Below are positions 1-64,000 of a stretch of DNA of 64,000 nt, piece by piece. Source of the stretch: Methanothermococcus sp. (GTDB lineage Archaea > AGJL01 > Methanococci > Methanococcales > Methanococcaceae). Both the position numbers and the translations under genes were made by a program. The stretch lies in assembly GCF_015523155.1 (NCBI RefSeq), contig NZ_WAKW01000003.1, positions 3,695-67,694 on the forward strand. Reading direction: 5' to 3'. The number at the start of each line of letters is the position of its first letter. Position 1 is the first letter of the stretch. The notes under the pieces are model-generated. The model was not told where the DNA came from. It did no database searches and saw only the letters and a program-made list of their open reading frames with translations.

Positions 1-528
1 TTTGAGGTTTGTTTTTCAAGAGGAATGTTTGACGAATATTTAAATGAATGTAAGGAGCTCGGTTTTGAAGCTGTGGAAATATCCAATGGCTCTATGGATT
101 TAAGCCTAGAAGATAGAAAAAATGCCATAAAAAAGGCAAAGGATGAAGGATTTATCGTTTTAACAGAAGTTGGAAAAAAGAGTATAGAAAAGGACAAGGA
201 ATTAAGCATAATGGATAGAATAAATCTAATAAATGAGGATTTAAAAGCAGGAGCAGATTATGTAATTATCGAGGGTAGAGAAAGCGGAAAATCCATCGGA
301 TTATTCGATAAGGATGGAAATGTAAAGCTGTCTGAATTTGAAACCTTAATTAATCATGTTCCAGTTGAAAAAATCATATTTGAAGCACCAAATAAAAATC
401 AGCAGGTTGAATTTATATTAAAAGTTGGAAATGATGTTAATTTAGGAAATATTGCCTATGACGAAGTAATTTCATTAGAAACCCTTAGAAGAGGATTAAG
501 GGGAGATACTTTTGGAAAAATACAGTGA
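1..528 (+). CDS. comA: Phosphosulfolactate synthase (coenzyme M biosynthesis), 5' truncated by window edge
   Basis: Frame open from base 1; motifs EISNG, TEVGKK, IIEGRESG, FEAP..QQ, NVNLGNI, LETLRRGLRGDT typical of ComA. Confidence 0.9.
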   Translation, partial: FEVCFSRGMFDEYLNECKELGFEAVEISNGSMDLSLEDRKNAIKKAKDEGFIVLTEVGKKSIEKDKELSIMDRINLINEDLKAGADYVIIEGRESGKSIGLFDKDGNVKLSEFETLINHVPVEKIIFEAPNKNQQVEFILKVGNDVNLGNIAYDEVISLETLRRGLRGDTFGKIQ

Positions 529-617
529 AATTTGTAATAGGCAGTAATAATAATTAAAATAATAAAATAATAATTATAAACTAAACGAAATATAATGATA
601 TAAAAATATGTGATACT

Positions 618-1397
618 ATGGATATAAATGAAATTACAATAATTGGCGGATACAACAAATTTGGAGAGCCAGAGGCAGTTAGAGAATTAACTGTAAAAAA
701 AGGAGAAATATTTGGTGTTGTAGGTCCAACAGGTAGTGGAAAATCAAATTTAATAAGCGATATTGAGCAGTTAGCACAGAGGGATACCCTTTCAAGAAGA
801 AAAATATTGATAAACGGGGAAGTCCCGCCGGTTGATATGAGAAGAGACCCAAGAAAAAGAAGGATAGCCCAATTATCCCAAAACATGAACTTTTTAGCAG
901 ACATGACTGTTGAAGAATTCTTATTGATGCACGCAAAAAGTAGGGGCATAGAAAAAGAAGGAATAGTGGATGAAATAATAAATTTGGCAAATAAATTGAC
1001 GGGAGAACCGATTAAAAAGGAATATAATTTAACCATATTAAGCGGCGGTCAATCAAGAAGTTTAATGGTTGCAGATGTGGCAGTTATAAGCGATTCCCCT
1101 ATTGTGTTAATTGATGAGATAGAAAATGCAGGGATTAAAAAGCATGAAGCTTTAGAGCTCCTAGCAGGTTATGGAAAAATTGTGATGGTTATTACCCACG
1201 ACCCAGTTTTAGCACTTATGACAGATAGAAGAGTTGTAATGAAAAACGGTGGGATGACTGAAATCATTGAAACTACCGAGGAAGAAAAGGAGGTTTCAAA
1301 GAAATTAAATAATATAGATAATTGGATGCTGTTAATGAGAGAAAAAATAAGGCATGGCGGTAGATTGGCATTGGAAGATATAGAATTTACAGTATAA
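618..1397 (+). CDS. ABC-type ATPase (no adjacent permease)
   Basis: Walker [10 protein letters not shown]-loop LSQ, signature LSGGQ, Walker B VLIDE, H-loop THD. Confidence 0.9.
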
Positions 1398-1406
1398 GGT
1401 GAAATA

Positions 1407-2159
1407 ATGGATAATTTAAATAAAATAGATAAAACAAATAAAAAAGATATAAAAATAAGTATAGTGGCTGGAACACCGGGAGCAGGAAAAACTTCTGTAT
1501 TAATACATACAATTAAAAATCTTATGAATGCAGGACATAAACCAGCGGTTGTTAAAATTGACTGTCTTTATACGGATGACGATGTAAGATATGGTAAATT
1601 GGGCATTCCTACTCTTATAGGTCTTAGTAAGGATATGTGTCCAGACCATTTTGCAATATATAATATGGAAGAAATGGTTGAATGGGCAAAAAATCAAGAT
1701 GAAGATATTGACATACTCATAATTGAAACCGCAGGATTGTGCCATAGGTGTGCTCCCTATACAAAAAACAGCCTTGGAATCTGTGTGATAGATGCAACAT
1801 CTGGACCAAATACGCCGAGAAAGGTAGGTCCATTTTTGACAAGTGCCGATGTTGTGGCAATTACAAAAGGAGATATAATTTCTCAGGCAGAAAGGGAAGT
1901 ATTTAGAGAAAGAATTTTAGAGATGAACCCCCATTGTAGAATTTACGATGTAAATGGATTAAGCGGTCAGGGTTGTGGGGAAATAGCCGATGAAATAGCT
2001 GAAACAAAACCATTAGCAAGTTTAGAAAATGAGGAATTAAGGCACAATGCCCCATTATGTATTTGCACCCTTTGTGTTGGAGAAACAAGAGTTTCAAAGA
2101 AATACCACAGAGGAGTTTTAAGAAGAATCGATGGATTTACAAAATACACAGGGGAATAA
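1407..2159 (+). CDS. HypB/UreG-like (G3E-type) GTP-binding protein
   Basis: GTPGAGKT P-loop, ETAG, TKGD guanine-specificity motif; Cys/His clusters CPDH, CHRC, CICTLC. Confidence 0.8.
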
Positions 2160-2160
2160 T

Positions 2161-2835
2161 ATGGATGTAAATAAATTAAATAAAATAATAAAATTGCTTC
2201 CCGGATACAACTGCAAAGCATGCGGTTATAAACGATGCGATATTTTTGCAGAGGAACTTTTAAATGGTGAAACTTCACTGGATAAATGCCCATTTTTATT
2301 TAGGGAAGATTTTAAGGAAAATATGAAAGAATTAAAAGAATTATTAAAGGATGTCGAGTATAAAAAAGAGGTAAAACCAGAAGTGGAAAAAGAAGAAAAA
2401 AAACTCATAGGAGTAATTGATGGGTATGAAGCAGATTTTCTGTTGGACCCGCTACCTAATGAACATTCATGCAGGGAAACTTTAATAATTACAGATAAAA
2501 GACCTTTAAAAATTGGAGATTATATCCAATACAGACCATTAGGCTGTCCGATACCACATTTTGCTAAAATAATTGATGAAAATCATGGATTGTATATTGC
2601 CCATATTGAAGGTCCATGCCATAGAATCACAGGGGAAGAAAAAGAATATATAAACGTAGGTATTGCCATGGTTGTGGCATTTGAAGGCATAGTTATTGGA
2701 AAGGTTCCAGAAGTCGGGCATACTGTTAAGTTTATACCAAATCACTGCATGATGCAAAAGGTTCATTCAGGGGTAGTTGTTGAAGTTGAAGGAAACAGAG
2801 TATATATTGAAGGTATTGATTTAAAGGTATGGTGA
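2161..2835 (+). CDS. (Fe-S)-binding protein
   Basis: N-terminal LPGYNCKACGYKRC...CP putative Fe-S domain; Cys/His-rich C-terminal domain; ATG 2161 directly follows upstream stop. Confidence 0.8.
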   Translation: MDVNKLNKIIKLLPGYNCKACGYKRCDIFAEELLNGETSLDKCPFLFREDFKENMKELKELLKDVEYKKEVKPEVEKEEKKLIGVIDGYEADFLLDPLPNEHSCRETLIITDKRPLKIGDYIQYRPLGCPIPHFAKIIDENHGLYIAHIEGPCHRITGEEKEYINVGIAMVVAFEGIVIGKVPEVGHTVKFIPNHCMMQKVHSGVVVEVEGNRVYIEGIDLKVW

Positions 2836-2914
2836 TTAGAGATTTTAAATCCTCTGGATTTTTATTTATCTTTTTGCTTGTAAATTAGACTAAATCACTT
2901 CGTGATTTCGTTGC

Positions 2915-4132
2915 TCACTTGGCTATGCAGGTGATTTCATTATCCAACATCTTCAAAACCTTTCTAAGAGGTATTTTTAATTCTTCTGCTATTTTTTTGG
3001 CGTCTTCATATTCTGGTTTCATATTTATTATTTTATCATCAATACATGATATTTTCACATTAAATTTAAATTCCTTGCCATTTATATTAATAAAATGGGT
3101 TTTTTCAATTCGCTCTGCCTTTATCCTATCTATCTCTTTTATTCTTACCCCTAATGTTCCAGTTTCTTCCATAAGCATTTTTGCAAGTTTTTCAGATTTT
3201 GCATAATTTGTGATTACAGAAATAATATTGGTGGGTCGGTTTTTCTTTCCGATACCATTTACAACAAATACTTCTTTTGCCCCTTCATTTAGTAGTTTTT
3301 CAAAAAGATTTCCTATAATCTCCCCAGAAACATCATCTACATTGGTTTCAAGCACAACCATGTTTTTTTCTATATTTTTGTTTATTTTTCCTTCAATAAC
3401 TCTTAAAATATTTGGGACTTCTTTTAATATTTTTGAGCCTCCACCATATCCAACTTTTATGGGCGTCATAGGGGGGAAGTTATCCACAATTTCATCAACC
3501 ACATTGGAAAGTACGGCAATGCCCGTTGGTGTAGTATGTTCAAATTTAGTGGCATAAGGTGGATTGGAGTATTTTATACCATGTTTGCATAATATTTCAA
3601 GGGTAGCAGGAGCAGGAACTGATAAAATACCGTGTTCCATACTCACATATCCACCGCCAAGAACTGGGGGTGTGGAGTATATTTTTCCGTTCAAAAATCC
3701 GTTTTTTTCAAGGAGCATTACGCTTCCAACAACATCAAAAACTGTATCAAGGGATGCCACTTCGTGAAGGTGGAAGTCGGTTTTATGGAGCTTTTTTTCG
3801 GCAGATATTAAATCGTCTATAATATTACAGATTATGTTCTTTGCCCTTTTGGATAAATTCAAATTATTAGAAACTTCCTTAACGGCATCTTTTAAATCTT
3901 CTGGGCGGTGAAATCTATCTTCAATTATATTCATATAAAGCTTTTTTACCACTATACCGTTTATTTTTTCTTCCTTAATATTTACTTCAAATTTTTTGCA
4001 GTTTTTTAGATTGTTGATGGTGGAGGTGAGCTCACATAATAAATCAATATCATCGGTTAAATCAATAAGTGCAGATATGAACATATCACCGGATATTCCA
4101 GATATTTTGGGGTCTATAATTAGAGTTTTCAT
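2915..4132 (-). CDS. larC: LarC-family nickel insertion protein
   Basis: SGISGDM, FHLHEV..LD, HGILSVPAPATLEI, TPTG, LETNVDD motifs. Confidence 0.9.
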   Translation of the reverse strand: MKTLIIDPKISGISGDMFISALIDLTDDIDLLCELTSTINNLKNCKKFEVNIKEEKINGIVVKKLYMNIIEDRFHRPEDLKDAVKEVSNNLNLSKRAKNIICNIIDDLISAEKKLHKTDFHLHEVASLDTVFDVVGSVMLLEKNGFLNGKIYSTPPVLGGGYVSMEHGILSVPAPATLEILCKHGIKYSNPPYATKFEHTTPTGIAVLSNVVDEIVDNFPPMTPIKVGYGGGSKILKEVPNILRVIEGKINKNIEKNMVVLETNVDDVSGEIIGNLFEKLLNEGAKEVFVVNGIGKKNRPTNIISVITNYAKSEKLAKMLMEETGTLGVRIKEIDRIKAERIEKTHFININGKEFKFNVKISCIDDKIINMKPEYEDAKKIAEELKIPLRKVLKMLDNEITCIAK

Positions 4133-4217
4133 ACTATCACTTTTTTATATTAAATGAAGGAAATAATATTTAAAATATATTCCTATTTTAATCTTTAATT
4201 TAATAAATTATACGTAT

Positions 4218-5042
4218 ATGTTATATGATTATCATCGTGATATTATGTATATCTTAAAAGTGGCATATGATGAATATAATTATGGATTCCAATCTCAACC
4301 ACATAAAGAAACCGTTTGTGATAAAATAATGGATGCTTTAAGAGAATGTAATTATTTAGCAAATGATAAAATAATTTTTTATGGTGGAAGGACTGATAAA
4401 GGCGTTTCTGCAATTGGAAATTTTATAGTGGTGGAATTAAACCAAGAGCCGATTTTATCCTATATTTATTCAAAATTAAAAAATAAAGGAATTTGGATTT
4501 TAGGCTACAACAAAATAAATGCCATTCCAGAGGTAAAATATAGACATTATAGGTATATATTGCCTAATATGCTATATGATGATGAATATAATATTGATTT
4601 AATGAAGGAGGCTTCAAAAAAAATCATAGGAACGCATTCATTCCATAACCTATCAAAAAGAGATAGAACAAAGGAAAAAAGCCCCATTAGGACAATATAT
4701 GATATAAAAATTGATGAAAATCCATATTATATTACAATTGATGTTATCGGCAAAAGTTTCCTGTGGAATATGGTAAGAAAAATAATTACTGCACTATCCG
4801 AGGTGGGAAAAGAAAATAAATCTTTGGGATGGATAGATGAACTCCTGTGTGAAAACTATAAAGAGGGCGTAGCACCGGCACCAGCAGAGGGGCTTATACT
4901 GATGGATGCAAAAACTGATGTAGATTATATTTACGATAGCTATGTGTTAAATAGATTTAAAAGGGAGTGGATGGAAAACTATAAAAAAACAACCATGAAA
5001 TTAGGAGTATGTAGAAATATGGTAAATTCGTTTAATATATAA
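4218..5042 (+). CDS. truA: tRNA pseudouridine(38-40) synthase
   Basis: YGFQSQP, GRTDKGVSA catalytic motif, GTHSFHN, FLWNMVRKI. Confidence 0.92.
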   Translation: MLYDYHRDIMYILKVAYDEYNYGFQSQPHKETVCDKIMDALRECNYLANDKIIFYGGRTDKGVSAIGNFIVVELNQEPILSYIYSKLKNKGIWILGYNKINAIPEVKYRHYRYILPNMLYDDEYNIDLMKEASKKIIGTHSFHNLSKRDRTKEKSPIRTIYDIKIDENPYYITIDVIGKSFLWNMVRKIITALSEVGKENKSLGWIDELLCENYKEGVAPAPAEGLILMDAKTDVDYIYDSYVLNRFKREWMENYKKTTMKLGVCRNMVNSFNI

Positions 5043-5050
5043 AAAGAGTA

Positions 5051-5258
5051 GTGAATTACTCCCCTCCGTCTTAAAATGGACTCTCCCATCGCAAATCTTT
5101 ATTTGCGAGCTAAAATCCAAAGGATTTTTTAATCCCTTATCTTCGCGAAGCGAGGGGATTAAACAGAATGCTTCGCATTTTGTAGCTCACCAACTTTGTT
5201 GGTGATTTTAAAAATCTTTGATTTTTAAGACGGAAGGGGACTTCTTGCGGAATAAGTT
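5051..5258 (-). mobile_element. Non-autonomous hairpin-array element, copy A (IS200/IS605-end-like termini)
   Basis: Outer inverted repeat 5061-5076/5223-5239 encloses six short hairpins; termini GTGAATTACT and GAAGGGGACTTCTTGCGGAATAAGTT shared with copies at 23886-24215 and 61457-61871. Confidence 0.7.
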
Positions 5259-5261
5259 AAA

Positions 5262-5900
5262 TCATGCTCTTTTATTCTTACTCAATGCGATAATTCCATT
5301 GGCAATTGACACTGCAACAGGAGTTCCCCCTTTTGCCCCTACTGTGGTTATAGATGGAATATTGGTATGTCTTAACGCCTCTTTTGACTCGCCTGCTTTT
5401 ACAAAACCAACCGGAGCTCCGATAACAAGTTTTGGTTTTATGTCCTCTTCATTTATCAATCTAATTACTTCAAATAGTGCAGTAGGTGCATTACCTATTA
5501 CAACAATACCTCCGTTTATAAGTTTTTTTGCAACCCTCATAGATGCCATAGCTCTTGTAATTTGCTCCTTTTTAGCCATTTTATAAGTTTCTCTATCGTT
5601 TATAAAGTTATGCAAATTATCGTATCTAATACCGGCTTTAACCATATTAACATCAACAACTATTGGTTTTTTATTTTTAATTGCTTCAATGCCATTTTCT
5701 ACTGGGTTATTTTTAAAAACTAAAAGTTTTGCATATTCTTCATCTGCTGTGGCATGCACAACCCTTTCCATTATTGTCAGTTCTTCATTGGAGTACTCTT
5801 TTAATTTATCACCCAAAACACATTTTATTTTATTTCTTACAATTTCCCTAGATTTCTCAGCAATATTTAATCCATCCTTTGTTGTAGCTCCCATAAACAT
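5262..5900 (-). CDS. cbiC: Precorrin-8X/cobalt-precorrin-8 methylmutase
   Basis: RVVHATAD, DVNMV, TRAMASM, IGNAPTAL, PVGFV, KGGTPVA motifs. Confidence 0.92.
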   Translation of the reverse strand: MFMGATTKDGLNIAEKSREIVRNKIKCVLGDKLKEYSNEELTIMERVVHATADEEYAKLLVFKNNPVENGIEAIKNKKPIVVDVNMVKAGIRYDNLHNFINDRETYKMAKKEQITRAMASMRVAKKLINGGIVVIGNAPTALFEVIRLINEEDIKPKLVIGAPVGFVKAGESKEALRHTNIPSITTVGAKGGTPVAVSIANGIIALSKNKRA

Positions 5901-5924
5901 AATATCATCTTTTTAACTTATTAT

Positions 5925-6200
5925 TTATTCTACTGTTTTTAAAATTGTTTTTGTACTACCATCTGATTTTGTATGAACAAATTCTATTAAATCATTAACT
6001 ACCTTTGATAATTCGAGCTCTACGAGTCCTATCAAATCATTGTCAGAATCCAATCTAAAAAATGTACCATCTTTGCTAATGACTGTCCCTTCTAAATGGC
6101 ATCTTCCAAAGTATGCTTCTATATAATCTCCTTCATCGACAGTATCGATATAATTGTATAACTCATTTTCTTCATTAACAACTATTTCAATAATTTTCAT
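5925..6200 (-). CDS. Small conserved hypothetical protein (DUF2097-like)
   Basis: 91-aa acidic ORF with DYIEAYFGRCHLEG; family recalled, not searched. Confidence 0.6.
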   Translation of the reverse strand: MKIIEIVVNEENELYNYIDTVDEGDYIEAYFGRCHLEGTVISKDGTFFRLDSDNDLIGLVELELSKVVNDLIEFVHTKSDGSTKTILKTVE

Positions 6201-6255
6201 AATATCCCTTTTTTTATTTTTAATTAAATTAATTATTTATATGCATTTAAGAATA

Positions 6256-7074
6256 TTAAACGCCCATTACTGTTCTAAATAAATCCCTAAGTCCCGGAGC
6301 AAGTCCCAAAGCCATTATAGCTATTTTTAAAATATTTCTAAAATCTTTGTTATCCACCTCTCTGTTTATAATATAAAGTACAGATATAACCACAATAAGT
6401 TTTAAAGGTATCATCACATAAGGTCCAAAAGCATCCATGAAGAATCTTGGTATAGGGTGCTGTTCCCAATACCCATATACTCCAATACCAATTGCTGTTG
6501 CTGATGCATCTGTTAATTGTGAAAATATGGCATATTTATCCAAAATATCAAATTTTAATCTATTCTTTAAAAATCCTATCTTTTCAATAGACCATACTAC
6601 AATAGAGCATATAATAGCCACCAAACCAAACACATAAAAAAATGCTTCTACATGCATCATATTTTTTAAAAATATACTTAGTAAATAGATTGTTGGAATT
6701 ATTGCCATTATCAAAGCTAAAATATGATACCTTCCTTTGAGTAATAGCCTAGAAAGTATTATAGATACCATATAATATAACCCAACCAAAATCACAATAC
6801 CGGGTGTTACTGTATAGTATGAGTGAGGTATATATCCTGCATCAACAAGAGCCCTCATTAATGATATTAGAACAATATAAAATATGGTTATATATGCAAA
6901 CTTGTTATCCAAGGATATATTTAACAATTTACAAATTTTAAAAAAAATATACACCATAACAAACAATAATATACCATAGGTAATCTCTTGAATGGAATTA
7001 TATCCTGATTTCATTTTGATAGGTTCTATATAATATTTATAAATAAACTCTAAAAATGATTCTTTTAAATCCAT
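6256..7074 (-). CDS. DUF63-family membrane protein
   Basis: Multiple hydrophobic segments; DASATAIG, EQHPIP, LGLAPGLRD motifs. Confidence 0.75.
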   Translation of the reverse strand: MDLKESFLEFIYKYYIEPIKMKSGYNSIQEITYGILLFVMVYIFFKICKLLNISLDNKFAYITIFYIVLISLMRALVDAGYIPHSYYTVTPGIVILVGLYYMVSIILSRLLLKGRYHILALIMAIIPTIYLLSIFLKNMMHVEAFFYVFGLVAIICSIVVWSIEKIGFLKNRLKFDILDKYAIFSQLTDASATAIGIGVYGYWEQHPIPRFFMDAFGPYVMIPLKLIVVISVLYIINREVDNKDFRNILKIAIMALGLAPGLRDLFRTVMGV

Positions 7075-7151
7075 TAAATCACCATATAAATATTATTATA
7101 TTAAATATTTTAAACTATATTATATAAATATAGAATTGTTTTGGTGATATT

Positions 7152-7487
7152 ATGAAAATAATAAATGCTAAAATGTTAAAAATATACTTAAAAGAAACTG
7201 ACAAATATAAAGGAATAGCCCTGTATAGATATATATTAAAAAAACTTAAAGAGAATAGAGTTGCGGGAGCTACTGTATTGAGAGGATTTTGTGGCTATGG
7301 TATAAGGGGAATCTCTGAGGCTGACATTATAAGACTTTCTATGGATTTACCTATAATAATAGAATGTATCGAATATGAGGATAAGTTGGTAAAAATATTG
7401 CCTGAATTAGTTGAAATAATTGGAGAAAATGGAGTTATAAGTATTACAGATGTCAAGGTTATAAAAAATAAAAATAATAAAAAATAA
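7152..7487 (+). CDS. DUF190 (PII-like) protein
   Basis: IYLKETDKY, GATVLRG..GYG, LSMDLPIIIE motifs. Confidence 0.85.
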   Translation: MKIINAKMLKIYLKETDKYKGIALYRYILKKLKENRVAGATVLRGFCGYGIRGISEADIIRLSMDLPIIIECIEYEDKLVKILPELVEIIGENGVISITDVKVIKNKNNKK

Positions 7488-7534
7488 TAAAAAATGAAAA
7501 TATAAAAAATAATATAAAAAAGGTATTTTTCAGG

Positions 7535-8611
7535 GTGTTATTTTTGGATTTTTCATATTTACTTAGTAAAAAACATAAAATTTGCAAAAAGATAGAATCT
7601 CTTAATGTAGATTTTGATATTGATAGATACTGGGTTTCACAGGACTTTGAAAATCCATCGTACTGTGTATTTGCCGGTGGAGATGGTAGTTTTAATAAAA
7701 TAGATTATGTTGATTATTGTCTTTATTCAGTAGGTGCTGTATCTTATATAAACAAAGTTGGAGAGAAAATAGAAGAATCCATTTCCTATTGGGATACAGA
7801 TATAATACTACCGTATAGATACATATCAAATAGGCTTAGGCTTTATATGATAAATATGGAGTTAAAAACTGCACTATGGAATTTTAAAAATAAAAATATT
7901 GATTACTATCTATTTGATGGCTCATTGTATTCTCTTTTAATCCAAACCCACACCTATGGAACCATTGTTGAAAATAAAAATGAAGAAAATGAAAAATCTA
8001 TTATAGATTATTATAATGAATACAGTCATGAAATTAAAAGCAGAATTCTTGAAAATATCCATGAAAATCGGCTTATTCCAACTCTAGCCCTAAACAAAAA
8101 TGATAGAGAAAGAATAATATTTGAACAGCTTGAATATATAGTTCTTTTAATAGAGATCCTAAAGAAATATGGTAAAAAAATAATTGGTATCTCAAAAACT
8201 TCAAAAATGAATTTGTATTTTAAAGAATCTAATATTCCTGATATTGCGGTGTTTTCAAAAGTAAACGGAACAGGATATTCAAAACCATTAAATTTAACAG
8301 ATGGAAGAATAAAGGAGATAAATAGAAATGTATATTATACTATAAATCACTTAAAAAAATTTGGGTATAATGTAGATGAAATATACTATCAATTTTTAAG
8401 GTTGGATAGTGGAGCAGGCGTGTTGAACATTACTTCATTTTCAAAATTAAATAATGACTTCTTTTCAAATTTAAATGAAATATCCATTGGAGGATATCCA
8501 TATATATTAAAAAAATCCCATGAAACTGTAAAGATAGGTGATAAAGATATGGAGCTCTGTGCTAAATTATTGGGCATATACAATAAAAGTGATAGAAATT
8601 TAATACTTTAA
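7535..8611 (+). CDS. nurA: NurA-domain nuclease (start uncertain)
   Basis: AGGDGS, LFDGSL, IGISKTS, GYPYILKKSHE motifs. Confidence 0.8.
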   Translation: MLFLDFSYLLSKKHKICKKIESLNVDFDIDRYWVSQDFENPSYCVFAGGDGSFNKIDYVDYCLYSVGAVSYINKVGEKIEESISYWDTDIILPYRYISNRLRLYMINMELKTALWNFKNKNIDYYLFDGSLYSLLIQTHTYGTIVENKNEENEKSIIDYYNEYSHEIKSRILENIHENRLIPTLALNKNDRERIIFEQLEYIVLLIEILKKYGKKIIGISKTSKMNLYFKESNIPDIAVFSKVNGTGYSKPLNLTDGRIKEINRNVYYTINHLKKFGYNVDEIYYQFLRLDSGAGVLNITSFSKLNNDFFSNLNEISIGGYPYILKKSHETVKIGDKDMELCAKLLGIYNKSDRNLIL

Positions 8612-8695
8612 TATCTATTTTATTTTATATTTATAATACGAAAAAAATTTAAAAAATCATCTATTTTAATATAATTTAATCGACATATAACGAAC

Positions 8696-8730
8696 AAAAG
8701 TTTCTTTTAAATCGAAACTTTTATATAATA
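8696..8730 (+). promoter_or_regulatory. BRE/TATA promoter with overlapping 9-bp inverted repeat
   Basis: AAAAGTTTC-N9-GAAACTTTT (8696-8722) overlapping TTTTATATATAA, about 20 bp before ATG 8749. Confidence 0.45.
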
Positions 8731-8748
8731 TGGAGTATATTTGAAATT

Positions 8749-9489
8749 ATGGAAAAAATAAAAGTGCATATTATAGGAGATATTGTATTGTCCGACAACA
8801 TAGGGAAGAGTATGAAAAAATGGAGGGAAATGTTTAATATCCCTCAAATATATGTTGCTAGATATTTAGATTTATCTCCATCAGTTATAAGTGATTACGA
8901 AACTGGTAGGAGGAAAAATCCAGGAGTAAATATCGTAAAAAGATATGTTGATGCATTAGTTGAACTTGACAAAGAAAACGGAGGGCATATAATAAGAGCC
9001 CTTCAAAAGGTTTTAAATCCTCCATCAATGAAAGCTATTCTTCAAATAAGAGAATATAGAGACCCGATAGCTATTAAAGAATTCTTAAACATTATAGATG
9101 GGAAAATTGCGGTAGGAAATCGAAAAATTTCAAAAATTTCAAAATCTTCTGAGATTCAAGAGTTAGAAAACAAGTTAAATAGTCAAATATTTGGTCATAC
9201 AGTTGTAGATAGTATAAGGGCAATATTGGAAATGGATGGACAGGATTTTTTAAATCTATACGGTTGGACTACCGAAAGGGCATTGATATTTACAAATGTT
9301 TCATCTGGGAGAAGTCCAATGGTTGCCATAAGAGTGAGCTCTATAAAACCAAGACTGGTAGTTCTTCAAGGTATATTTCACTTAGATAAATTGGCACTAA
9401 AAATAGCAGAAATTGAAGGAATACCTCTTATTATAACAAAACTTAATATTGATGAACTATTAAAGAGATTAAAGGGAATATCAAATTAA
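8749..9489 (+). CDS. XRE-type HTH transcriptional regulator with C-terminal DRTGG-like domain
   Basis: MKKWREMFNIPQ..VA..LDLSPSVISDYETGRRKNPG HTH; GRSPMVAIRV. Confidence 0.8.
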   Translation: MEKIKVHIIGDIVLSDNIGKSMKKWREMFNIPQIYVARYLDLSPSVISDYETGRRKNPGVNIVKRYVDALVELDKENGGHIIRALQKVLNPPSMKAILQIREYRDPIAIKEFLNIIDGKIAVGNRKISKISKSSEIQELENKLNSQIFGHTVVDSIRAILEMDGQDFLNLYGWTTERALIFTNVSSGRSPMVAIRVSSIKPRLVVLQGIFHLDKLALKIAEIEGIPLIITKLNIDELLKRLKGISN

Positions 9490-9574
9490 TATTACGTATA
9501 ATGAATTTATTTTAATGTTTATTTTTGTTTTTATTTATTTTTAATTTATTTATATTATTAAAAAAGGTGATTAC

Positions 9575-10621
9575 ATGAAAGTTGGTATTGTAGGTTATGG
9601 AAGTTATATCCCTAAATACAGGATAAAAGTAGAGGAAATAGCAAAAGTTTGGGGAAAAAATCCAGAGTCCATAAAAAAAGGATTGATAGTCAATGAAAAA
9701 AGTGTCCCTTCACCAGATGAAGATACTGCAACAATAGCTGTTGAAGCAGCTAGATCTGCATTAAAAAGAGCAGGCATAAATCCTCAAGATATTGGAGCAG
9801 TATATGTAGGTAGTGAAAGTCATCCCTATGCTGTAAAACCAACATCATCAATAGTAGCAGAGGCAATTGGTGCCACGCCGGATTTAACAGCTGCGGATTT
9901 AGAATTCGCATGCAAGGCAGGAACCGCGGGAATCCAGATGTGCATGGGTCTTGTTAGTAGCGGGATTGTAAAATATGGTATGGCAATTGGTGCAGATACA
10001 GCTCAGGGGGCTCCAGGTGATGCACTGGAATATACCGCAGCAGCAGGTGGTGCAGCATATATAATTGGAAACGATAAGAATGAATTAATTGCAGAAATAA
10101 ATAGCACCTGTTCATTTACAACAGATACCCCTGATTTTTGGAGAAGAGAAGGAGAATCCTACCCAAGACATGGTGGGAGATTTACAGGGGAGCCTGCATT
10201 TTTTAGACATGTGTTAAGTGCGGCTAAGGGAATGATGGAAAAAATGGGAACTACTCCAAAGGACTACGATTATTGTGTATTCCACCAGCCAAATGGGAAA
10301 TTCTACATAAGGGCGGCAAAATCATTAGGATTTATAAATGAACAGTATAAATACGGACTTTTGACTCCCTATTTAGGGAATACATATTCAGGTGCTGTTC
10401 CACTGGGGCTTTCAAATGTTTTAGACCATGCAAAAGAGGGAGATAGGATTTTAGCAGTATCCTATGGAAGTGGTGCAGGTAGTGATGCCTTTGATATAAC
10501 TGTAACGGACAAAATCGAGGAAGTTAAAAATAACGCTCCAAAAACAGTAGATTTACTCAATAGGAAAAAATATGTAGATTATGCAGTTTATTTGAAATAT
10601 AGGGGCGGAATAAAGATATAA
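9575..10621 (+). CDS. Hydroxymethylglutaryl-CoA synthase
   Basis: [19 protein letters not shown] (catalytic Cys), [22 protein letters not shown]. Confidence 0.93.
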
Positions 10622-10733
10622 ATGTGATAATAATAATGATTGAAAAAATAAAAAAGGATTTTAAAGACTTTAAGGATGAGGCATTTGGAATTTTATTATT
10701 CGGCTCTTATGTAAAAAATGAACATACAAAAAG

Positions 10734-10806
10734 AAGCGACATTGATATATGCTTGATTGGTATTGATAAAAGCGACATTGATATATGCTTGATTGGTATT
10801 GATAAA
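10734..10806 (+). repeat. Exact 36-bp in-frame tandem duplication
   Basis: AAGCGACATTGATATATGCTTGATTGGTATTGATAA occurs at 10734 and 10770; protein reads SDIDICLIGIDK twice. Confidence 0.95.
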
Positions 10807-11047
10807 GACGACTATTTAAAAATTTTAAAAAAACTTGGAGATAAATATGATATAAAAATCTTTGAAGAGCTCCCCCTTTATATAAAAATTGATATTATCA
10901 AAAACCACAAAGTTATTTGGGGAAATGAATTAGAAATTTCAGAGTATTTCTACAAATTCAGAAAAATTTGGAGGGATATGGAAAAAAGGATAAAAGAAAA
11001 CCAGTTTAAAAGTGTGAGGGAAAAATCTTCTTTGCGGAGGAGATTCA

Positions 11048-12632
<1,585 letters not shown>

Positions 12633-12978
12633 AATAAAAAAAATAAATTAAATAAAAATAAAAAAATCAAAAACCTAAAAAAGTGAAATTGTGGTTGTGG
12701 AAATTATTATATAATCTAATTTCTTCACTAAAAAATTGGTAAAATTCATAACATTCGCAATTTAACAAATATCAATAGAAATGAAAAGATTTAGAATTAA
12801 TTATATTTGATATATTATTATTGCATGTTTATGATTATCCTCCTATATACTAATTGGAGATTTGGCAATATATTTCTTAGCGCGTGATTTTATAATAATT
12901 ATTTAATGGTTATAGGGATTGATTATGCCAAATATAATGGAAAGTTAGAATTTAGTGATAATTTAATGAGGTGAAATA

Positions 12979-13152
12979 ATGTGTAATCTCAACCTATATA
13001 TAAATGACGAACTCTTAATGGAGGATATCATGATTGTTGAAAAAAAGGATGGTAAGATAATAGCAGTTGATTTATTTGGAGATGTAAAAGAGCTCGATGG
13101 AGAAATAATAAAAATCGACTTAATTGAAAATAAAATAGTAATAAAAAATTAA
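12979..13152 (+). CDS. cooT: CooT-family nickel-binding protein (57 aa, absent from ORF track)
   Basis: Hand translation MCNLNLYINDELLMEDIMIVEKKDGKIIAVDLFGDVKELDGEIIKIDLIENKIVIKN; N-terminal MC; GAGGTGA RBS upstream. Confidence 0.8.
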   Translation: MCNLNLYINDELLMEDIMIVEKKDGKIIAVDLFGDVKELDGEIIKIDLIENKIVIKN

Positions 13153-13164
13153 TGGTGATAATAT

Positions 13165-13560
13165 ATGGTGGTAAGAACTTGGAGGCACATTAATGAAAGA
13201 TATAACCTTATAGGAACAAGATGTAAAACTTGTGGGACAGTTTATTTTCCTTCAAGAAATGTATGTCCAAAATGTAGGAGAAGAGGAGAACTTGAACCAT
13301 ATAAACTCAGTGGAAAGGGAAAAATATATACCTATTCTATAATATACACGCCACCAAAGGATTTTGAAAAAATGGCACCTTATGTAATAGCTGTAATAGA
13401 ATTAGATGAAGGACCAAAACTAACTGCACAGGTTGATTGCGATATTAATGAGGTTTATATTGGCATGCCTGTGGAGGTGGCATTTAGAAGGATAAAAGAG
13501 GATGGTAAAGATGGAGTTATTAGTTATGGATATAAATTTAAACCTATTGAAGAATTATAA
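13165..13560 (+). CDS. DUF35 Zn-ribbon/OB-fold scaffold of the thiolase/HMGCS complex
   Basis: CKTCG..YFP.R.VCPKC Zn ribbon, GKIYTYS, LDEGPKLTAQ; clustered with thiolase and HMGS. Confidence 0.88.
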   Translation: MVVRTWRHINERYNLIGTRCKTCGTVYFPSRNVCPKCRRRGELEPYKLSGKGKIYTYSIIYTPPKDFEKMAPYVIAVIELDEGPKLTAQVDCDINEVYIGMPVEVAFRRIKEDGKDGVISYGYKFKPIEEL

Positions 13561-13642
13561 TTAAGTATTATATCCTATTTATTATTATTTAAATTATTTT
13601 TTATTCTTATTATTTTATTATTTTTATTTAAAGGTGTATATG

Positions 13643-14023
13643 ATGCATGAATTATCCTATGCAACATCTATATTGAATACAATTTTAGATACAATAAACA
13701 GTCAAGATTTGAAAGGTAAAAATATTAAAAAAATTTCCAAAATAAATTTAGAAATTGGAGAATTGATATTTATAAACTTTGAACAGTTAAAATTCGCATT
13801 TGAAGTAATCTCAGAATCCACAGTATGTGAAGGTGCAGAGTTGGTGGCAGAATTCATAAAACCGCACATTGTATGTAAAAACTGCGGATATGAGGGCGAG
13901 TTGGAGCCAAAAGATGAATTCGATGTTTCATGTCCAAAATGTGGTAGTTTATCTTTGAAAATAAAGGGTGGAAAAGAATTCAATATAAAAAACATAATAG
14001 CTGAATTTGACGATGAAAAATAA
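13643..14023 (+). CDS. hypA: Hydrogenase maturation nickel metallochaperone HypA
   Basis: MHELSYA start, CKNCG...CPKCGS, GGKEFNI. Confidence 0.92.
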   Translation: MHELSYATSILNTILDTINSQDLKGKNIKKISKINLEIGELIFINFEQLKFAFEVISESTVCEGAELVAEFIKPHIVCKNCGYEGELEPKDEFDVSCPKCGSLSLKIKGGKEFNIKNIIAEFDDEK

Positions 14024-14025
14024 TA

Positions 14026-15309
14026 TTATATTTTTATTTTATCGCATAATTTTGGAACAAATGTATTAAATCCTTCTCCAATTGCCCATTCTTTAAATGT
14101 ATTTATTGGTTCTTCTTCTCCATGCTGTATTATTAGATTCTCAGGATTTGCCTTTTTTACGACTGTTCTTAATTCATCCATTCCAGCATGTGCTGAGAAT
14201 TCATAGAAAGATATTTCAAATTTTGGTTTTATCACCATCTCTCCAATTGGAAATTTTCCAGTTTCAAGAAGTATTCTTCCAGCAGTATTTTTCACCTGAT
14301 AACCTGTGAATATCAAGGAGCTCTTAGGGTCATTCCAGAAGTTGCTTATATATTTTATCACAGGTCCCCCATTAAGCATTCCAGCAGTGCTAACTACTAC
14401 ACCACCATTTTCCTTTAAATCTCTCATCACATAGTGCCTCTCATCGCTTTCTACTGTGTATGTGTTTAAAAATACTCTTTTAAGCTTTTTATGATTTCTG
14501 ATATATTTGGGGTGTTGCCTTAGCATAATCTCTGTTATTTTTATTCCCATTCCATCAAGGTATATGGGATTATCCAAATTTAAATCGCTTAGCATTAAAA
14601 TTGCCTCCTGGCTCCTATCGACTGCAAAGGCAGGAATTATTGCAGTGCCTCTCCTTTCCACAGTTTCTTTTACCTTATTTAAAAATTCCTTTTCAAGCTG
14701 TTTTCTATCCGGATGATTTTTATCTCCATAGGTTGATTCAATAATCAGAACATCTATATCATTATCGCAAAAACTTAAATCTGCCCCCTTAGTGAGCCTT
14801 GTTTTTGAAAGCTTAATATCGCCAGTATATAGAACCTTCCTGTTATTGGCATAATTTAAATAGATTGAAGCACTTCCTGGGATATGTCCAGCATCAAAAA
14901 ATGTATATTCAAAATCCCTCATGAAATATGTTTTTCCATATTCTACATTTTTATGATGGTGAAGTATTCTGTTTATATCTCCCTTATTAAATGGAAGCTC
15001 CCTATGTTCCTCCATGCCTATTTTTAATGAATCTTTTAGGAGCTCCTTTGTCAGTGCCCTAGTCATTGAAGTTGAATATATTGGACAGTGCAAATGCAGA
15101 TGAGATAGTATAGGTAAAGAACCTGTATGGTCAAGATGGGCATGGGATATAAAAACAGCATCAGGATATATCTTATTTAATATTGGATATTCTGGGTTAT
15201 TCTCAGACAATTTTACTCCACAGTCAAGGAGTATATTGCTGTTATCACTTCTAACTTCTATACAACTTCTTCCTACTTCCATTGCTCCTCCCCTAAACAC
15301 AATATCCAT
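14026..15309 (-). CDS. MBL-fold beta-CASP ribonuclease
   Basis: EVGRSC, SHAHLDHTG, AGHIPGS, ESTYG, AFAVDRSQE, FSAHAG. Confidence 0.88.
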   Translation of the reverse strand: MDIVFRGGAMEVGRSCIEVRSDNSNILLDCGVKLSENNPEYPILNKIYPDAVFISHAHLDHTGSLPILSHLHLHCPIYSTSMTRALTKELLKDSLKIGMEEHRELPFNKGDINRILHHHKNVEYGKTYFMRDFEYTFFDAGHIPGSASIYLNYANNRKVLYTGDIKLSKTRLTKGADLSFCDNDIDVLIIESTYGDKNHPDRKQLEKEFLNKVKETVERRGTAIIPAFAVDRSQEAILMLSDLNLDNPIYLDGMGIKITEIMLRQHPKYIRNHKKLKRVFLNTYTVESDERHYVMRDLKENGGVVVSTAGMLNGGPVIKYISNFWNDPKSSLIFTGYQVKNTAGRILLETGKFPIGEMVIKPKFEISFYEFSAHAGMDELRTVVKKANPENLIIQHGEEEPINTFKEWAIGEGFNTFVPKLCDKIKI

Positions 15310-15485
15310 AAAATCCCTCTTTTTTATTTTTTAACCTATTAGCATATATCTATCTATATTTATTATTATATATTGTGGTTATCATATAATTACATAGCGG
15401 TTTAAAACTACATTGTGTTATATTTATATATCATTTAATATCAAAAAATGGTATTTATGAAAATTTTAAACGAGAAAGTGAAATC

Positions 15486-17807
15486 ATGACTGATTTGATA
15501 ATCTGTGAGAAACCAAATGTTGCAAAAAAAATAGCAAATACACTTGGAAAAGCTAAAAAAAAATCATTAAATAAGGTTCCATACTATGAATTGGAAAGGA
15601 ATGGAAAAAAAATAATCGTTGCATCTGCTGTTGGACACTTATTTACATTGGAAGAGGTAAAAACCGATAAAAAGAAAAAATTTGGAGAATATCCTGTTTT
15701 TGACATAAGATGGGTTCCTGCTTCAACTATAAAGGGGAAGGAATATGTTCAAAAATACATAAACACGCTGAAAAAACTTGCAAAAGAAGCTGATGAGTTT
15801 TACATAGCATCAGACTGGGATATTGAAGGGGAATTGATAGGGTATCATGCGTTATACTACTGTTGCGGAAAAAAAGATGCAAAAAGAATGAGATTTTCTA
15901 GTTTAACTAAAAATGAAATTGTTAAAGCATACGAGAATCCTGATAAAATAGATTTTGGGCTTGTTGATGCAGGGGATAGTAGGCATAAGGTAGATTGGTA
16001 TTATGGTATAAATGTTTCAAGAGCTTTGATGCAGTCCATAAGGGCAGTCAATAGATGGCAGACTATGAGCACAGGTAGGGTTCAAGGTCCTGCACTATCA
16101 TTTTTAGTTGATAAGGAGCTGGAAATAAGAAAGTTTGTTCCAACACCCTACTGGGTAATCGGAGCTCACTTAAAGGATGAACTCACGGCTATTCATGAAA
16201 AGGATAAATTTTGGGATGAAAAGGAAGCTAATGAAATTTACAACAAAATAAAGGATGAAAAAGAGACAGTAGTTTCAAGTGTCAAAAAAACTAAGAAAAA
16301 GATAAAACCAAATCCACCATTTGATTTGGGGACATTGCAAAGGGAGGCACATAGGGCATTTAAATTTTCACCAAAAAAGACGCAGGAAATAGCTCAGAAG
16401 CTTTATGAGCAAGGAATATGCTCTTACCCTAGAACATCCTCTCAAAAGCTTCCAAAGGATGAAAATTACATAAAGGATATTTTAACCAAAATTTCAAAAC
16501 ATAGCGATTATAAAAAATATGCCGAGCTCATTTTAAATGAAAATAGAAAACCAATAGAAGGTAAAAAAAGCGACCCTGCACACCCTGCAATACACTTTGT
16601 AGATATTCCAAAAGAACCACTGGCTGATGACGAGAAAAAATTATACGATTTAATTGTAAGAAGAACGTTGGCAGCCTTTTGGGGTGATGCAGAAAGGGAA
16701 TATGTCAATGTAGTATTGAACATTGGTGGAGAAAACTTTAAACTCAGCGGTTCAAGAACTGTAAAAGAGGGGTGGCACGAGATATATTACTTCACAAAGT
16801 TTGATGAAAAAGAGCTCCCAAGTTTGAGAAAAAACGATAAAATACCTGTTGAAAAAATAACCATTGAAAGAAAGGAAACAAAACCACCCAAAAGATATAC
16901 AATGGCATCTATTATAAAAGAACTCGAATCAAGGGAGTTAGGGACAAAAGCTACTCGTGCTGATATTGTAGAAAAACTCGTAAAAAGAGGATATTTAATT
17001 GATGACGGCTCTTTAAAAGTGACTGATTTGGGGATAGCAGTAATTGAAACCCTTAAAAAATACTGTCCTGAAATAATTGATGAACAGATGACAAGAGAGC
17101 TGGAAAAGAAACTGGATAGATTACAGAAAGGAACCATAAAAAAGGAAACCGTTTTAAAAGATGCTGAAAATAAGTTAAGGGCGATACTTGAAGAGGTTAA
17201 AAAGAAGGAAAAAGAAATAGGAAAGGAACTGGTGGAAAAGATAGATACAACAAACAAATCTTTAAAAACTGTTGGTAAGTGCGAATGTGGCGGAGATTTA
17301 ATAATAATCAGGGCAAAAGGTAAAAAAAGGTTTATAGGATGCACAAACTATCCAGAATGCACAAAAACTTATCCATTACCTCAGAAAGGAAGGATAAAGG
17401 TTTTAAATGAGACCTGTGAAGTTTGCGGAGCTCCGGTGATAAGCATAGATAATCAGAAAGTCTGCATAAATCCAGAGTGTTCGTCAAAAATATCCAGTGA
17501 AGAACAAAAAGAAATAGAAAAAGCTGAAAAAGCTGAAAAAACCTGCCCAAAATGTGGTGGAAAGCTAGTAATTAAAAAAGGAATTTACGGCGTATTTTTA
17601 GGCTGTGAAAATTATCCAAAGTGTAGATATACGGAAAAGCTGAACGGTAAAAATAAAACTGAATCTGAAAAGGTAATAGTAGGTAAATGTCCCGACTGTG
17701 GCGGAGATTTAATAATAAGGAAGGGAAGATTTGGGGAATTCATAGGATGTTCAAACTATCCAAAGTGTAAATATACGGAAAAATTAAAAAAGAAAAATAA
17801 AAAATAA
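15486..17807 (+). CDS. topA: DNA topoisomerase I (type IA) with C-terminal Zn ribbons
   Basis: ICEKPNVA, DWDIEGE, STGRVQ, SYPRT (catalytic Tyr), HPAIH, LGTKATR. Confidence 0.95.
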   Translation: MTDLIICEKPNVAKKIANTLGKAKKKSLNKVPYYELERNGKKIIVASAVGHLFTLEEVKTDKKKKFGEYPVFDIRWVPASTIKGKEYVQKYINTLKKLAKEADEFYIASDWDIEGELIGYHALYYCCGKKDAKRMRFSSLTKNEIVKAYENPDKIDFGLVDAGDSRHKVDWYYGINVSRALMQSIRAVNRWQTMSTGRVQGPALSFLVDKELEIRKFVPTPYWVIGAHLKDELTAIHEKDKFWDEKEANEIYNKIKDEKETVVSSVKKTKKKIKPNPPFDLGTLQREAHRAFKFSPKKTQEIAQKLYEQGICSYPRTSSQKLPKDENYIKDILTKISKHSDYKKYAELILNENRKPIEGKKSDPAHPAIHFVDIPKEPLADDEKKLYDLIVRRTLAAFWGDAEREYVNVVLNIGGENFKLSGSRTVKEGWHEIYYFTKFDEKELPSLRKNDKIPVEKITIERKETKPPKRYTMASIIKELESRELGTKATRADIVEKLVKRGYLIDDGSLKVTDLGIAVIETLKKYCPEIIDEQMTRELEKKLDRLQKGTIKKETVLKDAENKLRAILEEVKKKEKEIGKELVEKIDTTNKSLKTVGKCECGGDLIIIRAKGKKRFIGCTNYPECTKTYPLPQKGRIKVLNETCEVCGAPVISIDNQKVCINPECSSKISSEEQKEIEKAEKAEKTCPKCGGKLVIKKGIYGVFLGCENYPKCRYTEKLNGKNKTESEKVIVGKCPDCGGDLIIRKGRFGEFIGCSNYPKCKYTEKLKKKNKK

Positions 17808-17843
17808 TTAAAAAATAAGAAGGTTTTTTCTTGAAAATTTAAC

Positions 17844-17905
17844 TTTCGCTTACTTCGTAAGCGAAATGAAGGATTTATAACAAGGGGCTTCCTGTGCTAT
17901 AAGTT
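17844..17905. repeat. Truncated copy D of the hairpin-array element
   Basis: CGCTTACTTCGTAAGCGAAATGAAGGATTT and degenerate terminus AAGGGGCTTCCTGTGCTATAAGTT match copy B. Confidence 0.7.
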
Positions 17906-17952
17906 AAATTTAAATTTTGAATATCATAATATATATGCTTATGCAATATTTC

Positions 17953-18732
17953 TTAGGATTCTTTATTATTGATTATTTTATTGAATAATTTTTCAAGTTC
18001 TTTCCCAACATTTGAATTCAAATCAATGGGTTTTCCTATTAAATCTGATGAAGAAACTTCGTTACTATATGGTATATATGCCAATATGGGAATACCTACC
18101 TCCTCTTCAAATATTTTGCCAAATGTCTCTTTTTCCATATTATCTTTTATTTTATTAACAACGGCATATATATTGGATATATTGATATCATATGCAAGTT
18201 TTTTTATTCTTTTTGCAGTTAGCATAGATTTTTTAGAGGGTTCTACTACAACAATCATTAAATCAACATTTTCGGTGGTTTTTCTTCCTAAATGTTCTAT
18301 ACCTGCTTCCATATCCATAATAACTACTTCATTTCTTTTTAATATTAAATGTCTCAAAAGTCGCCTAAGTAAAACTGAAGCGGGACATACACATCCTCCT
18401 CCTCCTTGTTCAATGGTGCCCATTACAAGTAAATATATGTTTCCCTTTCCAGCTCGGTATGAATACTTTTCAACAATATCATCCACTTTTGGATTAATTT
18501 TAAAAACACTTCCATACTCCCCTACCTTTGCACCAGTTCGTTCCTCTATAAGCTCACCCATTTTTGACAATGGTGTTATTTCCTCATCAATCCCTAATGC
18601 ACATGCAAGATTCATATCCGGGTCTGCATCAACAGCTATAACCTTATATCCATTTTTTTCAAATAGTCGTGCCAGTGTAGATGATATAAATGTTTTTCCT
18701 ACTCCACCTTTTCCAGTGATTGCTATTTTCAT
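17953..18732 (-). CDS. cooC: CooC-family nickel-insertion ATPase
   Basis: GKGGVGKT, DADPDMNL, GGGCVCPA, DMEAGIEHLGR. Confidence 0.9.
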   Translation of the reverse strand: MKIAITGKGGVGKTFISSTLARLFEKNGYKVIAVDADPDMNLACALGIDEEITPLSKMGELIEERTGAKVGEYGSVFKINPKVDDIVEKYSYRAGKGNIYLLVMGTIEQGGGGCVCPASVLLRRLLRHLILKRNEVVIMDMEAGIEHLGRKTTENVDLMIVVVEPSKKSMLTAKRIKKLAYDINISNIYAVVNKIKDNMEKETFGKIFEEEVGIPILAYIPYSNEVSSSDLIGKPIDLNSNVGKELEKLFNKIINNKES

Positions 18733-18878
18733 AATTTCACTATATCTTTTAATTAATTTTAAATATATTTAATAATATATTTAGTTATATATAAATCATA
18801 AATAAATGTATCCATCTGAAATTTAATAATTTTTATTTTGGATATATCCATATAATACTAATATAAAAAGTGATATTT

Positions 18879-20198
18879 ATGTTTAATTTAAATATAGTTG
18901 GAATGCTTCCAAAAAATATGGAAAATAGAGGTATGTTGGTATTAAAGGATAATTTAAAAGAGATTGAAGAAATCCTAAACCATAGAAGCATACCCAAAAA
19001 TGGATTGGATGATGAAAAAATAAAATTATTTTTAAAATTACTTTCCCTTATGGATACGGATAAAGACCCTAAATCTATAAGAATAGGAGAGAGGGAAGGG
19101 AGATTATCATCAAAAATTCAGGAAGAATTGGTTTCTGGCTTTTGTCATGGTGTTGGGAGAAGTGGAAATTTAACAGACCCTCAGCCAAAAGCCCCAGGAG
19201 CAAGTGTAATGTATGGATTAACAAACAGTATTTTAAAAAGTTTTTTGAAAAATTTGGGTTTAAATGTTCATTCAATAGCTACACCAGTAGCAACTGGAAT
19301 GTCAATAGCACTGTGTTTAAGTGCGTCAAGGAAAAAATACAATTCAAATGTGGTTGTATATCCTTATGCAGCACATAAAAGTCCAATAAAGGCTGTATCT
19401 TTTGCAGGACTCAGAATGCGACTAGTTGAAACTAAATTATATGAAGATGCTGTAAAGGTTGATGTTGAAGATATAGAAGATGCCATAAAAAATGAAATAA
19501 AATCCAACAACAACCCATGTGTTTTAAGCACCCTTACATTTTTTCCACCAAGGGAGGGGGACGATATCGAAGAAATAGCAAAAATTTGTGATGAATATAA
19601 TATTCCACACATAATAAATGGGGCATACGCCATTCAAAATAAATTTTACATCAATAAATTAAAGAAGGCATTTAAATATAGGGTGGATGCAGTGGTGAGC
19701 TCATCCGATAAAAATTTGCTGACCCCAATAGGTGGTGGGATAATATATTCAAAGGATAAAGAATTTTTAAATGAAGTTTCCCTTAGCTATCCAGGTAGGG
19801 CTTGTGCAACTCCGATTGTAAATATATTGGTTTCAATGTTGTCATTGGGGTTAAATAAATATTTGGAGCTTATGAAACAGCAAAAAGAAAGCAGAAAACT
19901 TTTGAATAATCTTTTAATGGAATTAGCAGAAGAGACAAATAATAAAGTTTTAAATATTAAAAACCCAATATCCTTATGTATTACCGTAGGTTTAGACCCT
20001 GTGGAAATTGCAGGTAAATTATACAATCTAAGAATTACTGGTCCAAGGGGAGTAAGGTCCTCAGATAAATTTGGTAATTGTTATTTGGGTAATTATCCCC
20101 ATAATTATGTTGTTATGAACGCAGCAATTGGGGTTAAAAATGAAGATGTTATTGTTGCAGTTGAAAAATTAAGAAATATATTATTAAATATTAAATAA
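18879..20198 (+). CDS. spcS: O-phosphoseryl-tRNA(Sec) selenium transferase (SepSecS)
   Basis: GEREGR, HGVGRSGNL.DPQPKA.GAS, HKSP, SSSDKNLLTPIGG (PLP Lys), GRA. Confidence 0.95.
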   Translation: MFNLNIVGMLPKNMENRGMLVLKDNLKEIEEILNHRSIPKNGLDDEKIKLFLKLLSLMDTDKDPKSIRIGEREGRLSSKIQEELVSGFCHGVGRSGNLTDPQPKAPGASVMYGLTNSILKSFLKNLGLNVHSIATPVATGMSIALCLSASRKKYNSNVVVYPYAAHKSPIKAVSFAGLRMRLVETKLYEDAVKVDVEDIEDAIKNEIKSNNNPCVLSTLTFFPPREGDDIEEIAKICDEYNIPHIINGAYAIQNKFYINKLKKAFKYRVDAVVSSSDKNLLTPIGGGIIYSKDKEFLNEVSLSYPGRACATPIVNILVSMLSLGLNKYLELMKQQKESRKLLNNLLMELAEETNNKVLNIKNPISLCITVGLDPVEIAGKLYNLRITGPRGVRSSDKFGNCYLGNYPHNYVVMNAAIGVKNEDVIVAVEKLRNILLNIK

Positions 20199-20212
20199 TA
20201 TTAGGTGAAAAG

Positions 20213-20995
20213 ATGGCAATAACTATTGCAATAGCTTCTGGTAAGGGTGGTACAGGTAAAACCACCGTTTCAGCCAATTTATCAGTGGCACTTTCAAAAT
20301 TTGGAAAGGATGTTATTGTGCTTGATGCAGATATAGCTATGGCAAATTTGGAACTTGTAATGGGTTTGGATGGGAAGCCAATAACCTTAAATGATGTTCT
20401 TGCTGGTAATGCAAATATAGAACAGGCCATTTATGAAGGACCTGCTGGTGTAAAGGTAGTCCCTGCTGGTGTATCATTAGATAGTTTTAAAAAGGCTAAA
20501 CCCGAGAAATTATTGGATGTATTAACAAAGTTGCATGAAATTGGAGATATTATAATAATAGATTGCCCAGCAGGTATTGGAAAGGAGGCATTAACTGCAA
20601 TATCAACTGCTGAACATTTAATATTAATAGTAAATCCTGAAATATCATCCATTTCTGACGCTTTAAAGGTTGTGGCTATTGCAAGAAGATTTGAAACTAA
20701 TATATTGGGAACAATAATTAATAGAACCACCATGGAGGATTCTGAATTGAGTGCCAAAGCTATTGAAACAATATTGGAAGTTCCCGTAATTGGAATAATT
20801 CCCGAAGATCCGAACATAAGAAGATGTGCGGCATTTGGAGAACCCATTGTATTAAAATATCCAGATTCTCCTGCTTCACAGGCTATAATGCAAATTGCGG
20901 CAAAATTAACTGGGAAGAAATATATTCCTAAACAAACTGAGGAAAAATCATTTATTAAAAAGTTTATTAAGGGGTTATTCGGAGGGAGAAAATGA
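20213..20995 (+). CDS. minD: MinD-family ATPase
   Basis: ASGKGGTGKTT, DADIAMANL, DCPAG, PEISSISDA. Confidence 0.9.
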   Translation: MAITIAIASGKGGTGKTTVSANLSVALSKFGKDVIVLDADIAMANLELVMGLDGKPITLNDVLAGNANIEQAIYEGPAGVKVVPAGVSLDSFKKAKPEKLLDVLTKLHEIGDIIIIDCPAGIGKEALTAISTAEHLILIVNPEISSISDALKVVAIARRFETNILGTIINRTTMEDSELSAKAIETILEVPVIGIIPEDPNIRRCAAFGEPIVLKYPDSPASQAIMQIAAKLTGKKYIPKQTEEKSFIKKFIKGLFGGRK

Positions 20996-21171
20996 TAGAT
21001 ATAACCGTAGTTCTTATAATGGCGATTATTAGCCTATTAATAAATATTGTATTGTTTATCAAACTTGTGCAGTTGAAAAAAGAATTGGACAATGTTAAGC
21101 ATTCCACTAGACTTACCCGTGAGGAGGTGGAAAAACTAAACGAGAGATTAAAGAGGATTAAAAGTTTATAA
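20992..21171 (+). CDS. Small single-TM coiled-coil protein (59 aa, absent from ORF track)
   Basis: ATGA overlap with minD stop; MIDITVVLIMAIISLLINIVLFIKLVQLKKELDNVKHSTRLTREEVEKLNERLKRIKSL. Confidence 0.7.
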   Translation: MIDITVVLIMAIISLLINIVLFIKLVQLKKELDNVKHSTRLTREEVEKLNERLKRIKSL

Positions 21172-21210
21172 TTTTTTATTATTTTAAATAAAAATTTTTT
21201 GGTGGATACT

Positions 21211-21900
21211 ATGAAAAGGTTATTTTTGATGATAACTTCTATTTTTATATTAACAACTATGAATTATGGTTCTGAACTCATAAATATAAGCCCAAAAATA
21301 ATAAATAATAATACCAATGATATTTATATTATATACCATCTAAATAATACACTTCCAATATACAATTTTACTTTGCTTGTAAATTCCAATAGTGTAATGT
21401 TTAAAAATAATTCAGTGAATATAGCCCATATCAAGGAATATCATGGAGTTTATAGAAATTTCAGTGGCAAAATTATAAAAAATATGGATAAATATAACAT
21501 TACTATATCTGTTAGATATATATTGAACAACTCATTGGTGAGTTATATAAAATATTACCATATAAAATACAGCAATTTTTCGGTGAAAAAACTAAATCAC
21601 TACAATAGTAATAGTAATTTAAGCAATTATTATGTAAATAAATATCAAAGTAATAAAAGCAATATTACAAAAAGTATAATAAACGACACATTTAACCATA
21701 GAAATGTTATATCTTCAGAAAATAACAATGGGAACAAGAAAAAATTAAAAAATAATTCAAAACCTACGAATTATAGTTTAAGCACCAATAAATCTTTAAA
21801 CAAAAAAGAGAATCAATTTGATTACATTATTTATGCAATAGTTGGTTTGATATTTGGCATTATTATTGCCATAATGGTGTTATATGTGTATGGGTTATAA
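21211..21900 (+). CDS. Hypothetical secreted, C-terminally anchored Asn-rich protein
   Basis: N-terminal signal-like MKRLFLMITSIFILTT, C-terminal TM segment, many N-x-S/T sequons. Confidence 0.6.
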   Translation: MKRLFLMITSIFILTTMNYGSELINISPKIINNNTNDIYIIYHLNNTLPIYNFTLLVNSNSVMFKNNSVNIAHIKEYHGVYRNFSGKIIKNMDKYNITISVRYILNNSLVSYIKYYHIKYSNFSVKKLNHYNSNSNLSNYYVNKYQSNKSNITKSIINDTFNHRNVISSENNNGNKKKLKNNSKPTNYSLSTNKSLNKKENQFDYIIYAIVGLIFGIIIAIMVLYVYGL

Positions 21901-21980
21901 CAGCACTATTTTTTAATTTTTTAATTTTTTATATTATTATGTATGACTTATTAAGTTAATTAAGTTAATAAGTGAATAAT

Positions 21981-22688
21981 ATGGATAAAATGGTTGTAGT
22001 GATTCCAGCATATAATGAAGAAAAAAATATTTTAAAAGTTTTAAATGATTTGAATAGTCTCAATGTTGATTCAATAGTTGTAGATGATGGAAGTTTGGAT
22101 GGGACAAAATTTGTTATTGAAAATTATATAAAAAACAATACAGCTAAAAATAAAATATATCCAATATTTAAAAATAAAAATGAAGGAAAATCAAAAGCAT
22201 TGGAAGATGGAACTAAATTGGCGTTAAAACAAGGATACAAATATATTGTGTATATGGATGGGGACTACCAGCACAAACCAAGTGATATTCCAAAAATGTT
22301 TAAAACATTGGAGAAAACTAATGCAGACGCTGTTTTTGGTATTAGAAGATATAATTATATTCCATTTTATAGGCAAATATCAAATTTTCTTGCGAGTATG
22401 TTAATGTCGTTAATAATCTCGATATATTCTAAAAAAATTTACTTTTTTAGAGATATACAGAGTGGATTTAGGATTATTAAAAGCGATTTTTTAAATAATG
22501 TATATTTCGGCGAAGGTTATAGTGTAGAGCATTTAATAGCCCTTCAATTGGCAAAAAAAAATGCTAAAATTGTTGAAGAATATATTAAAATTGAATACCA
22601 TCCTGATGCAACATCCCATATTACAACAAAAAAGATATTTGATGTTATGAAAGAGGTTGCAAAATTTGTTTTAATAAAAAAACAATAA
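21981..22688 (+). CDS. Glycosyltransferase family 2
   Basis: IPAYNEE, VDDGS.D, NEGKS, MDGDYQH, DIQSGFR. Confidence 0.9.
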   Translation: MDKMVVVIPAYNEEKNILKVLNDLNSLNVDSIVVDDGSLDGTKFVIENYIKNNTAKNKIYPIFKNKNEGKSKALEDGTKLALKQGYKYIVYMDGDYQHKPSDIPKMFKTLEKTNADAVFGIRRYNYIPFYRQISNFLASMLMSLIISIYSKKIYFFRDIQSGFRIIKSDFLNNVYFGEGYSVEHLIALQLAKKNAKIVEEYIKIEYHPDATSHITTKKIFDVMKEVAKFVLIKKQ

Positions 22689-22778
22689 TTTATAAATATA
22701 TATGAATTATTTTTTATTTTTATTATATTTATTTTATCATAATTTACAATATAAAAGAAATTAAAAAAAAGTGATAAT

Positions 22779-23621
22779 ATGATAGATTCGAAAACTAAAC
22801 TATTAGGGCTTATAGGACATCCTGTTGAGCATTCCTTATCCCCGATAATGCACAATGAGGCATTAAATGATAAAAATCTAAATTATGTATATCTCGCATT
22901 TGATGTTCTTCCCGAAAATTTAAAGTATGTTGTTGATGGAGTAAAATCTCTTGGAACAGTGGGTGGATTTAATGTAACTATCCCGTATAAAGTGGATATA
23001 ATGAAATACCTTGATGAAATAGATAAAGAGGCTGAGCTTATGGGTGCAGTAAATACTGTAAAACTAAAAGATAATAGGGCAATAGGGTATAACACCGATG
23101 GTTTAGGAGCAAGAATGTCCCTTGAAGAAGAAATCGGGAAGGTAGAAAATAAAAACATACTGATAATCGGTGCAGGCGGGGCTGCAAGAGCTGTGGCATT
23201 TGAACTTGCAAAAAACAATAATTTAACGATTGTAAATAGAACTGATAAAAAGGCGGAGCTCCTTGCAAAAGAAATATCTAAAAAATTAAATAAACATGTA
23301 TATTATAATAATTTAGATATAAATATTGGCGATTTCGATATAATTATCCATACCACTCCAATAGGCATGTATCCAAATGTTAATGTGAATCCTATAATAG
23401 ACACCAATAAAATTGAAGAAAATATGGTTGTAATGGATTTAATATATAATCCAGAGGAAACAGTCCTTTTAAGAGAGGCGAAAAAACGGGGTGCAAAAAC
23501 AATCAATGGTCTTGGAATGTTGGTGTATCAGGGAGCAATCTCTTTTGAGATATGGACGGGTGTTAAACCAGATATTGATGTTATGAAAAAGGCGATATAT
23601 GCTTCATTAAAAAAGAATTAA
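22779..23621 (+). CDS. aroE: Shikimate dehydrogenase
   Basis: HSLSP.MHN, NVTIPYK, GAVNT, NTDG, GAGGAARA, GLGMLVYQG. Confidence 0.95.
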   Translation: MIDSKTKLLGLIGHPVEHSLSPIMHNEALNDKNLNYVYLAFDVLPENLKYVVDGVKSLGTVGGFNVTIPYKVDIMKYLDEIDKEAELMGAVNTVKLKDNRAIGYNTDGLGARMSLEEEIGKVENKNILIIGAGGAARAVAFELAKNNNLTIVNRTDKKAELLAKEISKKLNKHVYYNNLDINIGDFDIIIHTTPIGMYPNVNVNPIIDTNKIEENMVVMDLIYNPEETVLLREAKKRGAKTINGLGMLVYQGAISFEIWTGVKPDIDVMKKAIYASLKKN

Positions 23622-23885
23622 AAAATTATTTATTAATATGAACCAAATTATATAAATTGAATAGGATAAAAAAGTTAAATTAAGTTTTTTTATTATTCCT
23701 CTGATTTAACAAATTCCACTACCATAAGCCATATACGCAATAATCCAAAAAAATAATGGAAGGAATATGTAATTTCTGAATGCAAATCTAATCCGTTATT
23801 AATTTCAAATAGTAATATTAATTAATATTGACAATTACAAATACCATGTCGGTTAAAAAGGTTTTAAGTTTATTATTATATGTTA

Positions 23886-24215
23886 GTGAACTACTGGCCT
23901 TATGGACGAAGCTTCCAGCCTGTCCCGTAGTCTTCACAGGCGTCACTGCACTGTCAGTCTTTGGACCTTTTCATTTAGGTAGCAATAAAATATTTGAGAA
24001 TAACTATATAATTATATAAATTACGGCTTTCATCCTTCCGTAGCGAAGCGGAGGCTACAACTAGAAAAACCTTCGGTTTTTGTTGCTCACTTACTTTGTA
24101 AGCGAAATGAAGGATTTTTTATCCCTTATCTTCGCGAAGCGAGGATATATTACAATCAAACGAAGTTAAAATCCGAAGGATTTATAACAGAAGGGGACTT
24201 CTTGCGGAATAAGTT
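23886..24215 (-). mobile_element. Non-autonomous IS200/IS605-derived element, copy B (hairpin array plus omega-RNA-like end)
   Basis: Reverse complement aligns with 61457-61871; on the minus strand ends GGAAGCTTCGTCCATAAGGCCAGTAGTTCAC. Confidence 0.7.
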
Positions 24216-24237
24216 GAAAATAAAAATTGGTGATTAC

Positions 24238-25356
24238 ATGATAGATGATAAAATAAGAGATATAGTGAAATCTTTTAAAGCCTATGTTCCAGGGAAATCA
24301 AAGGAAGAAATAGCAAGAAATTACGGGATAAACCCAAAAGATATTATAAAATTAGGTTCAAATGAAAACCCATGGGGATGCTCTCCGAAAATAAAGAATG
24401 AAATATTTAAAGAGATTCCAAAAATTTATCAATATCCAGAACCAATAAATCCAATACTCATGGAAGAGCTCTCCAAATTTACAGGAGTTTCAAAGGAGAA
24501 TATTGTTGTTGGTGGAGATGGTGCAGATGAGATAATAGATGCAACAATGAGGATATTGGTAAATAACGGCGATGAGGTAATTATTCCCATACCCACATTT
24601 ACACAGTATAGAATATCCGCATTAATATATGGTGCAAAGGTAAAATATGCAAAATTTGACAAGGAAAAGGATTTTAAATTGGATATTGATAGTATTTTAA
24701 ATAATATAACAGATAAAACAAAAATTATATTTCTATGTACCCCCAATAATCCAACAGGAAATATAATCGATAAAAAGGACATTGAAAAAATCATAAATTC
24801 AACGGACGCATTGGTGGTAATAGACCACGCCTATATAGAATATTCAAAAGAGGAATACGATTTAACAAACTGGGCATTAAAGTATGATAATGTTTTGGTG
24901 TTAAGAACATTTTCAAAGGTATTTGGTTTAGCAGGCCAGAGAATAGGCTACGGTATTACAAGTAAAAAAATCGTAGATTATATGATGAGGGTTAAACCAA
25001 TATTCAGTTTAACAAGATTAAGCCAAATCTGTGCTATTACAGCACTAAGAGATAAGGAATTTTTCAATAAATCAAAAAATGATGGTATAAAGAGCAGAGA
25101 AATATTATACGAAGGATTGAAGAAATTTAAAGAATTAAAAGTATATCCATCTGAGGCAAACTATCTTTTAGTTGAGGTTAAGAATGGTATGAGCTCAGGT
25201 GAGTTTTGTGAAGAACTCTTAAAAAGAGGGGTAATTATAAGAGATTGCAAGTCTTTTGAAGGACTTGATGGAGAGTATGTAAGGGTTGCCATTGGAACTT
25301 TTGAAGAGGATAAAAGATTTTTGGAGATTTTAAGGGATTTAATGATGAATATCTAA
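24238..25356 (+). CDS. hisC: Histidinol-phosphate aminotransferase
   Basis: [37 protein letters not shown]. Confidence 0.93.
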
Positions 25357-25459
25357 ATATCTAAATATTCAATATTATTATTTTTAAATATTTATGTTTT
25401 AAGTGGTTGATAATAGATTTCCCAATGATTATGAAAATTAAAAATATATGGTGATTTTA

Positions 25460-25624
25460 TTGAAAGATTTAGATTTATACAATGAAGAATTATGCAAACG
25501 GACGATTGTAGATTTAGACAAATTGAAAACAAAAAAAGTCAAATGCAACTGCGGGTATGTGTTTAACTGCGTTGGTAAAAGAATATTATGTCCAAGATGC
25601 AAAAGAATTTTTATAGTAAAATAA
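25460..25624 (+). CDS. Small Zn-ribbon-like protein (54 aa, TTG start, absent from ORF track)
   Basis: GGTGA RBS at about 25450; MKDLDLYNEELCKRTIVDLDKLKTKKVKCNCGYVFNCVGKRILCPRCKRIFIVK. Confidence 0.65.
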   Translation: MKDLDLYNEELCKRTIVDLDKLKTKKVKCNCGYVFNCVGKRILCPRCKRIFIVK

Positions 25625-25627
25625 AAA

Positions 25628-25656
25628 ACACCCCTCCTAAAAAAGGTTCGGAGTGC
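25628..25656 (-). promoter_or_regulatory. Archaeal SECIS element in the selD 3' UTR
   Basis: Minus strand GCACTCC-GAA-CCT-TTTTT-AGG-A-GGGGTGT: lower stem, GAA/A bulge, short apical stem, 8 nt after the selD stop. Confidence 0.85.
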
Positions 25657-25664
25657 TTTAAAAC

Positions 25665-26729
25665 TTAAATCTCTAAAATCTTTACATCTTTACTTAAATA
25701 AGCCTTCCCAACACCTGATTTTTTAACCCTTCCAACTTCAAATGCATAGCATCCGTTTTTATGAAGTTTTTCTATTAAATCCTGAGCATACTCTTGTTTT
25801 GTGGATATAAATAATCCACCAGCAGTTTCAGCACCATATCCTTTTAATAGGACATGTCCAAACAACGGGGCCAATTCACAAGTTCCTTTTATTACTGGAA
25901 GTGCATTGATTTCAATTTCAACGGAGCTCTGTTTCGCCATTTCATTACCATGTCCAAGAATTCCAAAACCTGTTATATCTGTCATAGCATGAGCAATTTT
26001 TTCACCAATTTCTTCTTCAAGTTCTCGAAGTGATAAAAGTGGTTTTCTATTGGATGAAGTCATCAATTCAATGGCTTTGCTTATAATTTTATTCTTTTCA
26101 GATTTTTCAATGTCAAGTAAATCATCAAATTCAGGGCCTACCCTTGATAGTGCCATTGCAGTCTGGGTACCCAATGGTTTTGTTAATATTAAAATATCTC
26201 CTTCTTTTGCACAGCTTTTTGTTAATATATCCTCTTTTTTTCCAACCCCTGATACAGCCCCGCCTATTAAAGGCCATGGGTTTAAAATTGTATGACCTCC
26301 TACAATGGTTGTTTCATTTTCCCTGCAAAAGTCCTGAAATCCTTTTAACATATCTCTTGAAACTTCTATTGGAAGGCTTTCTGGAATTCCCATAATTACC
26401 AATACGCCTATAACATCCAATACACCCATGGCATACACATCACTTGTGGAATTGCACGCTGCAATTCTGCCTTGTAAATATGGGTCATCTACTATTGGGG
26501 TAAATACATCGACGGTTTTTACCACTGCCATACCGTTTCTGATAATTACTGCGGCATCATCACCTAATCCAACATATGTTTTTTTTAAATCATCTTCTGA
26601 GACTATTCCTTTTACTAAAAATTCCAATTCGGTGTTGGGAAGTTTGCATGCTCATCCGTGAAGTTTTACCATTTCTGTAAGTTTTATATCTTTTTTTACT
26701 TTTTTTGCTGCATTGTTATTTAGTTCCAT
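25665..26729 (-). CDS. selD: Selenide, water dikinase, selenocysteine-containing (UGA at 26652-26654)
   Basis: ATG at 26729 with GGTGA RBS; in frame reads ..KLHG-TGA-ACKLPNTELEFL.. continuing into the 320-aa ORF (GDDAAV, DVYAMG, GGHT, TDITGFG); 354 aa. Confidence 0.93.
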
Positions 26730-26890
26730 AGGTTATCACCATTAATATATTTATACAATATATTATCAAAAATATTTATAATTATATATACCTACTATTT
26801 ATTAATTTATGGATAAGTATAATTTATAAGTATCTATTTAAAAATTTAATAATTATTCAAAGATATTAATTTTTTTAATATAGTGATATT

Positions 26891-27340
26891 ATGATAAGTA
26901 TCCCAAACTATAAAGATATAAATGCTAAAACCGTTGTTTTTGATTTAAACGGAACCCTTGCAGTAGATGGAAAAGTAGATAACGAAATAAAAGATCTCTT
27001 AAATGAATTAAATAAAAAATATAATATAGTTGTGCTAACCGCAGACACATTTGGAACTATAAGAAGAGAATTTGAAGGAAGTGATATAATTATTGAAATA
27101 ATAAAAAATACCGAAGAAAAGATGAATAAGGCAAAAAAACATGCTCCATATATTGGAGTTGGTAATGGAAATAACGACATAAACATGCTTAAAAATGCTG
27201 AGCTTGGGATAGCGGTAATTGGAAAAGAAGGATGTAGTATCAAAACTCTATTATCCGCAGATATTGTTGTAAATAATATTATGGATGCCATATATTTGCT
27301 GTTAAATGAGAAAAGAATGATAGCAACACTTAGGAAATAA
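26891..27340 (+). CDS. HAD-family hydrolase (soluble P-type ATPase-like)
   Basis: FDLNGTLA, LTADTFG, VGNGNND. Confidence 0.85.
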   Translation: MISIPNYKDINAKTVVFDLNGTLAVDGKVDNEIKDLLNELNKKYNIVVLTADTFGTIRREFEGSDIIIEIIKNTEEKMNKAKKHAPYIGVGNGNNDINMLKNAELGIAVIGKEGCSIKTLLSADIVVNNIMDAIYLLLNEKRMIATLRK

Positions 27341-27667
27341 AAAAATATAAAAAACTATATAATTTTCTTATTCTTTATTTTCCACCTACTTTTTATTTCT
27401 CGGTAGGTAATGAGCTTTTAGTGATATTATAAAAAGTTTTAAATTGATGTTTTTAACCGTGGTCTTCCCTTGCTTTTCCCTCCTAATTCTATCATTCATT
27501 TTTTAATAATAGCATCTGCTACTATCATGTGATTTTATAGCAAACTCACCATATATTGACTGTATACTGAGATTATAATTTTTCTTTTTTATATTTTATA
27601 GATAATATAAACCTTTATTTATAGTAGTTTCTATCTAAATATTATATATAATTATTTAGGTGATATT

Positions 27668-28507
27668 ATGAAGTTTGGAGTATCTTCGCTTGTGTTTTTA
27701 CCTGAAACATTGCAGTCATCCATAGAAAAGGTTGCCGAAAATAGGTTTGATTGTTGGGAAATTGTATGTGAAGGCAGCCATCAATTGAATCCTAAAAATA
27801 TAAAATACCTTATGGAGTTAAAAAATAGGTATGAAGTGGATATTGTGGTTCATGCTCCATTCTCTGATTTAAATCCTGCTTCAATGAACGACAGAGTGAG
27901 ACAACTAACTATCGACTGTATAGTGGAGGCAATTGAAGGGGCATTTGAACTTGATGCAAATGTTGTAACAGTTCATCCGGGATATATACCACCCTTGTGG
28001 TCAAATTACGTGGAGGATATATTGGTGGATAACAATTTTTCAACATTAAATGATATAGTTGAGGTAGCAGAAGATTATGAAGTTATGATTGGTTTGGAAA
28101 ATATGCCCAATTATATGGGAGTTTTAGGTATAACCCCTGAGAGTTTGAAAGAGATTGTAAAAGATATAGATTCTAAGTATTTGGGTATTACCTTTGATAT
28201 TGGTCATGCAAATACTGCCTGCGGAAATCCAAGTGAGTATGTTAAGGAATTAAATAAAATAGGAGAAGGTATTGTTCATGTTCATTGCCACGATAACAAT
28301 GGAAACGACGATGAACATTTAAAAGTTGGAGATGGAAATATTGATTTTTTCAGTGTATTTAGGGAATTAAAGGATATGGATTATGAGGGTGTTATATCCT
28401 TTGAATCCAAAAATATAAGGGATGCAGTTAAAAGCAGAGAGATTGTTAAGGAACTATTGTCCAATATTGAGCTAAACAAAAGTAAAGTATTGAATATAAA
28501 AATATAA
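27668..28507 (+). CDS. Sugar phosphate isomerase/AP endonuclease-2 family TIM-barrel protein
   Basis: VHAPFSDLN, TVHPG, GLENM, FDIGHA, HCHDNNG..DEH. Confidence 0.85.
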   Translation: MKFGVSSLVFLPETLQSSIEKVAENRFDCWEIVCEGSHQLNPKNIKYLMELKNRYEVDIVVHAPFSDLNPASMNDRVRQLTIDCIVEAIEGAFELDANVVTVHPGYIPPLWSNYVEDILVDNNFSTLNDIVEVAEDYEVMIGLENMPNYMGVLGITPESLKEIVKDIDSKYLGITFDIGHANTACGNPSEYVKELNKIGEGIVHVHCHDNNGNDDEHLKVGDGNIDFFSVFRELKDMDYEGVISFESKNIRDAVKSREIVKELLSNIELNKSKVLNIKI

Positions 28508-28570
28508 AATATAGTATGTGGTATTGATTATATAAATGATTGATAGGGATAATAGTAAAATGGTGATAAA

Positions 28571-29245
28571 ATGAAAATAGCAATTTTAGGAGGAACAGGA
28601 GACCAAGGTTTTGGTTTAGCACTCAGATTTGCTAAAAATCACGATGTTATAATAGGTTCAAGAAAGGAGGAAAAAGCAGAAGAGGCATCAAATAAAGTAA
28701 AGGAAATATTATCCTCAAAGGGACTAAAATATAAAAATGTAATAGGTTTAGACAACAAAGAAGCTTCAAAAGAAGGGGATGTTGTTATTTTATCATTACC
28801 ATATCAGTACATATTATCAACATTAAAGGATTTAAAAGAAGAATTAGCAGGTAAAATAGTTGTATCTATTGGAGTTCCACTGGCAACGGCAATAGGAGAT
28901 AAGCCAACGAGGGTGGTTTTACCACCTCAGGGTTCAGTTGCTGAAATGGTTCAAGATTACTTAAAGAATTCAAAAGTGGTAAGTGCATTCCAAAATGTAT
29001 GTTGTAAGGAGCTCGAAGATATAGACAACCCTGTGGATTGCGATATACTTGTTTGTGGAGATGATGCTGAATCAAAAAATATTATAATGTCTCTTGCAGA
29101 AGAAATCGATGGAGTTAGAGCAATAGACTGCGGAAAATTGGAGCTATCAAGCTACATAGAACAAATTACGCCACTCTTAATAGGGTTAAATATAAAATAT
29201 AAATTAAAAGGTTCTGGAATAAGAATAACAGAATTAAAAGAATAA
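28571..29245 (+). CDS. npdG: F420H2:NADP+ oxidoreductase
   Basis: GGTGDQGFGLA, IGSR, GSVAE, VVSAFQN. Confidence 0.9.
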   Translation: MKIAILGGTGDQGFGLALRFAKNHDVIIGSRKEEKAEEASNKVKEILSSKGLKYKNVIGLDNKEASKEGDVVILSLPYQYILSTLKDLKEELAGKIVVSIGVPLATAIGDKPTRVVLPPQGSVAEMVQDYLKNSKVVSAFQNVCCKELEDIDNPVDCDILVCGDDAESKNIIMSLAEEIDGVRAIDCGKLELSSYIEQITPLLIGLNIKYKLKGSGIRITELKE

Positions 29246-29271
29246 TAACATAAAATTAGAAAAATTAAATG

Positions 29272-29721
29272 TTATCTATATTTTTTTATATTTTCAGCAA
29301 ACTTTTTTGCATTCTCCAAATCCTCTTTATTTGGATGTCCTTTATTTATACCACCAATTAATTTGAACACTGAATAATCTTCATAACCTCTACATGAAAA
29401 TTCTCCAACAATATTAAATTCCTTATTTTTTAATTTATTTCTCAAAATTTTATGATAAAGTGGTAAATCTATACCGTGCGTAGAAAATATAAATGCTTTT
29501 TTATTTTTGCCAGATATTTTATCCACAAGTTTTAAGAGCTCTTTATGATGTTTCCCAAAGTATATCCCAGAGCCAAATCCTATTAAACCGTATTTTTTAG
29601 TTTCATCGGGGTTTATTTTCTCCGGCTCAATAACATCTGCATTTAAGACCTCTGCCATAGCATCTGCTATTTTTTTAGTATTTCCGTGGTGTATGGATTT
29701 ACAAATGATTAATGTTTTCAT
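29272..29721 (-). CDS. Flavodoxin-family protein
   Basis: SIHHGNTKKIA, GFGSGIY, FSTHG, GHP. Confidence 0.85.
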   Translation of the reverse strand: MKTLIICKSIHHGNTKKIADAMAEVLNADVIEPEKINPDETKKYGLIGFGSGIYFGKHHKELLKLVDKISGKNKKAFIFSTHGIDLPLYHKILRNKLKNKEFNIVGEFSCRGYEDYSVFKLIGGINKGHPNKEDLENAKKFAENIKKYR

Positions 29722-29821
29722 AATTCCCCCTTATTGTAAGGTAATTAAATAGTATAATATATGCTGAATAATAAAAATAAAATAGTAAATATATGCTTTG
29801 TAATCCTGCGGTGATTATTTA

Positions 29822-31174
29822 TTATTCTTTAAACATTAACTGCCTCATTATTTTACCCATTGGACCTCCCATTTTAAGCATTTTTCCTCTTTTTAAATTC
29901 TGAAATGCGTTTTTAGTTGTGGCATAATATTTTAAGAGATCCTTTATCTCCTCCTGTTTAACTCCTGCACCCCTTGCTATTCTCTTCATTCTTGAAGCTT
30001 TAATTATCTCAGGATTTTCTTTTTCCTCCTTAGTCATGGAATCCATTATAATTTTATACTTCTTTAATTTCTGCTCTGTGAGATTTGCTGCATCTTTTGG
30101 AATAGCTCCTCCAAATCCTGGAATCATGCTCATTATTTGTTTCATAGGTCCCATTTTAGATATTGCTTCCAGCTGAGAGTATAATTCATTAAGTGTGAAT
30201 TTTCCTTTTAATATGGCATCTATGCTTTCCTCCGTATCATCATCTATTAAATCCTCTGTTTTTTCAAGAAGTGAGTCCAAATCTCCCATTCCTAAAAGCC
30301 TTGAAATAAATTTATTTGGGTCGAATGGCTCCAAATCATCTACATTTTCCCCAGTACCTATGAATTTTATAGGTGCGTTTATCTCCGCCACGGCACTTAG
30401 GGCTCCCCCACCTTTTGCAGAACCATCCAATTTTGTAACGAGTATGCTTCCTATTTCACCTACTGCATCTTTAAATGCTTTTGCCTGATTTTTTGCCTGC
30501 TGTCCAAGTGTTCCATCTATTACAAGTATAATTTCGTCTGGATTTACAACATCTTTTATTTGTTTCATCTCCTTTAGAAGTCCAGCTTCTTCTTTATGTC
30601 TTCCTGCGGTATCTATTATCAAAACATCCATTTTTTTAAGGTTTTTAATACCATCTTTTGCAATTTCTATTGGAGTTTTTGTTTTTGTTTCATCACCATA
30701 CAATGGAACATGTATCTTCTCTGCAAGCTGTTTTAGTTGCTGGTATGCCGCAGGTCTGTATATATCCGCCGCTATTAATCCAGGCTTTAAACCTCTTTTT
30801 TGGATGTATCTTGCAAGTTTTGCGGCACTTGTGGTTTTACCACTACCTTGAATACCTACAAGTAATATAATTGTTTGTTTTTTTGGATTTAACTCCAACT
30901 TTTGCCCTTCTTCACCAAGTAGTTTTACAAGTTCTTCATAAACAATTTTTAGTATATGCTCTTTTTTTGAAAGTCCTTTTGGTATATTTTCGTTTATTGC
31001 CCTTTTTTCTATTTCTTTACTCATTTTAAATACAAGTTTTACATTGACATCCGCCTGAATTAGTGCCTTTTGGATATCCTTAATTACTTCTTTTATAAGC
31101 TTTTTATCTACGAATGTAGCATTTTTTATTTTATTCAATGCGTTGGTGATGTTTTGTCCCAATTTATCAAGCAT
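29822..31174 (-). CDS. srp54: Signal recognition particle protein Srp54
   Basis: [26 protein letters not shown], Met-rich M domain. Confidence 0.95.
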
Positions 31175-31221
31175 AATTTCACCTAATATCTTAATATCTT
31201 AAAATTAAAATTATTTTACAA

Positions 31222-31782
31222 TTATTCTCTCCATCTTTTAAATAAATTGTTTTTCATTCCTAAATTGTCCAATATTCTCCCCACTACAAAATTAATAATA
31301 TCATCTATTGTTTTTGGCTCATTGTAAAATCCAGGAATAGGGGGCATTATTAAAACTCCTAATTTTGAGAGTTTTAGCATGTTTTCAAGATGTATGGCAC
31401 TAAAAGGCATTTCTCTTGGCATAACTATTAATTTTCTCTGCTCTTTTAGAGCTATATCACAAACCCTACATATTAAATTACTACTGTATCCATTTGCTAT
31501 TGACGATAATGTCTTCATAGAACATGGCACTACAACAACGGCATCGAATATATTTGAACCTGATGCAACAGGTGAAAAGAAATCGTTATTTTCGTAGTAT
31601 TCATCAGATAATTTTATAAAATCATCAATTGTAATTTTTAACTCATGTTTTATTATTTCTTTCGCTGATTTAGAAATTATTAAACAAGTTTTTACATTTT
31701 CATTATCCTTTAAAACTTCAAGAAGTCTTTTAGCATAGTGAGCTCCGCTTGCACCACTTACGCATACCACTATTTTTTTCAT
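31222..31782 (-). CDS. ubiX: UbiX-family flavin prenyltransferase
   Basis: SGASGA, VASGS, PCSMKTL, RE.P, PPIPGFY. Confidence 0.92.
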   Translation of the reverse strand: MKKIVVCVSGASGAHYAKRLLEVLKDNENVKTCLIISKSAKEIIKHELKITIDDFIKLSDEYYENNDFFSPVASGSNIFDAVVVVPCSMKTLSSIANGYSSNLICRVCDIALKEQRKLIVMPREMPFSAIHLENMLKLSKLGVLIMPPIPGFYNEPKTIDDIINFVVGRILDNLGMKNNLFKRWRE

Positions 31783-31896
31783 GTTATTTCTCCAACAATT
31801 ATTATATATTGTATAAGATGAGGCATTATTTTTATATAAAATTTGTTAAAATATAATTATATATTAAAATAAACAAATATTACCTTCGCAAAAAAA

Positions 31897-31910
31897 ATAG
31901 TGCGGGGGAA
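31897..31910 (-). repeat. Direct repeat of the tRNA-Leu 3' end (att-like)
   Basis: ATAGTGCGGGGGAA at 31897-31910 identical to 32018-32031. Confidence 0.65.
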
Positions 31911-32021
31911 TTGATTCAAACGCATCTTTTAAAAAAGGATGCTATCCAAAATCCAACCTCCACTCGCTATCACTCGTGTCGGTTGGAACCTGATATAGTA
32001 ATATTGGTATAAAAAATATAG

Positions 32022-32106
32022 TGCGGGGGAAGGGATTTGAACCCTCGAACCCCTACGGGACTAGGCCCTCAACCTAGCGCCTTTGGCCAGACTTGGCAAC
32101 CCCCGC
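32022..32106 (-). tRNA. tRNA-Leu(GAG)
   Basis: Minus strand GCGGGGG acceptor, anticodon arm CTAGG-TTGAGGG-CCTAG, long variable arm, GGTTCAAATCC T-arm; no encoded CCA. Confidence 0.95.
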
Positions 32107-32156
32107 TCACTTGCTATTTTTGCGGTTTAAAAACGCATAGTATGGTTTTCTATAAT

Positions 32157-32190
32157 GATATATAAACCTTTCGGCGAAAAGTATATATAT
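32157..32190. promoter_or_regulatory. Back-to-back BRE/TATA promoters for the two divergent tRNAs
   Basis: TATATAAACCTTTCG (minus strand CGAAAGGTTTATATA) abutting CGAAAAGTATATATA (plus strand). Confidence 0.6.
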
Positions 32191-32230
32191 GAGATATTAT
32201 TATCTAAGGATGCGTTAATAATTTAATAAT

Positions 32231-32343
32231 GCCGAGGTGGCTTAGGCTGGTTATAGCGCTCGGCTCATACGGATATTCCCAAGGTGCTTTTCCTTGGGTC
32301 CTGGGAAACCGAGAGGTCGGGGGTTCAAGTCCCCCCCTCGGCA
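32231..32343 (+). tRNA. tRNA-Met(CAT), probably elongator, with 38-nt intron at 37/38 (32270-32307)
   Basis: GCCGAGG acceptor, CTCGG-CTCATA, BHB motif (CUCA/UGGG central helix, UA|C and AA|A bulges), GGTTCAAGTCC T-arm. Confidence 0.93.
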
Positions 32344-32424
32344 TTTTTTATAATTCTATCAATCTATAAATTTATATATTCTAATTAACTATTTAAAAAA
32401 ATAAAAAATAAATTAAAAATAGAA

Positions 32425-33765
32425 TTAAATAGGTTTTCCAAAGAAATTTATTTTTTCAATTAATTCTTCAAATGCATTTTTTTCAAATTCTAAAACCTCT
32501 TCTTTTGTCAATGTTCCGCTTACCTCTCCATCTAAAGATAACTTATCAACTCCTCTTAAAATCATCCTACCATTACCATCTCTGTTTAATATTTCTTCTG
32601 CAACCCTGTCATGAACAAACGCCATCGGAGGTATAAACACCGTATCTTTTAATTTCTTTAAATCAACAGTTTCTAAATCCTTTGCTGTAATTAAATCTGA
32701 AATATCTTTATTAACTTTAATGACATTAACTGGGGTATCCTTAAATATTTTATTTAAAAATGGATATGATATATTTCCTGTAATTATAGTAGCTTCGGAT
32801 TTTATTTTATTTCTTAATTTTTTTAATAATCCATCTTCATAAGATATGGCAAATGGTGCATTTGTCAATGGGTCATAAAGTGGTGTGCCTGTAATTCTTA
32901 TTTTATCTCCAAATTCTTCAAATGTTTTTTTTACAATTTCTTTAAATTCTTCAACACTATGACTTTCGATTCCATCGATAATTGGTGCATTTTCTAATAT
33001 AAGTCCCTGTTCGGTTTTATTTGCAAATCTCATCAATATTACTGCATGAGCTCCCCAGTCTATTAAATCGTTAATGGTTTTTTTAAGTTCTTCACCATCA
33101 TTTACGCCGGGAATTAATATAATGGCACAATGGACTTCACAGTTTTCACAGAAGTATTTTAAGCATTTTAAAGATTCCTCTGCGTTTTTGTCATTTAACC
33201 ATTTTTTTCTGATTTCTGGGTTTGTGGAAAATACTGAAAATGTAACTTCATTGACACCATAATCAACAAGATTTTTGGCAATTTTAACAGATTCAAATCC
33301 TTTTCCAGATGTGTATCCAAGATGAATCTTTAAACCGATATCACCTATATATTTACAGAGAGCTTCCAAGTCAGGATAAAAGCTAACATCCCCGCCGCTT
33401 GTAATATTCACTTTATCGTAATTTTGGAAAAGTAATGCATTTTGAATTTGTTGTATTACAAAGGGTAATGGTATAAACTCCCCATTAATTTCTCTTACAG
33501 AGTATGTGCAGTAATCACAACCTATTTGAAATGTGCAGTTTTTACAGCCAAATGGTCTTGGGTTTGAATTATCCACTTTTTTAAAATAGCAAAATTTGCA
33601 GAATCCTCCACAATTCTTACCTGGCTCTCCTTTTAAATCAACCAATAGCTGAGATTTGGGTTTTAAAATGTCATTGTCCTTTTCAGAATTCTCAAAACCC
33701 ATGTCAAATATATTAGGGTTATAAACTTCTGAATTAAAATTATCATTGTTCAAATTGAAAGTCAT
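32425..33765 (-). CDS. mmp10: Methanogenesis marker 10 radical SAM enzyme (MCR Arg methyltransferase)
   Basis: CGGFCKFC radical SAM motif plus second CKNC..GCDYC cluster; divergent from mcrB. Confidence 0.88.
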
Positions 33766-34040
33766 AGATGCCCTCTAATTTTTTTATTAGTATAGTGTCA
33801 TTTTTTAACCTATAAATAAATTATTGTAAAAATCGTAAAGAGCATAGTATAATAAAGAATACTTAAAAAGAAATAAATTAAGTTAAAATACTAAATTTAA
33901 ATATACAAATAATTTTTTCTAGCATTACCAATTTAAAAAATCTACTATATATATTTTTCGATTTGAATCCAATGGAAAAACGAATATATAAATAAAAATA
34001 TAGGAGGTTATGCATATATCAAATAATAGGAGTGGTTCCT

Positions 34041-35372
34041 ATGGTAAAGTATGAAGATAAAATAAATTTGTATGATGCGAAAGGTAATCTTGCAGCAGAA
34101 AGTGTGCCATTGGAGGCTATAAGCCCGTTGTACAACCCAGTTATAAAAGAGATAGTAAAGGATGTTAAAAGAACAGTAGCAGTTAACTTAGCAGGTATAG
34201 AAAACAGCTTGAAAACCGGAGCTCTTGGAGGTAAAGGTTGTAAAATCCCAGGAAGAACCTTGGATTTACCAATAGTTGAAAATGCTGACACTATTATGGA
34301 AGAAGTTGAAAAAATATTAAGAATTTCACCAGATGATGATACAAACATTAAAACAATTAACGGTGGAAAGCAGGCAGTTGTTCAGTTGCCATCTAGAAGA
34401 TTAGAAGTAGCAGCAGAATATTCAGTATCCATGTTAAACACAGCAATGGCTTTGAAAGAGGCCATTATTAAAACATTTGACGTAGATATGTTTGAAGGTT
34501 CAACAGTGCATGCAGCAATTATTGGAAGATATCCACAAGTAATGGATTACATGGGAGGAAATATAGCTTCATTATTGGGTGCTCCTTCAAACATGGAAGG
34601 TTTAGGTTATGCATTGAGAAACATTATGGTAAACCACTATGTGGCTACAACAAAGAAAAACATCATGAACGCTGTTGCATTTGCGTCAATCATGGAACAA
34701 ACAGCCATGTTTGAAATGGGTGATGCAGTAGGGGCATTTGAAAGAATGCACTTGTTAGGTCTTGCATACCAGGGTTTAAACGCAGACAACCTTGTAATTG
34801 ACCTCGTAAAAGCAAACGGTAAAGGAACAGTTGGTACAGTTGTTGCTTCATTAGTTGAAAGGGCTCTTGAAGACAAAGTAATTGTGGAAGATAAGACACT
34901 AGATTCAGGATTTAAAATGTACAAACCAGTTGATGTTGCTATGTGGAATGCTTATGCAGCAGCAGGTTTAGTTGCAGCATCTATTGTAAATTGTGGTGCA
35001 GCAAGAGCTGCTCAAAACGTTGCTTCAACAATTTTATACTACAACGATATATTGGAATATGAAACTGGTTTGCCTGGTGTTGATTTCGGTAGAGCAGAAG
35101 GTACAGCAGTAGGATTTAGTTTCTTCTCACATTCAATCTATGGTGGTGGAGGTCCAGGTATCTTCACAGGAAATCACATAGTTACAAGACATTCCAAGGG
35201 ATTCGCTATACCGCCAGTATGTGCTGCATTATGTGTGGATGCTGGAACTCAGATGTTTTCACCTGAAAAAACATCAGCATTGGTAGGTGCAGTATATGGG
35301 GCTATTGATGAGTTTAGAGAACCATTAAAACATGTAATTGAAGGGGCTCTTGAAATAAAAGATAAACTATAA
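34041..35372 (+). CDS. mcrB: Methyl-coenzyme M reductase beta subunit
   Basis: [33 protein letters not shown]. Confidence 0.97.
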
Positions 35373-35401
35373 AATTAATTATAATGTTATAGGTAATTAA
35401 A

Positions 35402-35896
35402 ATGATAGAAATAGAAGTCTTCCCCCATAGGTATTTAAAGGCTAAAACCACTGAAAAATTTCTTAATGAAGCTTATTCCTTAAATACTGTGGAAAGAGTT
35501 ATAATACACGGTGAACCTTTGCCAAAAACCATATATTACGGTCCTGCAAGAGGAACGCCTGTGAATCATCCTGAAAGGAAGGAAATTAATGTTCATGGGG
35601 TTCCTGTTGAACTTACAGTAATGGCAGGAAGGTTCTGGATAACATTAAAGGATGATAGTGAATTGGATAAAATTGAGGAAATATGTAAATCACTATTTCC
35701 ATATGGATACAATATAAAAGTGGGTAAATTTACCAAAAATAAAGCAACTGTATCAGATTATATAAAATACGGTGAAAAATTGGTAAATATGATGGATAAA
35801 ACCATGATAGGTTTGACAGACCCCAGAAGTAAATATAAATCCTCAGTAAAAATTATTCCAAAAGATAAAAAAGAAGAAAACAATTGTAAAAATTAA
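35402..35896 (+). CDS. mcrD: MCR operon protein D
   Basis: IEVFPHRYL, HGEPLPK..YGPARGTPVNH; operon position. Confidence 0.93.
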   Translation: MIEIEVFPHRYLKAKTTEKFLNEAYSLNTVERVIIHGEPLPKTIYYGPARGTPVNHPERKEINVHGVPVELTVMAGRFWITLKDDSELDKIEEICKSLFPYGYNIKVGKFTKNKATVSDYIKYGEKLVNMMDKTMIGLTDPRSKYKSSVKIIPKDKKEENNCKN

Positions 35897-35922
35897 AAAA
35901 ATTAAATAAATAGAGTGATTTC

Positions 35923-36519
35923 ATGCCAGTTGGTAGAAGAGAGCAGATTGTAGATTGCAGGTCCGTAATGGGATTGGGCGAAGGGGGTGGATTAGCTCAG
36001 AGAGGAACCTTTGCAGAAGGTTTGAAAAATGATGTTGTAGTTGTAGCTATGTCCCCTGGAAGGAGGCATATCACAAAACCAGTTTGTGAAATTACCTATG
36101 GTATAAGGGAAGCAGGAATCCAAACAAGTGTTCTTGTATTGGATGCAGGCAGTGGTGTTCCTCATGATGCCCCTCATGGAAGTCTTGGTTCAACATTTGG
36201 ATTAAAACCAAAAGAAGCCGAGCAGGTAAATAGGCATAAACTTTGTGTTATCCATTTTGGAAATGTTAAAAGTCATATTGTATATAAAGCAAGATTATTT
36301 TTAAGGCATGTTAAAATACCAACAATAATTGTTTGCCAAACTCCCATTGATATGGAAGATTTCGCTAAAATAGGTGTTAAAACTAGAGATGTTATGCCTA
36401 TTGAACCTAAAACTGAAGGTATGATTGTAGATATAATTACAGGAGTTATTAGGGGTGAATCAGCCCCACAAACTAAAATTGATGAAGTAATTGAAAAAAT
36501 CAAGAAGCATTTAACTTAA
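35923..36519 (+). CDS. mcrC: MCR operon protein C
   Basis: [27 protein letters not shown]. Confidence 0.95.
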
Positions 36520-36530
36520 GAGGTGATTTT

Positions 36531-37313
36531 ATGGCATATAAACCTCAATATTACCCTGGTGCAACAAAAATTGCACAGAACAGAAGAAATCATATGAATC
36601 CAGAAGTTGAATTGGAAAAATTAAGGGAAATTCCAGATGATGAAGTTGTAAAAATTATGGGACACAGACAACCTGGTGAAGACTATAAAACAGTTCATCC
36701 TCCATTGGAGGAAATGGACTTGCCAGAAGATTATGTAAGGGACTTAGTTGAACCTATTACGGGAGCTAAGGAAGGACACAGGATTAGGTACATTCAGTTT
36801 GCAGATTCAATGTATTACGCACCTGCTCAGCCATACGATAGGGCAAGAACATACATGTGGAGATTTAGAGGTGTAGATACTGGAACACTCTCAGGAAGAC
36901 AAGTTATTGAAATGAGAGAAAGTAATCTTGAAGAAATCTCAAAGAACTTCTGTATTGATACATCATTCTTTGACCCTGCAAGAAATGGTATGAGAGGAGC
37001 AACCGTTCACGGACACTCATTAAGATTGGATGAAAATGGGTTAATGTTCGATGCCCTCCAAAGATATGTTTATGATGAAAAAACTGGTCATGTATTATAT
37101 GTAAAAGACCAGGTTGGAAGACCATTGGATGAACCTGTTGATGTTGGAGAACCATTACCAGAAGAAAAATTGGTAGAAATTACAACAATATATAGAAAAG
37201 ATGGAGTTCCAATGAGAGATGACAAAGAGCTCCTAACAGTAGTTAAGAAAATCCACAGGGCAAGAACATTAGGTGGATTCATGCCTACTGAGAAGATATT
37301 CGAAGGATTATAA
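36531..37313 (+). CDS. mcrG: Methyl-coenzyme M reductase gamma subunit
   Basis: QYYPG.TKIAQNRR, GTLSGRQ, GATVHGHSLRLDENG. Confidence 0.97.
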   Translation: MAYKPQYYPGATKIAQNRRNHMNPEVELEKLREIPDDEVVKIMGHRQPGEDYKTVHPPLEEMDLPEDYVRDLVEPITGAKEGHRIRYIQFADSMYYAPAQPYDRARTYMWRFRGVDTGTLSGRQVIEMRESNLEEISKNFCIDTSFFDPARNGMRGATVHGHSLRLDENGLMFDALQRYVYDEKTGHVLYVKDQVGRPLDEPVDVGEPLPEEKLVEITTIYRKDGVPMRDDKELLTVVKKIHRARTLGGFMPTEKIFEGL

Positions 37314-37386
37314 TTAAAATAAATTTCTCCTAAATTAACTATTTAATTTAATTAATTACCTCTATAAACTTTTGAGGTGAATATTT

Positions 37387-39045
37387 ATGGAAGCTGAAAA
37401 GAAATTGTTCTTAAAAGCATTGAAAGAAAAATTTGAAGAAGACCCAAAAGAAAAATATACAAAATTCTACACCTTTGGTGGATGGAGACAGTCAAAGAGA
37501 AAAACAGAATTTGTTGAAGCAGCAAAAAAACTCGCTGAGAAAAGAGGCGGAATTCCTGGATACAACCCAGATATTGGGGTTCCATTAGGACAGAGAAAAT
37601 TAATGCCTTACAAACTCTCAAACACGGACAGCATTGTAGAAGGAGATGATTTACACTTCATGAACAACGCTGCTATCCAGCAAATGTGGGATGATATCAG
37701 AAGAACAGTTATTGTAGGTATGGATACGGCACACGCTGTTCTTGAAAAAAGACTTGGTGTGGAGGTTACACCTGAAACAATTAACGAATATATGGAAACA
37801 ATTAACCACGCACTGCCAGGAGGTGCCGTTGTTCAGGAACACATGGTTGAGGTAGATCCTGCATTAGCATGGGATTCATACGCTAAGATATTCACAGGAG
37901 ACGATGAATTAGCAGATGAGCTCGACAAAAGAGTATTAATTGACATTAACAAATTATTTCCAGAAGAACAGGCAGAACAATTAAAAGCTGCTATTGGTAA
38001 AAGAACTTACCAGGTATCAAGAGTTCCTACATTGGTAGGTAGAGTATGTGATGGAGGTACCATAGCTAGATGGTCTGCTATGCAGATTGGAATGTCATTT
38101 ATTACAGCATACAAACTCTGTGCTGGGGAAGCTGCAATAGCTGACTTCTCATACGCTGCAAAACACGCTGATGTTGTTGGAATGGGTACAGCACTTCCAG
38201 CAAGAAGGTCAAGAGGGGCAAATGAACCAGGAGGTATTCCATTCGGTGTATTGGCAGATGTAGTCCAAACAACAAGAGTAAGCGATGACCCAGTTGAGCA
38301 GTCCTTAGAGGTAGTAGCCATGGGCTGTATGTTATATGACCAGATATGGCTCGGTTCCTACATGTCTGGCGGTGTAGGGTTTACCCAGTATGCAAGTGCA
38401 ACCTATACCGATGATATATTGGATGATTTCTCCTACTATGGATATGACTATGTAGAGAAGAAATACGGAATAAACGGCACAAAACCAACAATGGATGTTG
38501 TAGAGGATATTGCAACAGAAGTTACGCTCTACTCATTGGAACAGTATGATGAGTTCCCAGCATTGTTGGAAGACCACTTTGGAGGTTCTCAAAGGGCAGG
38601 AGTTACAGCGGCGGCATCAGGTATTTCAGTATGTATGGCAACAGGAAACTCAAATGCTGGAGTTAATGGATGGTATTTAAGCCAGATATTACACAAAGAA
38701 TACCACAGCAGATTAGGATTCTACGGATACGACTTGCAAGACCAATGTGGTGCTTCAAACTCACTTTCAATTAGAAATGATGAATCATCACCATTGGAAT
38801 TGAGGGGTCCAAACTATCCAAACTATGCAATGAACGTAGGTCACCAGGGAGAATATGCAGGTATTGCTCAGGCAGCTCACTCAGCAAGAAGAGATGCATT
38901 TGCAACAAACCCATTAATTAAGATTGCATTTGCGGACCCATCATTAGTATTCGACTTCGCACACCCAAGAAAAGAATGTGCAAGAGGGGCTCTAAGAGAA
39001 TTTGAACCAGCAGGAGAAAGAGATCCAATTATACCTGCACACTAA
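37387..39045 (+). CDS. mcrA: Methyl-coenzyme M reductase alpha subunit
   Basis: [34 protein letters not shown]. Confidence 0.98.
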
Positions 39046-39062
39046 AAAGAATAATATTCCCT

Positions 39063-39092
39063 AAGGAAACTTTTAATGTTTCCTTTTATTCT
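39063..39092 (+). terminator. Hairpin plus T-tract after mcrA
   Basis: AAGGAAAC-TTTTAAT-GTTTCCTT followed by TTATTCTTTC. Confidence 0.55.
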
Positions 39093-39298
39093 TTCTTATT
39101 ACTTTATAATATATGGCTAAATATTCTATTTTAATTATTTATGTTATTGTTATTTTTTGTAATTAAAGAATGCTTTATTAAAAATAAACAATATTTGCCG
39201 TATTTTAATGAAATCAAATAGAAAATAATATATATTATCACAAATAAACTATATATTTATGAATAAAACAAAATTAGTGTAGTATACGAGGTGAAATA

Positions 39299-40201
39299 AT
39301 GGACCCAACATTGCTAGCCCTTGGAGCATTGGCATTCGCCGGTGCTTCAGCTACTGTGGCAGGATGTGCAGAAGATTTGGAATCTGATGTAGGTTCTCAA
39401 TCAAACCCTAACTCTCAGGTTCAGTTAGGACCTCAGATGGGCAATATACACAGATACTTTAACAAAGCTATATCTGGGGAACCAGTAGCATATGGTTTAT
39501 ATGTTGCGGTGGCAGGTTTAATTGCATGGGCTTTAATGAATACAGGACTTAATGTTTTGTTGGCAATTGTTATTGGTGCAGGTGTTGCAGCAATTGTTCA
39601 TGGCGCTTATGCCGTAAGTGCATATCTTGGAAGAATTGTAGGCCAGTCTAAAAACTTTGGTCAGCCAGTATATATGGATGTGATTATGACTCATATAGGT
39701 CCTATTGTAGGACATGGTTTTATTGCAGTATTTTGCATGTTGTTAGCTGCATATTTGGCAGGTACAGCATTGGGAAATCCATTTCCATTACCTTTAATTG
39801 CATTGATATTCGGTATTACTGTAGGTTCTATTGGTTCATCAACAGGGGACGTTCATTACGGTGCTGAAAGAGAATATCAAAAATATCCATTCGGTGGAGG
39901 TATTCCTGTTGCAAACCAAGGGGATATCGACATTAAAGCAGAAACTGGTATTAGAAACGGTATGGATTCATCTTATTTTTGTTCTAGATTAGGTGGACCA
40001 TTAACTGGCCTATGTTTTGGTCTTATAGTATTCTTGGATGGATGGAGAGGAATTATTGGAAGTATTCTTGGTGGAGATTTGATTACAAAGTCAGCAATAG
40101 CTATTGTTGTAGGGATTATAATTGTTGCAATTGCAGCATATATTAACAGAGTAATAGAAGTATATGCCAGAAACAAATATGGTCCATATACAAATAGATA
40201 A
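39299..40201 (+). CDS. mtrE: Tetrahydromethanopterin S-methyltransferase subunit E
   Basis: AEDLESDVGSQSNPNSQVQL, STGDVHYG. Confidence 0.95.
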   Translation: MDPTLLALGALAFAGASATVAGCAEDLESDVGSQSNPNSQVQLGPQMGNIHRYFNKAISGEPVAYGLYVAVAGLIAWALMNTGLNVLLAIVIGAGVAAIVHGAYAVSAYLGRIVGQSKNFGQPVYMDVIMTHIGPIVGHGFIAVFCMLLAAYLAGTALGNPFPLPLIALIFGITVGSIGSSTGDVHYGAEREYQKYPFGGGIPVANQGDIDIKAETGIRNGMDSSYFCSRLGGPLTGLCFGLIVFLDGWRGIIGSILGGDLITKSAIAIVVGIIIVAIAAYINRVIEVYARNKYGPYTNR

Positions 40202-40232
40202 TAAGATTAAGAAATAAATTTGGTGATAAACT

Positions 40233-40940
40233 ATGGATGCTGTAAGTTTAATACTGCCTCTTGCAGAGATTACAGTTGCAGGTGCCATAATTAATGCAAG
40301 TGTTCATTTTATTCCAGTGGGTGGAGCTCCCGCAGCTATGGCTACATCAACAGGTGTGGGGACAGGAACTACCCAGTTGGCAGCAGGTGCTGGATTTACA
40401 GGATTAATGGCTGCTGCGGTAATGGCTGCTCAAAAAGGTATTAATTTAATGAACCCGGCACATTTGGCGATTATTCTATTATCTGGAGCAGTAGGTTCTA
40501 TGATTATGCTGGGTTTAACAATGTTAATTGGTCAGTTGATTTATGTATTTGGTGTTGGTGTAGTTCCAGCAGCAGATAAGTGTGATAAAGACCCATTTAC
40601 AGGGGATTATCAAAAATCATACATCACTCCGGGGACCACGGGTCATGCCATACCTACTGTATGTTTTATAAGTGGTTTAATTGGTGCAGCACTTGGAGGT
40701 ATCGGTGGAGGTCTTGCATATATAGCATTTAAACAGTTAGGATTTGATTCAGGTATTGCAGGAATAGTGGCTATTGGTTTCTTCTTCATGAATGCTGTTC
40801 TTGCATCATACAATATTGGAGGAACAATAGAAGGATTCCACGATCCAAAATTCAAGAAGATACCAAATGGAATTATAGCATCATTTGTAGCTTCATTAGT
40901 GGCAGGAGCTATTATAACGGGAATGTCCCTTGGAATTTAA
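40233..40940 (+). CDS. mtrD: Mtr subunit D
   Basis: [27 protein letters not shown]. Confidence 0.95.
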
Positions 40941-40972
40941 TTATAATAATATTAAATAGATGAGGTGTTATT

Positions 40973-41785
40973 ATGAGTCATGGTGGTGGAGGACATGCAG
41001 CAGAACTTTATCCAGAAAATCAAATTTTAATAGTTGGTGTAGTCCTTTCAATTGTTGGAATGTATATTGCACAATTTATCCCTCAATTAGCCATGCTTGT
41101 TGGAGGGCTTTTAACAGTTGCAGCTACTGTGGCAGGTGCAAACACTACAAGAAGAGTGGCAGCTTATGGACTCGGGACTGGTGTTCCATCCATCGGTATG
41201 TTAAGTTTAGGTATGGGAACAGTGGCAGCGCTATCTGGCGTATTATTGGCCAATGGCATGGTTACCCAATATGGGTTTTCAAATGTTGTGTTGTATCTTA
41301 TACCAATATTTGTGGCAGTAATTGCAATAGTTTTAGGATTTATTGTAGGAAAATTAACTGTAAAGCCTATTGGTATGAAGATACCAATCATGGTTGAAAG
41401 TATGACAAAGTTGGCTCTTATGGGAGCTTTGTCAATTATGGGATTTTGTGTGGCTTTCGCAGGTGGATTTTTGCCAAATGTAGTTATCCCTGGAGCAGTG
41501 AATAATGGTATTATAGGCTTAGCATTTATTGCAGCAGGTATGGCTATATTGCATCCATTTAATGCATGTTTGGGTCCAAATGAGAGCCATAAAAGAACAT
41601 TATTATTGGCAGTAGCATGTGGATTATTAACATGGTTTATATTCTCGGTAGCTAGTTTAGATGTAGTATCTATTATAGTTTCAGCTGTGCTATGGGCAAT
41701 AGTATATAGATTATTTGTAAAACAATCATTAAACGATGCCTGCGATGTATTGTATATCCCAGAATTACCTAAGAAGGAAATGTAA
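40973..41785 (+). CDS. mtrC: Mtr subunit C
   Basis: [22 protein letters not shown]. Confidence 0.95.
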
Positions 41786-41794
41786 GGTGGTAAG

Positions 41795-42121
41795 ATGGAA
41801 ATAATAAAAGTATGTCCTGAAATTGGAGTAGTTATGGATGTAGATTCAGGACTTATTGCTGAAATGAGAAAAGATGTTATTTCTGTGGATTTAACCCCAG
41901 TTGAGGAAGAAATAAATAAATTAGAAAAATTGGCAAAGGCATTTGAAAATTCTCTTGATCCAAGATATGCTCCATTAAAAGCGTATCCTGGGAGAGAAGG
42001 AACTTATGAAATTGCAGGTCTATTCCAAGGAATGTTCTTTGGTTTTTGGATAGCATTGGCAATTCTTGTATTGGTTGTTATATTGGTTATTAAAATAAAT
42101 CCTGGTTTAATAGGATTATAA
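41795..42121 (+). CDS. mtrB: Mtr subunit B
   Basis: [21 protein letters not shown]-terminal TM. Confidence 0.93.
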
Positions 42122-42139
42122 GTTTGGAGGTGCTAATAC

Positions 42140-42865
42140 ATGGCAGATAAAAAAGCCCCTGCATCAGGATGGCCAATTGTAAGTGGTGAGTATGTTGTGG
42201 GAAATCCTGAAAGCTGTGTTGGAGTAGTAACATTGGGTTCCCACGGAATAGATGAAGCTGCTATTGAAGCAGGAGCCGCTATTTCAGGTCCTTGTCACAC
42301 AGAAAATCTTGGGATTGAAAAAGTTGTAGCAAACTATATATCAAATCCAAATATTAGATTTATGGTATTGTGCGGTTCTGAGGTTCAGGGACATATTACA
42401 GGACAATGCTTTAAAGCATTATATGAAAATGGAATTGGAGATGATGGAGGAATCATCGGAGCTAAGGGAGCTATACCATTCTTGGAAAACGCAGGCAAAG
42501 ATGCTATTGAAAGATTTCAAAGGCAAATTGTAGAAGTTGTGGATTTAATCGATGTGGAAGATATAGGTAAAATAACACAGGCTATTAAGGACTGTATTTC
42601 AAAAGACCCCGGTGCTATCGATGAAGAACCTATGGTGCTTGATTTAGAAGGTGGTGCTGGAGGTTCAGAAGAGGAAGGAGGTACAGCTTTAAAACCATAT
42701 TCCCCAGAATTGGCGTTATTGGAATCAAAAATGGGAATAATTTCTGAAAAAATAAACGATGCTGCATTGGTTGCAAAGTTTAACTCAGGGTATTACAATG
42801 GGAAAATTCAAGGCATAGCAATAGGTATATTTTTGTCCTTGCTTATCTTCTCACTTGTATTCTAG
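42140..42865 (+). CDS. mtrA: Mtr subunit A (corrinoid protein)
   Basis: [28 protein letters not shown]-terminal TM. Confidence 0.95.
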
Positions 42866-42885
42866 TTTAGGTTGGAGGTGCTAAT

Positions 42886-43119
42886 ATGACAAATGGTGAG
42901 GAAGGTTCTTCAATTAAAGGTATTCCAACAGTTTCAAATCCAGATATGGAAGCCATTAGAACCCTTACAAATAATTTGGATTATAAGGTAGGTATAATTA
43001 CAAGAGATTTAGGATTATCCTCAGGTTTAAATTCAAAGGCACTGTTAGGTGTTGCATGTGGAGCAATATTTGCAATAGTAATGGTAGGAATACCAATTGT
43101 ATTAAAATTCTTTTATTAA
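42886..43119 (+). CDS. mtrF: Mtr subunit F
   Basis: 77 aa with C-terminal TM, LDYKVGIITRD..LSSG; lies between mtrA and mtrG. Confidence 0.8.
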   Translation: MTNGEEGSSIKGIPTVSNPDMEAIRTLTNNLDYKVGIITRDLGLSSGLNSKALLGVACGAIFAIVMVGIPIVLKFFY

Positions 43120-43128
43120 GGTGATGTT

Positions 43129-43356
43129 ATGAGTGATGTACCGATAGTAATTACGCCGCCAGACGACTTTAAAAAATTAAGAAAAAAATTGGATAATATA
43201 AATGAAACCGTAGAGAATACAAATGCCGAAGTAATACAAAGATTAGGTAAAAAAACAGGTAGAGATGTAGGTATTGTCTATGGATTTATGATAGGGTTTA
43301 TAATTATGATGGTAGTTGCAAAAATATTACCAATATTTCAATATTACCTAAAATAA
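43129..43356 (+). CDS. mtrG: Mtr subunit G
   Basis: VENTNAEVIQRLGKKTGRDVGIVYG. Confidence 0.93.
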   Translation: MSDVPIVITPPDDFKKLRKKLDNINETVENTNAEVIQRLGKKTGRDVGIVYGFMIGFIIMMVVAKILPIFQYYLK

Positions 43357-43383
43357 AATAAAGGATAAATGAGGTGGTTATAA

Positions 43384-44343
43384 ATGTTCAAATTTGATAA
43401 GGAACAGATGGTAATCGAAATTGCAGGTAGAAAATTTGGTGGTCAGCCAGGTGAATATCCAACAGGTTTATCAGGAACTATATTCTACGCAAGACATAAA
43501 ATCGTTGAAGATGAAAAAAAAGGTATTTTCGATAAAGCAGCTGCGGAAGATTTGATAAATAATCAGGCAGAAATGGAAGATATCACAGGAAACCCCGCAC
43601 TTGTTCAGGTGTTTGGTGGGAATCCCGAAGCATTGACAAAATATATAGACTTCGTTGCTGAGGTATGGGATGGACCAATGTTATTGGACTCCACATCAGG
43701 AGAAGCAAGAATGGCAGCAGCAAAAAGGGCAACAGAAGCAGGTTATGCTAATCAATGTGTTTATAACTCTATCAATGTTTCAATTGATGAGGCAGAATTC
43801 CAAAACTTAGTAGAAAGTGATTTAGAGGCATCAATTGTTTTATGTTTTGACCCTATGGACCCATCAGTTGAAGGTAAATTGAATGTTTTATTAAATGGTG
43901 GTAAAACAGCAGATACAGGTATGTTGGAATTAGCTGAAAAAGCAGGAATTAAATACCCATTAATAGATGTTGCTGTTACACCATTGGGTAATGGTGCAGG
44001 TTCTGCTGTAAGAGCATCATTTGCTGTTAAGGCAAAATTAGGTATGCCAGTAGGAAGCGGTATTCACAACATTCCATCTGCATGGGATTGGTTGAGAGAA
44101 TTCAGAAAAGGATTAAGGGAAAAAGGTGAAACTCAACTCTCAAAAGATGTTCATCATGTTTGTGATATTGGGGCAAATATAATTCAAACCATGGCTGCTG
44201 CTGATTTTGTTTTATATGGTCCTATCGATAATTCAAGACTGGCATTTCCAGCAGTGGCAATGACCGATGCAGTAATTGCAGAAGCTGCAAAAGAAATGGG
44301 AACAACGCCAATAGAGAACCATCCATTTAACAAATTGCTGTAA
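43384..44343 (+). CDS. mtrH: Mtr subunit H
   Basis: MFKFDKEQ, GGQPGEYPT, SGIHN.PSAW, LYGPI. Confidence 0.95.
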   Translation: MFKFDKEQMVIEIAGRKFGGQPGEYPTGLSGTIFYARHKIVEDEKKGIFDKAAAEDLINNQAEMEDITGNPALVQVFGGNPEALTKYIDFVAEVWDGPMLLDSTSGEARMAAAKRATEAGYANQCVYNSINVSIDEAEFQNLVESDLEASIVLCFDPMDPSVEGKLNVLLNGGKTADTGMLELAEKAGIKYPLIDVAVTPLGNGAGSAVRASFAVKAKLGMPVGSGIHNIPSAWDWLREFRKGLREKGETQLSKDVHHVCDIGANIIQTMAAADFVLYGPIDNSRLAFPAVAMTDAVIAEAAKEMGTTPIENHPFNKLL

Positions 44344-44405
44344 ATTATATATTATTTATTTCATTTAATTTTCTAATTTTTTGACAGGATGTTTTTTATA
44401 TATAT

Positions 44406-44948
44406 TTAATACTTCCAAATTATAGAAAAATCCTTCAATGCGTTTTTTACTTTATCCTTATTACCTTCAATTATAATGGTATTATCCAATTCTTTACTGA
44501 ATTCAAAAATAACACCATACCATTCACTTAAATCACCCAATATTTCAGTTTGAAGTTCTTTATTTAATTTTATTCTTATAGATTCTATATTTTTTCTCTT
44601 TTTAACTTCTGTGTCGAAGGTGGTTTTTTTAAGTGGGAAAACTACATCAAGTTCATTCCTTATAGCCTTAGCCATTTTATCCAAATATTCTTTGGCGAGC
44701 TCATCATCACAAAGCCCAAAAAGTATCATCTGCACTTTTGAAATCTCTTTTTCAGCATCCCTCAAAACCTCAAAGGATGAATGGTCATCTAATAAATAAA
44801 ATGTAATTATATTATTTGCCAATCTTAATCTGAAAAAAGCTTCTTCTGGAACCATTTTTCCTTTACGGACTAATATAGATGCGAGCTCCGCTAAAACTAC
44901 CCACTGTTTATCTATTCCTCCTGCATTTTTCATATTACTGTTTTCCAT
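44406..44948 (-). CDS. Conserved hypothetical protein (DUF2096-like)
   Basis: IDKQWVVLAEL motif; family recalled, not searched. Confidence 0.6.
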   Translation of the reverse strand: MENSNMKNAGGIDKQWVVLAELASILVRKGKMVPEEAFFRLRLANNIITFYLLDDHSSFEVLRDAEKEISKVQMILFGLCDDELAKEYLDKMAKAIRNELDVVFPLKKTTFDTEVKKRKNIESIRIKLNKELQTEILGDLSEWYGVIFEFSKELDNTIIIEGNKDKVKNALKDFSIIWKY

Positions 44949-44981
44949 AATATCACTTTATAAAAATATTATAATTTTTTT

Positions 44982-45284
44982 CTATTTTTCCATTTTTTCG
45001 ATATATCTATTTAGTATTTCTTCTGAATCATGATTTAGTTTTGTACCTATTTTTTTTAATTTTGTTTTAATATATTCTATACTTTCCTTACCATCTATAA
45101 AAAAAGCCTGATAACTTGTGGTTCCAGATATATTAAGTATTGCTACAATATCATTGTTTTTCAGGTCTCTTTTATCAATATTCGCCCTCATTTTTATAAA
45201 ATCTGACATTTCACTTTTTAACCCCTCTTCAACGCTTATTATACTTATTAATTTTGCTGTAAATGTATTTGCATCGCATTCCAT
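44982..45284 (-). CDS. Conserved hypothetical protein (DUF749-like)
   Basis: FTAKLISI, ILNISGTTSY, LNHDSEEIL; family recalled, not searched. Confidence 0.6.
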   Translation of the reverse strand: MECDANTFTAKLISIISVEEGLKSEMSDFIKMRANIDKRDLKNNDIVAILNISGTTSYQAFFIDGKESIEYIKTKLKKIGTKLNHDSEEILNRYIEKMEK

Positions 45285-45311
45285 AACATCACCATTATTA
45301 ATTATTTTAAA

Positions 45312-46076
45312 TTAAATATTGAATAATTTTTTCGTGTTATTGTATATAATATTAACAATCTCATCATAGTTGTAGGTTCCATCATTCTTTTTTATATCGT
45401 ATATCTTTTCTACAACTTTTATTACATTTATTGGCTGGTTTTTTTCTCCCTTCACAGGAGATAAATATGGGCTATCCGTTTCAACCACAATATTTTCCAA
45501 GTCCAAATTTTTCACAAGTTCTTGATGATGATTGGAAAAACAAACAAGTGTGGATATGGAGATGTAATGATCGTCATCAATTAGTTCCTTTGCCAGCTCG
45601 ACATCACCACTATAACAGTGAAACATGGATATTACTCGGTTATTTATTAAATTGTAACATTCCCTTTCAAGACCTCTGCCGTGAATTATTACAGGTTTGT
45701 TTAATTCCTTGGCTAAATTTACAAATTTATCAAATATTTCCTTTTGACGATTTATATTTTGGACATTTACATCAAGCCCTATTTCACCAACCCCTAAAAT
45801 TTCTTTTTCATGCTCTTTTATTAAATTATATACTTTATCTACCACCTTATCATCTGCCCGCACATTGCCTGGATGAAAACCAAGGGTTAGATATATATTA
45901 TATTCTTTTTTAAATCCCAACGCCCTTCTACACCCTCCGAAACTTGCACCACTAGTTATCATCTCCACATTGTTGTTTTTTGCGAGCTCTATAATTTCGC
46001 TTCTATTTTTGTTAAATCCTTTATCTTCAATATGACAGTGGGCATCGATATATTTAGGTTTCACTTTTTTCACCAA
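45312..46076 (-). CDS. TatD-family hydrolase
   Basis: IDAHCH, GFHP, VGEIGLD, FHCYSG, ETDSPY. Confidence 0.9.
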   Translation of the reverse strand: MVKKVKPKYIDAHCHIEDKGFNKNRSEIIELAKNNNVEMITSGASFGGCRRALGFKKEYNIYLTLGFHPGNVRADDKVVDKVYNLIKEHEKEILGVGEIGLDVNVQNINRQKEIFDKFVNLAKELNKPVIIHGRGLERECYNLINNRVISMFHCYSGDVELAKELIDDDHYISISTLVCFSNHHQELVKNLDLENIVVETDSPYLSPVKGEKNQPINVIKVVEKIYDIKKNDGTYNYDEIVNIIYNNTKKLFNI

Positions 46077-46078
46077 AA

Positions 46079-46543
46079 TTATTTTTCTAGTTCTTTTAGC
46101 ATGAGTTCTTTTACCTTTTGTTCTTTATTTTTTGGAACATAAATTTTGAAATTTATAATTATTCTTATAATGTCATCGCCATCTACTAGTTTGCACTCTT
46201 TAAGATATGCCCTTTGCTTATCAAATCTTAAATAAATTTTGCTTTTTTCAATTCTTAAATCAATATCCTTTTTTAATTTAGTGATATTTTTCCCATTAGA
46301 TTTCATAAGTTGCATAATGTGATTAAATACTTTTTTAGCCATTTTGCTTTTATCTATTGTAATTTTATGGATAAAAATTGGATTTCCAAAACATCCCTCG
46401 GAATTTATCGTTTCAACCTCTAAATTTTCTTCATCAATATTTTCTGGTAAAAAATAGGCTATTGCTTCCAAAACTTTATCTTCATCCTCTGTGGCATGAG
46501 AAATTGAAGAGATAGATACACTATTTATTTCAATATTTTTCAT
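46079..46543 (-). CDS. Predicted RNA-binding protein (archaeal, exosome-associated family)
   Basis: HATEDEDKV, GCFGNPI, YLRFDKQ.AY. Confidence 0.7.
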   Translation of the reverse strand: MKNIEINSVSISSISHATEDEDKVLEAIAYFLPENIDEENLEVETINSEGCFGNPIFIHKITIDKSKMAKKVFNHIMQLMKSNGKNITKLKKDIDLRIEKSKIYLRFDKQRAYLKECKLVDGDDIIRIIINFKIYVPKNKEQKVKELMLKELEK

Positions 46544-46673
46544 ATTCCACCTTTAATTTAATTTATCTTTTTTAATTAAAATATTACTATATTAAAAGAT
46601 TATTATGTAATAGGTAATTTTTTTATTTTATATATATTTTTTTAATATTATTTATATAAATGTGTAATATCTT

Positions 46674-46709
46674 TACGACATGTGTCGTATAATAAAAAGA
46701 TTTATATAA
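46674..46709 (+). promoter_or_regulatory. por operon promoter with upstream perfect palindrome
   Basis: TACGACA-TG-TGTCGTA (46674-46689), then AAAAAGA BRE-like and TTTATATAA (46701-46709). Confidence 0.6.
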
Positions 46710-46811
46710 TATAGTTTATAATGATTAATAATGATGGTTAAAACTTTAATTAAAAATAATTTAATTAAAAATAATAATGATATTTAATTAATTATTATAT
46801 GAGGTGAAGTA

Positions 46812-47342
46812 ATGATTGAAATTAGATTTCATGGAAGGGGCGGTCAAGGAGCAGTTACTGCCGCTCAAATTTTAGCAAAAGCTGCTTTTTATGATGGTAA
46901 GTTTTCCCAAGCTTTTCCGTTTTTCGGTGTTGAAAGACGGGGAGCTCCTGTTATGGCTTTTACAAGAATTGATGATAAGAAAATAAGGTTGAGGAGTCAA
47001 ATATATGAGCCTGATTATGTTGTAGTTCAAGACCCAACACTTTTAGATACCATTGATGTTACGAGTGGTTTGAAAAAAGGTGGAAAAATTGTAATAAACA
47101 CGAATAAGGACATAAAATTGGAAGGTTATGATACCTATACAATTGATGCAACAGATGTGGCTCTTGAAGTGTTGGGGCTCCCTATTGTGAATACTGTTAT
47201 ATTGGGAGCATTTACTGGAGTTACGGGAGAAGTTACCATTGACTCACTTAAAAAGGCAATTATGGATACATTCCCAAAAAAACTCGGAGAAAAAAATGCA
47301 AAAGCTGCGGAAGTTGCATATAATATGATTAAAGAAGAATAA
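46812..47342 (+). CDS. porC: Pyruvate:ferredoxin oxidoreductase gamma subunit
   Basis: [24 protein letters not shown]. Confidence 0.92.
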
Positions 47343-47418
47343 ACATTATCTCCATATATTCTAAATATCTAAAAGATGTAATTAGTAAAAAAAGATTAAA
47401 ATTATGTAAGGTGATGGA

Positions 47419-47673
47419 ATGGTTACTGTTGGAACCATAATATACGAACCAGGAAATTCTACTAATAAAACAGGTAGTTGGAGGGTATTCAAGCCAATTA
47501 TGGATAAAGATAAATGCGTAATGTGTGAAAACTGCTTTATATTTTGTCCAGAAGGATGTATTAAGGAAAAAGATGGGAAATTTGAGATAGATTATGATTA
47601 CTGTAAGGGTTGCCTTATATGTGTAAATGAATGTCCTGTTAAAGCCATAAGTAGTATAAGAGAAGAAAAATAA
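47419..47673 (+). CDS. porD: Pyruvate:ferredoxin oxidoreductase delta subunit
   Basis: TGSWR..KP, two CxxCxxCxxxCP motifs. Confidence 0.92.
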   Translation: MVTVGTIIYEPGNSTNKTGSWRVFKPIMDKDKCVMCENCFIFCPEGCIKEKDGKFEIDYDYCKGCLICVNECPVKAISSIREEK

Positions 47674-47722
47674 ACTAAATATTTGCTTATTTATTAAATA
47701 TAGAAGAGAAGGTGGATAGATT

Positions 47723-48886
47723 ATGAGTAAAGTTAAAATTATCACTGGAACATCTGCTGCTGCGGAAGCTGCAAGGTTATGTGATGTAGATGTTATTTCA
47801 GCTTATCCGATAACTCCTCAGACAACATGTGTGGAAAAATTGGCAGAGTTTGTTGCAAATGGAGAGTTGGATGCAGAATTTATTAAGGTAGAAAGTGAGC
47901 ACTCAGCAATAAGTGCATGTATTGGGGCAAGTGCAACAGGTGCAAGAACTTTCACTGCAACATCATCTCAGGGATTGGCGTTAATGCATGAGGTATTGTT
48001 TATAGCATCAGGTATGAGATTGCCAATAGTTATGATGAATGCAAATAGGGCATTATCTGCTCCAATAAACATTTGGAATGACCAGCAGGATAGTATATCT
48101 CAGAGAGATACGGGATGGATTCAGATATATGCTGCGGATAACCAAGAAACATTGGATTCAATAATTCAGGCATTCAAAATTGCAGAGAATGAGAAGGTAT
48201 TATTACCAGTTATGGTTAATTTAGACGGGTTTATACTTACCCATACAGTTGAACCTGTGGAATTACCTGATGAAGAAGAAGTAAGGGATTTCGTAGGTAT
48301 TTATGAACCCAAACATGCATATTTAGACCCAGATAGACCAATAACCCAAGGACCTGTGGGTGTTCCAAGTTGCTATATGGAATCTAAATATAATGTCCAA
48401 AATGCAATGAATAATGCTGAAAAAGTTATAATGGATGTTAATGAAGAATTTGCAAAGAAATTTGGAAGAAAATACGGAAATGGATTAATAGAAACATACA
48501 ACATAGAAAATGCAGAAACTGTGCTTGTTGCCATGGGGTCAGTTTGTGGAACAATTAAAGAAGTTATTGATGATTTAAAACAGGAAGGAAAAGAATATGG
48601 TCTTTTAAGAATAAGGACATACAGACCATTGCCAATAAACCACATAAGGGAGGCATTAAAGAATGCTAAAAATATTGCCATCCTTGATAAGGATATAACC
48701 TTTGGAATGAATAAAGGTGCAGTATATACTGACTTAGCTGGTTTTTTAAAGGATAAAAAAACTACAAACTATATTGTTGGATTGGGTGGAAGAGATATAA
48801 GACAGGATGATATCAAAGAAATCATGAAACATGCTGAAAAGGCAGAGGATGGAGAAACCAAATGGATGGGATTAAAAGAACAATAA
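47723..48886 (+). CDS. porA: Pyruvate:ferredoxin oxidoreductase alpha subunit
   Basis: AYPITPQT, ESEHSA, TSSQGL, NRALSAP. Confidence 0.93.
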   Translation: MSKVKIITGTSAAAEAARLCDVDVISAYPITPQTTCVEKLAEFVANGELDAEFIKVESEHSAISACIGASATGARTFTATSSQGLALMHEVLFIASGMRLPIVMMNANRALSAPINIWNDQQDSISQRDTGWIQIYAADNQETLDSIIQAFKIAENEKVLLPVMVNLDGFILTHTVEPVELPDEEEVRDFVGIYEPKHAYLDPDRPITQGPVGVPSCYMESKYNVQNAMNNAEKVIMDVNEEFAKKFGRKYGNGLIETYNIENAETVLVAMGSVCGTIKEVIDDLKQEGKEYGLLRIRTYRPLPINHIREALKNAKNIAILDKDITFGMNKGAVYTDLAGFLKDKKTTNYIVGLGGRDIRQDDIKEIMKHAEKAEDGETKWMGLKEQ

Positions 48887-48945
48887 ATAAAAAATAAAAA
48901 ATAAAATAATTTAAAAATAATATATTATAAAATTTGGTGATAGAA

Positions 48946-49842
48946 ATGACTGAAAAACAATTTCCAAGAGAGGAATATTTAGCTTCTGGTCATAGAGGTT
49001 GTGCTGGGTGTGGAGCAGCAATTATCGTTAGGCAGGCATTAAAAGCTGCTGGAAAAGATACAATAGTAGTAAATGCCACAGGATGTTTAGAGGTTATGAC
49101 CACACCATATCCTGAAACAGCTTGGAGAGTTCCATGGATACATGTTGCTTTTGAAAATGCCGCAGCAGCTGCAAGTGGCGTAGAAAGAGCGATAAAGGTT
49201 TTACAGAGAAAGAGAAAAAAATATGCCAATAAAAAAATAAATGTAATAGCATTTGGTGGAGATGGAGGAACAGCAGACATTGGTTTCCAGGCATTAAGTG
49301 GTGCTATGGAAAGAGGGCACAACATGCTATATATAATGTATGACAACGAGGCATACATGAATACAGGTATTCAAAGAAGTAGTTCTACACCATTACTTGC
49401 ATCAACAACAACTTCTCCTGTGGGCACTGTCATAAAAGGGGAAGATAGGCCTAAAAAGGACATGGCCATGATTATAGCTGCACATGGTGTTCCTTATGTT
49501 GCTACAGCATGTTTGAGCTATCCTGAGGATTTCATGAATAAGGTTAAAAAAGCATGTGAAATAGAAGGTCCAGCATTTATTCATGCACTTCAACCCTGCA
49601 CTACTGGATGGAAATATGACCCGAAATATACTGTAAAAATAGGAAGATTGGCAGTAGAAACTGGTGTATTTCCACTTTATGAAATTAAAAATGGGGAATT
49701 TAAAATAACTTATAGACCTTTAAAAAGAAAGCCACTGAATGAATATGTAAAACTTCAGAAGAGATATAGACATTTAACAGATAAAGACATTGAAATGTTG
49801 CAAAAATACATAGATGAAAGATGCAAATTGTTGGGGTTATAA
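48946..49842 (+). CDS. porB: Pyruvate:ferredoxin oxidoreductase beta subunit
   Basis: [17 protein letters not shown] motif, [18 protein letters not shown]. Confidence 0.93.
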
Positions 49843-49863
49843 ATATATACTTAGGTGTTTATC

Positions 49864-50379
49864 ATGAAAAAAATAGTGATGATTAATGATAAATGTGATA
49901 ACTGTGGAGATTGTGTTAGGGCATGCATGGAACTTCATGGAATAAGTAGAATAGGTATATTGGAACATGAGGATAGATATTTGCCCGTAGTATGTCAGCA
50001 TTGTGCATCGGCACCTTGTAAAGAAGTATGTCCTGTTGAGGCTATTGAAAATAAGGATGGTGTTATTTACTTAGATGAATCTAAATGTATAGGTTGTGGA
50101 TTGTGTGCAATGGCTTGTCCGTTTGGTGCTATTTCTATGACCAATGTAGCCCATAAGTGTTCGTTATGTATAGAGCAGAATGATAAAGAATGTGCCTGTG
50201 TTAAAGCATGTTCTAAGAGATGTTTGGAGGTTATGGATATAAACAATATTATATTTGATAGAAGAACTAAAAATCTCGAAAATATATCCAAATTATACAC
50301 AAAATCAGATAGGAAAGAGGATTCAAACATACTGTCAAAAATAACGAGCTCGGCAAAAATAGGTAATCCACTAAATTAA
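49864..50379 (+). CDS. porE: 4Fe-4S polyferredoxin PorE
   Basis: Multiple CxxCxxCxxxC motifs; directly follows porB as in Methanococcus por operons. Confidence 0.75.
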   Translation: MKKIVMINDKCDNCGDCVRACMELHGISRIGILEHEDRYLPVVCQHCASAPCKEVCPVEAIENKDGVIYLDESKCIGCGLCAMACPFGAISMTNVAHKCSLCIEQNDKECACVKACSKRCLEVMDINNIIFDRRTKNLENISKLYTKSDRKEDSNILSKITSSAKIGNPLN

Positions 50380-50404
50380 TGTATATGATATTTTTGGTGA
50401 AATT

Positions 50405-50821
50405 ATGAAACTAATGCCCAATGTAAAACTCTGTGTAAGTTGTGGTAGATGTGAGAGGATATGTCCTTTAAACGGTATTTTCGTAGTGGATGGGATTCCC
50501 TTAAAATGTATGCATTGTGAAGATGCTCCATGTATGAAAGCATGTCCTGAAAATGCATTAATTCGTTTAAATGATAAAGTAGTAGTTGATAAAAAGAAAT
50601 GTATAGGTTGTGGAATTTGCATTGAGGCTTGTCCATTTGGAGCTATTAGAATGGATTACAATACAAAAACAATATTTAAATGCAATGGAGGTGCCAAAAA
50701 AGAGGTAGAATTATGCAAGATGGTATGTCCAACAGGAGCTCTTGATTACAGTGAAAACACAATAGAAAATAAACAAAAAGAGCTCATATCAAAACTTAAA
50801 AAAATATATTCTTACATTTAA
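50405..50821 (+). CDS. porF: 4Fe-4S polyferredoxin PorF
   Basis: CVSCGRCERICP, CMHC...C..ACP, CIGCGICIEACP. Confidence 0.75.
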   Translation: MKLMPNVKLCVSCGRCERICPLNGIFVVDGIPLKCMHCEDAPCMKACPENALIRLNDKVVVDKKKCIGCGICIEACPFGAIRMDYNTKTIFKCNGGAKKEVELCKMVCPTGALDYSENTIENKQKELISKLKKIYSYI

Positions 50822-50867
50822 TATTAATTTATATTAATTTCATCCCTATTCTGCCTTTTATCCTATT

Positions 50868-51368
50868 TTATTTTTGAAGTGGAATTAAATTAGGTTTTAT
50901 TAGGTTATTTTTAATTTCAATTTTCATAATGGTTTTAAGTGGAAATCTTGGAACTGTTGGGCTTCCGGGATTTAATAAAAGGATTTTTTTGTTTAATTCA
51001 GGTATTTCTATTTCTTTTATAAGTGGAATATGAGTATGCCCAGATATAAGAACATCCAAATCTTTTTCTAAGCTGTAATATTTCATCTTTAATAAATCCT
51101 CTCTGGGATAAATTATATCTCCGTGGATAATGCCTATTTTAAAGTTTTTAATGTTCAAAACTTTCTCCCTTGGAAGTTCGAGATAGTCCATATTTCCCTT
51201 AACTGCCATTACTTCCCCTATATCAGCTAATTCATCTAAAATAGATTTTGACGTTAGGTCTCCACAATGTATGATTAAATCTACATTCGAAAACTCATTA
51301 TAAACTTCCTTTGGTATTTTATCTGCTCTATCACCGATGTGAGTGTCTGAAATAACTCCTACAATCAA
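50868..51368 (-). CDS. Metallophosphoesterase (YfcE/Vps29-like)
   Basis: ISDTH, HCGD, KGNMD, IHG, SGHTH, LNPGS; TTG start after GGTGA. Confidence 0.88.
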   Translation of the reverse strand: MIVGVISDTHIGDRADKIPKEVYNEFSNVDLIIHCGDLTSKSILDELADIGEVMAVKGNMDYLELPREKVLNIKNFKIGIIHGDIIYPREDLLKMKYYSLEKDLDVLISGHTHIPLIKEIEIPELNKKILLLNPGSPTVPRFPLKTIMKIEIKNNLIKPNLIPLQK

Positions 51369-51603
51369 TTTATCACCTGCCACTTTTAAAACCAATAATC
51401 CTATAATCAATAATATGGTTGAAAATATAAAATAAATTTTGGATATATATAATGGTTAATAATAAAATAATAAAAATAAAATACTTACAAAATATATTCT
51501 TGGAAAATGTAAAAAAGCGTAATATCCATTATCTGCTGAATAGACTGCTTAAATCGATGATGATAGAACAATACAAAAAAAGCAAAAATTCTTTTAATAA
51601 AAA

Positions 51604-51911
51604 GTGGCTTCCTTGGGGTGGATATAAGCTCCTCCTGCCCATCTACCCCAAGTTCTGCTCGATTCCGCTACCCTGTGAGCGTCGGTGTCCCACCTACCGC
51701 TGCTCCCTTCCGGGCCTGACGGGGTTCGGTGGATTAAGGAGGTTTGCCCACTCCCTACAGAGTGGGTCCCTCCACCGCCTTACCCCACAGGACGAAATGT
51801 CAACACAGAACTTGGGAATGAGCAGGAAGATGCTCATACCGCCCCCAAGTTTTCGGCTCCCGCATGAGACGATTTCGGGTTACAGGGGACGCCTAACCCC
51901 CCAGCCTAGCC
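51604..51911 (-). ncRNA. ffs: Archaeal SRP (7S) RNA
   Basis: GC-rich island; minus strand contains helix-8 GTCAGGCCCGGAAGGGAGCAGC; upstream GAAAAG-TATATATA promoter; 3' end approximate. Confidence 0.92.
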
Positions 51912-52073
51912 AATCTATTTATTTATACTTAATGTATATATACTTTTCTGTTATTTAATACCTTTTAAATTTAATAAAAAATGTTAAATTTGATAAAAAG
52001 GAAAATATAAATATATGGTAATACAAAATGTTTTATATCTATTTTAAAGATTAAATTTATAAAGGAGGATAAT

Positions 52074-53168
52074 ATGAGATTGGTTAGCGAAGCCTTATCA
52101 AAGAACAATAATGAATTATACAATAAACAAATGTCAAAAGATGATTTTGGAAATGCCAGTATTATTGTAGTTGGATGTGGAGGTGCAGGAAACAATACAG
52201 TTCATAGACTTATGGAGATAGGAATTGAAGGTGCGGAAACCATAGCTTTAAACACTGATAAACAGCATTTAGAACATATAAATGCAGATAAAAAGATTTT
52301 AATTGGTTCCACATTAACAAGAGGGCTTGGAGCAGGAGGATACCCTGAAATTGGAAAAAAATCAGCTGAACTAGCAAAAAATGTATTGGAGGATGTTTTA
52401 AAAAATGCAGATTTAGTATTTATTACTGCGGGTATGGGTGGTGGAACAGGAACTGGCTCTGCACCTATTGTAGCTGAAATAGCAAAAGAAAATGGTGCAG
52501 TAGTTATTGGAATGGTCACATATCCTTTCAAAATAGAAAGAGCAAGGCTAAAAAAGGCTGATGAAGGTCTTGCAAGACTAACTGAAAGTTGTGATACAGT
52601 TATTGTGATTGACAATAACAGGCTTGTTGAGTTTGTTCCAAATTTACCTATAAATGAGGCATTTAAAGTTGCAGATGAAATAATAGCCCAGGCAGTTAAG
52701 GGTATTACTGAAACCATATCTAAAAAGAGTTTAATAAATATAGACTATGCCGATGTAAAGTCCATTATGACCGATGGTGGAGTAGCAATGATTGGTGTTG
52801 GTGAAGTAGATTATGAAACAAAAGGAGATAGGGTTGAAAAAGTTGTTAAGGATACATTAAGCTGTCCTCTTTTGGATGTAGATTATAAAGGTGCCACAGG
52901 AGCCTTAATACATATTACAGGGGGACCAGATTTAACACTTGGAGAGGCTAATAGAATAGGTGAAGGCATAACTGAAAATATGGAATCCAATGCAAATGTA
53001 ATATGGGGTGCGAGAATTGACCCCACTATGGAGGGCTGTATTAGGGTTATGACAATAATAACTGGTGTGAAATCTTCGAATATATATGGGGGAGGAGAAA
53101 CACCTAGAAGGATAATACCCAAACCTTCCCAAAAAAATAAATCTTTAGGTATTGACTATATTGTATAA
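52074..53168 (+). CDS. ftsZ: Cell division protein FtsZ
   Basis: [30 protein letters not shown]. Confidence 0.95.
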
Positions 53169-53255
53169 AAAATACATTATTATTTTTTATTAATTATAAA
53201 TTTTTTTATATTATAATTTAATTAAAGACATAATAAAACTTATTTTTGTGAAACC

Positions 53256-53768
53256 ATGAAAGTACATGAGAGGCTTTTATTAAGCTTGGATTCGAATAAA
53301 TTCACAGATGAATTTAAAAAAATTCTATTGGAACTTAATATACCTTTAAAGGAGTTTTCTGACATATCCAAAATACCATACAGCACACTTTACAAAATAG
53401 TACAGGGGAGAGACTTTAGGGTATCTACTCTTAAAAAAATCATTGATACATTAAAAGAATTTGAAAAAGATAAAGATGAGATTGATAAAATAGCTGTGAT
53501 TGCGGCTAGACCTTCATTGGATAAAATAAAAACTAAAATTTTTTCTGTAAAAGGCAAAGATTATCTATTAAAAGAATATCCTGCAAATACATTAGAAGAT
53601 TGTATTACTGCATCCATACAGGCAGAAAGAGAAGGGGTCAAGGCGATAATTTGCGCTCCCATTGTAAGTTCGAGCATTGAAAAAGTTGTAAGGGTTCCTG
53701 TTGCCGTGGTCATACCTGAAAAGGATGCATTTATGAATGCCCTTGAAGTCGTTGTAAATAAAATATAA
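53256..53768 (+). CDS. HTH-domain transcriptional regulator
   Basis: LKEFSDISKIPYSTLYKIVQGRDFRVSTL HTH; AIICAPIV C-terminal domain. Confidence 0.75.
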   Translation: MKVHERLLLSLDSNKFTDEFKKILLELNIPLKEFSDISKIPYSTLYKIVQGRDFRVSTLKKIIDTLKEFEKDKDEIDKIAVIAARPSLDKIKTKIFSVKGKDYLLKEYPANTLEDCITASIQAEREGVKAIICAPIVSSSIEKVVRVPVAVVIPEKDAFMNALEVVVNKI

Positions 53769-53792
53769 ATAATTTTTTATTATTATAAATTT

Positions 53793-54983
53793 TTAAAATT
53801 TAATATTTTCGTATATTGTTTTCCACCTAACAAGTTGAAATCCCATTAAAGCTCCAATTGCTGAGGGTATGGCAAAGTCAAAACCAAATATTTCTGTGCA
53901 TAATATTGCAGAAGCCAGCGGGACATTTGCCATGGCAGATAGGCAGGTTGCTATACCCACCACCACAAATGGTATTATAACATGGGTTCCAATAAGTGTT
54001 CCAAAAAATGCCCCGGCACAGGCTCCAATAATAATAGAAGGCACTACAAGTCCTCCGGGGGTTCCAGTTCCAACTGTAAAAGAGGTAGTAAATATCTTAC
54101 TAAATAAAATAAATAGGAGCGTAATTGTTCCATATTTTAATGTTAAAAATTGATTCACCAAATCTGCACCCAAACCAAGGGATTGCGGAATGAAATATCC
54201 AATAAAAGCAACAATGCATCCACCTACAAACGATTTTAAATATTGGGGATAGGGTAGTTTATCGAAAAATACTCTTATATCATCAAATGTATGAATATAT
54301 AAATAGGATATTATACCACAAAATATAGCACAGAGAAATATAGTTGGAAAATCCAATATACTAATATGATAATTAAGTAGTGTGCTAAACAATCGCACCT
54401 GTTTAAACACCACAACATAAGATAGATATCCAAAAATACTGGCCATTATTGCTGGAAAGCAAGATATGTATTCAAATCCTTCTCTTTTTATAATCTCTGC
54501 TGCAAAAACAGCAGAACCTAATGGAGCACATAAATCCCCACTTATACCCCCTGCAATACCACTTATAAGCAATGCCTTTCTATTTCTTAACTTAAATTTT
54601 TTATATATAAAATCTGCAAAGGAGGAGCTGGCTTGAATAGAGGGCCCAACTTTTCCAGCGCTTCCGCCCATGCCTATTACAATACCAGATATAACTATTT
54701 TTAAAAATCCAATAAAGGGATTTAACAATATCTTTTTGTTATATGCGTTTAAGGTCCTATCTACCCCAGAACCTTTTAAATGTGGATATTTATCTACAAA
54801 ATAACCTGCAAAAGCCAATATAATTGGAATAGTGCATATATTGTTATTTGATATGGGGGATAAAAAACCAATAATCTTTGTGATGATTATGGAGCTAAGG
54901 CTCCCAACAACCCCTATCACAGCCGATATAATAGTCCATTTAAATATATGTTTAAATACATTAAACCCCTGTTTTCTATCCAT
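53793..54983 (-). CDS. ClC-family chloride channel/transporter
   Basis: GSGVD, GKVGP, APLGSAVFAAE, GTPGGLVVP, PLASAILCTE, C-terminal IY. Confidence 0.88.
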   Translation of the reverse strand: MDRKQGFNVFKHIFKWTIISAVIGVVGSLSSIIITKIIGFLSPISNNNICTIPIILAFAGYFVDKYPHLKGSGVDRTLNAYNKKILLNPFIGFLKIVISGIVIGMGGSAGKVGPSIQASSSFADFIYKKFKLRNRKALLISGIAGGISGDLCAPLGSAVFAAEIIKREGFEYISCFPAIMASIFGYLSYVVVFKQVRLFSTLLNYHISILDFPTIFLCAIFCGIISYLYIHTFDDIRVFFDKLPYPQYLKSFVGGCIVAFIGYFIPQSLGLGADLVNQFLTLKYGTITLLFILFSKIFTTSFTVGTGTPGGLVVPSIIIGACAGAFFGTLIGTHVIIPFVVVGIATCLSAMANVPLASAILCTEIFGFDFAIPSAIGALMGFQLVRWKTIYENIKF

Positions 54984-55016
54984 ATTATCCCTAAAAAAAA
55001 TAAAAAATATATTAAA

Positions 55017-55802
55017 TTATTTTATTTTTTCCACAAATGAATTGATTCTCTTCATATTTTTTAATAATATTTTATCTATTTCTGGAGTAATATCATCATC
55101 TAAACAGCTTACGGTTATTGCAGGTGTATTCAATTCACTTATAAATTTTTTAGCATCTTTCTCCTGGAAGAGTATTCCTTCATAATACTTCAAATTAGGT
55201 ATGGTATAAAGCACCCCGTCGAGCTCCCTTATTTCATTACATGAATCAAGCACAGTATCAATAGTTAGAGTCATAGTTCCAGAAGTTTTTGAAACTTTTG
55301 ATGACCTAAAAGTATTCAACAAACCTCTTTTTTTACCGGTATTTAATCTTTCCATGGAGTTGTCTATTTCAAAAATATCTATATCGTATGTGCATTTTGG
55401 ATTTTCTACAATAAGCACATCTGGATTAAATTGTGATAGAATCTCTGGTTCTATACCACCTATTCCAGTTATATCAACAATCAAATCAGGGTTTAGTTTT
55501 CCATTTCTCAATGCTAAATTGAATTTGTTTGAATCCATAAATGTTATTTTTTCGTTTATTATTATATCTTTTAAATGTGGATAAACATCTACAAGTATGA
55601 CCTCATCTGAATCTCTTATTAGTGAGTGAGCCATATAATTTCCACATAAATAAGCACCAAAAACAATAGCTTGTTTAAATTCTTGCCCCTCTAAAAAGTA
55701 TTTTATGGCGTTTGTCTTTTTTTCCACAATGTCATAAATAATATCTTTAACTTTTATTTTTGATTCTATTGTTTTTACGGTTTCTGTTATACCATATTTC
55801 AT
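55017..55802 (-). CDS. hcgC: FeGP cofactor biosynthesis SAM-dependent methyltransferase HcgC
   Basis: MKYGITETVKT, FGAYL.G, DITGIGG, SKTSGTMTL. Confidence 0.88.
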   Translation of the reverse strand: MKYGITETVKTIESKIKVKDIIYDIVEKKTNAIKYFLEGQEFKQAIVFGAYLCGNYMAHSLIRDSDEVILVDVYPHLKDIIINEKITFMDSNKFNLALRNGKLNPDLIVDITGIGGIEPEILSQFNPDVLIVENPKCTYDIDIFEIDNSMERLNTGKKRGLLNTFRSSKVSKTSGTMTLTIDTVLDSCNEIRELDGVLYTIPNLKYYEGILFQEKDAKKFISELNTPAITVSCLDDDITPEIDKILLKNMKRINSFVEKIK

Positions 55803-55806
55803 ATTA

Positions 55807-56307
55807 TCACCAATGATTACCTGTAATTCCAATCCTTTTTAGTGCATCGATTAATTCACTTTTTACCGTATCTTCAATACTTTTTTTATGTATGATTGAT
55901 GACGGAGATAATGAACCTGTTAATATCCTTCCTTTATTGTCCATAATCAATAACATTGAGCCAGAACCTGGAACGCCGAACCTACCTCTTGCAATAATAA
56001 TATCGGCATTTGAAGTATCCGCGGCAATTAAGCCCTTATTTAATGCAGGCATCCTTGTTAAATCTGAAACTTCTGTGGGTATATCTATTTTTGATATAAC
56101 TATATTCTTATTTTTTTCTTTATTTAATATCTTTAGGAGAATATCCTTTACTACTTTAAATTTTTTTGGATTGTTTGTTGCAACGACGATATTTTTTGCA
56201 TTTAATATCATTTGTTTAATCAATTCAACCTCTTCTTTTTTATCTCCTTTTCTAATCCCATTGTATGATTCAACATACGCGCACTTTATAGATTCTTCAA
56301 TTCCCAT
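55807..56307 (-). CDS. hcgB: FeGP cofactor biosynthesis guanylyltransferase HcgB
   Basis: RKGDKKEE, DLTRMPALNKG, ARGRFGVPGSGSM. Confidence 0.88.
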   Translation of the reverse strand: MGIEESIKCAYVESYNGIRKGDKKEEVELIKQMILNAKNIVVATNNPKKFKVVKDILLKILNKEKNKNIVISKIDIPTEVSDLTRMPALNKGLIAADTSNADIIIARGRFGVPGSGSMLLIMDNKGRILTGSLSPSSIIHKKSIEDTVKSELIDALKRIGITGNHW

Positions 56308-56390
56308 TTTTTCCCATTTTATAGTTTAATTATTTTTATTATATTATTATATTATAATAATTTTAAGTTGCCATATTTTATTTTACGCTT

Positions 56391-57896
56391 TTACTGCCTG
56401 TATTTAACCTTTTTAAGCCAGTTCAATTCATTCTTATGGAGCTCCCTTATATCAGTTAATCCCAACCTAAGCATAGCCAATCTACTCAATCCAATGCCCC
56501 ATGCCAAAACTGGTTTTTCTATTCCAATGGGTTTAAGCACCTCAGGTCTGAATATTCCAGCTCCGAGAAGTTCGAGCCATCCTTTTCCTTCCAAATAAAC
56601 CTCTGCTTCCAATGAAGGTTCTGTAAATGGGAAGTATGCAGGTCTTACTCTGACTTTATCAAAGCCCAATCTCCTTAAAAATTCCACTAAAATGCCCATT
56701 AGGTTATCAAAATTAACATCGTCATCCATAATTATTCCTTCACATTGGTAAAATTCAGGAAGATGCTTATAATCAATAGTTTCGTTCCTAAATACCCTAT
56801 CTATACAAAATACCTTATGAGCGTGATTTTTTTCTTCATCCGATAATGAAGCTAAATATTTTATTGACGAAACGGTTGTATGAGTTCTTAAAACTGTTCT
56901 CTTTGATATATTTTCGTCAAATTTATAACTCCATCCCTTAGAAATCTTTTCACCATCGAACATGCCGTTCTCATGTATGTCTTTAACTTTTTTTAGGAGC
57001 TCAGCTGGAACATCCCCTTTGTCAGGATATCTTAAAAAGAATGTATCCTGCATATCTCTTGCTGGATGGTCTTGCGGTTCAAATAATACATCAAAGTTCC
57101 AAAATTCTACCTCAACGATAGGGTTTTTTACCTCCTTGAACCCCATCCCAATTAAAATATCCTTAACTTCATTTATTACTCTTGCCATGGGATGAATTTT
57201 TGCAGGATATATATCTTCTGTTGGAATATTCACATCATAAGGTCTTATGTGGCATTCCTTCCATTTTCCACTAATGATATGCTCTCTGGTTAATTGAGAT
57301 ATCTCTTCCTTTATTTCAATTGGATTTTTTATGAATTCTTTTCCTTTTTCTGTTAATTTAATTGTCCTATCGACTATTTCTTCAACTTCGATAAATCCTC
57401 TTTTTTTCAAGTTATCAATGGCTTTTGCATTATTATATTCTTCTAAATTATTATTTATTTTTATTTTTTTTAGGAGCTCTTCCTCTTCATCCATATAATC
57501 TAAATTGTCTATAATAATATTCCCTTTATCAATTTTCGCAATCTTTTTTTTCTTCAAATTTCCCAATGCAGGACTTATTTCAGATTTATCCAATATATTT
57601 CCAAGGTCTTTAATTGGTATTGAATTTATACCTTTTTCTTTTAAATAATTTGCAATTTTTCTTTCTGGAAAACCTTCATTTAACGCCTTTTCTCCCCTTT
57701 CTGTTAATTTAATATATTCTTTTTTATCCTCAATAATTTCTACCAATTCCTTTCCAGACAGCCACAATGCAGTTCTCATGACCTTTGTTTCTGAACCCAT
57801 TAATTCATTTTCTGCCAATTCCTTAACAGTAATTTCCTCTTTTCCGCTATCTTGAAATATTTTCAAAAGTTTCTTCTCATCAATATGAAGTTCCAT
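56391..57896 (-). CDS. pheS: Phenylalanine--tRNA ligase alpha subunit
   Basis: [36 protein letters not shown]. Confidence 0.95.
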
Positions 57897-58095
57897 TATT
57901 TCACCAATTAAACGTATAAATTTAAAATAAATTTTAGATATATAATTTATAATATCCTTTTTATATATACATCATGTCATGTTTAAATATTATATTTACT
58001 TAGTCTATCATATATCTTTATATTATTTTTATTTTTTAATCGTAAATAGTAATATTCTTTTAAAATATTATTTTATATATGATGATGGTGATGTT

Positions 58096-59187
58096 ATGAC
58101 TGAAATCAACCATAATAACAAAAAATCTAAAAATATAGATATTAACAATATTGATATAGATAAAAGTAATATAAATTGTAATAAAATACCTTCTTCCAAA
58201 AACAAAAATATTATTAAAACTATTGATAAAAATATCATTGATAACATTTATTCTGACGGATTTCCGATAGCACAATACGGATTATATATTAAAAGAGTAA
58301 AACATTATAAAACCTTTAAAATACCTGTTGATGCAGGATTCACATGTCCAAATAAGGATGGAACATTGGATACAAAAGGATGTATTTTCTGTCCAAAGAT
58401 GGGTAGACCAATAAGTGTAAAATATTGCAATACAAAATACCCATTAAAGGAACAGATTGAAAAACAGATTGAAAAACAAAAAAACAAAGGCATTGAAAAA
58501 TTTTATATATATTTTTACCCTGGAACAAACACTTATGGAACCCCAAATAAATTAAAGGAACTCTGGGATTTTGCTCTTTCCTATCCGGATGTAATTGGCT
58601 TATCTATTGGAACTAGACCTGATTGTCTTGAAGATGAAAAATTGGATATTTTAGAAGATTATGTAAATGAAGGTTACGAAATATGGATTGATTTAGGAAT
58701 ACAGACTATGCACCAAAGAACATTAAATATTCTAAACAGAAGACATAAGGTTTCAGATACTGTAAGAACAATATTAGAATGTAAAAAAAGAGGTATTTTT
58801 GTATGCGGTCATGTTATTTTAGGTTTACCCAATGAAACATGGGATGATATGATGAAAACTGCCAAAATACTTTCTAAACTTGAGATAGATGCACTTAAAA
58901 TATATCCATTGGTTGTAATCCAAAATACCGAATTGGAAAATCTTTATTGGAGAGGGGAATATAAAACCCTTGACAAAAAACAATATATTAAGCTTGTATG
59001 TGATTTTTTAGAACGATTATCTCCTTATGTGTTGATTCAAAGATTGTCAAAGGATAAAACCCCCGACGAAATAAAAATATCTCCGGAATGGAATTTGCAC
59101 CGATTAAATATATTGAATGAAGTTTCAAATGAATTAAAGAGAAGAAATACAAAGCAGGGCGTATATTATCAAATTGAAAAAAACTAA
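58096..59187 (+). CDS. TIGR01212/YhcC-family radical SAM protein
   Basis: GFTCPNKDG....GCIFC, IGTRPDC, HVILGLP, IQRL. Confidence 0.85.
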   Translation: MTEINHNNKKSKNIDINNIDIDKSNINCNKIPSSKNKNIIKTIDKNIIDNIYSDGFPIAQYGLYIKRVKHYKTFKIPVDAGFTCPNKDGTLDTKGCIFCPKMGRPISVKYCNTKYPLKEQIEKQIEKQKNKGIEKFYIYFYPGTNTYGTPNKLKELWDFALSYPDVIGLSIGTRPDCLEDEKLDILEDYVNEGYEIWIDLGIQTMHQRTLNILNRRHKVSDTVRTILECKKRGIFVCGHVILGLPNETWDDMMKTAKILSKLEIDALKIYPLVVIQNTELENLYWRGEYKTLDKKQYIKLVCDFLERLSPYVLIQRLSKDKTPDEIKISPEWNLHRLNILNEVSNELKRRNTKQGVYYQIEKN

Positions 59188-59237
59188 TTTTTTATGTTTT
59201 AGTAATTGAAATAAAATATAATAAATTTGGAGATAAT

Positions 59238-59813
59238 ATGAAATATGAAGTGGTAATAACCTCAAAAAATAGTAAAACTAATGAAGATAACAGAGCTCCC
59301 ATAGGAGTATATTATAAAAATAATAAAATCCTAGTTGCTCATCTCTATGAAGGCTCCCACACCTACGAAAATTTAAAAAATGAAGATTATTTTATAATAA
59401 ATATATGCTCTCCATATTTAATAGCTGAATCAGTTCTAAATGATGAGGGAAATTATGGGCATTTGGAATATAACGACTGTTTAATACCATACTTAAAGGA
59501 TTCCTACAAAATATACTTGGCAAAAATAAATAATAGAAAAATTATAGAATCTAAAAATGATTATGGAAATTCTAAACTTATGATTGTTGAAAGCACCATA
59601 ATTTTAGAAAAAGATTTGAAATATCCCCCATTTAAGCCCTACAATAGGGCAGTAGGTCTTATTGTGGAGATGGCAGTATTGTATTCACGATTAAATATTG
59701 TGAATGATGAGAAAAGAAAAAAAATTAAAGAAGAGATGGAAAATTATTTTAAAATCATTAAAAAAGTAGGGTCTGAAAAATATATCAATCTTGGAAAAAA
59801 ATTTTTAGAGTAA
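59238..59813 (+). CDS. DUF447-family protein
   Basis: NRAPIGV, LYEGSHTYENL, YNRA..LIVE.AV..SR. Confidence 0.75.
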   Translation: MKYEVVITSKNSKTNEDNRAPIGVYYKNNKILVAHLYEGSHTYENLKNEDYFIINICSPYLIAESVLNDEGNYGHLEYNDCLIPYLKDSYKIYLAKINNRKIIESKNDYGNSKLMIVESTIILEKDLKYPPFKPYNRAVGLIVEMAVLYSRLNIVNDEKRKKIKEEMENYFKIIKKVGSEKYINLGKKFLE

Positions 59814-59825
59814 TCAATATATCCA

Positions 59826-60392
59826 TTATTCATCATTTAATCCACAAACTCTACAAAAATTTTTTAATATTTCAGACCCATATTCTGTATGGGATACTTC
59901 TGGATGAAACTGCACGCCATATACTGGTTTTTCCTTGTGTTTTATGGATTCTACATCACAAATGTCAGAATATGCAAGAATTTCAAAACATTCAGGGATT
60001 TTTTTAACCTCATCCTTGTGAGATGCCCATGCAGTAAATTCTTTGGGTATATTTTTGAATAAATCATTTTTATTTTTAACATATATCTTTGTACGGGCAT
60101 ATTCCTCAGATTTTGCCCTTCCAACTTCTCCACCATATGCCCGGGCTATTAATTGATGACCTAAACAAATGCCCAATATTGGGAGTTTTGAATTTAAAGC
60201 AATATCTATACACTTTGATGCTTTTTCGATATCTGGACCACCACTCAATATTATGCCTTTTATTTCCTCATTTCCTTCAATTTCAAATAATGGTGTGTCA
60301 TTTGGAATTATTTTTGAAGGTATATTTAAATATTTCAAACTCCTATGTATTCTATGGACATATTGACCTCCATTATTTAATATTACAATCAT
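59826..60392 (-). CDS. guaAA: GMP synthase glutamine amidotransferase subunit A
   Basis: NNGGQY.HRI, GICLGHQ, WASH.DEV, QFHPEV; start placed at MIVILNN. Confidence 0.92.
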   Translation of the reverse strand: MIVILNNGGQYVHRIHRSLKYLNIPSKIIPNDTPLFEIEGNEEIKGIILSGGPDIEKASKCIDIALNSKLPILGICLGHQLIARAYGGEVGRAKSEEYARTKIYVKNKNDLFKNIPKEFTAWASHKDEVKKIPECFEILAYSDICDVESIKHKEKPVYGVQFHPEVSHTEYGSEILKNFCRVCGLNDE

Positions 60393-60432
60393 AACATCAC
60401 CGTTATTAATATATAATATAATTTTATTATTT

Positions 60433-61368
60433 TTATTTTTTTGTTGTAATTTTTGCTCCATTTTCAGTAATTAAAACTGTATGTTCAGTCTGACTTACCA
60501 TACCATGATTTTTCTCAATTAATGTGGGATAACCATATATGCAACCTGAGCTCATCAAATTTCTTAATCCTGCCCTATATTTTGGGTCTTCATTTGCAAG
60601 CCATCTCTCTGCAAATGGAAGGTGTGGATATTTTTTTTCGATAATCTTTAATATTTTCCTTGCAGAGGGTAATCTAAGAGGTCTTGATTTTATATATTTA
60701 AATATGTGTTTTTCATTTCCATCAAATACCCTTCCAAATCCATCAGTTGCAAAAGGTTCTATTGCCACAATATCTCCAACATCAATATAATCTTTTGATT
60801 TCTCCTTTACGTTAGGGATACTTATCCCAGAATGTAGAACATACTGTTCCATGACATGACCAGATAGGTTTGATATTGGTTTATAACCATAACTCTCAAT
60901 TACTTCCTGTATAATCTCTCCCATTTTCCCAATATTCATTGGTGGTATGATTTCTTTAATTACGGTATATAGGGCATCCTCTGACGCCTTTTTTAAATCC
61001 TTATATGAGTTCGACAAATCAATTGTTATTGCACCGTCTGCTATGTATCCATCAACATGAACTCCGACATCTAACTTTACAACATCATTTTCAGAGAATA
61101 CCTTTTCATCCCCATAAATAGGTGTATAATGTGCTGCAATATCATTTATGGATATATTACAAGGAAATGCCACTTCTCCTCCAAGTTCTCTTGTCTTATT
61201 TTCAACATATTCGGCTACATCGTAAAGTTTGGCATCTGGTTTTATAAGATTTACAGCCTCTTCCATTATTTCAGCGTGGATTTTTCCAGCTTTCATTAGT
61301 TTTTCAATCATTTCAGTTTCTTTATCCTCTTCTTCTACTACTATTCTATTTTTATTACTGATTTCCAT
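60433..61368 (-). CDS. map: Type II methionine aminopeptidase
   Basis: AFPCNIS, AAHYTP, DVGVHVDG.IADGA, NLSGH, IEPFAT, QTEHTV. Confidence 0.95.
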   Translation of the reverse strand: MEISNKNRIVVEEEDKETEMIEKLMKAGKIHAEIMEEAVNLIKPDAKLYDVAEYVENKTRELGGEVAFPCNISINDIAAHYTPIYGDEKVFSENDVVKLDVGVHVDGYIADGAITIDLSNSYKDLKKASEDALYTVIKEIIPPMNIGKMGEIIQEVIESYGYKPISNLSGHVMEQYVLHSGISIPNVKEKSKDYIDVGDIVAIEPFATDGFGRVFDGNEKHIFKYIKSRPLRLPSARKILKIIEKKYPHLPFAERWLANEDPKYRAGLRNLMSSGCIYGYPTLIEKNHGMVSQTEHTVLITENGAKITTKK

Positions 61369-61456
61369 TGTATCATCTATTTTTTATATTTTTTTATTTT
61401 CATAATTAAGTTATATTTTATTTTTTTCATTATATAATTTTATTTTATTTAATTTT

Positions 61457-61871
61457 AACTTATTCCACAAGAAGTCCCTTCTGTTATAAATCCTTCGGAT
61501 TTTAACTTCGTTTGATTGTAATATCTCCTCGCTTCGCGAAGATAAGAATTAAAAAATCCTTCATTTCACTTACAAAGTAAGCAAGCAAAAATCGAAATCT
61601 CCGATTTCGAGCTACAAAACTCGAAGAGTTTTGTTTAAACCGAAGGTTTTTCTAATTAGCATTGAACAATAGTGATGAAAACTTAAAAGTTAGTTTTAGG
61701 TCTCCACTTCGCTACTGGGGGATGAAAGCCGAAAATTATTTATATAACTATTCTCACAATATTTATTGCTACCGAAAAGAAAAGGTAGCCTAGGGCTGGG
61801 ACAGTCCGAAGTGACGCCTGTGGAGACTACGGGACAGGCTGGAAGCTTCGTCCGTAAGGACAGTAATTCAC
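61457..61871 (+). mobile_element. Non-autonomous IS200/IS605-derived element, copy C (hairpin array, TATA, tnpB-tail/omega-RNA-like end)
   Basis: Same termini as copies A and B; 61784-61871 translates GSLGLGQSEVTPVE (TnpB-tail-like) and ends GGAAGCTTCGTCCGTAAGGACAGTAATTCAC. Confidence 0.72.
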
Positions 61872-61886
61872 TGAATATATTCCATT

Positions 61887-62987
61887 TTATGTTCTTTTTA
61901 TAACGATTGTAAGTATATCTTCATCTTCCAATACATGATTAAGACCTACCCTTTGACCAGGATATTTTGCAGATTTTCCCCAAACAAGCGCATACCTAAA
62001 ATTCTTTACAAAATCTCTGTGGAGTTTATTACATATATCCTCAACAGTGGAGCCTTTTAAAATAATAAGTGGCTCGTCAAGGTCAGGTTTTTTACCCTGT
62101 GGTTTTAAATAAACCTTCATAAATCCAAGGGTATTGAAAATATTTTCTTTTAATTCTTCAATATTTATATTTTTATAACCTGAAACAAGAATATGTGGTC
62201 TATCCTTTAAAACTTTTTCAATTCTTTGAATATGTTCTTCATTGGCTAAATCCACCTTGTTCACAACAACAAGAGATGGGATATATACTCGATTTGCACT
62301 AATCACATCTATAAATTGGTCTGTTGTAATATCATCCCTTATTACAATATCTGCGTTATGTATCCTATGTTCGTGTAGAATTGCTACAATTGTTTCTTCG
62401 TCTATGTTTGTTAAAGGAACTGTGGTATTTATATTAATTCCACCTCTGTCTTTTTTTACAATCTTAACATCTGGTGGTCTTTGGTCCAATCTAATACCAA
62501 CATTATAGAGTTCCCTTTCAATTACTGGAATATGTTCAGGTGAGAATACATCAACAACAAGCATTACCAAATCCACATTTCTAATGGCGGCTAATACTTC
62601 ACTACCCCTACCTTTTCCAAAGGCTGCACCAGTAATAATACCTGGGGCATCTAATACTTGTATTTTTGCTCCCTTATATTCTAAAATACCAGGAATTATT
62701 GTTAATGTTGTGAAAGCATAAGCTCCAACTTCTGAATTGGCATTTGTAATTTTGTTTAGAAGTGTAGATTTACCAACAGATGGAAATCCTACAAAAGCTA
62801 CTGTGGCATCCCCTGTTTTTTTAACCGCGTAAGAGTACCCTGTTCCCGTGTTTTTTGGTTTATTTTGCATATCCCTTAATTTTGCAAGTTTTGCTTTTAA
62901 TATGCCAATATGTTTTTGGGTAGCTTTGTTGTACTGTGTATTTTTTATCTCGTCTTCTAATTTTTTTATCTCTTCTTGAATACCCAT
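61887..62987 (-). CDS. DRG/Obg-family GTPase with TGS domain
   Basis: GFPSVGKST, YAFTTL, DAPG, NKVD, SAKYPGQRVG. Confidence 0.92.
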   Translation of the reverse strand: MGIQEEIKKLEDEIKNTQYNKATQKHIGILKAKLAKLRDMQNKPKNTGTGYSYAVKKTGDATVAFVGFPSVGKSTLLNKITNANSEVGAYAFTTLTIIPGILEYKGAKIQVLDAPGIITGAAFGKGRGSEVLAAIRNVDLVMLVVDVFSPEHIPVIERELYNVGIRLDQRPPDVKIVKKDRGGININTTVPLTNIDEETIVAILHEHRIHNADIVIRDDITTDQFIDVISANRVYIPSLVVVNKVDLANEEHIQRIEKVLKDRPHILVSGYKNINIEELKENIFNTLGFMKVYLKPQGKKPDLDEPLIILKGSTVEDICNKLHRDFVKNFRYALVWGKSAKYPGQRVGLNHVLEDEDILTIVIKRT

Positions 62988-63147
62988 AGTTTCACCGATA
63001 AATAATGTATTATAAAATATTTATATCTATTTTTATAAATTAAGATTTTATTTTAAATTATTAGGTTATTTTGGAAATAAAAAAAATTTAAAATATATAA
63101 AAAATTTAAAAATATTTATAAATTATAAATAATAAAAAAAGAAAAGA

Positions 63148-63438
63148 TTATTTATTAATCATCTCATCTATTGTGGAAATTATATCCTTAACTTTTGAAT
63201 TTACTATATAATAGTGGTTCCAAGTCCCCTCTTTTCTAGCTTTTATTATACCGGATTTTTTTAATATATTTAAATGATGAGATATGGTTGGTTGAGGCTT
63301 TTTTAATTCATCTATAATATTACAAACACACATGCTATCGTTTTCACTTAATAATCTCAATATCATTAATCTTGTTGGGTCAGCAAAGGCTTTGAAAATT
63401 TCAGCCATATATTCATATTTATTTTCATCTACAACCAT
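63148..63438 (-). CDS. ArsR/SmtB-family transcriptional regulator
   Basis: FKAFADPTRL, CVC, QPTISHHL..LK..G. Confidence 0.9.
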   Translation of the reverse strand: MVVDENKYEYMAEIFKAFADPTRLMILRLLSENDSMCVCNIIDELKKPQPTISHHLNILKKSGIIKARKEGTWNHYYIVNSKVKDIISTIDEMINK

Positions 63439-63612
63439 TTTATCACCAAAAATTAGGTTTTTAAATTTATTAAATATTATATATAAATATAACATCCCAT
63501 CTTATATTTATATATTTTTCAATATGTATATTTAATTATGGTAATTATTGCAATGTATGATATTTATAGATAACGATTTTTATAAAAAAATATAAATTTA
63601 AAAAATAAATAA

Positions 63613-64000
63613 TCAAATTTTTTTAATATTTATAGAGATATTTTTTGGCTCATTGTCCACTCCCTTTAATGAACTTATAATACCTTTTAGGGTGTTTTTA
63701 ATTATCTGTGAAACAAACGGATTTATAGGAATGGTTTTTCCATCAACTATCATTTCTACACCTGTTGCCATTACGCACTGGTTCCATCGCAGTTCCCCAC
63801 TAATGACCTTTTCTACAAACAACTTACAGTTATATCCACAGTGACCACAGTTTAGACTGTATGTTGGGACTATACTTTTTTCAAGCACCTTTTCTACAAC
63901 TTCATCAATATTGTAATTGTAATCTTTAATCATCATAAGAGTTTGAGAATCTAAGAGCTCAGAACCCTCATCTCCTTTTACCATAAGTATCTTTGGAATA
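63613..64000 (-). CDS. mobB: Molybdopterin-guanine dinucleotide biosynthesis protein B, C-terminal part (5' end outside window)
   Basis: LNCGHCGYNC Fe-S domain followed by VDGKTIPINPFVSQII..TL.G; frame open to window edge. Confidence 0.7.
   Translation of the reverse strand, partial: IPKILMVKGDEGSELLDSQTLMMIKDYNYNIDEVVEKVLEKSIVPTYSLNCGHCGYNCKLFVEKVISGELRWNQCVMATGVEMIVDGKTIPINPFVSQIIKNTLKGIISSLKGVDNEPKNISINIKKI

Follow-up and report, generated by a model that had tools for sequence, protein, structure and literature searches.

The 64-kb stretch of DNA analysed here (the window) belongs to the metagenome-assembled genome (MAG) GCA_027074775.1, in which its contig is 91 kb long, and its host is an uncultured heat-loving methanogen of the genus Methanothermococcus (Methanococcales), with a TruA 86% identical to that of Methanothermococcus okinawensis. 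The genes in the 84 kb of contig examined are housekeeping genes only (mcr, mtr, por, topA, SRP54, ftsZ, and others). Between the convergent genes truA (PF01416; 4218..5042, plus strand) and cbiC (PF02570; 5262..5900, minus strand), a gap of 219 bp is filled by one full repeat unit of 213 nt (c1; 5050-5262, plus strand), the edges of which were set by a step in k-mer depth and by contig breaks. The G+C content is 38% in the element and 7-28% in the adjacent intergenic DNA. The locus is letter-for-letter the same in two independent assemblies (L001 and L002) and is also present in Logan contigs; the sequencing data containing it are of DNA metagenome origin only (one run, the one used for k-mer depth).

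The repeat unit c1 opens with a conserved 5' tail, AGTGAATTACT (5050..5060, plus strand), which is common to c1 and to the copies c2, c3, and L004 described below, and has the family consensus (A/G)GTGAAYTAC. The tail is followed by the G+C-rich 5' arm of an outer stem, CCCCTCCGTCTTAAAA (5061..5076, plus strand), pairing with a 3' arm, TTTTAAGACGGAAGGGG, that has one bulged A (5223..5239, plus strand). This G+C-rich stem of 16 bp is placed around an array of six mini-hairpins (5089..5226), which are, in order and all on the plus strand, TCGCAAAT-CTTT-ATTTGCGA (5089-5108), AAAATCC-AAA-GGATTTT (5112-5128), TTAATCC..CTTCGC-GAA-GCGAGG..GGATTAA (5129-5162), containing the palindrome CTTCGCGAAG and the motif GCGAAGC, ACAGAATGC-TTC-GCATTTTGT (5163-5183), TCACCAAC-TTT-GTTGGTGA (5187-5205), and AAAAATC-TTT-GATTTTT (5210-5226). 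The mini-hairpins have C-G closing pairs and loops of AAA, GAA, TTC, TTT, or CTTT, and a run of six T is found inside the array at 5125-5130. The outer stem and the six mini-hairpins are present as described in an earlier note on this DNA, which had quoted their sequence correctly; because the 3' arm and the last mini-hairpin share 4 nt (5223-5226), full formation of one structure precludes that of the other. The unit ends in a conserved 3' tail, ACTTCTTGCGGAATAAGTTAAAT (5240..5262, plus strand), with a small imperfect hairpin (ACTTCTT-GCGG-AATAAGT), and no other family module is as abundant as this tail. The outer stem is subterminal and asymmetric, with 11 nt before it on the 5' side and about 23 nt after it on the 3' side, and the two ends of c1 pair together instead of forming separate left-end and right-end hairpins.

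Folding of the segment 5043-5261 was scored against dinucleotide shuffles. As single-stranded DNA the segment has a predicted energy of -44.6 kcal/mol, as compared to -20.6 +/- 3.0 kcal/mol in the shuffles (z -7.9; none of 200 shuffles as good), and as RNA -75.8 kcal/mol on the plus strand (z -6.8) and -72.1 kcal/mol on the minus strand (z -6.0), in agreement with the structure that had been proposed. The predicted fold is still favourable at 65 °C (RNA -34, DNA -21 kcal/mol). Perfect hairpins, defined as stems of at least 6 bp with at least two G/C pairs and a loop of 3-4 nt, were counted over the 64 kb, and 9 of the 27 found are inside four family copies making up 1.6% of the sequence (about 20-fold concentration, P = 3e-10). 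The motif GCGAAGC is found six times in the window (1.5 expected), five times within copies, with exact sites at 5145 (plus strand) and 5176 (minus strand) and also in c2 and c3. The oligonucleotide d(GCGAAGC) forms an unusually stable single-stranded DNA mini-hairpin. The copies resemble such mini-hairpins in carrying the exact GCGAAGC and in having C-G-closed triloops as most of their loops, but d(GCGAAGC) is a structural motif and not an element family, and the corresponding stability in these copies is a predicted one.

Searches of the 64-kb window by BLAST and with a profile of the 3' end identified four copies (c1-c4) and one fragment, all of them intergenic. Copy c2 (23885-24219, plus strand, 335 nt) is a long form located between aroE and hisC, and carries both family tails together with an additional 5' module rich in G+C and a TATATAATTATATA stretch; its hairpin modules are not those of c1. 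A spurious N-terminal extension of hisC begins within c2, an annotation error accounted for by the repeat. Copy c3 (61455-61872, minus strand, 418 nt) is also a long form, located between genes for a TGS-domain GTPase and an M24 peptidase, both on the minus strand, and it corresponds to c2 with one additional pair of hairpin modules. Copy c4 (17844-17912, plus strand, 69 nt), downstream of topA (15486..17807, plus strand), is a short 3' fragment with one hairpin, TTTCGCTTAC-TTC-GTAAGCGAAA, followed by a diverged 3' tail, GGGGCTTCCTGTGCTATAAGTTAAA. The additional fragment (2884-2920, plus strand, 37 nt) consists of AAATCAC-TTC-GTGATTT and the linker CGTTGCTCACTT, and abuts the stop codon of a larC-like ORF (2915..4132, minus strand); a second contig has this piece as well and then runs on into the next hairpin of the family. 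The 23-nt 3' end, GGGGACTTCTTGCGGAATAAGTT, has three matches in the window with none expected, those outside c1 being at 24193 (plus strand) and 61479 (minus strand). Three of the window copies have plus and one has minus orientation, which is uninformative. The repeat is not coding, since c2 and c3 differ by indels whose lengths are not divisible by three. A CRISPR array, a tRNA or intron-related structure, and C/D or H/ACA RNA were also considered and rejected.

Conserved parts of the family include the 5' tail (A)GTGAAYTAC, the G+C stem, and the 3' tail ACTTCTTGYGGAATAAGTT, with the ends reading AGTGAAYTAC... and ...GGAATAAGTT; the small imperfect hairpin of the 3' tail has the family form ACTTCTT-GYGG-AATAAGT, and a central hairpin, GGATTTTTTA..CTTATCTTCGCGAAGCGAGG, is also common to the copies. 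The interior hairpin modules vary between copies, being swapped, added, or lost within the stem, and copy sizes span 45-418 nt. Modules of the type ACA..C-TTC-G..TGT, with (A/T)GC after them, come first, followed by the type TC-N5-C / loop / G-N5-GA, which precedes T-runs or AAATG. The same mosaic build is seen in the metagenome, where one contig has the 5' half of c1 joined to a c2-type 3' half (with a loose end at 5160) and another has a 66-nt skip between two GAAGGATTT repeats, the same form as c4. Contig P0039 is short, and its 5' end is apparently unrelated and possibly chimeric. Long copies have a 5' hairpin, GTCC-TTAC-GGAC, similar to that of the minimal unit described below, with no clear second one at the 3' end. 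They also carry a consensus-like TTTATATA box, and their G+C-rich 5' module gives the better fold when read from the opposite strand, where it has G-U pairs and a hairpin with a GUAA loop.

Edges and copy number were obtained from the Logan contigs of the single metagenome run holding the locus, which were aligned to c1 and read for assembler k-mer depth. The depth rises from about 150 to more than 3000 at 5050/5051 and drops back after approximately 5259-5271. Relative to the flanks (word depth about 147-150, taken as 1), it is about 20-26 times higher in 5051-5128 (2800-3900), about 6-15 times higher in 5129-5219 (900-2200), and about 30-37 times higher in 5233-5258 (4200-5500). At least 99% identity is found in 28 of the 41 contigs aligned. 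The contigs of the unique flanks reach as far as 5079 on the left and set in again at 5233 on the right, in each case about 30 nt (k-1) within the element. The limits that the earlier note had drawn around the hairpin-packed stretch coincide with these repeat-unit edges. The 3' 65 nt of c2 have a depth about 20-35 times that of the flanks, and part of the 5' module of c3 (61717-61833) about 10 times, at 99% identity or more. Independent Logan contigs (L003 and L012) end at the element edges. Contig breaks in the MAGs that carry the repeat are accounted for by it. The metagenome k-mers correspond to roughly 20-35 copies, a number that co-occurring strains may inflate.

The mini-hairpin array of c1 has compensatory changes relative to the homologous modules of c2 and c3. 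In a positionally homologous module pair from c1, c2, and c3, aligned via the conserved linkers, 96% of cells remain paired, and both sides have changed in 7 of the 17 pairs; controls with slid partners are 33-45% paired, and no more than 3 of 500 shuffles did as well as the real modules. The double changes come as blocks of adjacent bases. Such blocks are produced by single template-switch events (PMC8794818), which suggests maintenance of the palindromes at the DNA level as the more economical cause. Pairing of the internal palindromes would then be kept mainly by template switching or palindrome correction, and selection on each separate copy would be the lesser cause.

A scan of JGI metagenome records with the 3'-end pattern gave one match, the minimal copy L004 (45-50 nt) on contig JAALLR010000010.1 of a second MAG. 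This copy reads GGTGAATTAC-CCTCCC-TTAC-GGAAGGG-ACTTCTTGCGGAATAAGTTAAA, and includes both tails and a G+C stem with a 4-nt loop; it is antisense to both adjacent genes. In L030 (GCA_002494795.1) and L031 the minimal copy is replaced by a 41-column gap in otherwise alignable intergenic DNA, and the flanking ABC permease is 99% identical to that of L004. This is the only filled/empty pair found (L004 vs. L030 and L031), and its junction is not sharp. At the empty site the sequence, AAAGTAGTTAAAAA (...AATAAAGTAGTTAAAAATAAC), resembles the 3' end of the element, AATAAGTTAAAAA, and more weakly its 5' end, and the difference could result either from insertion at a target similar to the element or from a deletion that spared approximately the last 10 nt. 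Relatives at 86-96% amino-acid identity have no element downstream of truA or upstream of hisC. Because gene order there also differs (truA-cupin-UCP005278 vs. truA-cbiC here; trkH-hisC vs. aroE-hisC here), these relatives do not provide a clean empty site for either c1 or c2. With roughly 20-35 copies and one filled/empty pair, the family is not the handful of invariant copies that would have spoken against a dispersed element.

The earlier note had seen no target-site duplication, and none was found here, as direct repeats of at least 5 nt are absent from the ends of c1, c2, and L004 and a search around all full copies gave nothing consistent. Three candidate signals were rejected: the 7-nt TGGAATA in the left flank of c3, as a target duplication, matches the element's own 3' tail; a 15-nt match between the right junction of c1 and the end of M. 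okinawensis larC was judged to be due to chance in A+T-rich DNA; and ARTRARTTA, as a general target motif, occurs at the chance rate (26 occurrences vs. 24.6 expected).

The profile of the 3' end detected no copy across approximately 70 kb of the relatives. The strict 3'-end pattern had no match in 185,579 species-representative genomes (GTDB), and the loose pattern had 11 matches in the same genomes, all in unrelated bacteria, at chance expectation, and none in Methanococcales. There were no matches to the 3'-end pattern in viral contigs, nor to c1 and c2 in BLAST searches of plasmids and phages. Rfam 15, applied at gathering threshold to the whole window, gave nothing on c1, c2, or c3 (matches elsewhere being the SRP RNA and two tRNAs only), and with E up to 10 the best matches for c2 and c3 were at chance level (16-21 bits vs. 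thresholds of 40-60). No report of such a hairpin-repeat family in Methanococcales was found in the literature. The suggestion of an undescribed REP/REPIN-like dispersed family in Methanococcales agrees with these results, the family being multi-copy, non-coding, and uncatalogued. It is new and lineage-restricted, its unusual features being the nested modular mini-hairpins and the archaeal thermophile host, and its copies are near-identical and missing from sister species, which argues that it is young.

The copies form a repeat family with defined edges, mosaic interiors, compensatory pairing, a restricted lineage, and one presence/absence polymorphism. On balance, c1 rather likely belongs to a family of dispersed or mobile REP/MITE-type repeats that are non-coding, non-autonomous, and restricted to one lineage. 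The unit that defines the family and would be gained or lost as a block consists of the 5' tail, the G+C stem, and the 3' tail. In its minimal form this unit is a single hairpin of 45-50 nt, and in most copies the loop of the stem has been filled by interchangeable mini-hairpin modules (TC-N5-C / loop / G-N5-GA; ACA..C-TTC-G..TGT) that are duplicated, swapped, and deleted between copies. An enzyme acting in trans would recognise the conserved tails and the stem, and make or move the copies. As hairpins precede T-runs on both strands, the copies probably also serve, as a side effect, as terminators or transcript ends between genes. The favoured sub-mechanism would be a single-strand, hairpin-recognising transposition without target duplication, performed by an IS200/IS605-TnpA or RAYT-like enzyme. 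The general reading of the earlier note, a dispersed REP/MITE-like repeat, is retained, and the more specific identification with an IS605 end is not supported.

The HUH-type single-strand route, nested in this explanation, is given about half of the probability assigned to mobility and is proposed only tentatively. According to it, c1 would be an IS200/IS605-derived (PATE-like or REP-like) element whose excision and insertion take place as single-stranded DNA, through a Y1 HUH transposase binding to the G+C stem and cutting within the tails. The asymmetric subterminal position of the inverted repeat, the lack of target duplication and of terminal inverted repeats at the very ends, and the one-hairpin minimal copy of 45-50 nt, whose small size and asymmetry do not allow for paired terminal repeats of the DDE type, are consistent with this route, as are the C-G-closed GAA, AAA, TTC, and TTT triloops, including the exact GCGAAGC (DNA-type C-GAA-G), and the predicted persistence of the DNA structure at 65 °C. 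The idea that c1 is an IS605-type right-end hairpin with an expanded loop found no match, by sequence or model, to any IS end, and c1 has no separate left-end and right-end hairpins. Annotation of 84 kb of the contig revealed no transposase of any kind, Y1/HUH and TnpB included. The left flanks GAGTA, TGTTA, ATTCA, and AATAG have no common tetra- or pentanucleotide, which with four flanks is a weak test; they somewhat resemble the element's own 3' end (ATAAGTTA). The HUH route is kept as a live hypothesis because the anatomy fits it better than it fits a DDE-type MITE. It is graded below the repeat reading because the left flanks do not show the feature that defines HUH insertion and because the search for a Y1 gene covered 84 kb. 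In a further, rather speculative extension, the single-stranded unit would be moved by a hairpin-recognising enzyme, HUH or other, and its loop would serve as a landing pad in which self-similar, heat-stable mini-hairpins of the C-GAA-G type nest and multiply, the mobile hairpin growing with each one it takes up. If true, Methanococcales would have their first REP-like system, in a thermophile, and the long copies might, in addition, export a promoter together with a small antisense RNA.

The main rival to mobility is that the modules are selected structured RNAs, i.e., 3'-UTR, terminator, or stabiliser hairpins, with the long copies being small-RNA genes having their own promoter, and that they spread via duplication or recombination and not by transposition. 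Five of the six copies or fragments in the window genome follow the direction of the upstream gene, three of them starting 7-36 nt past its stop codon, and T-runs are found behind hairpins on both strands; L004, however, is antisense to both of its neighbours. The compensatory and G-U changes that keep pairing, the TTTATATA box of the long copies, and the opposite-strand folding of their G+C-rich module would also be expected of RNAs. Against this, searches with E up to 10 gave no Rfam match better than chance, loops of purines and the complementary loops of pyrimidines are both present, and triloops are not favoured RNA motifs. The copies differ in module content, and sister species with the same genes lack the family, which makes an essential RNA function unlikely, and the RNA explanation as a whole is considered improbable.

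A DDE-type MITE, moved as double-stranded DNA by cut-and-paste via terminal inverted repeats and leaving a short A/T-rich duplication (e.g., TA), appears still less probable. The repeat has the small size (below approximately 600 bp), non-coding nature, multiple copies, intergenic location, and presence/absence between strains known for MITEs. A weak inverted similarity of 9 nt is found at its tips (AATTACTCC vs. the reverse complement ACTTATTCC, 7 of 9 positions), and several copies can be read as TA/GTGAA...AAGT/TA, in which case a 2-nt TA duplication would be hidden by the A+T-rich DNA. However, the strong inverted repeat (16 bp) lies inside the element and not at its ends, the two tails differ in length (11 vs. 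about 23 nt), a left TA is seen in two of the four copies only, the 45-50 nt minimal copy has no usable terminal repeats, and no parent IS was found. A chance cluster of palindromes or an assembly artefact, in favour of which speaks nothing but the origin of the source from a metagenome-assembled genome, is practically discounted by the presence of the same sequence in two independent assemblies and in Logan contigs, by z of about -8 vs. shuffles, and by the multiple copies with common ends.

Small hairpin repeats (REP, REPIN, and MITE) are well studied in bacteria and, to our knowledge, barely described in methanogens. Bacterial REP, BIME, and REPIN elements are mobilised by RAYT, a Y1 HUH enzyme; REP palindromes are imperfect and 20-40 nt long, and the RAYT gene is typically flanked by REPs. 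The present family resembles these elements in its short intergenic hairpin unit with conserved unpaired tails, at least tens of copies, and no target duplication, in being frequent at gene 3' ends and between convergent genes, in the formation of mosaics by the units, and in stems that keep pairing by compensatory changes. It differs in having GTGAAYTAC in place of a GTAG-type tetranucleotide, an archaeal host, and modules nested in the loop of the defining stem, whereas REPs are placed side by side; its copy number is modest (about 20-35), and no RAYT is present in the 84 kb examined.

PATEs are palindrome-associated non-coding derivatives of IS200/IS605 (IS1341-type) found in haloarchaea and cyanobacteria. 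They offer an archaeal precedent, and are likewise non-coding and a few hundred bases long, with a palindrome near one end and without terminal inverted repeats or target duplication, but they have ends in common with resident tnpA/tnpB and a fixed left-flank motif, neither of which was found here. Transcripts at the 3' end associated with PATE-type elements have been described (PMC4615843). Pneumococcal BOX, ERIC, Correia, Chunjie, and QMITE elements are similar to the present repeat in being modular, with variable internal subunits and strong predicted structure, in their intergenic or 3'-UTR location, and in having REP-like truncated copies; however, they are bacterial, generally have terminal inverted repeats and usually direct repeats at the insertion site, and have no sequence in common with it (PMC10969869). 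Mitochondrial hairpin elements or G+C clusters of sponges also consist of G+C-richer modules that invade A+T-rich intergenic DNA, are not the same in closely related species, and can be nested or arranged in tandem, but they belong to organelle genomes and have no common sequence, and the comparison is descriptive only (PMC2800124).

A stem loop that gathers interchangeable paired modules provides a test case for the origin and upkeep of hairpins by template switching vs. selection (PMC8794818). The repeat also raises the question of an archaeal enzyme mobilising hairpin DNA at high temperature. It sits at two places where gene order is altered relative to the relatives, and being young, lineage-specific, and located at such changes, it may shape both genome rearrangement and transcript ends in this vent methanogen.

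The long copies of the repeat family, c2 (23885-24219, plus strand) and c3 (61455-61872, minus strand), open with approximately 45 nt whose sequence resembles a divergent version of the minimal unit, the single hairpin with tails found on a contig of a second MAG (L004). When c3 61872-61830 is compared with L004 1812-1764, the long-copy start reads AGTGAATTACTGTCC-TTAC-GGACGAAGCTTCC and the minimal unit GGTGAATTACCCTCCC-TTAC-GGAAGGGACTTCTTGC. Because of this resemblance, the sequences suggest that elements of the family are nested or joined to one another.

A small antisense RNA may be encoded by the additional 5' module that the long copies carry (23885-24020 in c2; 61872-61717 in c3), on the strand opposite to the element. 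The module has a consensus-like TTTATATA box directed into a G+C-rich segment, and the opposite strand of this segment folds into a structure that includes a GUCC-GUAA-GGAC hairpin and contains several G-U pairs. Metagenome depth of 61717-61833, a part of the c3 module, is about ten times that of its flanks. Rfam gave no match for the module.

A further hairpin, AAATCC-TCT-GGATTT (2847-2861), has a stem identical to the AAATCC/GGATTT modules of c1-c3 and is single-copy by depth. It lies beside the 2884-2920 fragment of the family, in the gap where an FeS-domain gene and larC converge.

Other features of the window include a perfect 36-bp tandem duplication (10734-10805; AAGCGACATTGATATATGCTTGATTGGTATTGATAA twice) within a nucleotidyltransferase gene (NTP_transf_2/Polbeta), which is in-frame and corresponds to 12 residues. 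This gene is followed by a HepT-like gene, and the two are therefore assigned to an MNT-HEPN-type pair. The tRNA called by Rfam, without an ARAGORN report, at 32231-32343 on the plus strand spans 113 nt and is probably an intron-containing archaeal tRNA. The minus strand carries tRNA-Leu(GAG) at 32021-32106 and SRP RNA at 51601-51916.

For hisC, the longest ORF begins with a TTG within the 3' tail of c2 (region 24202-24237), and the deposited gene call, of 384 aa, takes this start. The true start is likely the ATG at 24238, which is preceded by GGTGAT; the N-terminal extension of hisC is thus spurious and caused by the repeat.

The family also affects assembly. Logan contigs L003 and L012 (SRR10312496), built from short reads and belonging to the window genome, end at most 30 nt from element edges, and the repeat family is therefore one cause of MAG fragmentation in the window lineage. 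Copies c1 (5050-5262) and c2, moreover, fall precisely at sites of gene-order difference from the relatives (L005-L010, L013 and L017). At c1 the window has truA|cbiC whereas the relatives have truA|cupin|UCP005278, and at c2 it has aroE|hisC in place of their trkH|hisC. Rearrangement breakpoints may be marked or mediated by these two repeats.

Follow-up and report, generated by a model that had tools for sequence, protein, structure and literature searches.

Elements known as PATEs are defined by the lack of inverted repeats and target duplications and by near-terminal palindromes related to those of IS605-type elements (Dyall-Smith et al. 2011, PMC3119063). They have been described in Haloquadratum walsbyi and Natronomonas pharaonis, with HqIRS71 included among them; 52-bp terminal-only forms were generated by repeat-mediated deletion, one PATE carries a disrupted remnant of the TnpB C-terminus, and small repeats insert into the palindromes (PMC3119063). 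In Geobacillus stearothermophilus, PATE-like non-autonomous IS605 elements encode omega-RNAs for use in trans (Meers et al. 2023, PMC10055086), and the proposed logic combines mobilisation by TnpA with homing by TnpB, both provided in trans (PMC10055086). Since PATEs encoding omega-RNAs have already been described, a protein-free omega-RNA cassette is a known phenomenon. The RNAs derived from the 3' ends of haloarchaeal IS1341-type tnpB genes, termed sotRNAs, are, in the account cited here, the ones now called omega-RNAs (Gomes-Filho et al. 2015, as cited in PMC12558985).

The window analysed here is a 64-kb stretch originating from a hydrothermal-vent MAG of a Methanothermococcus sp. (GCA_027074775.1, contig JALTCH010000029.1); the contigs of metagenome run X1 were mapped for read depth. 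The proteins encoded in the window are 92-95% identical to those of Methanothermococcus sp. Ax23. An earlier note had described positions 23886-24060 as a protein-free cassette resembling an omega-RNA gene. We consider it highly probable, from sequence comparison, that this stretch is the right part of a PATE (copy B) derived from an IS200/IS605 (IS1341-type) element, and that copy B is a decaying fossil. All of the motifs quoted in the note were found on the minus strand when the sequence was read directly (Table 1), and the GC-rich block of copy B runs on this strand from GTGACGCC to GTAGTTCAC, ending at 23886. The cassette is indeed part of a repeat, but the 175 nt are not self-contained, as they constitute the 3' part (the right-hand third) of a 328-nt unit. 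Pairwise alignment with its paralogue, copy C, placed the bounds of copy B at CTTATTCCGCAAG... (24213) and ...GTAGTTCAC (23886, minus strand). The alignment spans CTTATTCC... to ...TTCAC, similarity ends abruptly on both sides, and the read depth of the source metagenome contigs goes up inside the element.

Comparison of the window with itself (blastn) revealed one strong paralogue of copy B, at approximately 61460-61880 on the plus strand (E=8e-40 and 6e-46). Two arms were aligned: 23885-23947 with 61810-61872 (63 nt, 94% identity) and 24080-24195 with 61476-61591 (116 nt, 93% identity). The strong match of the 3' scaffold to copy C, pointed out previously, is therefore real and far beyond chance. 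Pairwise alignment showed that copy C contains two hairpin blocks that are additional to those of copy B.

Table 1. Features of the PATE family in the window and of two related elements
Feature	Position	Strand	Remarks
PATE copy A	5051..5256	minus	206 nt; ends as in B and C, different interior
Copy D	17846..17905	minus	truncated fragment, left end only
PATE copy B	23886..24213	minus	entire mobile unit, 328 nt; alignment to C
Left-flank target/TAM-like pentamer of B (TTCAA)	24214..24218	minus	
Left-end (5') module of B	24080..24213	minus	93% identity to C
Inner left-end-type hairpin of B, CCUCCG-CUUCGCUA-CGGAAGG, then AUGAAAGCCG	24024..24054	minus	
Hairpin CCTCCGCTTCGCTACGGAAGG	24054-24034	minus	string quoted in the earlier note, located
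ATGAAAGCCG	24033-24024	minus	quoted string, located directly after hairpin CCTCCGCTTCGCTACGGAAGG
Archaeal TATA-box-like TTTATATA	24013..24020	minus	conserved in B and C
GCTACC	23983-23978	minus	quoted string, located
GTGACGCCTGTGAAGACTACGGGACAGGCTGGAAGCTTCGTCC...GTAGTTCAC	end at 23886	minus	quoted string, located
Eroded omega-RNA scaffold remnant of B (tnpB 3' end and right end)	23886..23964	minus	
Terminal oligonucleotide TTCAC of B	23886..23890	minus	right-end boundary (transposon-encoded motif)
Right flank of B, TAACATATAATAATAAACTT	23866..23885	minus	unique to the locus; quoted in the earlier note as TAACATATAATAATAAAC
PATE copy C	61459..61871	plus	413 nt; better-preserved paralogue of B
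TTTAA (TAM) of C	61454-61458	plus	
AUGAAAGCCG of C	61722-61731	plus	
TATA of C	61739-61746	plus	
Hairpin H0 of C	61768-61789	plus	
Scaffold of C	61790-61871	plus	
L002	1767-1812 of JAALLR010000010.1		another MAG; degenerate left-end pattern search
Scaffold-bearing PATE of Ax23	L030:5098 to ~5480 (CP157522.1)		GTPase / M24-peptidase spacer

The left-end module of copy B begins with a 17-nt linker, CTTATTCCGCAAGAAGT (24197-24213), followed by CCCCTTC, the hairpin GUUAUAAAUCC-UUC-GGAUUUUAAC and more hairpins. Within the family, this module is the one present in high copy (depth of ~630-2900x, compared with a baseline of ~150x). In the inner left-end-type hairpin, the pair closing the loop shows a compensatory change from G-C to A-U between B and C. 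The octamer TTTATATA that comes next is, judging by the motif, probably a promoter inherited from the region upstream of tnpB; it occurs 38 times in the 64-kb window. The scaffold of copy B has kept helix P1 (GCCUGU/ACAGGC) and lost P0, and its right-end hairpin (GUCC-AUAA-GGCC) is weakened. As the note had stated, the flank TAACATATAATAATAAAC differs from that of copy C, but a shared scaffold with a different flank is seen in any transposed copy, so it is no evidence of guide use; the flanks of B and C differ because of transposition. The right flank of B would serve as a guide only if an omega-RNA were made, and its near-matches in an off-target scan were AT-rich only and at chance level. 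The probable ATG of an aminotransferase gene, at 24239, lies 25 nt downstream of the end of copy B, and the annotated TTG start (24202) of this 384-aa protein falls inside the element. The ATG at 24239, preceded by GGTGATTAC in a context like that of other gene starts in the window, appears to be the likelier start.

Four members of the family were detected in the window (copies A, B and C, and fragment D). Copy A (5051-5256) folds with z=-5.9: five or six perfect hairpins with short loops (3-4 nt) stand in a row inside a single long stem (CCCCUUCCGUCUUAAAA / UUUUAAGACGGAGGGG), in which one U-G pair is conserved. The omega-RNA scaffold is absent from this copy. Copy A sits between two convergent genes, right after both stop codons. 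A degenerate left-end pattern identified one real relative in public metagenomes, the 45-nt element L002 (AACTTATTCCGCAAGAAGTCCCTTCCGTAAGGGAGGGTAATTCAC), in which a single hairpin is flanked by a 5' and a 3' linker, as well as three chance matches; the same pattern had no match in viral contigs. The exact left-end 22-mer was not found in the genome-contig collection, nor the exact right-end 22-mer in metagenomes, and blastn of copy B against plasmids gave no match.

The pentamer preceding the left end is TTTAA at A, C, D and L002, and TTCAA at B. In the window, TTTAA has a frequency of about one per 160 nt, and its recurrence at the exact junction is therefore not due to chance. At the opposite end, TTCAC holds the last base shared by B, C, A, a third copy from the metagenome and L002, and in B, C and the third copy similarity stops exactly after it. 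Of 11 haloarchaeal right ends examined, 10 also terminate in this motif and one (L016) in TTCAA. A comparison of the sequences flanking A, B, C, L002 and the third copy revealed no target-site duplication; all that they have in common is the 5' TTTAA (TTCAA at B), TTCAC being internal. Terminal inverted repeats are also absent, as the 5' CTTATTCCGCAAGAAGT... and 3' ...AGTAATTCAC are not reverse complements. In A and L002 one hairpin, CCCCUUCC...GGAGGGG, is common to both ends, as in terminal-only PATEs. The right-end hairpin of C is GUCC-GUAA-GGAC and its left-end hairpins are of other sequence; in B and C the hairpins of the two ends do not resemble each other, in contrast to classical IS200/IS605 ends. 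The hairpin is preceded by a linker of ~17 nt (5') and followed by one of 8-10 nt (3').

The description of the cassette as protein-free was borne out. The element contains no credible protein-coding sequence, its longest ORFs being of 63 aa (antisense) and 42 aa, and the annotated 57-aa product is a singleton without a Pfam match. Several stems include G-U pairs, which can form on the sense strand but not on its complement. The hairpin modules within the PATEs (window 61592-61660 and 5160-5205) are short perfect palindromes. One module, GAGCTACAAAA-stem-GAAG-stem-TGTTTAA, is found in both A and C with stems that differ yet are complementary (CTC/GAG vs TGC/GCA). By analogy, these modules may be comparable to the small repeats known as insertions in the palindromes of Haloquadratum PATEs.

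Read depth in the source metagenome changes in steps that coincide exactly with the inferred boundaries of the elements. Against a baseline of ~110-150, the depth reaches 3000-5000 at the ends of copy A (~3200-5000x against 148x for this copy), with sharp edges at 5050/5051 and ~5260. The left end in B and C has a depth of 1500-2900. In C, values of 1150-2430 were obtained across the promoter, H0, P0 and the CCGAAGTGACGCCTGTGGAGACT part, whereas the B/C-specific final 35 nt have only ~310, equal to three copies. The copy number is ~20-35x for the left end, ~25-35 copies per genome equivalent for copy A, ~4-5x for the promoter-to-scaffold junction identical to that of C, and three for the B/C-specific tail.

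Both ends of the element are homologous to those of IS605-type (IS1341-group) transposons. The outer 5' end of the family, CCGCAAGAAGT-CCCCTTCC, matches the left end of Halomarina and Natrinema elements (GCGCAAAGG-CCCCTTCC...GGGAGGGG), and the linker CTTATTCCGCAAGAAGT with CCCCTTCC resembles haloarchaeal IS1341-type left ends (GCGCAAAGG-CCCCTTCC). The inner hairpin with ATGAAAGCCG matches the left end of TnpB elements of Natronomonas and Halorientalis (hairpin followed by GGATGAAGCCGACAAC), the left-end homology comprising a hairpin plus GGATGAAGCCG. The order of parts in B and C can be read as left-end material, the former tnpB promoter with its TATA box, a deletion of almost the whole of tnpB, and the tnpB 3' end with the right end.

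The origin of the 3' scaffold was traced through its reading frame (...GSLGLGQSEVTPVETTGQAGSFVRK... in C, ...VTPVKTTGQAGSFVHK... in B), which still spells the TnpB C-terminal motif LGLGQSEVTPVET. In Natronomonas pharaonis this motif is part of a protein annotated as TnpB, where it precedes the stop by 28 residues (tblastn against plasmids; E=9 for this match alone), and residues 365-389 of the protein match C at 61754-61828. The DNA at this site is nearly identical (CTGGGACAGGCCGAAGTCACGCCCGTGGAGACTGC...GGCGGTTCAC in Natronomonas vs CTGGGACAGTCCGAAGTGACGCCTGTGGAGACTAC...AGTAATTCAC in C). Ten further haloarchaeal tnpB 3' ends were combined with that of Natronomonas, and a profile HMM of these 11 right ends (nhmmer) matched C at 61790-61831 with E=1.9e-8; its sole other match was B, at 23947-23926 (E=0.59). 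A covariance model was also built from nine haloarchaeal right ends, leaving out the Natronomonas sequence, which had given the first match to the window. Helices P0, P1, P2 and P3 of the model covary among the nine sequences. With filters off, it aligned to C from end to end (61790-61871, 40.5 bits, E=1.7e-6), and the runner-up in the window was copy B (23886-23964, ending exactly at TTCAC; 13.2 bits, E=0.5). The covariance check that the note had proposed thus upheld the resemblance to omega-RNAs for copy C, but B by itself is not significant against the haloarchaeal models (E=0.5-0.6) and owes its assignment to paralogy with C (94% identity). Taken together, the comparisons support an omega-RNA origin of the B/C scaffold.

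A 19-mer of the scaffold core, AGTGACGCCTGTGGAGACT, is identical at the 3' ends of two bacterial tnpB genes, from a Synechococcus MAG (L017:81-99) and a Thermoflexus MAG (L018:3826-3844); the other matches in the genome contigs were three chance ones, and none in this collection came from Methanococcales. The sharing suggests that the omega-RNA core is very widely conserved across domains. For the 42-aa remnant, a word-indexed protein search gave no candidates and an exhaustive HMMER search gave only one spurious repetitive protein. Scanning against Rfam (gathering thresholds and E<=10, including RF02656 and RF02657) returned nothing relevant for B or C, a negative that carries little weight, because the scan also missed three haloarchaeal right ends (L006, L008, L012). 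Rfam also called a 113-nt tRNA at window positions 32231-32343 (plus strand) that was not reported by ARAGORN; it probably contains an intron.

The sotRNAs of haloarchaea and the B/C scaffold share the core CUAGGGCUGGGA..CCGAAG..ACGCCYGUGGAGACU ... GAAGCAGGAAGC, followed by a hairpin and (A/G)UUCAC. Like the sotRNAs, C has P0 and P1, and the overlap with the TPVET coding sequence is the same. In contrast, B and C lack P2-P3, a domain of ~50 model positions that is replaced by 11 nt in both copies, are detached from tnpB and have a TATA box of their own directly upstream. The family agrees with haloarchaeal PATEs in the absence of inverted repeats and target duplications, the subterminal palindromes, the conserved oligonucleotides (a short target one at the 5' junction, a terminal one at the 3' end), the ends of IS1341 type, and the retention in some copies of a disrupted remnant of the TnpB C-terminal coding sequence. 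The 45-nt, single-hairpin L002 mirrors the 52-bp terminal-only haloarchaeal forms. The differences lie in the host, a hyperthermophilic methanogen (Methanococcales) of 32% GC, in the mosaic structure of B and C, which include an additional series of short, perfect hairpins, and in the mutual dissimilarity of their left-end and right-end hairpins. With the Geobacillus elements, B and C share the lack of a protein, ends in common with TnpB elements and the presence of an omega-RNA region. However, in Geobacillus the omega-RNAs are expressed and TnpA and TnpB have been identified, whereas B and C are known from DNA alone and the flagged copy is degenerate.

The degeneration of copy B is evident from its comparison with C. 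The scaffold of C folds into four hairpins (H0, P0, P1 and the right-end hairpin; -37.4 kcal/mol, z=-2.68), with the MFE structure equal to the centroid, and its antisense strand gives z=-0.66; the fold of B (z=+0.52) is no better than that of shuffled sequence. The conserved secondary structure of the scaffold is thus not found in B, and C retains all four hairpins without P2-P3. In B, a 4-nt deletion takes away the P0 loop, and the last 63 nt contain four substitutions relative to C, three of which damage conserved features. The invariant GUGGAGAC, intact in C and with its GAGAC unchanged in nine aligned haloarchaeal sequences, has become GUGAAGAC in B; the right-end hairpin loop has changed from GUAA to AUAA, and a U-A pair of the same hairpin is replaced by a U/C mismatch. 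Judged by its sequence and predicted fold, copy B is most likely a decaying fossil rather than a working guide-RNA gene. The third metagenome copy carries the P0 lesion of B as well, which indicates that the damaged variant has still been copied. This is to be expected if the RNA is dispensable for mobility, which would depend on the ends and on a transposase acting in trans.

The insertion sites were compared with the corresponding regions of related genomes. Synteny breaks at B (window 23622-24238): aroE is followed here by the PATE and the aminotransferase gene, and by moaE in Ax23 and M. okinawensis (L026, L029). Owing to this different neighbour of aroE, there is no empty site for B in these two genomes. 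Copy C sits in the spacer between the GTPase and M24-peptidase genes, which is variable among relatives. It is 16 nt long in Methanothermococcus sp. AD-155-M21, representing an empty site, and 305 nt, without a PATE, in a M. okinawensis MAG. In Ax23 the spacer has 444 nt and contains a different protein-free element with a fuller scaffold, in the same orientation as C (covariance model 46.8 bits, E=1.1e-7; fold z=-3.79). Its right end reads CCCCUUCC-GUAA-GGAAGGGG-UACUUCAC, and the TGA at which the GTPase gene stops is contained in GTGAA, the complement of the terminal TTCAC. Hairpin H0 is kept in C and in the Ax23 element with a different stem sequence, and the PATE copies are poorly conserved between species. 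On sequence evidence, scaffold-bearing PATEs are present in at least two Methanothermococcus species.

No tnpB beyond the remnant in C, and no tnpA, was detected in the 64-kb window (tblastn), and related genomes, over 70 kb, likewise yielded neither tnpA nor a cognate tnpB. Among relatives a TnpB was seen only in Ax23, where it is part of an IS607-type element and has a 3' end unrelated to the scaffold. At L026:13582-15484, this element carries genes for a TnpA of the serine-recombinase type and for a TnpB of 435 aa whose N-terminus is MJ0013-like. Its neighbours are the Na/H exchanger and Ile-tRNA synthetase genes, and the corresponding site in M. okinawensis does not contain it. In run X1, a 579-nt contig of ~10x depth matches window positions 61791-61826, and carries the scaffold core with other flanks (GC-rich CTTGCACAAGTGAACCACCCTCACGAGCGA upstream, a fuller scaffold GTGCTGTTGCACTCGTTAAAGCGGGAAGCT downstream). 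It may represent a multi-copy, fuller or autonomous element that still has tnpB. The sequencing runs containing the window locus are of DNA only, and related vent metatranscriptomes lack coverage even of the flanking genes and so have no bearing on transcription.

As we picture the family, B and C have kept the left-end linker with its hairpins, the inner left-end hairpin with AUGAAAGCCG, and the TATA box that presumably once drove tnpB. Nearly all of tnpB has been deleted, leaving the last 80-100 nt of the gene and the right end, the part that forms the omega-RNA scaffold in autonomous elements. A Y1 TnpA acting in trans would move the unit as single-stranded DNA and insert it 3' of TTTAA, with the end at TTCAC, leaving no inverted ends or target duplication. 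Intact relatives may be transcribed from the internal TATA box into an omega-RNA of ~105 nt, whose 3' extension into the flank would let TnpB made elsewhere cut the emptied site, so that the element is restored. Both trans-acting partners, TnpA and TnpB, are assumed, and the recognition by TnpA of the dissimilar end hairpins of B and C is putative.

Could copy B itself, as the note reads it, be an active protein-free omega-RNA gene, transcribed from the TATA box to 16-20 nt past TTCAC and directing a TnpB from elsewhere to cut the TAM-flanked empty site? The TATA box, helix P1, the right-end linker and TTCAC are retained, the promoter-to-scaffold junction of the family is amplified to several copies, the 579-nt contig (~10x), with the scaffold motif in other flanks, may be a multi-copy element with tnpB, and omega-RNAs carried by PATEs are expected to act in trans (PMC10055086). 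Such activity is nevertheless unlikely, given that P0 is deleted and GUGGAGAC mutated, that the right-end hairpin has lost one pair and its GUAA loop, and that the fold (z=+0.52) does not surpass shuffled sequence. The left-flank pentamer is moreover TTCAA and not TTTAA, and no TnpB is known for the scaffold (there is none in the window). The host might also have co-opted the cassettes, as promoters or antisense RNAs acting on neighbouring genes or as structured RNAs independent of TnpB. Co-option would explain why protein-free units of promoter and scaffold persist in two Methanothermococcus species. The window and Ax23 carry different scaffold-bearing elements in the same GTPase / M24-peptidase region and in the same orientation, the right end in Ax23 supplies the GTPase stop codon, H0 is kept there and in C despite its different stem sequence, and B ends 25 nt from the likely ATG (24239) of the aminotransferase gene. 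Intergenic accumulation is, however, normal for MITE-like elements, and with copies that are scattered, poorly conserved between species and, in the case of B, visibly decaying, we regard this explanation as very improbable.

The family may also be real and yet be moved by something other than a Y1 transposase, such as an IS607-type serine recombinase or copying through an RNA intermediate. The sole TnpB element found in a relative is of IS607 type, in B and C the hairpins of one end are dissimilar to those of the other, and several stems contain G-U pairs that form on the sense strand only. Yet the ends, with their subterminal hairpins and TTCAC terminus, are homologous to those of IS1341-type elements, the linker geometry and the terminal-only copies fit PATEs of IS605 type, and no sequence is common to the IS607 element and the PATEs, which makes a different mover very unlikely. 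Three further candidates were rejected: a MITE with TA duplication, which the flanks do not fit; REP/BIME-like arrays, since the hairpins are all different and the ends homologous to IS605; and the IS607 element as a parent, for lack of shared sequence.

A derived PATE with a decaying copy B is the reading that we retain. It is a rather doubtful extension of it that in Methanothermococcus the promoter and a mini-omega-RNA, lacking P2-P3 and detached from tnpB, form a cassette that is itself the amplified and maintained unit, served by a few TnpB genes in trans or re-used as RNA independently of TnpB. If so, homing by cutting and repair would be very efficient in a polyploid host, or, in the case of re-use, TnpB-independent RNAs would act on the 3' ends of adjacent genes.

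The identification of the family flags two probable annotation errors, the spurious 57-aa ORF and the TTG start at 24202 within the element. Copy C and the Ax23 element, judging from their sequences, are candidates for a working trans-acting omega-RNA, and it is these, not B, that are worth testing for omega-RNA expression. The exact ends and the likely TAM (TTTAA) could guide the hunt for a compact thermophilic TnpB. The recurrent GC-rich, hairpin-rich repeat of this AT-rich methanogen is explained as a family of PATEs originating from IS1341-type TnpB elements, which extends to the Methanococcales a class documented so far in haloarchaea and Geobacillus.

What the first reader, a model, noticed from the sequence alone, without database searches (positions are those of the whole stretch)
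61700..61891. Promoter-equipped, TnpB-less omega-RNA-like locus: candidate trans-acting guide RNA system
After a left-end-like hairpin (CTCCACTTCGCTACTGGGGGATGAAAGCCG) come TTTATATA (61739-61746), a GCTACC/GGTAGC stem starting about 22 bp later, a remnant translating as GLGQSEVTPVE (TnpB C-terminal-tail-like), and an IS200/IS605-type right end finishing TAATTCAC at 61871. In TnpB systems the omega-RNA derives from this region and the next 15-20 nt form the guide, here TGAATATATTCCATTTTATG, which runs antisense into the GTPase stop codon. The nuclease ORF is gone, but the TATA and scaffold survive in two copies with different flanks. Inference: a dispersed set of stand-alone guide RNAs serving a TnpB encoded elsewhere, or a domesticated sRNA.
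Basis: partly seen in the sequence, partly recalled or inferred. Interest (0 to 1): 0.78.

Follow-up and report, generated by a model that had tools for sequence, protein, structure and literature searches.

The report
TnpB-less mini-transposon keeping a guide-RNA scaffold
The locus is a small, gene-less derivative of an IS200/IS605 transposon in a methanogen that keeps the transposon's own promoter and most of the guide-RNA (omega-RNA) scaffold of the lost TnpB nuclease; this kind of element is already described, and this copy's scaffold is partly degenerate.

Summary
The element is larger than reported: copy A spans 61457-61871 (+). A second copy lies at 24215-23886 (-), and a scaffold-less relative at 5258-5051 (-).

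It is a non-autonomous IS200/IS605 element (a PATE). It lies 3' of TTTAAC, ends in TTCAC, and has no terminal inverted repeats or target duplication. Its ends match autonomous elements that encode a Y1 TnpA and a TnpB: metagenome locus L129, archaeal locus L131 and Calditerrivibrio plasmid pCALNI01.

The 84 bases before the right end are homologous to the RNA scaffold found at or over the 3' end of tnpB genes. A covariance model built without this window hits 61788-61871 at 54.8 bits and ends exactly at the right end. TTTATATA is the transposon's own left-end promoter, brought next to the scaffold by loss of tnpB.

No tnpA or tnpB occurs in about 84 kb of the contig. Copies A and B depart from an otherwise invariant scaffold core, and copy B is clearly decaying. 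PATEs carrying omega-RNAs for TnpB in trans are already described (Meers 2023), as is the related RAGATH-18 guide RNA (Ren 2024). This is a new member of a known kind.

The parts
61453..61459 (+). TTTTAAC on the left flank. It is a predicted transposon-adjacent motif (TAM, core TTTAAC). Whether AAC belongs to the flank or to the element cannot be decided from the copies.
   Evidence: TTTAAC precedes the left end in copy A, the D-type copy, fragment C, L096, L031/L033, L129, L131, Calditerrivibrio and phage YS40. Copy B has TTCAAC.
61460..61483 (+). Left-end tip and the 5' arm of the left-end hairpin (TTATTCCACAAGAAGTCCCTTCTG).
   Evidence: Homologous to L129 (TTTTCCGCCGGGAAGTCCCCTTCCG), L131 and L096. 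The 23-nt tip occurs 3 times in the window and 0 times in shuffles.
61484..61699 (.). Block of small perfect palindromes with 3-nt loops, lying between the two arms of the left-end hairpin. It is mosaic between copies. It is absent from the compact relative L096 and from TnpB-bearing relatives.
   Evidence: The modules reach 10-25 times genome depth in the source metagenome.
61700..61731 (+).
   Evidence: Aligns with ...GGGAGAAGATGAAAGCCG (L096)...GGGAGGGGATGAGAGGC (L129)...GGGGGATGAGAGGCG (L131)...GGAGATGAA (Calditerrivibrio) and ...GGGGATGAA (YS40).
61730..61746 (+). Purine-rich BRE-like stretch and the archaeal TATA box TTTATATA (61739-61746). This is the element's own left-end promoter.
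   Evidence: The same position carries TTTTTATATA in the archaeal tnpB element L131 and TTTATAG in PATE L033. Bacterial members carry a TTGACA/-10 pair there instead. The function is inferred, not measured.
61768..61789 (+). Predicted 5' hairpin GCUACC/GGUAGC. It starts about 22 nt after the TATA box, at the expected transcription start.
   Evidence: It is identical in L096 and broken in copy B.
61788..61871 (+). Omega-RNA-type scaffold. It comprises the S1 hairpin 61793-61807, P1 5' strand CCUGU 61817-61821, GGAG 61822-61825, ACAGG 61834-61838 (P1 in a shifted register), the short right-end hairpin GUCC-GUAA-GGAC 61850-61861, and the terminal motif TTCAC 61867-61871.
   Evidence: Covariance model R1, built without this window, hits at 54.8 bits with E 1.8e-15. 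It covers model positions 1-119 and ends at 61871.
61793..61825 (+). Stretch reading GLGQSEVTPVE. It corresponds to the C-terminal tail of some TnpBs. In other relatives the same bases are read in another frame or are non-coding.
   Evidence: tblastn of the L129 TnpB matches 61783-61839 in the other frame at 60% identity, E 0.07.
61872..61891 (+). Flank that would form the guide of an omega-RNA. It overlaps the last codon and the stop codon of the GTPase gene on the minus strand.
   Evidence: Position relative to the right end. No TAM-adjacent second match exists in the window.
23886..24215 (-). Copy B (330 bp). It has the same tips and promoter, but its scaffold is decayed: S1 is broken and the 5' hairpin is broken.
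   Evidence: R1 scores it at only 16.9 bits, E 0.0015.
5051..5258 (-). D-type relative (208 bp). It has the same tips, and its left and right hairpin arms pair with each other. It has no promoter and no scaffold.
17846..17905 (-). Fragment consisting of a left end only.

Best explanation
Copy A (61457-61871) is a palindrome-associated transposable element (PATE): a non-autonomous, protein-less derivative of an IS200/IS605-family element of the tnpA-tnpB type.

Shown:
- It keeps the left end and the right end. It lies 3' of TTTAAC, ends in TTCAC, and has no inverted repeats and no target duplication.
- Its ends are homologous to those of elements that encode a Y1 TnpA and a TnpB.
- Its last 84 nt are homologous to the structured RNA found at the 3' end of tnpB in those elements.

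Inferred:
- Loss of the coding region placed the element's own left-end promoter (BRE/TATA at 61730-61746) about 20-50 nt upstream of the scaffold.
- Transcription from about 61768 would therefore give an RNA of roughly 105 nt of scaffold plus a 3' extension copied from the flank (TGAATATATTCC...). That is the format of an omega-RNA.
- A Y1 TnpA encoded elsewhere would move the element as single-stranded DNA.
- A TnpB encoded elsewhere could load the RNA and cut the empty site (TTTAAC + flank), restoring the element after excision. This is the role proposed for omega-RNA-bearing PATEs.

In this copy that last step is doubtful. The scaffold has lost P2 and departs from the invariant GAA.CAGGAAG core, and copy B is plainly decaying.

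The confidence figure refers to the identity and origin of the element, not to present-day guide function.
For: Family and ends:
- One search gave a 36-nt match to Thermus phages YS40/TMA. One search showed a gene-less element there with the same plan and tips.
- Searches showed that the phage element's right part is 91% identical to the 3' end of tnpB in an annotated tnpA+tnpB IS200/IS605 element of Calditerrivibrio pCALNI01. Its left end is TTTTAAC|...CAAGAAGTCTC-hairpin-GAGATGAA and its right end is hairpin-TAGTTCAC|.
- Searches covered three more relatives. L096 is a 197-bp compact relative identical to window 61721-61833. L129 is an autonomous element (Y1_Tnp E 5.6e-42; OrfB_IS605 + Cas12f1-like_TNB) with TTTAAC|...GGGAAGTCCCCTTCCGTAAGGGAGGGGATGA... 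and ...CCCCTTCCGTAAGGGAGGGGTAGTTCAC|. L131 is a tnpB-only element with the same ends and a TATA box, on a contig carrying archaeal RNase P RNA.
- In one search the left and right hairpins resemble each other within each element across the family.

Scaffold:
- In some searches the scaffold structure has 94.7% of cells paired, against 81% when shuffled and 32-48% when slid.
- It has 12 pairs with compensatory changes and conserved G.U pairs.
- The model hits copy A at 54.8 bits and ends exactly at the right end.

Mobility:
- The flanks of different copies and organisms are unrelated.
- A 113-nt block is identical in isolates whose housekeeping genes are only about 81% identical.

Partners and expression:
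- A contig in the source metagenome is collinear with the L129 left end (26/26), tnpA and tnpB, at 2.4 times the genome's depth.
- RNA-seq contigs of a cultured relative and of a metatranscriptome contain the element.

Literature:
- PMC10055086 describes PATEs that encode omega-RNAs used in trans.
- PMC11061315 describes the RAGATH-18 guide RNA of TnpB.
Against: - No tnpA or tnpB occurs in the window or in about 20 kb more of the contig. The tnpA-tnpB contig in the metagenome cannot be assigned to this genome.
- The training set of model R1 was gathered with a 22-nt pattern that copy A contains, so part of the 54.8 bits comes from how the set was chosen.
- Copy A scores below every TnpB-linked or compact relative, which score 68.8-104 bits. 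It lacks helix P2 and has only a 4-bp right-end hairpin. It changes positions invariant in 31 relatives: GGGACAGGCUGGAAGC against ...UCGGAAGCAGGAAGC in L096.
- Its left-end hairpin is split by about 215 nt of palindromes, so TnpA recognition is uncertain.
- RNA evidence comes from assembled contigs only. They also cover the promoter, which suggests read-through, so neither the start nor the end of the RNA is mapped.
- Rfam gives no hit at E <= 10 on this locus.
- Peptide searches with the remnant found nothing.
Confidence: 0.85

Rival explanations
1. Active stand-alone omega-RNA. Copy A makes an RNA that a TnpB encoded elsewhere in the genome loads and uses to cut TTTAAC-flanked targets matching TGAATATATTCC....
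For: - The format is right: promoter, scaffold, and right end followed by flank.
- Several independent PATE lineages keep about 65 nt of scaffold that TnpA does not need. These are YS40, L031/L033, L096, L062 and L116. This argues that the RNA matters to such elements.
- S1 is intact with its conserved G.U pair.
- P1 can still form in a shifted register (CCUGU/ACAGG).
- A tnpA-tnpB contig exists in the source metagenome.
Against: - The invariant core positions are altered and P2 is missing in A and B.
- Copy B is decayed.
- No tnpB lies on the contig.
- No transcript ends are mapped.
- No other target exists in the window.
Confidence: 0.25
2. Dead scar. Copies A and B are decaying remnants. 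Any RNA made from them has no function, and their apparent conservation only reflects recent spread.
For: - Copy B scores 16.9 bits, with S1 and the 5' hairpin broken.
- The A/B subfamily shares derived changes in the invariant core.
- The D-type copy and fragment C have lost the scaffold altogether.
- The 113-nt identity with other species includes the promoter and its spacer. This fits recent transfer better than selection.
Against: - Copy A keeps a perfect promoter, 5' hairpin and S1, and a possible P1.
- At least three A/B-type right ends exist in the metagenome at about genome depth, so the subfamily spread after the core change.
Confidence: 0.5
3. Domesticated regulatory element. The element serves the host as an antisense sRNA against the 3' end of the GTPase mRNA, or as a supplier of an outward promoter or a terminator for neighbouring genes.
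For: - A transcript from 61768 would run antisense over the GTPase stop codon.
- The left tips lie 89 nt from the MetAP start codon and about 22 nt from the hisC start codon.
- There is an outward-facing TTTATAA about 27 nt inside the left tip.
- The D-type copy fills the gap between two convergent genes.
Against: - The copies sit in unrelated, non-orthologous places in different organisms.
- Nothing links the neighbouring genes.
- No expression data bear on this.
Confidence: 0.08
4. An IS607-type element (moved by a serine recombinase), as the RAGATH-18 literature would suggest.
For: The phage relative gives a sub-threshold RAGATH-18 hit of 33.2 bits, E 1.8e-4. Ren et al. tie that motif to 'IS607' TnpBs (PMC11061315).
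Against: - The relatives with matching ends encode Y1 (HUH) TnpA, not a serine recombinase.
- The left and right hairpins and the TAM/terminal-motif layout are of IS200/IS605 type.
- The TAM here is TTTAAC, not AGGAG.
Confidence: 0.03

Closest known systems
PATEs (palindrome-associated transposable elements) of IS200/IS605 that encode omega-RNAs, as noted for Geobacillus stearothermophilus (Meers et al. 2023, PMC10055086)
   Same: - No protein gene.
- Left and right ends with subterminal hairpins.
- Conserved adjacent motif (TAM) and conserved terminal motif.
- An omega-RNA scaffold kept next to the right end.
- Presumed dependence on TnpA and TnpB in trans.
   Different: - The host is archaeal (a methanogen) and the promoter is a BRE/TATA type.
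- The TAM is TTTAAC.
- The left-end hairpin is expanded by a mosaic of small palindromes.
- The scaffold core is altered in this subfamily.
Autonomous and tnpB-only IS200/IS605 elements with the same ends: metagenome loci L129 (tnpA+tnpB) and L131 (archaeal, tnpB only), and Calditerrivibrio nitroreducens pCALNI01 (tnpA+tnpB)
   Same: - TTTAAC on the left flank.
- Left tip ...GAAGTCCCC-hairpin-GATGA.
- Scaffold TAGGGC.GG.AC.GUCCGAA.U.ACGCCUGUGGAG.
- Right hairpin followed by (T)AGTTCAC.
- A promoter directly after the left hairpin.
   Different: - These elements carry tnpA and/or tnpB (1.4-1.8 kb), whereas copy A has none.
- They have a full P2 arm and the GAA.CAGGAAG core.
- Their left and right hairpins are 8 bp long.
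RAGATH-18 RNA (Rfam RF03064), the core of the guide RNA of some TnpBs (Ren et al. 2024, PMC11061315)
   Same: Both have a CCUGUGGAG ... GAUGAAGCAGGAA helix with an internal arm, located beside tnpB. About a third of the reported instances are not next to a TnpB.
   Different: - This locus gives no Rfam hit, and the phage relative is below the family threshold.
- The scaffold here is shorter: about 35 nt lie between CAGGAA and the element end, against a 64-nt 3' flank there.
- The TAM is TTTAAC, against AGGAG there.
- The partner transposase of the relatives is a Y1 TnpA.
Gene-less mini-elements in Thermus phages YS40_Isch and TMA
   Same: They have the same tips, the same order of parts (left hairpin, promoter, 5' hairpin, scaffold, right hairpin, TTCAC), and a similar size (about 230 bp).
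   Different: They sit in bacterial viruses, carry a sigma-70-type promoter, and have an intact GAUGAA.CAGGAA core.

Membership tests
IS200/IS605 family, non-autonomous (PATE) | No terminal inverted repeats and no target-site duplication | tested here: met
   The flanks of copy A, copy B, the D-type copy and L096 show no duplication, and the tips are not inverted repeats.
IS200/IS605 family, non-autonomous (PATE) | Subterminal imperfect palindromes at both ends that resemble each other | tested here: inconclusive
   This is met in the compact relative L096 (CCCCTTCCGTAAGGGAGAAG against CTCCGTCCGTAAGGTCGGAG), in L129, and across the family. In copy A the right hairpin is cut down to 4 bp and the left hairpin arms are separated by about 215 nt.
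IS200/IS605 family, non-autonomous (PATE) | Insertion 3' of a fixed short motif, and a fixed motif at the right tip | tested here: met
   TTTAAC lies on the left (TTCAAC in copy B) and (A/G)TTCAC at the right tip, in all copies and in TnpA/TnpB-bearing relatives.
IS200/IS605 family, non-autonomous (PATE) | Ends homologous to an element that encodes a Y1 (HUH) TnpA | tested here: met
   L129 carries Y1_Tnp at E 5.6e-42 next to TnpB, and its left end is 85% identical to L096 over 53 nt. pCALNI01 is annotated with tnpA and tnpB.
IS200/IS605 family, non-autonomous (PATE) | No coding capacity of its own | tested here: met
   The longest ORF is 45 aa. There were no protein hits.
IS200/IS605 family, non-autonomous (PATE) | A cognate TnpA in the same genome | not testable with these tools
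   Only about 84 kb of the genome could be read, and it holds none. A candidate contig exists in the source metagenome.
TnpB omega-RNA (right-end guide RNA) | A scaffold that abuts the right end, so that the flank supplies the guide | tested here: met
   The model alignment ends at 61871, which is the right boundary shared by four copies.
TnpB omega-RNA (right-end guide RNA) | Homology to the RNA at or over the 3' end of tnpB genes | tested here: met
   R1 scores 54.8 bits, E 1.8e-15. The TnpB-linked members L131, pCALNI01 and L129 score 77-104 bits. Of 70 loci, 35 have an ORF of at least 300 aa beside the motif. Caveat: the training set was selected with a pattern that copy A contains.
TnpB omega-RNA (right-end guide RNA) | The conserved secondary structure of the family is kept | tested here: inconclusive
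   S1 is intact. P1 forms only in a shifted register. P2 is absent. The invariant GAA.CAGGAAG core is altered. The right hairpin is shortened.
TnpB omega-RNA (right-end guide RNA) | Transcribed as a discrete RNA ending a few nt to about 20 nt past the right end | tested here: inconclusive
   The element is present in RNA-seq contigs of a relative and of a metatranscriptome. These are long contigs without mapped ends.
TnpB omega-RNA (right-end guide RNA) | Bound and used by a TnpB | not testable with these tools
   This needs biochemistry or genetics.
Rfam RAGATH-18 (RF03064) | A match to the family model at or above the gathering score of 44.9 bits | tested here: not met
   There is no hit at E <= 10 on 61300-62000. 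The phage relative scores 33.2 bits. There is no hit at gathering score in pCALNI01 or the Geoalkalibacter locus, and none at E <= 0.01 in L096, L129 or L131.
IS607 family | A serine-recombinase TnpA partner | tested here: not met
   The relatives with these ends carry a Y1 TnpA.

The most novel reading that the evidence does not exclude
The compact L096-type element consists of a left end, a promoter, an intact scaffold and a right end in 197 bp. Its 113-nt core is identical in copy A, in at least three cultured relatives with about 81%-identical housekeeping genes, and in several metagenomes. This could be a horizontally spreading, TnpB-less 'guide-RNA-only' parasite that borrows TnpA and TnpB from other elements across species. 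It could also be a guide RNA taken over by the host for a TnpB-derived regulator in Methanococcales. The family's presence in Thermus phages and a bacterial plasmid would then point to cross-domain traffic with promoter replacement.
Probability: 0.15. Interest if true: 0.6.

Novelty: new member of a known kind. Interest (0 to 1): 0.35.

Why it matters
The locus is a clean natural example of how a TnpB transposon shrinks to a mini-element that still couples its own promoter to the guide-RNA scaffold. It places such elements in a methanogenic archaeon.

Three side results may interest people working on TnpB:
- One element family, with the same adjacent motif (TTTAAC) and terminal motif (TTCAC), is found in archaea, a bacterial plasmid and Thermus phages. 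A domain-appropriate promoter sits at the same left-end position in each.
- The conserved 22-nt scaffold segment is read as ...TPVE... by some TnpBs and as ...ACG... by another, and is non-coding in most. This shows that the constraint acts on the RNA and explains two recurrent 'motifs' of TnpB C-termini.
- The scaffold is short (about 100 nt) and comes with a thermophilic TnpB and a predicted TAM, which could be tried as a compact editor.

None of this changes current understanding.

Tried and rejected
- Rfam on the locus, at gathering score and at E <= 10, gave nothing relevant.
- The genome-contig scan with ACGGGACAGGCTGGAAGCTT was wasted. The pattern spans a junction that varies between subfamilies, so it gave only three chance hits.
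- The first metagenome scan gave 0 hits. The viral scan with the left-tip pattern gave only chance hits inside genes.
- All three protein homology searches found nothing: the remnant peptide, a composite of metagenome loose ends, and a six-frame composite.
- phmmer of the 41-aa peptide against 1.8 billion representatives gave one spurious hit. tblastn of the peptide against plasmids gave none.
- blastn of the whole element against plasmids gave no match.
- I considered and dropped a C/D-box sRNA, an RNase P, SRP or rRNA fragment, and a TIR-type MITE. There is no Rfam support for any of them, and the tips are neither inverted repeats nor flanked by duplications.
- Synteny test: the identical 113-nt block in organisms D and E lies on a contig different from those carrying orthologues of the neighbouring genes. 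It is therefore not a conserved orthologous sRNA gene.
- Laying metagenome contigs on L131 added nothing beyond the conserved motif. One read-laying run was lost to a filter.
- A weak model hit at 5973-6034 lies inside a coding region and is taken as chance.
Full report
**Setting.** The window is AT-rich (about 31% GC). It carries an archaeal SRP RNA, methyl-coenzyme M reductase and SepSecS. The host is therefore a methanogen of the Methanococcales type; this is an inference from gene content. The sequence is part of a 91-kb contig of MAG GCA_027074775.1 from a hydrothermal-vent metagenome. The finding lies in the 518-bp gap between a methionine aminopeptidase gene (60433-61368, -) and a GTPase gene (61887-62987, -).

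**Observation.**
- the hairpin-like stretch at 61702-61731
- TTTATATA at 61739-61746
- GCTACC (61768-61773) pairing with GGTAGC (61784-61789)
- the GLGQSEVTPVE frame at 61793-61825
- TAATTCAC ending at 61871
- the 20-nt flank that overlaps the GTPase stop codon

A blast of the gap against the window shows that the repeated unit is larger than reported:
- Copy A spans 61457-61871.
- Copy B spans 24215-23886 (-).
- A 208-bp relative with the same tips but a different interior lies at 5258-5051 (-).
- A left-end fragment lies at 17905-17846 (-).

The right boundary is exact. Four copies share ...TTCAC and then diverge. On the left, every copy is preceded by TTTAAC, except copy B, which has TTCAAC. 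There are no inverted tips and no target duplication.

**Searches that failed.** The following led nowhere:
- Rfam on the locus.
- One badly chosen genome scan, one metagenome scan and two viral scans.
- All three protein homology searches and the exhaustive phmmer search with the short remnant peptide.

Public sequencing runs were more informative. The block 61721-61833 is 113/113 identical in assemblies of several cultured organisms, where it is single-copy. It sits on a different contig from the orthologues of the neighbouring genes, and those orthologues are only about 81% identical to the window. The block therefore belongs to something mobile, not to an orthologous sRNA gene. RNA-seq contigs of one of these organisms and of a metatranscriptome contain it, but they are long contigs without mapped ends.

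**Identification.**
- A sensitive blastn of 61690-61880 against phage genomes matched 36 nt (61791-61826) in Thermus phages YS40_Isch and TMA.
- The phage locus is a gene-less element of about 230 bp with the same plan: TTTTAAC | left tip ...AAAAGTC-hairpin-GGGGATGAA | promoter-like TATAAT | hairpin | TAGGGCTGGAACGGTCCGAATTTACGCCTGTGGAG ... GATGAAACAGGAAGC | hairpin | CAGTTCAC |.
- Rfam gives a sub-threshold RAGATH-18 hit there, 33.2 bits against a gathering score of 44.9. RAGATH-18 is the core of the guide RNA of a group of TnpB nucleases (PMC11061315).
- The phage element matched the 3' end of a tnpB gene in an annotated tnpA+tnpB IS200/IS605 element on Calditerrivibrio plasmid pCALNI01 at 91% identity. 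That element has homologous left and right tips and the TnpB tail ...VGMEQPEFTPVD...MKQEATTSISGW*.

Three of them are decisive:
- L096 (32% GC) is the complete compact element of the cultured relatives. It is 197 bp, is preceded by TTTTAAC, is identical to the window over 61721-61833, and ends ...GGAAGCTCCGTCCGTAAGGTCGGAGTAGTTCAC.
- L129 is an autonomous element with Y1 TnpA (Pfam Y1_Tnp, E 5.6e-42) and TnpB (OrfB_IS605 + Cas12f1-like_TNB). Its left end (TTTAAC|TTTTCCGCCGGGAAGTCCCCTTCCGTAAGGGAGGGGATGAGAGGC) and right end (...GAAGCCCCTTCCGTAAGGGAGGGGTAGTTCAC|) match the methanogen elements, including the hairpin apex CCGTAAGG.
- L131 is a tnpB-only element with the same ends and a TATA box directly after the left hairpin. 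Its contig carries an archaeal RNase P RNA.

Across the family, the left and right hairpins resemble each other within each element. TnpB-bearing members are 1.4-1.8 kb long, and gene-less ones are 170-320 bp. This is the IS200/IS605 architecture. The gene-less members are PATEs.

**The RNA scaffold.**
- I aligned 31 non-redundant scaffolds, holding out copy A, copy B and L096.
- The consensus has a hairpin S1 (GGGCWG/CWGUCC with a conserved G.U pair), a helix P1 (CCUGU/RCAGG) enclosing a variable arm that starts with a 3-bp P2, and the right-end hairpin.
- 94.7% of cells are paired, against 81% after shuffling and 32-48% when partners are slid. Twelve pairs show compensatory changes.
- The conserved G.U pairs mean that the structure works on the + strand as RNA.
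- The 22-nt core is read as ...SE.TPVE... by eight TnpB ORFs and as ...RSHACGD... by the L129 TnpB. It lies downstream of the stop codon in about 25 loci. The constraint is therefore on the RNA, not on the protein.

**Model scores.** Covariance model R1 gave the following:

| Sequence | Bits | Note |
|---|---|---|
| Copy A, 61788-61871 | 54.8 | E 1.8e-15; full model; ends exactly at the right end |
| Copy B | 16.9 | E 0.0015 |
| L096 (held out) | 82.5 | |
| TnpB-linked members L131, pCALNI01, L129 | 77-104 | |

One caveat applies: the training loci were gathered with a pattern that copy A contains, so part of its score comes from how the set was chosen. Independent support comes from pCALNI01, which was not selected by that pattern. 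It also comes from the homology of both tips and the exact coincidence of the model's end with the element boundary.

**The promoter.**
- In every member the stretch just after the left hairpin (…GATGA…) holds a promoter.
- Bacterial members have a sigma-70-type -35/-10 pair there: TTGACA-17-TATATT in pCALNI01 and TTGACA in L129.
- Archaeal members have a BRE/TATA there: L131, L096, L033, copy A and copy B.
- In full-length elements this promoter drives tnpB. In the gene-less derivatives, the deletion places it 20-50 nt from the scaffold.
- The 'promoter-equipped' state is thus the ordinary consequence of an internal deletion that keeps both ends. The start near 61768 is inferred from the TATA spacing, not measured.

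**How intact is this copy?**
- Copy A keeps the promoter, the 5' hairpin, S1 and the linker. These are identical to L096.
- From 61834 onward it follows the copy B subfamily: GGGACAGGCUGGAAGC in place of GGGUCGGAAGCAGGAAGC.
- This removes P2 and changes positions that are invariant in all 31 relatives (GAA.CAGGAAG). P1 can form only in a shifted register (CCUGU/ACAGG). The right hairpin is reduced to 4 bp.
- Its left hairpin arms are separated by about 215 nt of small perfect palindromes.
- Copy B has in addition lost S1 and the 5' hairpin.
- The A/B subfamily did spread after these changes. About three such right ends are seen at genome depth in the source metagenome.

**Partners.**
- tblastn with three TnpBs and a TnpA found no tnpA or tnpB in the window or in about 20 kb more of the contig. 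It found only the remnant at 61783-61839.
- The source metagenome holds a 1560-nt contig at depth 268, against about 110-130 for this genome. It is collinear with the L129 left end (26/26 identical), tnpA and tnpB.
- The same metagenome holds an L096-type right end on a contig of depth 123.
- I cannot tell whether the tnpA-tnpB contig belongs to this genome.
- In the pattern-selected sample, half of the loci with enough upstream sequence (35 of 70) have no long ORF next to the scaffold. Ren et al. likewise report that 36% of RAGATH-18 RNAs are not next to a TnpB (PMC11061315).
- Several independent PATE lineages keep the scaffold although TnpA does not need it. This fits the published view that such RNAs are used by TnpB in trans (PMC10055086).
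- No TAM-adjacent second target of the copy A or copy B guide exists in the window. This is expected if the only target is the element's own empty site.

**Verdict.** It is a PATE, which is a known class. Its 'stand-alone guide RNA' role is the role already proposed for such elements. In this copy the scaffold core is altered, the sister copy is decaying, no partner gene was found nearby, and no transcript ends are known. I put the identity and origin at about 0.85 and present-day guide function of copy A at about 0.25. I rate the finding as a new member of a known kind, of moderate to low interest. The cross-domain spread of the family, the promoter replacement and the two-frame reading of the RNA core are modest extras.

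Noticed in passing
window 5051-5258 (-): A 208-bp relative has the same tips but no promoter or scaffold. Its left and right hairpin arms (GTCCCCTTCCGTCTTAAAA / TTTTAAGACGGAGGGGAG) pair with each other around a string of small palindromes. It fills the whole gap between the convergent cbiC and truA genes, whose stop codons lie 3 nt and 8 nt from its ends.
   Followed up: partly
window 61484-61699 and 24080-24190 (-): A mosaic of perfect palindromes with 3-nt loops (for example AAATCCTTCGGATTT, CTTCGCGAAG, AAACCGAAGGTTT) lies between the arms of the left hairpin. The modules differ between copies and reach 10-25 times genome depth in the source metagenome. Their origin and role are unknown.
   Followed up: partly
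window 61484-61490 (reverse complement TTTATAA) and 24215-24238: A TATA-like box about 27 nt inside the left tip faces outward. The left tips lie 89 nt from the MetAP start codon and about 22 nt from the likely hisC start codon. The element may supply an outward promoter.
   Followed up: no
L012 1420-1510, L129 (rc) 730-830, L131 (rc) 590-690, L096 (rc) 8494-8560: The same left-end position holds a sigma-70-type -35/-10 pair in bacterial members and a BRE/TATA in archaeal members. The promoter seems to have been replaced when the family crossed domains.
   Followed up: partly
loci L014-L142, motif GTCCGAANTNACGCCTGTGGAG: The conserved scaffold core is translated as ...SE.TPVE... by eight TnpB ORFs and as ...RSHACGD... 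by the L129 TnpB. It is non-coding, downstream of the stop codon, in about 25 loci. Two common 'C-terminal motifs' of TnpB are thus two readings of one RNA element.
   Followed up: partly
L011 2866-3098 (Thermus phage YS40_Isch 39965-40197); also phage TMA 84534-84724: Thermus phages carry gene-less members of the same element family. In YS40_Isch the annotated start of the zinc-metallopeptidase-motif CDS (40181) lies inside the element's right end.
   Followed up: partly
L131 (rc) 680-795: A small zinc-ribbon ORF (MDIRIVQCNRCKHKW...CPKCKSPYW...) lies between the left-end promoter and tnpB of the archaeal element.
   Followed up: no
source metagenome run X1, 579-nt contig matching window 61791-61826: A contig at depth 1208, about 10 times this genome, has a minimal scaffold variant (...GGAGGTGCTGTTGCACTCGTTAAAGCGGGAAGCT) and GC-rich flanks. 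It probably comes from another, more abundant organism and may be a tnpB 3' end.
   Followed up: partly
window 51601-51916 (-), 32231-32343 (+), about 10636-11400: Three other features are present: an archaeal SRP RNA (251 bits), a tRNA with an intron of about 40 nt that ARAGORN missed, and a nucleotidyltransferase/HepT-like pair (a candidate toxin-antitoxin module) seen in the gene table of L008.
   Followed up: no
window 5973-6034 (-): A weak hit of model R1 (16.7 bits) lies inside a DUF2097 gene. I take it as chance.
   Followed up: partly
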